A DNA stretch of 13,491 nt from an uncultured archaeon. Its GTDB lineage: Archaea > Thermoproteota > Bathyarchaeia > Bathyarchaeales > Bathycorpusculaceae. Below are positions 1 to 13,491 of this stretch, one piece after another (position 1 is the stretch's first letter; the number at the start of each line of letters is the position of its first letter). Both the position numbers and the translations under genes were made by a program. The notes below the pieces were generated by a model. The model was not told the origin of the DNA, searched no databases, and saw only the letters and a program-made list of their open reading frames with translations. The stretch is from NCBI GenBank assembly GCA_963782915.1, contig CAWALK010000010.1, positions 1 to 13,491 on the forward strand, written 5' to 3'.

Positions 1-1
1 C

Positions 2-190
2 CAAGCAGTCGCTGAAGGCGGAGATGTCGACAGCGCAATCGCCCTACTCAACGGCTTAGATGCCTCCAACGCGCCAGGTGCAACAATGCCCATAATATTC
101 TACCCGATCGTCGGAGTTACAGCTGCAATAGCCGTACTATTTGTGGTTCTCTTCATGAGAAGCCGCAGCAAAGTCAGCTACTTCACCTAG
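2..190 (+). CDS. 3' part of a membrane-anchored hypothetical protein (5'-truncated by the window edge; may continue by frameshift to 299 or 310)
   Basis: Frame 2 is open from base 2: QAVAEGGDVDSAIALLNGLDASNAPGATMPIIFYPIVGVTAAIAVLFVVLFMRSRSKVSYFT*, TAG at 188-190. It has one clear TM helix followed by RSRSK. A protein-like amphipathic continuation EDQIKDLEGLTMRAAKIDRAMSANLDSVKDRLK follows in another frame (195-293). Absent from the ORF track. Confidence 0.7.
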   Translation, partial: QAVAEGGDVDSAIALLNGLDASNAPGATMPIIFYPIVGVTAAIAVLFVVLFMRSRSKVSYFT

Positions 191-302
191 TCGTGAAGAC
201 CAAATCAAAGATTTAGAAGGATTAACAATGAGAGCAGCTAAAATCGACCGTGCAATGTCAGCAAACTTGGATTCAGTAAAAGACCGCCTAAAACATTAGT
301 TG

Positions 303-310
303 GGATGTGA
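303..310 (+). promoter_or_regulatory. Shine-Dalgarno-like site (GGATGTGA) for the tubulin-like gene
   Basis: 7/8 match to GGAGGTGA, 6 nt before an ACG codon (317) that is in frame with the tubulin-like ORF, just after in-frame stops TGA-TAA at 308-313. Confidence 0.45.
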
Positions 311-316
311 TAACCT

Positions 317-3018
317 ACGAGAATATACCAAAACAGCGTACAACTGATTGGGCTAGGTTCAGCGGGTACAAACATCGTTGAATCCTTCCTCGTCAACAAA
401 AAAACAAGGGAACTCATCGAAAACGACTTAACCCGTCTTTCCCTTTTAGCCATAGACATAGCTGACCCCGAAATCCGCAGCCTACAAGAAACCCATGATC
501 AAATCTCCAAAGCCCTCATTAAAGCTGGGATTCCGCGGGAAAGATGGCGATTAATCGCTGAATCCGTAAAATTCCCAACAGCCGAAGCCATGTTCGATTT
601 CATCAACCAAAAATACGGTGAATACGTAATCGGCGAAGGCTCAAAACTTGAAAATTATACTCCATGGCTCCAGTCCACTATGGCTGTTCCTCCGATGGCC
701 GGCGGCGCAGGACGCAGACGAGCTCTCGCAAAAGCAATCTACGCCCTGAACTATTACCAACTCGGCATCATCAGAAACTGCATTAACTCCTTCAAAGAAC
801 AGGCCCTATCCTCTATCGTTACCCCAACAGTCGTGTTGGTCTATGGTATGGGTGGTGGCACTGGAAGCGGCATATTCTTTGATTTCGCCCGTCACATGCG
901 AAAGGTGCTGGGTTCAGGAGTACCTATGATCGCGTTCGTTATTACGCCATGTGGTGGAGATGACCCTCCAGCGAAAGGCTGCTCAGCATTCACAGCCATG
1001 AACGAACTCTCACTGCTGCTTAACAAGGATTACAATGAGCACGTCACCAAAGTGTACGGCGAAATCTACCGCAACCCACTCAACGCACTCGTCTATTTAC
1101 CATTGCTTCCAGCGTTCTCCAAAGTAGGCAACATCGTGTCTGCCAGAAAAGAAATGGATGACATGGTCGTTGACCTGCTTTATGTTTTGATGGATTTTGA
1201 CTTAGCAGACCTCTTAGGCGGCATCGGCACAGAAGTCGGCTTAACCAACAATTCAGCGCACACATTGGGCATGATTAAAGTCATGTACCCAGTCGATGAT
1301 TACCTAGCAGCATACAAGCTAAGCTTCGAGGGCATGCAGCTACTCCAGGAATCACGCAAAGAAAAACTCAATATACTCGATGAAATCAAAAATATCATCA
1401 AAGTAGACAGCGACGTCACACGCGAATTATTCAAGAATTACCTAATCAAAACAGGAACATACAACGAAGACCAATTCGACGAAAAACTAAAAACCATCGT
1501 CAACAGCAACCCACGCCTCGAAGACGACGTCGAATTACATGTCAAAGGCGTCGAAATCCAAGTGAAAAATTGGCTAGACGACATAATGAAGTTCCTGCAA
1601 ACCATAAAATTAATGGGCAAAATCGGTCCAATCGAAGAAGCCATCATCAACTTAACACTTAAAAAAGATGACTCACGAAAACTAGACAACCTCGAAACCC
1701 TACTAACCACCCTCACCAAAACACACCTCGAATTCTACGAGAGCAAAGCAGTCATCCTCGAACGACTAAACCAATTAATCCCAAGCTCACAAATCTTCAC
1801 ATTACGCCAAAAGAAAATCCTCCAAGACATGGTAAACATCTCCGAACTCGCCGAACAAACCCTCAAACTACTCAAATTCTACGATGAAACACGATACATA
1901 ACAGACGCCCTATACGCTACTACGAAGTTCTCCCCGAATGCCAAGCTGAACTCCAAGAATTACATGACATCCAAGACGAACTCGGCACCGTTTACCTCTT
2001 AATCCAGTTAATGCTCCGAACACCACCAGACGAAGCAAAAATGATCGATGAACACTTAACATACATCAGCGAAATCCTCGCTAAGCGTATGCAGAAACGC
2101 GGCAGCTTCGACAACGAAGTCATGCGTGTCATGGAAGTCAAGAAACGCAAAGAATTCGACAAAACCAAGATGGAGCGTCAAGTACGCAAATTCTTAAGCT
2201 CCAAACGCTATGCACGCGAACAACTCCTCGGACTCGACCGCGACTTGCGAAGAATCGCTGAGGAAGAAGCCATCGCAATGGAAAACCTCGACAAAGTCGA
2301 TGCAACAATCAAACTCTACGAGAAACTTGCTAAACGATTCGAATTAACATCTGACTACCGCAAACGCCTCAACAAAATCGTCGATGCCCACCACGAATAC
2401 ACCGCCAAAATCGCAGAGATAGTTGCGCCTAAACGTTACTTCGAGAGAAACGCAGACTTAACCGAGAAGGAACAATTAAAAATCGTCTTCAAAATCTTAA
2501 CCGAACAAGAAGACACCCTAACACGCGAGGTTATCTTCAAAGATGTCTTCGACATGGACCACTTCAAAGACTACATAAAAAGCGTTGTCCGCAGCTTCAA
2601 AACCCCAAGCGTCATGGGTTACAAGCCAACGTATAAAACCGATTACATCTGGGTAACCGTCACAACACCTCCAAAAATGTGGACTGAGGACATGTCTCAG
2701 GAAGTCTACACTGCCCTCGCAGGTTACGTTACCAGCGAAGTCTCAAGAACCATCACAGTGCGTGTTGTCGAATCAAGAGATGCATGGACAACCCGAGTGC
2801 TCGTAGTCGGTGGACGCGGCAGACCCGAAGACATGGAAGCCTTCGACGAAATGCAGAACCTCTACAGCAAATCCAACGACTTCGAACGCTACCTCTCACG
2901 ATCATTCCTACTCGAACACGGCGTACACGCAACAAACATCATCAAACAAGTCAACCAAGAAAACGGCTACGCACCAACAGCCACCAACGGCAACGGCAAC
3001 AACAAGAAACAAGCATAG
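317..3018 (+). CDS. Large tubulin/FtsZ-superfamily GTPase with long helical/coiled-coil region (Tubulin_2/FtsZl-like), ~900 aa, frameshifted near 1912; joins track ORFs 590..2002 and 2011..3018
   Basis: The frame of ORF 590 is open from 314 and encodes QNSVQLIGLGSAGTNIVESF (T1 loop) and LLAIDIAD (T2) before the called ATG. It then has GGAGRRRALAK (T3), YGMGGGTGSG (T4 signature, 845-871) and DFDLADL (T7-like, 1193-1213). The frame of ORF 2011 is open from 1888 and reads IRYYEVLPECQAELQELHDIQDELGTVYLLIQL from 1912; restoring one base at CTA(A)TA joins the two. The true start codon is uncertain. Confidence 0.85.
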
Positions 3019-3021
3019 TTA

Positions 3022-3045
3022 GCAGAAGCTTTCTTTTTCTTCTGC
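3022..3045. terminator. Hairpin with T-rich loop between convergent genes; candidate terminator
   Basis: GCAGAAG (3022-3028) and CTTCTGC (3039-3045) form a perfect 7-bp inverted repeat around CTTTCTTTTT, inside the 42-bp gap between convergent stop codons. Confidence 0.55.
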
Positions 3046-3060
3046 CCCAAAATTTTTGTT

Positions 3061-4632
3061 TTATTCAACCTTTTGAGTTTTAGTTTTGCGCGTTCGCTTT
3101 GGCTTCTCGGTTTGGGCTGCTTGGGTTTCTTCTGGTTTAGGTTTTGCTTTTTTGGTTCTTGGAGTTCTTTTTGGTTTTGTAGGTTTCGGTGATTCGACTA
3201 TTTCTGGAGCTTCGATGGCTGCAGGTTGCGCTTGGATGTTTGTTGTTTCGATTGGGCTTTCTGTACTTACTGTTATTGCCGATTCAATAACTGGTGTTGG
3301 TTCTGGTACTGGGATAGGTGCTACCTCGACTGGCTGCGGCATCTCCATTGTTACCATTTGCGGAGGTTCTATCGGGGTGGGCTGAGCTGGTTCTGGTGTC
3401 TGTGGCTGCTGTGGAATAGGCAGTTCTTCGGGTTTTGCCTGCTCTGGAATAAGTAGCTCCTCTGGTTTTGTCGGCTCTGGGGTTGCTGGTGCCTCAATAA
3501 CGTCTGGTTCCTCCTCAACTTTAAAGGGCAATTGCCAATCCTCAGTCATAAAACCCCTCTCAACCGCTGCACTTTTAAGCGTCGCAACTTTCGTCTCCAA
3601 CTCCTCAAACATTTTGGAGATATCAAATCCGCCGATAAATAGCACTGCGTCGATGCGGTCACTCATGTCTTCTGTGTAGATAGGTTCGGATATGTGGATG
3701 GATTGGGGGCTGGTTTTTTCTTTGAACCAATCTGTTATTGCTAACTCAATTTTTGCCCTGGGAATCTTATCTTTCAAGTTGGCGGGCATGCGCAGGAGTA
3801 CGTAGAGTAGTTTTGAGCTGGATAAGTCAAAGGTTGAAAGTGGTTTTAGCAGGGCAGTGTCGAGCATATTCTCAATGGAGCCATATACACGATAACTGGC
3901 TGCCGTAAATGCTACGGCGCTGAAGAGTTTAACGTTAAAGGTGCGGGATAACTCGCTGATTTCCTGCACAAGCGACTCCTTAGCTAAGAACATGCTGAGC
4001 ATGTAATTGACTATGCTGTTGCCCTTGATTTGAACGCCACTCTTGTCTACGCCTTCAAAAGTTTCAAGTTGGTCTCTGCCTAAAAGCACAACTGTGGAGC
4101 CTTCAGTTGCCAAGCATAATTGCAGTGTGGCGTAGGCGTTGAAGTGGGCGTCTGCTGGTTGAATTTGTGATGGCAAAACAGCTATGGAGAGTGAATCGAT
4201 GCTTTGCCTGTTAAATTTGCTTATTAGGCTTGGTAGGGCGGCGCTGCCAACTCCATCCCAGGCGGAAGCGAAAACTATGGCTCCCCTTAGCCTCTCTGCT
4301 GAGCGCTTCTTTAAACTATCAATAACCGACTTGTCCCGAATGATTGTTGGCAATACATTGTACCAAAAGTGAGTGTCAATGTCTGCATCTTCAAAACCCA
4401 ACACCAAATGCGGCTCATAACCTTTCGGTATCCATTTGTAGATGTCATCGCTTGATTTTTCAATAAAAATCGGCAACGTACCATCTCTACTAACGGTTGG
4501 CTCTCTTAGCAGCGCCTTTATTGGGTATTCACCAATACAGACGATAGCTTGTTTAGGAACCAGAGGTTTTAGCCCTTCGATGTGTTTTTCGATGCTAACT
4601 AGGATGTTAAAAGCGTTTTTGCTATCCTTCAT
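3061..4632 (-). CDS. Divergent tubulin/FtsZ/CetZ-fold protein with degenerate GTP-binding motifs and Pro/Glu-rich plus Lys/Arg-rich C-terminal tail (523 aa)
   Basis: Motif order follows FtsZ/tubulin: AIVCIGEYPIKAL (T1 position), IVFASAWDGVGSAALPSL (T4 position, cf. AGLGGGTGSGAAPVI), SIAVLPS (T5), AHFNAYATL (cf. tubulin EPYNA), TVVLLGRDQL (cf. IVIDNDKL), ENMLDTALLKPLSTFDLSSSKLLYVLL (cf. ALxxPLLDVDISGAKGALV), and DRIDAVLFIGGF (final strand). The last ~150 aa are low complexity. Alignment by eye. Confidence 0.75.
   Translation of the reverse strand: MKDSKNAFNILVSIEKHIEGLKPLVPKQAIVCIGEYPIKALLREPTVSRDGTLPIFIEKSSDDIYKWIPKGYEPHLVLGFEDADIDTHFWYNVLPTIIRDKSVIDSLKKRSAERLRGAIVFASAWDGVGSAALPSLISKFNRQSIDSLSIAVLPSQIQPADAHFNAYATLQLCLATEGSTVVLLGRDQLETFEGVDKSGVQIKGNSIVNYMLSMFLAKESLVQEISELSRTFNVKLFSAVAFTAASYRVYGSIENMLDTALLKPLSTFDLSSSKLLYVLLRMPANLKDKIPRAKIELAITDWFKEKTSPQSIHISEPIYTEDMSDRIDAVLFIGGFDISKMFEELETKVATLKSAAVERGFMTEDWQLPFKVEEEPDVIEAPATPEPTKPEELLIPEQAKPEELPIPQQPQTPEPAQPTPIEPPQMVTMEMPQPVEVAPIPVPEPTPVIESAITVSTESPIETTNIQAQPAAIEAPEIVESPKPTKPKRTPRTKKAKPKPEETQAAQTEKPKRTRKTKTQKVE
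3413..3470 (-). repeat. Imperfect 33-bp intragenic tandem duplication (KPEELLIPEQA / KPEELPIPQQP)
   Basis: GGAATAGGCAGTTCTTCGGGTTTTG (3413-3437) and GGAATAAGTAGCTCCTCTGGTTTTG (3446-3470), offset 33 bp (11 codons). Confidence 0.65.
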
Positions 4633-4647
4633 CCGAGGTACCTACAT

Positions 4648-4682
4648 AAGCTTTAAGAGGCGTTCACATGAAATAAGGTTTT
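4648..4682. promoter_or_regulatory. Overlapping divergent BRE/TATA-like promoters
   Basis: Plus-strand AAGCTTTAAG (4648-4657) is ~40 nt before TTG 4694. Minus-strand AAAACCTTATTT (4682-4671) is ~40 nt before ATG 4632. Confidence 0.5.
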
Positions 4683-4693
4683 AGGTTGATTGC

Positions 4694-7105
4694 TTGAAGA
4701 AGCCCTCCTTGAAACTTTCTGGATTAAGCAGTTGGAATAAAGACCGAAAACAGAAAAGTAAAGAGAAGGAAGAACGGGAACGCCAAACCGAAACACAGAC
4801 ACTTAGAATGTTCACTTTCGTTGTTACACTTATCGCTATGGCGTTAGGTATGTCTTATCTGCCGCTTTTCCCGCAACCACTGCCTATACTACTGGCTGTT
4901 TTGGTTGCTTTTGCCACATATCAGAAGCCACGATTTGGCATGCCTGTGGGTGGAGCAATCCTTGGTTTAGGTTTAATGTTCCATTTGGCTCAGTTATACT
5001 TCATCTCGTTCCTCGGCGACACACCCGTGCGTGTGGTATTCATCGTTGTTTGGATGACGCTGTTTGTAGTTATGCCCTTAATGTTTAACCGCTACAAAAG
5101 CGCACTCGCGGTTGATTTTGGTATTTTGGCTTTTGTGATACTTTTCTTTGCCCCAGCCTATTTTATGGCTATTCCGCTGATTTTGGCTTCAGCGGTTTTC
5201 TTCAAAAAATACGTCGGCTTAACCGTCGTTTACTATGTGCTGCTTTCAGTGCCGCTTCAGCTTATGCAGTATTACCAATACACGGTTATGGCGATTGAAC
5301 GTTCCGATTGGTGGGTTGAAGTCGGTTCTGCTCCGCCAGTGTTTGTATCGCTCAGTAACATTGCTGGCGACTTAACATCCTCAATGAACCAGTTCCGACT
5401 CTATGACACTTCCAAAGTAATCTATGACATTGCTGGTCAAACCACTTGGACTCCAGATTGGGCTGGACGCACAATCAAAGATGCCCTAACCCAATACGTT
5501 GACTCGATTCCAGGTATCCTCATGTTCGTAGTAATTGTTGCTGGGCTTGCATTGGCACTTATCTTCTTTGGAAGAATGCTAATCAAAGAAGGTTTGATTG
5601 GTAACGGCGACAGATTATTCCCATGCTTCACAGCAACCATTGCCGCAGCATTATTCTTCATACTGCTGGATGCATTGCAGACCCCATTGGCGTTCACTGC
5701 GGAAGTGGGACCAGTAGCGATGGTGCTGGGCATATTAGGAACAGCGCTTTTGACACTGCCCGTATTGTTCATGGATTACACTCCCAAGAATCGTGCGACA
5801 AACCAGCAAATCACCGAAAAAGCACAAACACTCCTAAACAAAGTATTGGGCTTTGAAGACCAACTGGAAAATGTGAAAGCGAACATACCAGTGATCGTAA
5901 GCTCGCCTGAAGGCAAAACGCTTGTCCTAAAAGACTCCATCCAAGACATCCTCAAAAGAGCATCACTCAAAGAGTTCCAACAGCAAGAATTAGACGACAA
6001 ATACAACGAACTCGACAAACTCGGCAAAGACAATGAAGCCCTAGAAGCCGAACTTAACACAATTCTTGGGGAATACCAGATTTTCTCAAGCTGCGAATTC
6101 GCTAATTGGATTGGAAAACTCAAAGCAGCAGGCTTAGACGTCAAAACAACCGTGAAAGTTGAGTACCAAAAAGAGATGCCGCTTGAACAACGCATCGAAG
6201 CCATCAAACAAGTCATCGTTGCAGGACGTGAACTCGTCAAAGAAGTCTCATCAATTGCTGAACCCATCTATGGCATCATTCGACCACTGTATGATCCAGC
6301 ACTGCCAGCAAAGAGTTACGCCGTCGAGTTTGCGGCAGATAAGATCGCTAAGAAGGAAGCGCCATGGATCGCCGTTGAAGCACTCTTCAATGCCCTAAAC
6401 AACTGGAAACGCCAATACGGCTTAGACATACAAGCAACCATGAAATACCTGCAGAATTCGCTAAAACCCATTGCACGCTTAAGTAATCAAAGCGAGGTTT
6501 TGCCATCCGTTTTCGGCGATAACACCTCTAAAGTGCTTGGTTACGCGAAGAATGCTGAAGGCATGCGCCTAATCGCTGAGAAAAGAGCAGAAAAAGACGA
6601 AGACAAAATTGACCTCCAAGACGTCGTCGCATTGAAAGAAGACGTTGAAGGCTTCATAGCAATGTCAAACGATATCCTATCAATGCTCTACACGGGCATG
6701 GTCAGCGACGAAGAAACCATCGACCGATTACTACCCACAAAAGATTACCTCTGGGAAAAGAACGGTTCACTACGCGAACGCCTCGAGCAAGCAACAGGGA
6801 TGCTCTCAAACCCATCGCAGTACAAAATCAACGAAATCATGGCGAATCTGCCCAAATACCTCGGTTACATCGACGAATCAGTGCAGACATTGGCGCTTTA
6901 TGCAGAACGCAAAGAATTCCTACTCAATTACCCATTAGCGGAAGCAGCCATCAACGAGCAACTTAAAGTCAAGGAGAAGTTGTTGCCTTCTGATTTGCCA
7001 TTCCAGCCACGATTCGCAGCTGAATACCTAAGGCTATACTATGCCACACGCTATGGCGAATACATGTATGACAAGGAAACCTTAGTGCTGACAAAAAGAC
7101 CATAG
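4694..7105 (+). CDS. Hypothetical polytopic membrane protein: about 10 TM helices plus ~440-aa soluble helical/coiled-coil C-terminal region (803 aa)
   Basis: Long uninterrupted ORF with a charged N-terminus. Seven hydrophobic segments, an ~80-aa loop and three more segments are followed by heptad-like E/K/Q/L-rich helices (ELDDKYNELDKLGKDNEALEAELNTIL). No catalytic motif recognised. The TTG start is uncertain (alternative ATG 4808). Confidence 0.85.
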   Translation: MKKPSLKLSGLSSWNKDRKQKSKEKEERERQTETQTLRMFTFVVTLIAMALGMSYLPLFPQPLPILLAVLVAFATYQKPRFGMPVGGAILGLGLMFHLAQLYFISFLGDTPVRVVFIVVWMTLFVVMPLMFNRYKSALAVDFGILAFVILFFAPAYFMAIPLILASAVFFKKYVGLTVVYYVLLSVPLQLMQYYQYTVMAIERSDWWVEVGSAPPVFVSLSNIAGDLTSSMNQFRLYDTSKVIYDIAGQTTWTPDWAGRTIKDALTQYVDSIPGILMFVVIVAGLALALIFFGRMLIKEGLIGNGDRLFPCFTATIAAALFFILLDALQTPLAFTAEVGPVAMVLGILGTALLTLPVLFMDYTPKNRATNQQITEKAQTLLNKVLGFEDQLENVKANIPVIVSSPEGKTLVLKDSIQDILKRASLKEFQQQELDDKYNELDKLGKDNEALEAELNTILGEYQIFSSCEFANWIGKLKAAGLDVKTTVKVEYQKEMPLEQRIEAIKQVIVAGRELVKEVSSIAEPIYGIIRPLYDPALPAKSYAVEFAADKIAKKEAPWIAVEALFNALNNWKRQYGLDIQATMKYLQNSLKPIARLSNQSEVLPSVFGDNTSKVLGYAKNAEGMRLIAEKRAEKDEDKIDLQDVVALKEDVEGFIAMSNDILSMLYTGMVSDEETIDRLLPTKDYLWEKNGSLRERLEQATGMLSNPSQYKINEIMANLPKYLGYIDESVQTLALYAERKEFLLNYPLAEAAINEQLKVKEKLLPSDLPFQPRFAAEYLRLYYATRYGEYMYDKETLVLTKRP

Positions 7106-7275
7106 TTGGGGCTCATTTGTGATTTTTTCTCTATCCCCCTTATTTATAGGCTCAATGAGTGTGGTGCTTTTTGTTTAGTTTGTCTACGTTTGTTGACGCT
7201 GTTTTGTAATATTGGGTGGTTTGCATGGGGGTTGTTCTTTTTTCTGTGCAGTTGCCGCCGTTTAACTCAGGGCAT

Positions 7276-7992
7276 TCAAGCCACTGCTTTTTGTGATTCT
7301 ACCCCAACCAGAACAGGGAATAAGTCTCTATCCAAAACTACGATTTGGCGAGCATCCACGAAAAAGGCAGCTAACGGCGCATACGTTTCAGAGTACATCA
7401 ATCTCATCTCTACAACGTAGCAATCCGTGAAGTTGAAGTCATACTCCCATTCTGTCATTTGGTAGCCTGATTGGTTTTTGTAATAGAATTGCATATTGCC
7501 GCTACTTAGAAGAACCGAGCCATTGGGGGTTGATTTGACGATTGTGGTATTATGCCAAGTCACGCCTTGGGGTGCGGGACTATTGTAAATTCGAAACTGT
7601 GGGTACTCTGTTACGTTTGCTTCATAGGTTAGCTCTATCTGTTTAGGGTCTCCCTTTCCCTGAAGATTGTTATACCTTGTTTCGTAGTAGCCCAAAACTT
7701 CTGAGTCGATAAAGTTCGCGTAAGTATATACTAAGTATGTACCTGGATGAAGGTAAGCTTCGGGGTCACTTGAACCATCAAACCGCTCTAATGTAGAAAT
7801 AGCGGTATAGTTGATAGATTCGGCTGCTGTAAGTGCGCTTTCTTCTTTCGGGTTGATGAAATTTCGGTTAATGTTTTTCTCATATTTTTCGGACGCTTGA
7901 GGCTGTTTCAAATTCAACATAGCTATCGATGTGACGACTAAAACTAAAACTATTATGCCTACCGCAAGCATCAGGATTAATTTTTTACGCAA
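7276..7992 (-). CDS. Hypothetical secreted or N-terminally anchored protein (238 aa)
   Basis: MRKK plus a hydrophobic helix (LILMLAVGIIVLVLVVTSIAML), then a Y/T/N-rich beta-type domain with several N-x-S/T sequons (NYT, NVT, NTT, NGS, NQS, NFT). TTG start with GAGGGT upstream. Confidence 0.8.
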   Translation of the reverse strand: MRKKLILMLAVGIIVLVLVVTSIAMLNLKQPQASEKYEKNINRNFINPKEESALTAAESINYTAISTLERFDGSSDPEAYLHPGTYLVYTYANFIDSEVLGYYETRYNNLQGKGDPKQIELTYEANVTEYPQFRIYNSPAPQGVTWHNTTIVKSTPNGSVLLSSGNMQFYYKNQSGYQMTEWEYDFNFTDCYVVEMRLMYSETYAPLAAFFVDARQIVVLDRDLFPVLVGVESQKAVA

Positions 7993-8029
7993 CTCGCCTG
8001 ACCCTCAGTTACAGGTTATTAGCATTTGA

Positions 8030-8039
8030 ATTTAAAGCT
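8030..8039 (-). promoter_or_regulatory. TATA-like box for the 7992 gene
   Basis: Minus-strand AGCTTTAAAT about 40 nt upstream of the TTG at 7992; same motif and spacing as other promoters in the window. Confidence 0.45.
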
Positions 8040-8175
8040 ACACTTTAGAACGGACCGAGCTGTTATGTTTTTCTTGCTTTTCTAAAACTTTAGACTGGTT
8101 CGTTTCTTTATTTCCTCATGTTGTTCAATTAGGTAACATACTTCCTCGCACCGTGGACTGAAGCGTATTTTCTTT

Positions 8176-8186
8176 GAAGCTTAATA
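8176..8186 (+). promoter_or_regulatory. BRE/TATA-like box for the metallophosphoesterase operon
   Basis: GAAGCTTAATA about 40 nt upstream of ATG 8227. Confidence 0.45.
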
Positions 8187-8226
8187 CTTCCAGTACTCTT
8201 TTGTTTATTTACTGGTTTTAGACAGA

Positions 8227-9081
8227 ATGACAGAATCCCAAGATGTAACTAGGAATGATTTCTCTTTTCTTATTCGGCGAAAACTTCAAGGTAAGGTATC
8301 GAGGTTATCGTCAAAATTTGGTTGGCGAAAGTTTGACCCAAAAGACTTCAAAACTGAACACCAGGCAATTGTTGTTCCTTCCTTAGCCCCTGATTTTCAC
8401 GACTACAAAATCGTACATATCAGCGATATCCATTATGGACAATGGATTTCTGTTGATCGGCTCAGAGGGGTTGTTGATCTCATCAACCAAATTGACCCTG
8501 ACATTGTTGCAGTAACCGGCGATTTTGTTTCATATTTGCTGAATGATAAAATGGAGGACGAAATAGTAGAGCAGCTTAGTAAATTAAAGCCAAAAGACAC
8601 TGCCGTTGCAGTTTTAGGCAACCATGATCATTGGGCAGGTGCTGAAAGGGTTCGCGATATTTTGAGAAAGAGCAATATCTTGGACATTAGCAATAGTGTA
8701 TTTGAGGCATCGAAGTCAAACTCCAAATTAATTATTGCTGGAGTTGACAGCGTAATGCTCAAGAAAGATCGGTTGGATCTTGTTTTAAAAAAAATGCCTG
8801 CCGATACTCCCGCAATTCTGCTGGTTCATGAGCCAGATTTTGCCACTAAGAGTGCAGCCACCAAACGGTTCAGTCTGCAACTGTCAGGGCATTCGCACGG
8901 AGGCCAATTTGTCATACCAAAATTAGGAACACCCATCAGAGGAAACCAATTCATGAAATACCCACTAGGTATGTACAAGGTTGAAGGAATGACACTCTAT
9001 ACTAACCGCGGTTTAGGAACAAACAGCTATTGGCTGCGCATAAATTGTCCCCCCGAAATAACGGTGATCACTTTATTGTGA
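8227..9081 (+). CDS. Calcineurin-like metallophosphoesterase, YkuE/YaeI-like (284 aa)
   Basis: All five motifs present in order: HISDIH, TGDFV, LGNHDH, LLVHEP, LSGHSHGGQ. C-terminal YTNRGLG...LRINCPPEITVI is typical of the YkuE group. Confidence 0.93.
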   Translation: MTESQDVTRNDFSFLIRRKLQGKVSRLSSKFGWRKFDPKDFKTEHQAIVVPSLAPDFHDYKIVHISDIHYGQWISVDRLRGVVDLINQIDPDIVAVTGDFVSYLLNDKMEDEIVEQLSKLKPKDTAVAVLGNHDHWAGAERVRDILRKSNILDISNSVFEASKSNSKLIIAGVDSVMLKKDRLDLVLKKMPADTPAILLVHEPDFATKSAATKRFSLQLSGHSHGGQFVIPKLGTPIRGNQFMKYPLGMYKVEGMTLYTNRGLGTNSYWLRINCPPEITVITLL

Positions 9082-9090
9082 GGTATATTC

Positions 9091-11043
9091 TTGGTTAAAC
9101 ATGTAAAGCGAACAATCGCACAATTTCTTCTCTTTGCATTAGCAATTTATTTGATATCGTTTGTTACACCAGGCCTCTATATTAGCAACTTTTTCTCAGG
9201 ATTGCTTTTCACCATGTTGTCTGCGTTCTTGATTTTTCTTCTTTGGCCTCTACTTTTGAGGTATCTGGAGCGATTTCTGGTTTTAACTTTTGGATTGGGC
9301 TCTTTTGTTTTAAGTACACTTATTTTGTGGTTGGGCAGTCTTTTGATTCCGGGTGTAACGATTAGTGGTTGGGGCTGGATATTTGCCCCTATAACCGTCG
9401 CCGTTGCTAGTGCGATTGTTACTGTGGTTCTAAATATTGACGACGATGACGTTTACGCTCGTTCAGTCTACTCCCATCTTAAACGTCGAACAGACAAGGG
9501 TAAACTCGAAAATAAAAATGGGAAGCCAGGGTTCGTTTTCTTGGAAATTGACGGTTTATCCGAAGCAGTTCTTAGGCTGGCAATAGATAAAGGCAAAATG
9601 CCCTTCCTCGCCGATTTAGTCAACAAAGGTAGTCATACGATTAGAGGGTGGGAAACCGATCTTTCCTCTCAAACAGGTGCAAGCCAAGCAGGCATACTTC
9701 ACGGTTGTAACAAGGATATTCCTGCTTTTCGCTGGGTAGATAAATCCACTAACAAAATAGTTTCATCAAACGGTATTGGCGATGCACCCATAATTCAAGC
9801 CCGAATTTCTAACGGTAACGGGTTGCTCTCAGCTAATGGCGGAGCAGTTACAAATCTCTTCACAGGCGACTCCAAAGACAATATTTTTGTGTACAGCGTT
9901 GTAAAAGATATCAAGCAATTATACAGTGAATCATGGACAGCATTCTATACTAGACCCTACAATTTTGCAAGGGTTTTCTTGCTTTCATTATTAGACATGA
10001 TTCTTGAAGTCAGGTCTCGTTATAGACAGTGGCGGCGGGATATTCAACCCAGACTTCACCGCCGTGGACTAAAATACTTCATTGGGCGAGCAGGAGCAAA
10101 CGTCATTCTAAGAGAAATAAGCACCTACATCTTAGTGGGCGACATAATCGCAGGCGACAAAGACGTAGTTTACTCTACATATTTCGGTTATGACGAAATC
10201 GCCCATCACTGCGGAATAACTGACGCAGAAAGTTTCTACGCTTTGCAAAAGCTTGACCACAGAATAAGCAGAATCTTTGCCGCACAAAAATATAGCAAAA
10301 GACCCTATAACATCTGCATTCTTTCCGATCATGGGCAAACAAATGGCGCCACATTCAAGCAACGTTTCGGTTTAAGCTTAGATGAACTCGTCAAAAAACT
10401 CTTGCCTGAGAAAGAAACAATCTACCACGAACTAGATTCAAATCAAGATCATTTCTCCCAAATGATAACCGCTCCCAGCGATACAGTTAACCGCAAACTA
10501 AAACCGCACTCTAAAGAGAAAAAACAAAAAAACGCACAAGCCATCGTTTTAGCATCAGGCAATCTTGGCTTGATTTACTTCACCCGATGGCCCCAGCGAA
10601 TGACCTTAGAGGAAATAAATGCAGTTTACCCCGAAATGGTTGAAGGCCTAAAAAATCATGAAGGGGTAGGGTTCATTATGTTAAGATCAAAAGCAGATGG
10701 CCCAATAGTACTGGGGAGAAAAGGCACGTATTACTTGAATAGTAATAAAATTGAGGGTGAAAACCCATTGGAGAAATTCGGAGAACACGCTGCCGCGCAT
10801 CTTTTGAGAACTGATAGTTTCCAGTTTTTGCCTGATATTTTAGTCATGAGTTTATATGACTCTGAAAAAGATGAGGTTGCTGCTTTTGAGGAACTCATAG
10901 GTAGCCATGGTGGGTTGGGAGGCGGTCAGTCTAAACCATTCATTATGTATCCATCTGAGTGGCGTTTGGCTGAGGATGAAATTGTTGGGGCTGAGAGTGT
11001 CTATAAAGTATTCAAGCAATGCATGGAGAAATCGACAGGGTAA
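9091..11043 (+). CDS. N-terminal 4-TM phage-holin-family (YvlD-like) domain fused to an alkaline phosphatase/nucleotide pyrophosphatase-superfamily domain (650 aa)
   Basis: The first ~115 aa are hydrophobic with holin_4_2-like TPGLYI and LTFGLGSFV motifs. AP-superfamily metal/nucleophile motifs follow: LEIDGLS, SSQTGASQAGILHG, YDEIAHH, LSDHG, GSHGG. TTG start 9 nt after the upstream stop, with GAGGT overlapping that stop. Confidence 0.88.
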   Translation: MVKHVKRTIAQFLLFALAIYLISFVTPGLYISNFFSGLLFTMLSAFLIFLLWPLLLRYLERFLVLTFGLGSFVLSTLILWLGSLLIPGVTISGWGWIFAPITVAVASAIVTVVLNIDDDDVYARSVYSHLKRRTDKGKLENKNGKPGFVFLEIDGLSEAVLRLAIDKGKMPFLADLVNKGSHTIRGWETDLSSQTGASQAGILHGCNKDIPAFRWVDKSTNKIVSSNGIGDAPIIQARISNGNGLLSANGGAVTNLFTGDSKDNIFVYSVVKDIKQLYSESWTAFYTRPYNFARVFLLSLLDMILEVRSRYRQWRRDIQPRLHRRGLKYFIGRAGANVILREISTYILVGDIIAGDKDVVYSTYFGYDEIAHHCGITDAESFYALQKLDHRISRIFAAQKYSKRPYNICILSDHGQTNGATFKQRFGLSLDELVKKLLPEKETIYHELDSNQDHFSQMITAPSDTVNRKLKPHSKEKKQKNAQAIVLASGNLGLIYFTRWPQRMTLEEINAVYPEMVEGLKNHEGVGFIMLRSKADGPIVLGRKGTYYLNSNKIEGENPLEKFGEHAAAHLLRTDSFQFLPDILVMSLYDSEKDEVAAFEELIGSHGGLGGGQSKPFIMYPSEWRLAEDEIVGAESVYKVFKQCMEKSTG

Positions 11044-11046
11044 GCG

Positions 11047-11054
11047 TTTTTTTT
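11047..11054 (+). terminator. Oligo-T archaeal-type terminator
   Basis: T8 run 3 nt after TAA at 11041-11043. Confidence 0.5.
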
Positions 11055-11110
11055 CAAAGAAACCTCGCCATTACAACATGGCACTTTTTGGGTTAAACCT
11101 TGTTTACATC

Positions 11111-11329
11111 CTATTCGATAATTCGTTTCCTAATCTCTTCCTGCTGCTCTGGCGAAAACACTTCTTCTTCGCATCTTGGGCACCGAAGCGCTTTAACATC
11201 ATGCAGCACAACGCCGTCGAATTCACAGTCAAAAGTCACTTCTAAATATTCGACGCAGCAGGTTGGACACAGCAACGCGCCCGCTTTAGTGCCCTCCGAC
11301 TTACTGGTTGAATTTTTTGTCAAACTCAT
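11111..11329 (-). CDS. YgiT/MqsA-type zinc-finger protein (72 aa)
   Basis: CPTC...DGVVLHDVKALRCPRCEEEVFSPEQQEEI matches the YgiT-type pattern CxxC...V..V.A..C..C.E..F plus a terminal helix; no HTH. Confidence 0.8.
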   Translation of the reverse strand: MSLTKNSTSKSEGTKAGALLCPTCCVEYLEVTFDCEFDGVVLHDVKALRCPRCEEEVFSPEQQEEIRKRIIE

Positions 11330-11532
11330 CCGTCCAAGCTTTCGCTTTAGCTATGTCCATCTTGCCAAAAACTGGGAAGCCGATAATTTTAAGGTATCCT
11401 CGATTAACCTCGGACCAAAGAAACCAATATCCCCCAATGCACAGGTGGCCATCGGTTGCAGCAGCGAAAGTCCGCTATTGAACCGTGATTACATACAATA
11501 ATTTTTACCCTCGATTACCCTTAGCGGGGTTA

Positions 11533-12573
11533 ATGAACCCAACCACACGTAACCAGCATATTCCCCAGATATCTGTCGTTATGGCAGTTTACAATAAAGC
11601 GCCTTATTTACGTGAAAGCGTAGAGTCCGTTCTAAATCAGGACTTTGGGGAGTTTGAATTGATCTGTGTAGATGTCGCTTCAACCGATAACAGTTTAGAA
11701 ATACTCGAAGAATACGCAGCCCTAGACCCTCGAATAACTATTATCCGTACTTCTTACTCTAAAATTCCGGCGGTAACCAAAAACATCGGCATAGACGCAA
11801 CAAAAGGAGAATACGTATTCAACCTCGACGCAGACGACTACCTGCGAGCTGACACATTAAAAGAGATGTATGCAAAAGCTAAAGAGACAAATGCCGATGC
11901 AGTTATTCCCGATTTGCAAACGGTCTCCCTGAATGGAAGGTATATTCAGCCGTTTATCTCTGGCGTCAAAGGCAACAGACGCGTTTTGTTGACTAATAGG
12001 CAGGCTGTTACGGAAAGCCTTGATTGGACCATTCACGGGTTTGCTTTGTGGAAGGGAGATTTGATCCGCAGAATAAGGCTTGAAGAATTCGGAGCCTACA
12101 GTGACGAGTACTCTGCAAGGGTGTTATTTTTTAACTGTAAAATGATCGCTTTTTGTGGTGGCCTGTATTTTCACAGAATTAACGATCAATCTTTAACTGG
12201 AAAAATAAGTTTACCAATGTATGACCGCCCAGACGCAATTTACAGGGTTGCTTCATTCATTGAAAAGCAACTCTTTAATGAGAAAAACGTTAACAGCCTA
12301 CATTATTCTGTTTTCAAAGATTGCTGTTTTTTGCTCTGTAACACAAAATATTTAGCTGCGTCTGAGATGGCGGAAGCTCAAAGAAGAATTAAAGCAGTTT
12401 ATGACCAAATTGATATGGGGCGGGTTAGGAAAAGCGTTTTTACGTTGACGCCTGGCAGAGCTGCAATATGGCGTCCTAACGGCAGGGTTGGGAAATATAT
12501 TTTTGCGTTTCTGACATTTTTTGGTTGGGGTTTGTTAAATAAGCTACCCTTAAAGCTGCTCTTCAAGGGCTAA
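11533..12573 (+). CDS. Glycosyltransferase family 2 (GT-A fold), ~346 aa
   Basis: ISVVMAVYNKAPYL..SVESVLNQ, ELICVDVASTDNS, KNIGI, and NLDADD (DxD motif). ATG 11533 is preferred over the track's GTG 11485 because the domain begins ~10 aa later and a T/A box lies at ~11498-11507. Confidence 0.92.
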   Translation: MNPTTRNQHIPQISVVMAVYNKAPYLRESVESVLNQDFGEFELICVDVASTDNSLEILEEYAALDPRITIIRTSYSKIPAVTKNIGIDATKGEYVFNLDADDYLRADTLKEMYAKAKETNADAVIPDLQTVSLNGRYIQPFISGVKGNRRVLLTNRQAVTESLDWTIHGFALWKGDLIRRIRLEEFGAYSDEYSARVLFFNCKMIAFCGGLYFHRINDQSLTGKISLPMYDRPDAIYRVASFIEKQLFNEKNVNSLHYSVFKDCCFLLCNTKYLAASEMAEAQRRIKAVYDQIDMGRVRKSVFTLTPGRAAIWRPNGRVGKYIFAFLTFFGWGLLNKLPLKLLFKG

Positions 12574-12600
12574 GCTTAACTGTAATCGGAAAAAGGAACT

Positions 12601-13074
12601 TTAGGCACTGAACTTTTTGCCCAGTTCATCCGCCCAAGCTTCAACCTTATTCAAATCAAGGTTATCGATTACTTTTTTTCCCAGAATCTTCATGCGTCCG
12701 CCAAAAGCTTCAGTTGACACAGCATTAACATTGGGGTACTTCGCTAGTGTGTTTTCGACGAATTTTGCTTTAGCGTCAGCATAACTTTTCGGGTCTCCGC
12801 CTTGTCCTGAAGAAACAAAAAACGCCACTTTTTTACCCTCAAAATTGTTTTCAAGGCATTTTAGGGCTTTGCCATAGATTCTACCTGCCCTCACGCCGCC
12901 GCCGATAACAACGTTGCTGTATTGGGTGCAGTCAGAAATGTTCTGAACTCCCAAATCAACCAAGTCTACTTCTAATTGGTATTTAGAACGCAAAACATCC
13001 GCTATTTTCCGAGCGGACTCTTCGGTTGCGCCGCTTTTGCTTTCGTAGGCGACAAGTGTTTTGTTTTGGCTCAT
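12601..13074 (-). CDS. Flavodoxin-domain protein (Flavodoxin_5/HemG-like, 157 aa)
   Basis: FMN phosphate loop LVAYESKSGATEESARKIA, then VVIGGGVRAG, KVAFFVSS, AFGG, and C-terminal KVEAWADEL. Confidence 0.9.
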   Translation of the reverse strand: MSQNKTLVAYESKSGATEESARKIADVLRSKYQLEVDLVDLGVQNISDCTQYSNVVIGGGVRAGRIYGKALKCLENNFEGKKVAFFVSSGQGGDPKSYADAKAKFVENTLAKYPNVNAVSTEAFGGRMKILGKKVIDNLDLNKVEAWADELGKKFSA

Positions 13075-13443
13075 CTATGCGCTCCCAGACGTGGTTTCTG
13101 GTGTTAGGCGTTTGCCGCAGTTGTGGCAGAAGATTGCGCCTTCAACGTTTTTGGCTCCGCAGTTAGGGCAAACAACGGTTCCGTTTTGGGTTGCTTGGCC
13201 AGGTTGTGTTGATGTTTTTTGTTGCATGTTATCGCTGACTTTCTTAAATGCGGCTTGGGTTTCTTTGGCGGCCATGTTGAATGCTTTTTCAAGTTCCATT
13301 CCAACCATGTAGAAGGCGTCTCTGAGTTCATCGGAGGGATAGGAGACTTTCGCTGTTTTTCCTTGAGGGGTTTTGGTGCCGCATTTTGGGCAGAAGTTTG
13401 CGTCATCGGCGATTTGTGCGCCGCAGTTAGAGCAATAAACCAT
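13075..13443 (-). CDS. Double zinc-ribbon protein (122 aa)
   Basis: Two ribbons, YCSNCG...FCPKCG and VCPNCG...FCHNCG, flank an amphipathic helical linker. Its TAG directly abuts the flavodoxin ATG (TAGATG). Confidence 0.9.
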   Translation of the reverse strand: MVYCSNCGAQIADDANFCPKCGTKTPQGKTAKVSYPSDELRDAFYMVGMELEKAFNMAAKETQAAFKKVSDNMQQKTSTQPGQATQNGTVVCPNCGAKNVEGAIFCHNCGKRLTPETTSGSA

Positions 13444-13480
13444 AATTTATAACACCACTCTAGATGCATGTGTTATCAGA

Positions 13481-13491
13481 ATTTAAGCTTT
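13481..13491 (-). promoter_or_regulatory. BRE/TATA-like box for the zinc-ribbon/flavodoxin operon
   Basis: Minus-strand AAAGCTTAAAT about 40 nt upstream of ATG 13443; GGTG SD-like element in between. Confidence 0.55.

Follow-up and report, generated by a model that had tools for sequence, protein, structure and literature searches.

A compact block of four genes, conserved among Bathyarchaeia, encodes two predicted tubulin-superfamily proteins and two membrane proteins. We found this block in a 13,491-nt stretch of DNA (the window), where it runs from an upstream bitopic membrane protein (+) through a Tubulin_2 GTPase of ~895 aa (tub, +) and a degenerate tubulin-fold protein (p523, −) to a polytopic membrane protein (p803, +). 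Our interpretation, held at about even confidence, is that these are the genes of a membrane-anchored tubulin-superfamily assembly, a lineage-specific scaffold on the theme of the FtsZl1 family.

Organisation of the four-gene block

The features of the block in the window are as follows.

2..310, +, 3' end of the bitopic membrane protein gene, natural stop TGA at 308-310
302..319, +, conserved coupling junction: GGGATGTGA (upstream stop), then ACG at 317-319
317..3018, +, Tubulin_2/FtsZ-like GTPase gene (tub), from Pfam, alignments and AF2
roughly 317-1290, +, tub GTPase domain
350..373, +, T1-like glycine loop GLGSAGTN, nearly invariant among relatives
851..871, +, tubulin signature GGGTGSG (T4), residues 180-186 of the 314-frame translation
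1190..1210, +, MDFDLAD between two predicted helices, nearly invariant
roughly 1292-2420, +, tub long helical region
roughly 2440-2960, +, tub C-terminal alpha/beta domain
3019..3060, convergent tub/p523 spacer, exactly 42 bp
3061..4632, −, p523 gene, 523 aa, tail-to-tail with the tub gene ending at 3018
3061..3492, −, variable Pro/Glu/Lys-rich tail of p523 with a basic end (KPKRTRKTKTQKVE) and the stop codon
3493..4632, −, conserved 380-aa core of p523, predicted complete two-domain tubulin/FtsZ fold
4086-4063, −, LLGRDQLE in p523, a further degenerate nucleotide motif
4260-4240, −, WDGVGSA at the signature position of p523, family consensus SxWDGxGSAxLP
4539-4522, −, CIGEYP at the T1 position of p523 (G34-E-Y-P)
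4633..4693, divergent p523/p803 spacer, exactly 61 bp
4646-4658, family-conserved motif ATAAGCTTTAAGA in the divergent spacer
4671-4686, family-conserved motif AAATAAGGTTTTAGGT in the divergent spacer
4694..7105, +, p803 gene, 803 aa, head-to-head with the p523 gene
4811-5770, +, about nine hydrophobic segments of p803
5774-7102, +, soluble C-terminal domain of p803, 440 aa

By orientation, the four genes form three transcription units. A preliminary description of the locus had given 42 bp for the tail-to-tail spacing and 61 bp for the head-to-head spacing, and both figures are exact. The divergent spacer is presumed to be a promoter region common to p523 and p803. Of 60 loci inspected, 55 allowed its length to be measured, and in 43 of these it spans 48-66 nt. 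By eye, we spotted an inverted repeat in the convergent spacer, GCAGAAG (3022-3028) and CTTCTGC (3039-3045), together with T-runs. A scan with bacterial promoter/terminator consensus sequences, which were not made for archaea, listed 7 and 8 sites compared with 9.0 and 8.9 expected, and the repeat was not among them.

The Tubulin_2 GTPase

Both the 470-aa piece of tub from the window (35.6 bits, E-value of 8.2e-9) and the intact homologue at locus L050 (62.3 bits, 6.5e-17) matched the Pfam family Tubulin_2 (PF13809, gathering cut-off 27 bits). GGGTGSG, the defined tubulin signature motif (PMC2875224), is nearly invariant across 75 alignment rows. From T1 to T4, tub spans residues 9 to 172, compared with 4 to 101 in CetZ1 (4b46), a difference of ~65 extra residues. 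MDFDLAD we take to be a candidate T7-like acidic loop, given its likeness to FtsZ T7. Single-sequence PDB and NCBIfam searches gave no relevant match for tub, and PHROGs gave none.

In the AF2 model of tub, long helices occupy residues 326-703 (~380 residues, pLDDT mostly 84-93), and this predicted region corresponds to the extended coiled coil that follows the FtsZ-like domain in FtsZl1 proteins. A home-made heptad score flagged nothing at its first threshold, and its recalibrated version flagged the globular GTPase domain too, so that it does not establish coiled coils. The C-terminus (residues 710-882) was modelled as mixed alpha/beta with moderate to low pLDDT, and the GTPase domain was modelled poorly (pLDDT 33-80 over residues 1-320). 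Because of this poorly modelled domain, Foldseek matches to CetZ, TubZ and FtsZ were weak (E-values of 6e-3 to 3e-2, TMt about 0.3); the top ranks of the full-length model went to long-helix proteins such as dyneins. At the sequence level, the N-terminal domain aligned to two paralogues from Rhodococcus (28-30% identity, E-values of 3e-30 and 6e-38; hhalign 99.8%). Residues 763-880 of tub correspond to residues 400-516 in the 568-aa paralogue (BLASTP 8e-5; hhalign 79%, E-value of 1.6e-5). As the C-terminal domain is thus found in compact (568-aa) bacterial homologues too, the long helical region of tub looks like an insertion.

The preliminary description spoke of a motif-complete GTPase of ~900 aa. 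GLGSAGTN and GGGTGSG are indeed present, but tub is not one open frame in the window: it is read in frame 2 between 314/317 and about 1912, then in frame 1 as far as 3018, with no canonical start codon ahead of the T1 motif. Relative to loci L001, L002 and L049, the window has uncompensated 1-nt deletions at ~184, ~194 and ~296, which break the upstream gene, and at ~1912, which breaks tub. Of the 80 related loci that we compared, 73 have an uninterrupted tub of 884-903 aa; in five the frame is broken at other places, and in two a contig end truncates the gene.

These four deletions are more likely to be assembly errors than real decay. Frame breaks typical of assembly error are common in the MAG collection compared here, affecting tub in five of the 80 loci and fragmenting p803 in about 10, and three of the four deletions lie <300 nt from the first base of the window. 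Were the module decaying in this genome, with the upstream gene and tub as true pseudogenes and the window as a relic, the clustering of the deletions would be easier to understand, as it is improbable for evenly spread errors (by our own estimate (1912/13491)^4, about 4e-4). The deletions also fall outside long homopolymers, and no uncompensated 1-nt deletion was seen in the remaining 11.5 kb of coding sequence that we aligned to L001. Yet p523 and p803 keep their full length in the window and share 84-94% identity with L001, and the broken genes, deletions aside, are still 94-96% identical to it in protein. We consider such decay improbable.

The upstream membrane protein and the start of tub

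A 5'-open frame at 2..190 codes for a TM helix, in agreement with the TM-anchored protein that had been placed ahead of the GTPase. In relatives, the upstream protein has 299-369 aa and consists of an N-terminal signal/TM, an outer domain of ~230 aa, a TM helix and a conserved cytoplasmic tail of ~50 aa ending in ...KDRLKRLVGM. This tail is the most conserved part of the protein, where most invariant alignment columns sit. None of the 58 members had a significant Pfam family: a sub-threshold PspB match was the only one (five of 58, best E-value of 0.012), vWA was absent, and PHROGs gave no match.

The upstream stop could be located in 71 of 73 loci, and in these it lies 3-7 nt ahead of an ACG codon. 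This codon is conserved, and tub appears to start there. Since the genes are 3-7 nt apart, the upstream protein and the GTPase are very probably translated in a coupled fashion. Stop read-through and an upstream-GTPase fusion were considered and rejected, as the frames vary among loci and many have two consecutive stops. A conserved ACG start just past the upstream stop lends itself to tests of whether archaea initiate or re-initiate translation in non-canonical ways.

A predicted tubulin fold with degenerate GTP motifs in p523

The core of p523 is confidently predicted to be a complete tubulin/FtsZ fold, with CetZ as its closest relative in structure. AF2 modelled the core with a pLDDT of 88 and a pTM of 0.86, and Foldseek aligned this model to CetZ with an E-value of 9.7e-15 (CetZ1 TMq 0.68, TMt 0.77). 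CetZ, TubZ, FtsZ and tubulins were the top matches in the PDB (E-values of about 1e-14), where at least 500 matches at E ≤ 0.001 were aligned over 341-376 columns, and phage tubulins/PhuZ were among the matches in BFVD. A profile of the p523 family matched AtubB2 (9f6v, 1.1e-4) and CetZ (3zid, 1e-3), with the T4-T6 region aligned. Beyond its own clusters, the language-model neighbours of p523 were Tubulin/TubZ/CetZ_C clusters at 0.92-0.94. The tubulin fold that the preliminary description ascribed to the 523-aa protein is thus borne out by model and profile alike. No match was found for p523 in Pfam (PF00091 included), NCBIfam, PHROGs or a single-sequence PDB search. As this tubulin-fold family escapes detection by Pfam and NCBIfam, tubulin censuses that rely on PF00091, such as the one in PMC9871819, may undercount archaeal members.

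Neither a glycine-rich T1 loop nor a GGGTG(S/T)G signature is present at the equivalent positions of p523, which instead reads GEYP and WDGVGSA. Judged by these motifs, p523 seems incapable of using GTP in the normal manner, with the caveat that D also occupies the second position of the signature in an Asgard tubulin of solved structure (GDGTGAG). Set against the GGGTGSG of tub, the motifs fit the earlier notion of an active plus inactive pair and of a degenerate tubulin-fold gene. E224 and E227 are candidates for the T7 equivalent of p523, again by likeness. Despite its degenerate GTP motifs, p523 is kept under purifying selection (dN/dS 0.16). The variable tail is missing in homologues of 374-390 aa, and others have an N-terminal extension instead.

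The polytopic protein p803 and the relation between tub and p523

In p803, about nine hydrophobic segments lie between residues 40 and 359, and a soluble stretch of about 440 residues comes after them. It had been described as having ~10 TM segments plus a coiled coil; the polytopic part stands, with about nine segments, but the coiled coil is not established by our crude heptad score. No Pfam or NCBIfam family was found for p803, and PHROGs returned two weak matches of unknown function (E-values of 0.0024 and 0.0052).

Comparison of the p523 and tub families by hhalign gave a probability of 0.3%, and all sub-alignments stayed <1%. Since the profile comparison is not significant, tub and p523 are not close paralogues. 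A resemblance of tub's C-terminal domain to the C-domain of p523 was also considered and found no support in the sub-alignments. A predicted complex of tub residues 1-380, GTP and the p523 core scored 0.00 against a mark of 0.32, a run that is uninformative either way.

Conservation of the block

In 69 of the 80 loci, all from related Bathyarchaeia, the genes follow one another without interruption as up(+) tub(+) p523(−) p803(+). Of the other 11 loci, nine are truncated by contig ends, L055 lacks p523 solely because of the ORF filter, and L011 has three genes inserted between tub and p523. The flanks vary, with 14 upstream and 24 downstream neighbour clusters, of which those scanned are housekeeping genes. 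Adjacency in relatives, on which the preliminary description depended, therefore holds despite differing neighbours. Median dN/dS values of 0.06 (tub), 0.16 (p523), 0.18 (p803) and 0.24 (upstream gene) indicate purifying selection. At the sensitivity of our searches, the four-gene module was seen only in Bathyarchaeia. Pfam detected no vWA, kinase, P-loop GTPase or OmpA domain in the four genes or the scanned flanks, nor any DNA-binding adaptor or integrase within the block; PADLOC matched none of the four proteins. Identity in the N-terminal part of the GTPase used as query is 68-94% across the 80 loci (64-98% at full length), which leaves the comparison with little phylogenetic depth. A housekeeping block further upstream is likewise syntenic in 34-49 loci, and part of the synteny of the four genes could be inherited gene order.

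Alternative readings and the proposed assembly

Inherited order is central to one alternative, in which tub and the upstream protein form one unit and the CetZ-like p523, perhaps with p803, forms another, e.g., a cell-shape filament with an unusual mode of nucleotide binding, the two being neighbours within one lineage. The three transcription units, the lack of detectable profile similarity between the two tubulin families and the insertion tolerated at L011 are consistent with this, as are the syntenic housekeeping block and the shallow sampling (at least 68% GTPase identity to the window query in all loci). It accounts less well for a block that stays contiguous while both flanks change, with conservation ending exactly at its edges, and we regard it as unlikely, if worth keeping in mind. 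Far less probable still is a TubZ/PhuZ-type system for DNA segregation or of a mobile element, in which the basic tail of p523 would bind DNA. The named language-model neighbours of p523 are mostly phage Tubulin/TubZ clusters, TubZ and PhuZ are among its Foldseek matches, and the only relatives of the GTPase in the plasmid database are on Rhodococcus, Brucella and Agrobacterium plasmids. However, p523 had no tblastn match in 50,697 phage records, PHROGs and PADLOC offered nothing beyond the two weak p803 matches, and the block, free of adaptor and integrase genes, sits in a chromosomal housekeeping setting that includes complete-chromosome MAGs. Moreover, CetZ matches the structure of p523 better (TMt 0.77 vs 0.5-0.6), and the basic tail is missing in about half of the homologues.

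In the membrane-anchored assembly that we favour, the cytoplasmic tail of the upstream protein and/or p803 would tether the GTPase to the membrane. The p523 protein would not be a GTP-driven filament in its own right but a non-catalytic subunit, structural or regulatory in role, whose T7 face might be offered to the GTPase. Together, the proteins may organise or remodel the membrane or envelope, and would serve neither cell division nor DNA segregation. More speculatively, and with little expectation that every part is right, the module might be a two-component tubulin machine. Here, a Tubulin_2 GTPase, kept at the membrane by the co-translated bitopic protein and with a giant helical arm between its two tubulin-type domains, would receive an activating T7 face from a CetZ-like pseudo-GTPase, and p803 would make this a transmembrane-linked cytoskeleton coupling the envelope to GTP-driven assembly. 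Since the set of partners is compact and strictly conserved (the two membrane proteins and p523), binding and GTPase-activation experiments are feasible.

Comparison with known tubulin systems

The FtsZl1 family and its predicted operons were described by Makarova and Koonin in 2010 (PMC2875224), and FtsZl1 was equated with Pfam Tubulin_2 in PMC9871819. These proteins have been called the superfamily's most divergent branch, and neither paper characterised an FtsZl1/Tubulin_2 protein. Like tub, FtsZl1 has extra sequence between T1 and T4 and a long helical or coiled region plus a further C-terminal domain, and like the block described here it has membrane-protein neighbours. In FtsZl1 operons, a gene for a vWA protein is present, and genes for a protein kinase, a diverged P-loop GTPase or an OmpA-family protein often accompany it (PMC2875224). 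In contrast, the block lacks vWA, protein kinase, P-loop GTPase and OmpA genes and has the cryptic second tubulin-fold gene, p523, as a fixed member; with the described partners absent, it does not match a described FtsZl1 operon. The C-terminal domains may also differ, being mostly helical in FtsZl1 and predicted, at moderate to low pLDDT, to be alpha/beta in tub.

Among annotated proteins, the closest relatives of tub that we found are WP_011600030.1 and WP_011600032.1 on pRHL2 of R. jostii RHA1. As in the block, two tubulin-like genes occur together, there in one operon, and the 568-aa paralogue has the C-terminal domain in common with tub. Unlike tub, both are compact (514 and 568 aa) and lack the long helical insert. 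Unlike tub and p523, the two share 33% identity, and each carries a GGTGSG-type signature. They flank a 99-aa gene, with no membrane partners annotated.

For the p523 core, CetZ proteins (3zid, 4b46, 4b45) are the best structural match (TMq 0.64-0.68, TMt 0.68-0.77) and have a similar size of about 380 aa, with a profile match to 3zid of 1e-3 over S4-T6. Nevertheless, p523 does not match Pfam Tubulin/CetZ_C, has GEYP as its T1 loop and WDGVGSA as its signature, reads 'RD' at the position where CetZ and AtubB2 have 'DN', and bears a variable disordered basic extension at either end. TubZ and PhuZ are similar to p523 at the level of the fold and as language-model neighbours, whereas p523 is chromosomal, has no adaptor gene or sequence match in phage records, and has degenerate GTP motifs.

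Two adjacent tubulin-superfamily genes with unequal nucleotide sites are also found in alpha/beta-tubulin, BtubA/B and AtubA/B, and among PDB sequences it is the chain of Asgard AtubB2 that the p523 profile matches best. Unlike the partners in these heterodimers, tub and p523 have no detectable paralogy and differ in size, architecture and strand. If the two-component machine were real, it would be an archaeal parallel to the asymmetry of alpha/beta-tubulin, arrived at from unrelated branches of the superfamily.

A Four-Gene Block Conserved in Bathyarchaeia

Calling the window's ORFs with translation table 11 gave the following features around the two tubulin-like genes:

2..190, +, 5'-open frame with a TM helix at its end, within up (bitopic membrane protein gene, 3' end at 2..310)
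590..2002, +, 470-aa ORF, piece of tub (Tubulin_2/FtsZ-like GTPase gene, 317..3018)
2011..3018, +, 335-aa ORF, piece of tub
3061..4632, -, 523-aa ORF, p523
4694..7105, +, 803-aa ORF, p803 (polytopic membrane protein)

The spacer lengths in the preliminary description were exact, with 42 bp separating the tail-to-tail genes tub and p523 (3019..3060) and 61 bp the head-to-head genes p523 and p803 (4633..4693). The arrangement reported there for a GTPase of ~900 aa is real, but stop-to-stop reading shows that the gene is not a single open frame in the window: the open stretches are 314..2002 in frame 2 and 1888..3018 in frame 1.

Genome contigs were scanned with the 562-aa GTPase frame, which yielded 193 pattern matches and 117 confirmed relatives, and the loci of the best 80 of these 117 were fetched, leaving out the other 37. 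Among these best 80, GTPase identity to the query was 68-94%, and 76 locus titles were Bathyarchaeota, Bathyarchaeia or Ca. Bathycorpusculum, two were generic archaeal and two bacterial. The bacterial-titled MAGs (L038, Limnocylindrales; L052, Sulfotelmatobacter) carry the same four genes at 74-78% identity, and their labels probably result from mis-binning; L038 additionally carries archaeal-type genes upstream of the block.

After clustering the ORFs of at least 90 aa from all 80 loci, we found the order up(+) tub(+) p523(-) p803(+) contiguous in 69, a synteny that rests on shallow phylogenetic depth; an upstream housekeeping block is likewise kept in 34-49 loci. Nine of the 11 exceptions end at a contig edge. 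In L055, p523 was dropped by the overlap filter only and was recovered by tblastn, while L011 has three additional genes between tub and p523. This insertion (13147-16430), seen in one termite-associated Bathycorpusculum MAG, has Pfam matches to Peptidase_C58-like, MACPF/perforin and DUF4332/HHH. The flanks of the block vary over the 69 loci, with 14 clusters for the preceding and 24 for the following gene. Those scanned were housekeeping genes: an ECF transporter component, a GHMP kinase, a cytidylyltransferase, an RHH-AIRS protein, a GH5 cellulase, a phosphoribosyltransferase and an antiporter-like subunit. Each of the four genes is under purifying selection: tub has a median pairwise dN/dS of 0.06, followed by p523 (0.16; core 0.14), p803 (0.18) and up (0.24).

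Further along the window, a YaeI-like metallophosphoesterase gene (8227-9081) lies directly upstream of a gene for a 650-aa fusion protein (9091-11043), in which an N-terminal 4-TM Phage_holin_4_2 domain (2.1e-10) is joined to a type I phosphodiesterase/nucleotide pyrophosphatase domain (3.1e-10). On the minus strand at 12601-13443, a flavodoxin-like gene adjoins one whose 122-aa product has two zinc ribbons (Zn_Ribbon_1, DUF7577), a pair found again downstream of the block only in L001, L002, L006, L013 and L049.

Frame Breaks in the Window

Blastn comparison with three related loci (L001, L002 and L049) revealed that the window carries four 1-nt deletions, none of them compensated. Those at ~184, ~194 and ~296 wreck the cytoplasmic tail of the up gene and the one at ~1912 splits the GTPase gene; the remaining window coding sequence that aligned to L001 by blastn contained no further deletions. 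These deletions could represent real decay of up and tub, the first two genes in the window, as all four cluster within its first 2 kb. Frame breaks are, however, common elsewhere in this MAG set: the GTPase is broken at other sites in five of the 80 loci (L001, L009, L023, L043 and L059), and p803 in about ten. Because breaks are so frequent in these MAGs, we favour assembly error over decay. An unbroken GTPase frame of 884-903 aa is present in 73 of the 80 loci, and two more run off the contig.

p523 Has a Predicted Tubulin Fold

No Pfam or NCBIfam family matched p523, and a single-sequence PDB search with it found nothing. Its 67 intact-frame homologues, between 374 and 670 aa long, have in common a ~380-aa core. 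The AF2 model built from the 68-row alignment A1 had a mean pLDDT of 88.0 and a pTM of 0.86, and Foldseek returned at least 500 PDB matches at E <= 0.001. These were led by CetZ (3zid, 9.7e-15), TubZ, CetZ1 (4b46, TMq 0.68, TMt 0.77), FtsZ and many tubulins, with the leading alignments spanning essentially the whole chain; against BFVD, the model matched phage tubulins and PhuZ (TM 0.5-0.6). The A1 profile matched the Asgard tubulin AtubB2 (9f6v, 1.1e-4) and CetZ (3zid, 1e-3), covering the strand-loop-helix around the tubulin signature through T6. The nearest language-model neighbours were p523's own two Bathyarchaeota clusters, followed, among named clusters, by those carrying Tubulin, TubZ-like_C or CetZ_C (0.92-0.94).

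The nucleotide-binding motifs are altered. The T1 position reads G-E-Y-P, in which the first G alone is invariant, the signature is W-D-G-V-G-S-A (family consensus WDGxGSA), and the DN of CetZ and AtubB2 is replaced by RD. Three partly independent lines of evidence thus back the earlier reading of p523 as a degenerate tubulin-fold gene. We infer from its motifs that GTP binding has been lost. A nearly invariant glutamate pair, E224/E227, lies at the predicted H7-H8 junction, which we take to be the same place as that of the T7 acidic residues of FtsZ and tubulin. Extensions beyond the core are absent from roughly half of the homologues. In the window's clade, a Pro/Glu/Lys-rich C-terminal tail ends in a basic patch, and the L050 clade has an N-terminal extension of ~275 aa with a composition like that of this tail.

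The GTPase and Its Plasmid Relatives

The 470-aa piece of the window's GTPase matched the Pfam family Tubulin_2 (PF13809) at 8.2e-9, above the cut-off, and Tubulin (PF00091) below it, while a single-sequence PDB search with the GTPase piece found nothing. For the intact GTPase of L050 the Tubulin_2 match reached 6.5e-17 and covered positions 2-207 of the 356 in the profile. Throughout the family (alignment A2, 75 rows), GLGSAGTN, GGGTGSG and MDFDLAD are nearly invariant. AF2 modelling of the intact L002 GTPase gave an overall pLDDT of 70.6, with a poorly resolved N-terminal domain (block means 33-83, residues 1-320), confident long helices at 326-703 (pLDDT mostly 84-93) and, after these, an alpha/beta domain at 710-882. 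Foldseek matched this model to CetZ1, TubZ and FtsZ with a probability of 1.0, but with weak E-values and TM scores.

A tblastn search of PLSDB with the GTPase identified 14 plasmids, 12 from Rhodococcus and one each from Brucella and Agrobacterium. On R. jostii RHA1 plasmid pRHL2 (L081, 8860-12440), the hit is one of two tubulin-like paralogues, of 514 and 568 aa, with a 99-aa gene between them; an aliphatic amidase gene lies upstream of the three. They are 33% identical to each other (E 4e-84), and we regard the Rhodococcus genes as an uncharacterised bacterial tubulin-like pair. The N-terminal domain of the archaeal GTPase aligned to both paralogues (6e-38 and 3e-30; hhalign 99.8%), and its residues ~763-880 aligned to 400-516 of the 568-aa paralogue (BLASTP 8e-5; hhalign 79%, E 1.6e-5). 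As the C-terminal domain is common to the archaeal protein and this paralogue, it is an ancestral part of this GTPase branch, and the ~380-450 helical residues seem to have been inserted between the N- and C-terminal domains.

The start of tub is unusual. The window has no ATG, GTG or TTG in this gene from the stop at 311-313 to the T1 motif. ACG is the opening codon in 71 of the 73 intact loci, ATG in the remaining two. ACG supplies only 175 of the 1850 codons at 26 other conserved Thr columns, where the share of any one codon is at most 59%. For 54 of the 71 ACG loci, the stretch from the preceding stop to the ACG is free of in-frame ATG, GTG and TTG, and in 32 of these 54 the next such codon is at least 21 codons downstream, beyond the T1 loop. 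The up stop lies inside the conserved GGGATGTGA, 3-7 nt ahead of the tub ACG (window 302-319; L001-L080). The ACG thus placed looks like a start codon or a termination-reinitiation site.

Membrane Partners and the Divergent Spacer

The 58 intact homologues of up (299-369 aa) have an N-terminal hydrophobic segment, a variable outer part of ~230 aa, a single TM helix and a tail of ~50 aa; most of the invariant columns of their alignment fall in this tail. No vWA or other significant Pfam domain was detected in any of the 58 members scanned. In p803, with 62 intact homologues of 796-984 aa, about nine hydrophobic segments precede 440 soluble residues; it matched no Pfam or NCBIfam family, and its Atlas neighbours were Bathyarchaeota clusters only.

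Both starts were called in 60 loci, and the spacer between p523 and p803 was measurable in 55 of them, the called ORFs overlapping in the other five. It is 48-66 nt long in 43 of the 55. Two motifs within it, ATAAGCTTTAAGA and AAATAAGGTTTTAGGT (window 4646-4658 and 4671-4686), persist in the most distant loci too, and across loci whose proteins are only 36-45% identical. We infer that the spacer is a shared divergent promoter region, in which the two motifs are presumed TATA/BRE-type elements serving both directions.

Comparison with FtsZl1 Systems

Bathyarchaeia encode canonical FtsZ homologues as well as non-canonical FtsZ-like sequences of unknown role, according to the relevant passages of PMC9723716. 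The family Tubulin_2 corresponds to the FtsZ-like proteins of the FtsZl1 type (PMC9871819). In the account of Makarova and Koonin (2010, PMC2875224), predicted FtsZl1 operons usually include a vWA protein, often together with kinases, diverged P-loop GTPases or OmpA proteins; the remaining genes are lineage-specific, and TM segments are frequent among them. Set against these accounts, the window-type GTPase has the protein-level features of FtsZl1, with the predicted alpha/beta character of its C-terminal domain as a possible exception, whereas the Bathyarchaeia locus lacks the operon-level features of the described FtsZl1 operons. Neither the block nor the pairing of Tubulin_2 with a cryptic tubulin-fold gene was found described in the literature searched, which for PMC2875224 was its text and not the supplementary lists of family members and operons.

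Apart from the broken frame, what the preliminary description observed is real, and its interpretation finds partial support. The locus fits best as a variant of FtsZl1-type membrane-associated tubulin systems, and its distinctive and conserved parts are the predicted cryptic CetZ-like pseudo-GTPase p523 and the two membrane proteins.

Follow-up and report, generated by a model that had tools for sequence, protein, structure and literature searches.

A diverged tubulin/FtsZ-superfamily protein with a remodelled nucleotide pocket, encoded beside an FtsZl1-like GTPase and a membrane protein in Bathyarchaeia

Introduction

Proteins of the tubulin superfamily are defined by GTP-driven assembly. 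Their glycine-rich T1, T3 and T4 loops normally hold the GTP phosphates, and an acidic residue at T7 activates hydrolysis in the neighbouring subunit. Specialised subunits exist within this scheme, as in the N-site of alpha-tubulin and the gamma-tubulin caps. A 13,491-nucleotide stretch of DNA (hereafter the window) from an uncultured archaeon of the Bathyarchaeia, an abundant group, raises the question of what such a protein can do once its phosphate-binding signatures are gone. A first-pass annotation had read one gene of the window, P0001, as a tubulin with an eroded nucleotide-binding face that kept its T7 acids and might act on a partner filament. The identity of P0001, the state of its pocket and the nature of its possible partner are addressed here in turn.

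The P0001 gene and its surroundings are laid out as follows:
3061..4632, minus strand: whole P0001 gene, 523 aa, ATG start, intact (ORF list and translation)
3508..4632, minus strand: tubulin/FtsZ-fold domain, aa 1-375 (AF2 model, Foldseek, VIA-align, dN/dS)
3064..3507, minus strand: low-complexity linker rich in P, E and T, aa 376-523 (composition)
4633..4693, no strand: divergent intergenic region of 61 bp, common to P0001 and the membrane-protein gene (sequence read)

The span first proposed for the protein, 3520-4632, covers the globular domain (aa 1-371); the ORF itself is longer.

Fold and integrity of P0001

A structural model of P0001 was generated with AF2 (pLDDT 89.9, pTM 0.87). Together with Foldseek and VIA-align, it reveals the two-domain tubulin fold, comprising a Rossmann-like GTPase domain, H7, T7/H8 and a C-terminal S7-S10 part, with the fold proper modelled at aa ~24-368 (S1-H1...S6-H6-H7-T7-H8-S7...S10-H11). 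Foldseek returned at least 500 matches at E<=1e-3, and among the matches listed all were tubulin/FtsZ-family structures. CetZ, TubZ, FtsZ and tubulin were matched at E 1e-15 to 1e-12, with CetZ 3zid_A at E 1.4e-15 (TM 0.66/0.68) and CetZ TM-scores of up to 0.74 by target. Superposition with VIA-align gave Z-scores of 27.5-28.9 across 305-330 residues within model range 24-368, namely OdinTubulin 7evb (Z 28.9, rmsd 3.3, 327 aligned), 7mwg_A (Z 28.4), BtubA 2btq_A (Z 28.0) and CetZ 3zid_A (Z 27.5).

At the sequence level, 795 database proteins match P0001 at E<=1e-3, and phmmer found 108 hits among 1.84 billion representatives. Direct annotation was negative: no Pfam family, including PF00091 and CetZ_C, matched P0001 at E<=0.1, NCBIfam gave no match either, and a phmmer search of the PDB with P0001 gave no relevant match. 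The connection appears through remote homologues: of 39 full-length hits scanned, 26 match Pfam Tubulin at E<=0.01, and 12 exceed the 33-bit cut-off. A wider-family profile searched against the PDB placed CetZ2 4b45 at the top (1.1e-12, 1.7e-14), followed by AtubB2, FtsZ, BtubB and TubZ, and hhalign of the family profile with 15 Bathyarchaeia FtsZ sequences gave a probability of 97.2% (E 3.7e-11). When the degenerate clade is used by itself, its profile connects only weakly to known structures (E 0.003 for AtubB2, and 0.033), so the sequence link rests on intermediate relatives and the predicted structure; with FtsZ, hhalign of this clade gave a probability of 0.4%. In a quick tree, FtsZ formed a separate clade (branch length 3.2, SH-aLRT 100), and the features of canonical FtsZ, as in the ~380-aa Bathyarchaeia FtsZ (GGGTGTG, NxDFAD and a strong PF00091 match), are absent from P0001. 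As a lead only, an ESM Atlas feature search pointed to Tubulin/TubZ/CetZ clusters (0.92-0.94).

Its sequence relatives and its model place P0001 in the tubulin/FtsZ superfamily as a diverged member, and its nearest solved folds are CetZ, BtubA and the tubulins of archaea and eukaryotes. Remote homology, profiles and superposition of the AF2 model thus agree with the original assignment to this superfamily.

The gene is also under strong purifying selection. The dN/dS of the fold domain is 0.088 and 0.108, against 0.41 for the linker, and the range of 0.09-0.11 holds even against a further copy on contig C23 of the same assembly, which carries 1-nt indels. Indels affect several genes of both copies; where the alignment was inspected they lie at short base runs, which fits sequencing error. 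P0001 is not a chance ORF, because 795 homologues and a domain dN/dS of this order attest to it, and the first reading of an intact ORF that is not simply decaying is borne out. The idea of a decaying pseudogene or chance ORF, to which the missing Pfam and NCBIfam matches and the indels of the second copy might point, is refuted to near certainty by the low dN/dS, the confident model and an ORF intact in nearly all 80 loci, with three partial matches only.

The linker ends in a basic peptide, KPKRTRKTK (aa 510-518, window 3079-3105). An end motif KPKRxRRTKK recurs in the closest ~30 of 81 P0001 orthologues, and the C-terminal tail is missing from many.

Nucleotide pocket and T7 region

The elements equivalent to the nucleotide-binding loops and T7 map to the following positions:
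4522..4539, minus strand: T1-equivalent C32-I-G34-E35-Y36-P37, replacing GxGxxG (MAFFT, hhalign, conservation)
4363..4374, minus strand: T3 region T87-H88-F89-W90, replacing the glycine-rich T3 of distant relatives (alignments, conservation)
4240..4260, minus strand: T4-equivalent W125-D126-G127-V128-G129-S130-A131, replacing GGGTG[ST]G (MAFFT, hhalign, conservation)
4132..4143, minus strand: T5/H5 element F164-N165-A-Y of LPSxxxPxDxxFNAY, a motif common to CetZ/tubulin-like relatives
3949..3972, minus strand: T7/H8-equivalent L221-V-Q-E224-I-S-E227-L, with E224 at 3961-3963 (AF2 model, alignments)

The motifs CIGEYP, WDGVGSA and LVQEISEL all occur in P0001 where they were first reported; WDGVGSA (aa 125-131) falls inside the 4240-4266 interval given for it. 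The equivalence of these loops to T1 and T4 is supported by a MAFFT alignment with distant relatives in which GxGxxG and GGGTGSG are preserved. It is also supported by hhalign with the 15 Bathyarchaeia FtsZ sequences, which sets G34-E35-Y36-P37 on G-G-A-G and W125..A131 on GGGTGTG. In the AF2 model, aa 34 lies between S1 and H1, and aa 124-126 between S4 and H4. Both canonical signatures are absent in these alignments, as had been claimed: C-I-G-E-Y-P stands opposite G-V-G-G-A-G at T1, and only 3/7 positions of GGGTGTG are retained at T4.

The replacement residues are themselves strongly conserved. Across 81 orthologues, T1 retains G34 in 79, E35 in 75 and Y36 in 78, while T4 retains W125 in 76, D126 in 68 (E in a further 7), G127 in 80, G129 in 78, S130 in 79 and A131 in 75. 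In a set of 92 orthologues, G34, Y36, H88 and W90 are at least 90% conserved and [DE]126 and G127 are conserved as well, with W125 found mainly in the window's own family; all 13 orthologues of a second family (f18) carry an acid at position 126. The pocket loops (T1 0.88, T2 0.83, T5 0.80, T4 0.74) score above most helices and strands of P0001 (about 0.5-0.65) in the same 92 sequences. The T5/H5 motif borders the nucleotide site in relatives; its N165 is present in 81/81 orthologues and forms the sole invariant column in the alignment with distant relatives, and D161 and P154-S155 are retained too. Because the substituted residues are conserved in their own right, the pocket is remodelled and not eroded, and on this point the first-pass annotation does not stand.

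In the AF2 model, the H7 core helix (206-217) is followed by a loop (218-220) and by H8 (221-232), with E224 on the first turn of H8. This residue is E in 80 and D in one of the 81 orthologues; it is D/E in all 13 f18 orthologues and in 94/94 genome-derived orthologues overall, and the column holds N in two metagenomic relatives (P0142, P0143). The methods disagree on the register by one residue: HMMER/MAFFT via CetZ2 leads to E224 and hhalign to I225, pairing LVQEISEL of P0001 with LDFADFRT of FtsZ. E224 probably corresponds to the catalytic T7 acid. The proposed retention of acids at T7 therefore holds for E224 and fails for E227, which is not conserved outside the closest family, as checked in f18.

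Genomic neighborhood

Three further conserved genes surround P0001 in the window:
317..3018, plus strand: partner FtsZl1/Tubulin_2-like GTPase, about 900 aa (PF13809, 52.7 bits against a cut-off of 27)
4694..7105, plus strand: 803-aa polytopic membrane protein, divergent from P0001 (hydropathy scan)
2..313, plus strand: 3'-terminal part of the fourth conserved gene, which encodes a single-pass membrane protein whose cytoplasmic tail reads ...SVKDRLKHLVGM

The partner has a likely ACG start codon at 317-319. In the window it is frameshifted at about 1909-1939 into pieces 317-2002 and 2011-3018; it is a single ORF in 64/66 loci, and an intact 900-aa copy scores 50.1 bits against PF13809. [quoted passage not shown] Its T1 (GLGSAGTN), T4 (GMGGGTGSG) and T7-like (MDFDLADL) motifs are invariant in 32 sequences. 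Membership of P0001 itself in FtsZl1 finds no support: hhalign of the P0001 clade with the partner's N-domain gave a probability of 0.9%, with T4 alone aligned. An assignment of the C-terminal ~120 aa of the partner to the missing S8-S10 of a tubulin C-domain is unsupported: hhalign chose this register at a probability <1%, and nothing was found by BLASTP.

The 803-aa protein has hydrophobic segments within aa 40-359, followed by a soluble part of ~440 aa, and both the second family and the tandem operon form described below have a homologue. The single-pass gene is frameshifted twice in the window (about nt 195 and 296), its contig C23 copy being intact (208 aa), and the tail of its product ends 4-7 nt upstream of the partner start in 60/66 loci. 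PADLOC gave no match for three module proteins.

This arrangement is tightly conserved. Of 80 P0001 loci, 77 contain the membrane protein, 75 one half of the GTPase and 71 the other, with misses at contig ends. The module is patchy within Bathyarchaeia: among 151 sampled genomes, P0001 occurs in 20, the GTPase in 24, and the GTPase accompanies P0001 in 19/20. The two genes lie adjacent and convergent on one contig in 18 of these 19 and are always adjacent when they share a contig. P0001 is convergent to the GTPase gene and not co-operonic with it; the promoter region is instead common to P0001 and the membrane-protein gene. In one lineage, represented by two genomes, the three large module genes form an overlapping tandem operon. 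Scans of the window's own genome with PF00091 and PF13809 found only these module genes to be tubulin-like, and the module is found alongside Cdv genes, in some genomes also alongside FtsZ. Among the public sequencing runs listed for the gene were only DNA runs, with small word shares, and no RNA run.

Possible roles of P0001

The partner filament imagined in the first-pass annotation now has a concrete candidate in the tightly linked FtsZl1/Tubulin_2-like GTPase. Because its loops are swapped and it always stands beside a GTPase and a membrane protein, P0001 is probably a non-catalytic partner in a membrane-associated cytoskeletal system. The reading we favour, with fair though far from complete confidence, is that P0001 acts as a pseudo-GTPase subunit of this module and docks its T7/H8 face on the FtsZl1-like GTPase. 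P0001 would presumably no longer bind or hydrolyse GTP in the canonical way; its T7/H8 face would most likely contact the GTP-bearing face of the partner and thereby terminate, seed or tune the partner's polymer. Against this reading, the partner has its own DFDLADL and may polymerise and hydrolyse GTP without P0001. The disordered tail, where present, may tether the complex to a polyanionic surface such as membrane or nucleic acid.

A possible but on balance improbable alternative is that P0001 is a nucleotide-independent scaffold or adaptor, which would assemble with itself or attach to the cytoplasmic portion of the 803-aa protein and leave the partner's GTP site untouched, with E224 serving some other contact. 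The divergent pairing of P0001 with the membrane-protein gene across the 61-bp region would suit this role, as would the presence of the membrane protein at nearly every locus and in the second family. The partner owns an invariant T7-like motif, so there is no obvious need for a foreign T7. Against a scaffold role, P0001 is almost always found together with, and adjacent to, the GTPase gene, and an acid is conserved exactly at T7/H8, as a longitudinal tubulin-type contact would require.

It is rather unlikely that the remodelled pocket still holds a ligand, either a permanent non-hydrolysed nucleotide, comparable to that of the alpha-tubulin N-site, or a small molecule. In its favour, no elements of P0001 are more conserved than the pocket loops, N165, D161 and P154/S155 are retained, and G127, G129 and S130 of T4 are kept. 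Moreover, AtubB2, a solved Asgard tubulin, carries GDGTGAG opposite T4 in the alignment, so an acid at the second T4 position does occur in a solved tubulin homologue. The opposing evidence lies in the same loops, where 4/7 T4 positions have changed to bulky or acidic residues (W125, D126, V128, A131), 3/4 T1 positions are altered (E35, Y36, P37) and the glycine-rich T3 has become THFW.

More doubtful still is an obligate hetero-polymer of a nucleotide-free P0001 and the FtsZl1-like GTPase, evolved independently of alpha/beta-tubulin. In such a polymer, E35, Y36, H88, W90, W125 and D126 would block the pocket and present the partner's DFDLADL with the likeness of a permanently 'loaded' face, while E224 of P0001 would fire the partner's GTP. 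Each repeat would then contain one live and one built-in dead site, anchored to the polytopic membrane protein.

That the module replaces FtsZ as the division machinery of FtsZ-less lineages is very unlikely. No canonical FtsZ was found in the window's own genome (93.5% complete) or in G038, G114, G065, G030 and G036, and module-less genomes of the same order mostly keep FtsZ (45/61 over the cut-off). However, seven module-bearing genomes (G075, G141, G024, G042, G092, G100, G104) hold one or two canonical FtsZ genes, which rules out strict mutual exclusion of FtsZ and the module. In addition, the window's own genome has CdvA (three matches over the cut-off) and a Snf7-like gene cluster, and in searches some genomes of the same genus (G094, G102, G133) showed neither FtsZ nor the module.

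If the pseudo-GTPase reading is correct, P0001 would represent a natural 'half-dead' subunit, widely conserved and strongly selected, in which the fold and the T7 acid are kept and the pocket is rebuilt. The module would add a cytoskeletal system to Bathyarchaeia, and P0001, with its GTPase partner and dedicated membrane protein, offers a testable way into the function of FtsZl1 systems, which as far as our searches show have stayed uncharacterised since their prediction in 2010. The literature search, at the level of main texts, found no description of the P0001 family or of a prokaryotic pseudo-GTPase tubulin, and no cytoskeleton study of Bathyarchaeia; the main text of the Liao et al. preprint does not mention this group.

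Comparison with known systems

In the FtsZl1/Tubulin_2 proteins described in the main text of Makarova & Koonin 2010 (PMC2875224), an FtsZ-like GTPase domain at the N-terminus is followed by an extended helical stretch and a C-terminal domain; these proteins are accompanied by lineage-specific membrane proteins and were predicted to act in membrane remodelling. According to that text, T6-H7 was not identifiable in FtsZl1, whereas the Bathyarchaeia partner has an invariant DFDLADL after a long helix. The operons it describes carry vWA, OmpA-like, kinase and P-loop GTPase genes; the window differs, since Pfam found none of these domains among its ORFs, the neighbours being membrane proteins without a family.

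The closest relatives outside Bathyarchaeia are metagenome proteins that combine a zinc ribbon with a tubulin-like domain (P0169-P0229; 17-25% identity, phmmer 1e-7 to 1e-22). They share with P0001 the T5/H5 motif, an S10 of the form SDRIDxxLLLGG and the C-terminal helix. Unlike P0001, most have GxGxxG and GGGTGSG intact, together with a CxxH...CxxC ribbon at the N-terminus; the T7 column lacks an acid in many. A search for their loci returned one 3.5-kb high-GC contig with no module genes on it, and P0169 or P0178 as single queries found nothing. A family-profile search of 301 Thermoproteota genomes recovered only P0001 orthologues and ordinary FtsZ-like genes. A zinc-ribbon form also occupies the three-gene module in two Bathyarchaeia genomes.

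CetZ (3zid, 4b45, 4b46) gave the best Foldseek scores among the matches listed, and its Z-score lies within 1.5 units of those of tubulins. P0001 resembles it in the LP[SG]xxE/DxxxxxxNA motif at T5/H5, the C-terminal helix after S10 and the place of T7. CetZ differs in keeping GxGxxG and GGG[TS]GSG, with GTP or GDP in solved entries according to their titles; P0001 has neither motif.

The tubulins (OdinTubulin, alpha/beta-tubulin, BtubA/B, AtubB2) show the highest Z-scores to P0001, yet at 11-15% identity. Where tubulin pairs are concerned, P0001 has no tandem A/B genes, and its partner is instead an FtsZl1-like coiled-coil protein. One catalytically silent site per pair, as proposed for P0001 and its partner, would recall the alpha-tubulin N-site.

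Gene, contig and superfamily assignment

P0001, the tubulin-like protein, is encoded in a 3.28 Mb Bathyarchaeia metagenome-assembled genome (93.5% complete), of which the window makes up all of contig C10 (13,491 bp). Its three quoted motifs were found where the first-pass annotation had placed them; residues 376-523, outside the span of that annotation, form a P/E/T-rich low-complexity linker with the basic peptide KPKRTRKTK at its end. The features are:

3061..4632, minus strand: P0001 ORF, 523 aa
4522-4539, minus strand: CIGEYP, aa 32-37
4240-4260, minus strand: WDGVGSA, aa 125-131
3949-3972, minus strand: LVQEISEL, aa 221-228
7276-7992, minus strand: 238-aa ORF, N-terminal hydrophobic segment (by eye), no Pfam family
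8227-9081: calcineurin-like phosphoesterase, adjoining the next gene
9091-11043, plus strand: 650-aa protein, N-terminal 4-TM Phage_holin_4_2 plus type I phosphodiesterase/nucleotide pyrophosphatase domain

The contig represents either a second strain or a duplication, since it shares 93-94% DNA identity with a segment of a 183-kb contig from this assembly (G000:C23:139260-152000, locus L006). Positions 7109-8160, which hold the 238-aa ORF, have no counterpart there. One-nucleotide indels occur in both copies and hit different genes: the P0001 gene in C23 (gene nt 272 and 718), and the GTPase gene and its upstream gene in the window. Because most substitutions that distinguish the copies are synonymous, the indels fit assembly error rather than decay.

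P0001 had no Pfam or NCBIfam match, and a direct sequence search of the PDB returned none. A phmmer search of 1.84 billion cluster representatives gave 108 matches. Among 39 full-length matches scanned against Pfam, 26 hit PF00091 at E<=0.01 and 12 exceeded the 33-bit cut-off; the 13 closest relatives had no Pfam match at all. The distant matches, at 17-25% identity, have a CxxH...CxxC zinc ribbon at the N-terminus, mostly keep GxGxxG and GGGTGSG, and are alignable with P0001 across both domains. A profile of P0001 with these relatives matched CetZ2 (4b45, 1.1e-12), AtubB2, FtsZ, BtubB and TubZ, and reached an hhalign probability of 97.2% against 15 Bathyarchaeia FtsZ sequences; links from a profile of the degenerate clade only were weak (AtubB2 0.003, CetZ 0.033; hhalign to FtsZ 0.4%).

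The AlphaFold2 model (mean pLDDT 89.9, pTM 0.87) has the canonical element order, S1-H1 ... S6-H6-H7-(T7)-H8-S7 ... S10-H11. Foldseek returned at least 500 matches at E<=1e-3; all among the matches listed were tubulin/FtsZ-family structures, the best of those listed being CetZ 3zid_A (E 1.4e-15) and CetZ1/CetZ2 (TM 0.74 by target length). The VIA-align score to OdinTubulin (Z 28.9, rmsd 3.3 Å, 327 residues) is effectively tied with those to eukaryotic tubulin (28.4), BtubA (28.0) and CetZ (27.5). The predicted structure settles the tubulin/FtsZ fold, and its agreement with the relatives' PF00091 matches and the profile matches bears out the original proposal of tubulin homology. In a quick tree, built without CetZ and with an unresolved backbone, the Bathyarchaeia orthologues grouped in a single clade (SH-aLRT 98), separate from FtsZ (100).

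The zinc-ribbon relatives (P0169-P0229, ~420-460 aa) are a metagenomic family of three clades; the sole contig recovered for them (L092) is high-GC.

Clade 1: intact T1/T4, basic residues at the T7 column
Clade 2: intact T1/T4, D/E at T7
Clade 3: degenerate T4 (G-E-x-x-x-S-G)

Among these relatives the T7 acid is missing in many proteins with intact GTP motifs and present in some with degenerate T4, a pattern that hints at a division of labour between paralogues.

A remodelled nucleotide pocket

The canonical nucleotide-site motifs are lost. In T1, G34-E35-Y36-P37 aligns onto G-G-A-G; in T4, W125-D126-G127-V128-G129-S130-A131 aligns onto GGGTGTG; and in T3, T87-H88-F89-W90 stands in place of the relatives' glycine-rich stretch. 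Judged from these alignments, canonical phosphate-binding geometry is very unlikely.

The replacements are themselves conserved. Across 81 orthologues (the window and 80 loci), the T1 residues recur in 79 (G34), 75 (E35) and 78 (Y36), and the T4 residues in 76 (W125), 68 (D126, plus 7 with E), 80 (G127), 78 (G129), 79 (S130) and 75 (A131). Thirteen orthologues belonging to a second GTDB family, with 26-36% identity, keep G34, Y36, H-[FY]-W-F and an acid at position 126; E35 and W125 are variable there. Over 92 orthologues the pocket loops top the conservation ranking (mean top-residue frequency: T1 0.88, T2 0.83, T5 0.80, T4 0.74), with the majority of helices and strands at about 0.5-0.65. 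The first-pass description of an eroded nucleotide-binding face is thus right about motif loss but not about erosion: because the replacement residues are conserved, the pocket is remodelled. Two close comparisons gave dN/dS values of 0.088 and 0.108 for the domain, indicating purifying selection and upholding the view that the ORF is not simply decaying; the tail gave 0.41. The site is under selection for some purpose, be it a fold-stabilising plug, a binding surface or another ligand.

A conserved acid at the T7 position

In the model, core helix 206-217, loop 218-220 and helix 221-232 occupy the T7/H8 position. The profile of the zinc-ribbon family places '..sdlvrlsrs' on CetZ2 'VDTSEVINTLRS', and MAFFT puts E224 of P0001 in the 'd' column of that string; by this route E224 would correspond to the CetZ glutamate, which is the catalytic T7 residue (CetZ1 E218, FtsZ D212, alpha-tubulin E254). 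The hhalign comparison with FtsZ sets LVQEISEL on LDFADFRT, a register that differs by one residue. Of the 81 orthologues, 80 have E and one has D at position 224; the residue is D/E in 13/13 second-family sequences and N in two metagenomic relatives. E227 is invariant in the closest family only, so the suggested retention of acidic T7 residues holds for E224 and not for E227.

The candidate partner GTPase and its module

ORFs 590-2002 and 2011-3018 are one gene, frameshifted in the window at about 1909-1939 and a single ~900-aa frame in 64/66 loci. The intact C23 copy, P0230, matches Pfam Tubulin_2 (50-53 bits, cut-off 27), which is the FtsZl1 type as Makarova and Koonin describe it (PMC2875224). 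Invariant in its N-domain are GLGSAGTN (T1), GxGGGTGSG (T4) and, following a long helix, MDFDLADL; the N-domain model (pLDDT 70) matched FtsZ structures. Apart from P0001 and this GTPase, the genome encodes no further member of the tubulin superfamily.

The GTPase start seems non-canonical, at ACG 317-319 (window 296-330; loci L007-L086). Of 67 loci, 55 have ACG and 5 have ATG as the first conserved codon (T of TRIYQNS...); from the upstream stop to that codon 56/67 loci have no in-frame ATG, GTG or TTG, and one must read 7-91 codons further, into or past the T1 loop, to reach a canonical start. The SD-like sequence GGATGTGAT precedes the ACG by 4-5 nt. A literature search for ACG start codons in archaea found nothing relevant. 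By eye, P0230 aa ~775-860 (window ~2640-2900), YIWVTVTTPPKMW...TRVLVVGGRG, resembles the P0001 S8-S10 strands, LLYVLLRMPANL...DAVLFIGGF; hhalign chooses the same register but with probability <1%, so the likeness is unproven.

The P0001 gene is convergent with the GTPase gene and divergent, over 61 bp, from that of an 803-aa membrane protein, whose hydrophobic segments fall within aa 40-359 and which also has a large soluble portion. A fourth conserved gene (3' end at window 2-313, plus strand; intact at L006 2944-3570) precedes the GTPase gene; its 208-aa product, for which Pfam has no family, is a single-pass membrane protein in which one TM helix joins the extracellular portion to a conserved cytoplasmic tail ...VVEDQIKDLEGLTLRASKIDR...SVKDRLKRLVGM. 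In 60/66 loci, 4-7 nt separate the end of this tail from the GTPase start, which makes translational coupling possible.

Across 80 loci of species-representative genomes, 77 have the membrane protein, and 75 and 71 have the respective halves of the GTPase; the missing cases are on short contigs. Among 151 evenly sampled Bathyarchaeia genomes, 20 carry P0001 and 24 carry the GTPase. In this sample P0001 occurs in two families (4/15 in its own, besides the window's genome; 15/27 in the second). Both genes are present in 19/20 P0001 genomes; the remaining one is 75% complete and has the gene at the end of a contig. In 18/19 they lie side by side on a single contig and converge. This fixed linkage supplies a candidate for the partner filament protein that the first reading had postulated. 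In two genomes a tandem form places the genes for the GTPase, a membrane-protein homologue (profile E 1e-15) and a zinc-ribbon tubulin-like protein, whose motifs are fully degenerate, in this order on the same strand, ends overlapping. In another Bathyarchaeia family, L087 (G011:C6:66000-82000) has a 961-aa GTPase homologue (34% identity) without a pseudo-tubulin or membrane-protein neighbour and followed by an Orc1/Cdc6 gene. PADLOC did not identify the module as a defence system.

Proposed role of P0001

P0001 would be a subunit without catalytic activity in a membrane-associated assembly that has the FtsZl1-like GTPase at its centre. Most plausibly it docks onto the GTP-bearing face of its partner and then ends, seeds or tunes the polymer, because the conserved T7 acid is what a longitudinal contact onto that face needs. 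A role as adaptor is a serious alternative: the GTPase has a T7-like loop of its own, and the P0001 gene has its promoter region in common with the membrane-protein gene, not the GTPase gene. The tail varies and is probably an accessory tether, not the core function: a C-terminal linker ending in KPKRxRRTKK occurs in about 30/81 orthologues, at least about a dozen others have N-terminal extensions (200-295 aa) with basic-aromatic motifs such as KKKGFFSFLRKK, and many have neither.

Comparison with known systems

Canonical FtsZ was not found in the window's genome (93.5% complete), which has CdvA (three matches over cut-off) and Snf7-like genes. FtsZ is missing from six genomes that carry the module and present in seven others, so the module is not simply an FtsZ substitute. 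A literature search (supplementary files outside its scope) found no description of the P0001 family, its module or a prokaryotic tubulin-superfamily pseudo-GTPase, and Bathyarchaeia are absent from the main text of the FtsZ/tubulin survey PMC9871819. P0001 may retain residual ligand binding, since it keeps invariant N165, D161 and P154-S155 of 'LPSxxxPxDxxFNAY', a motif common to CetZ/tubulin-like relatives, and since AtubB2 has GDGTGAG at its own T4 position.
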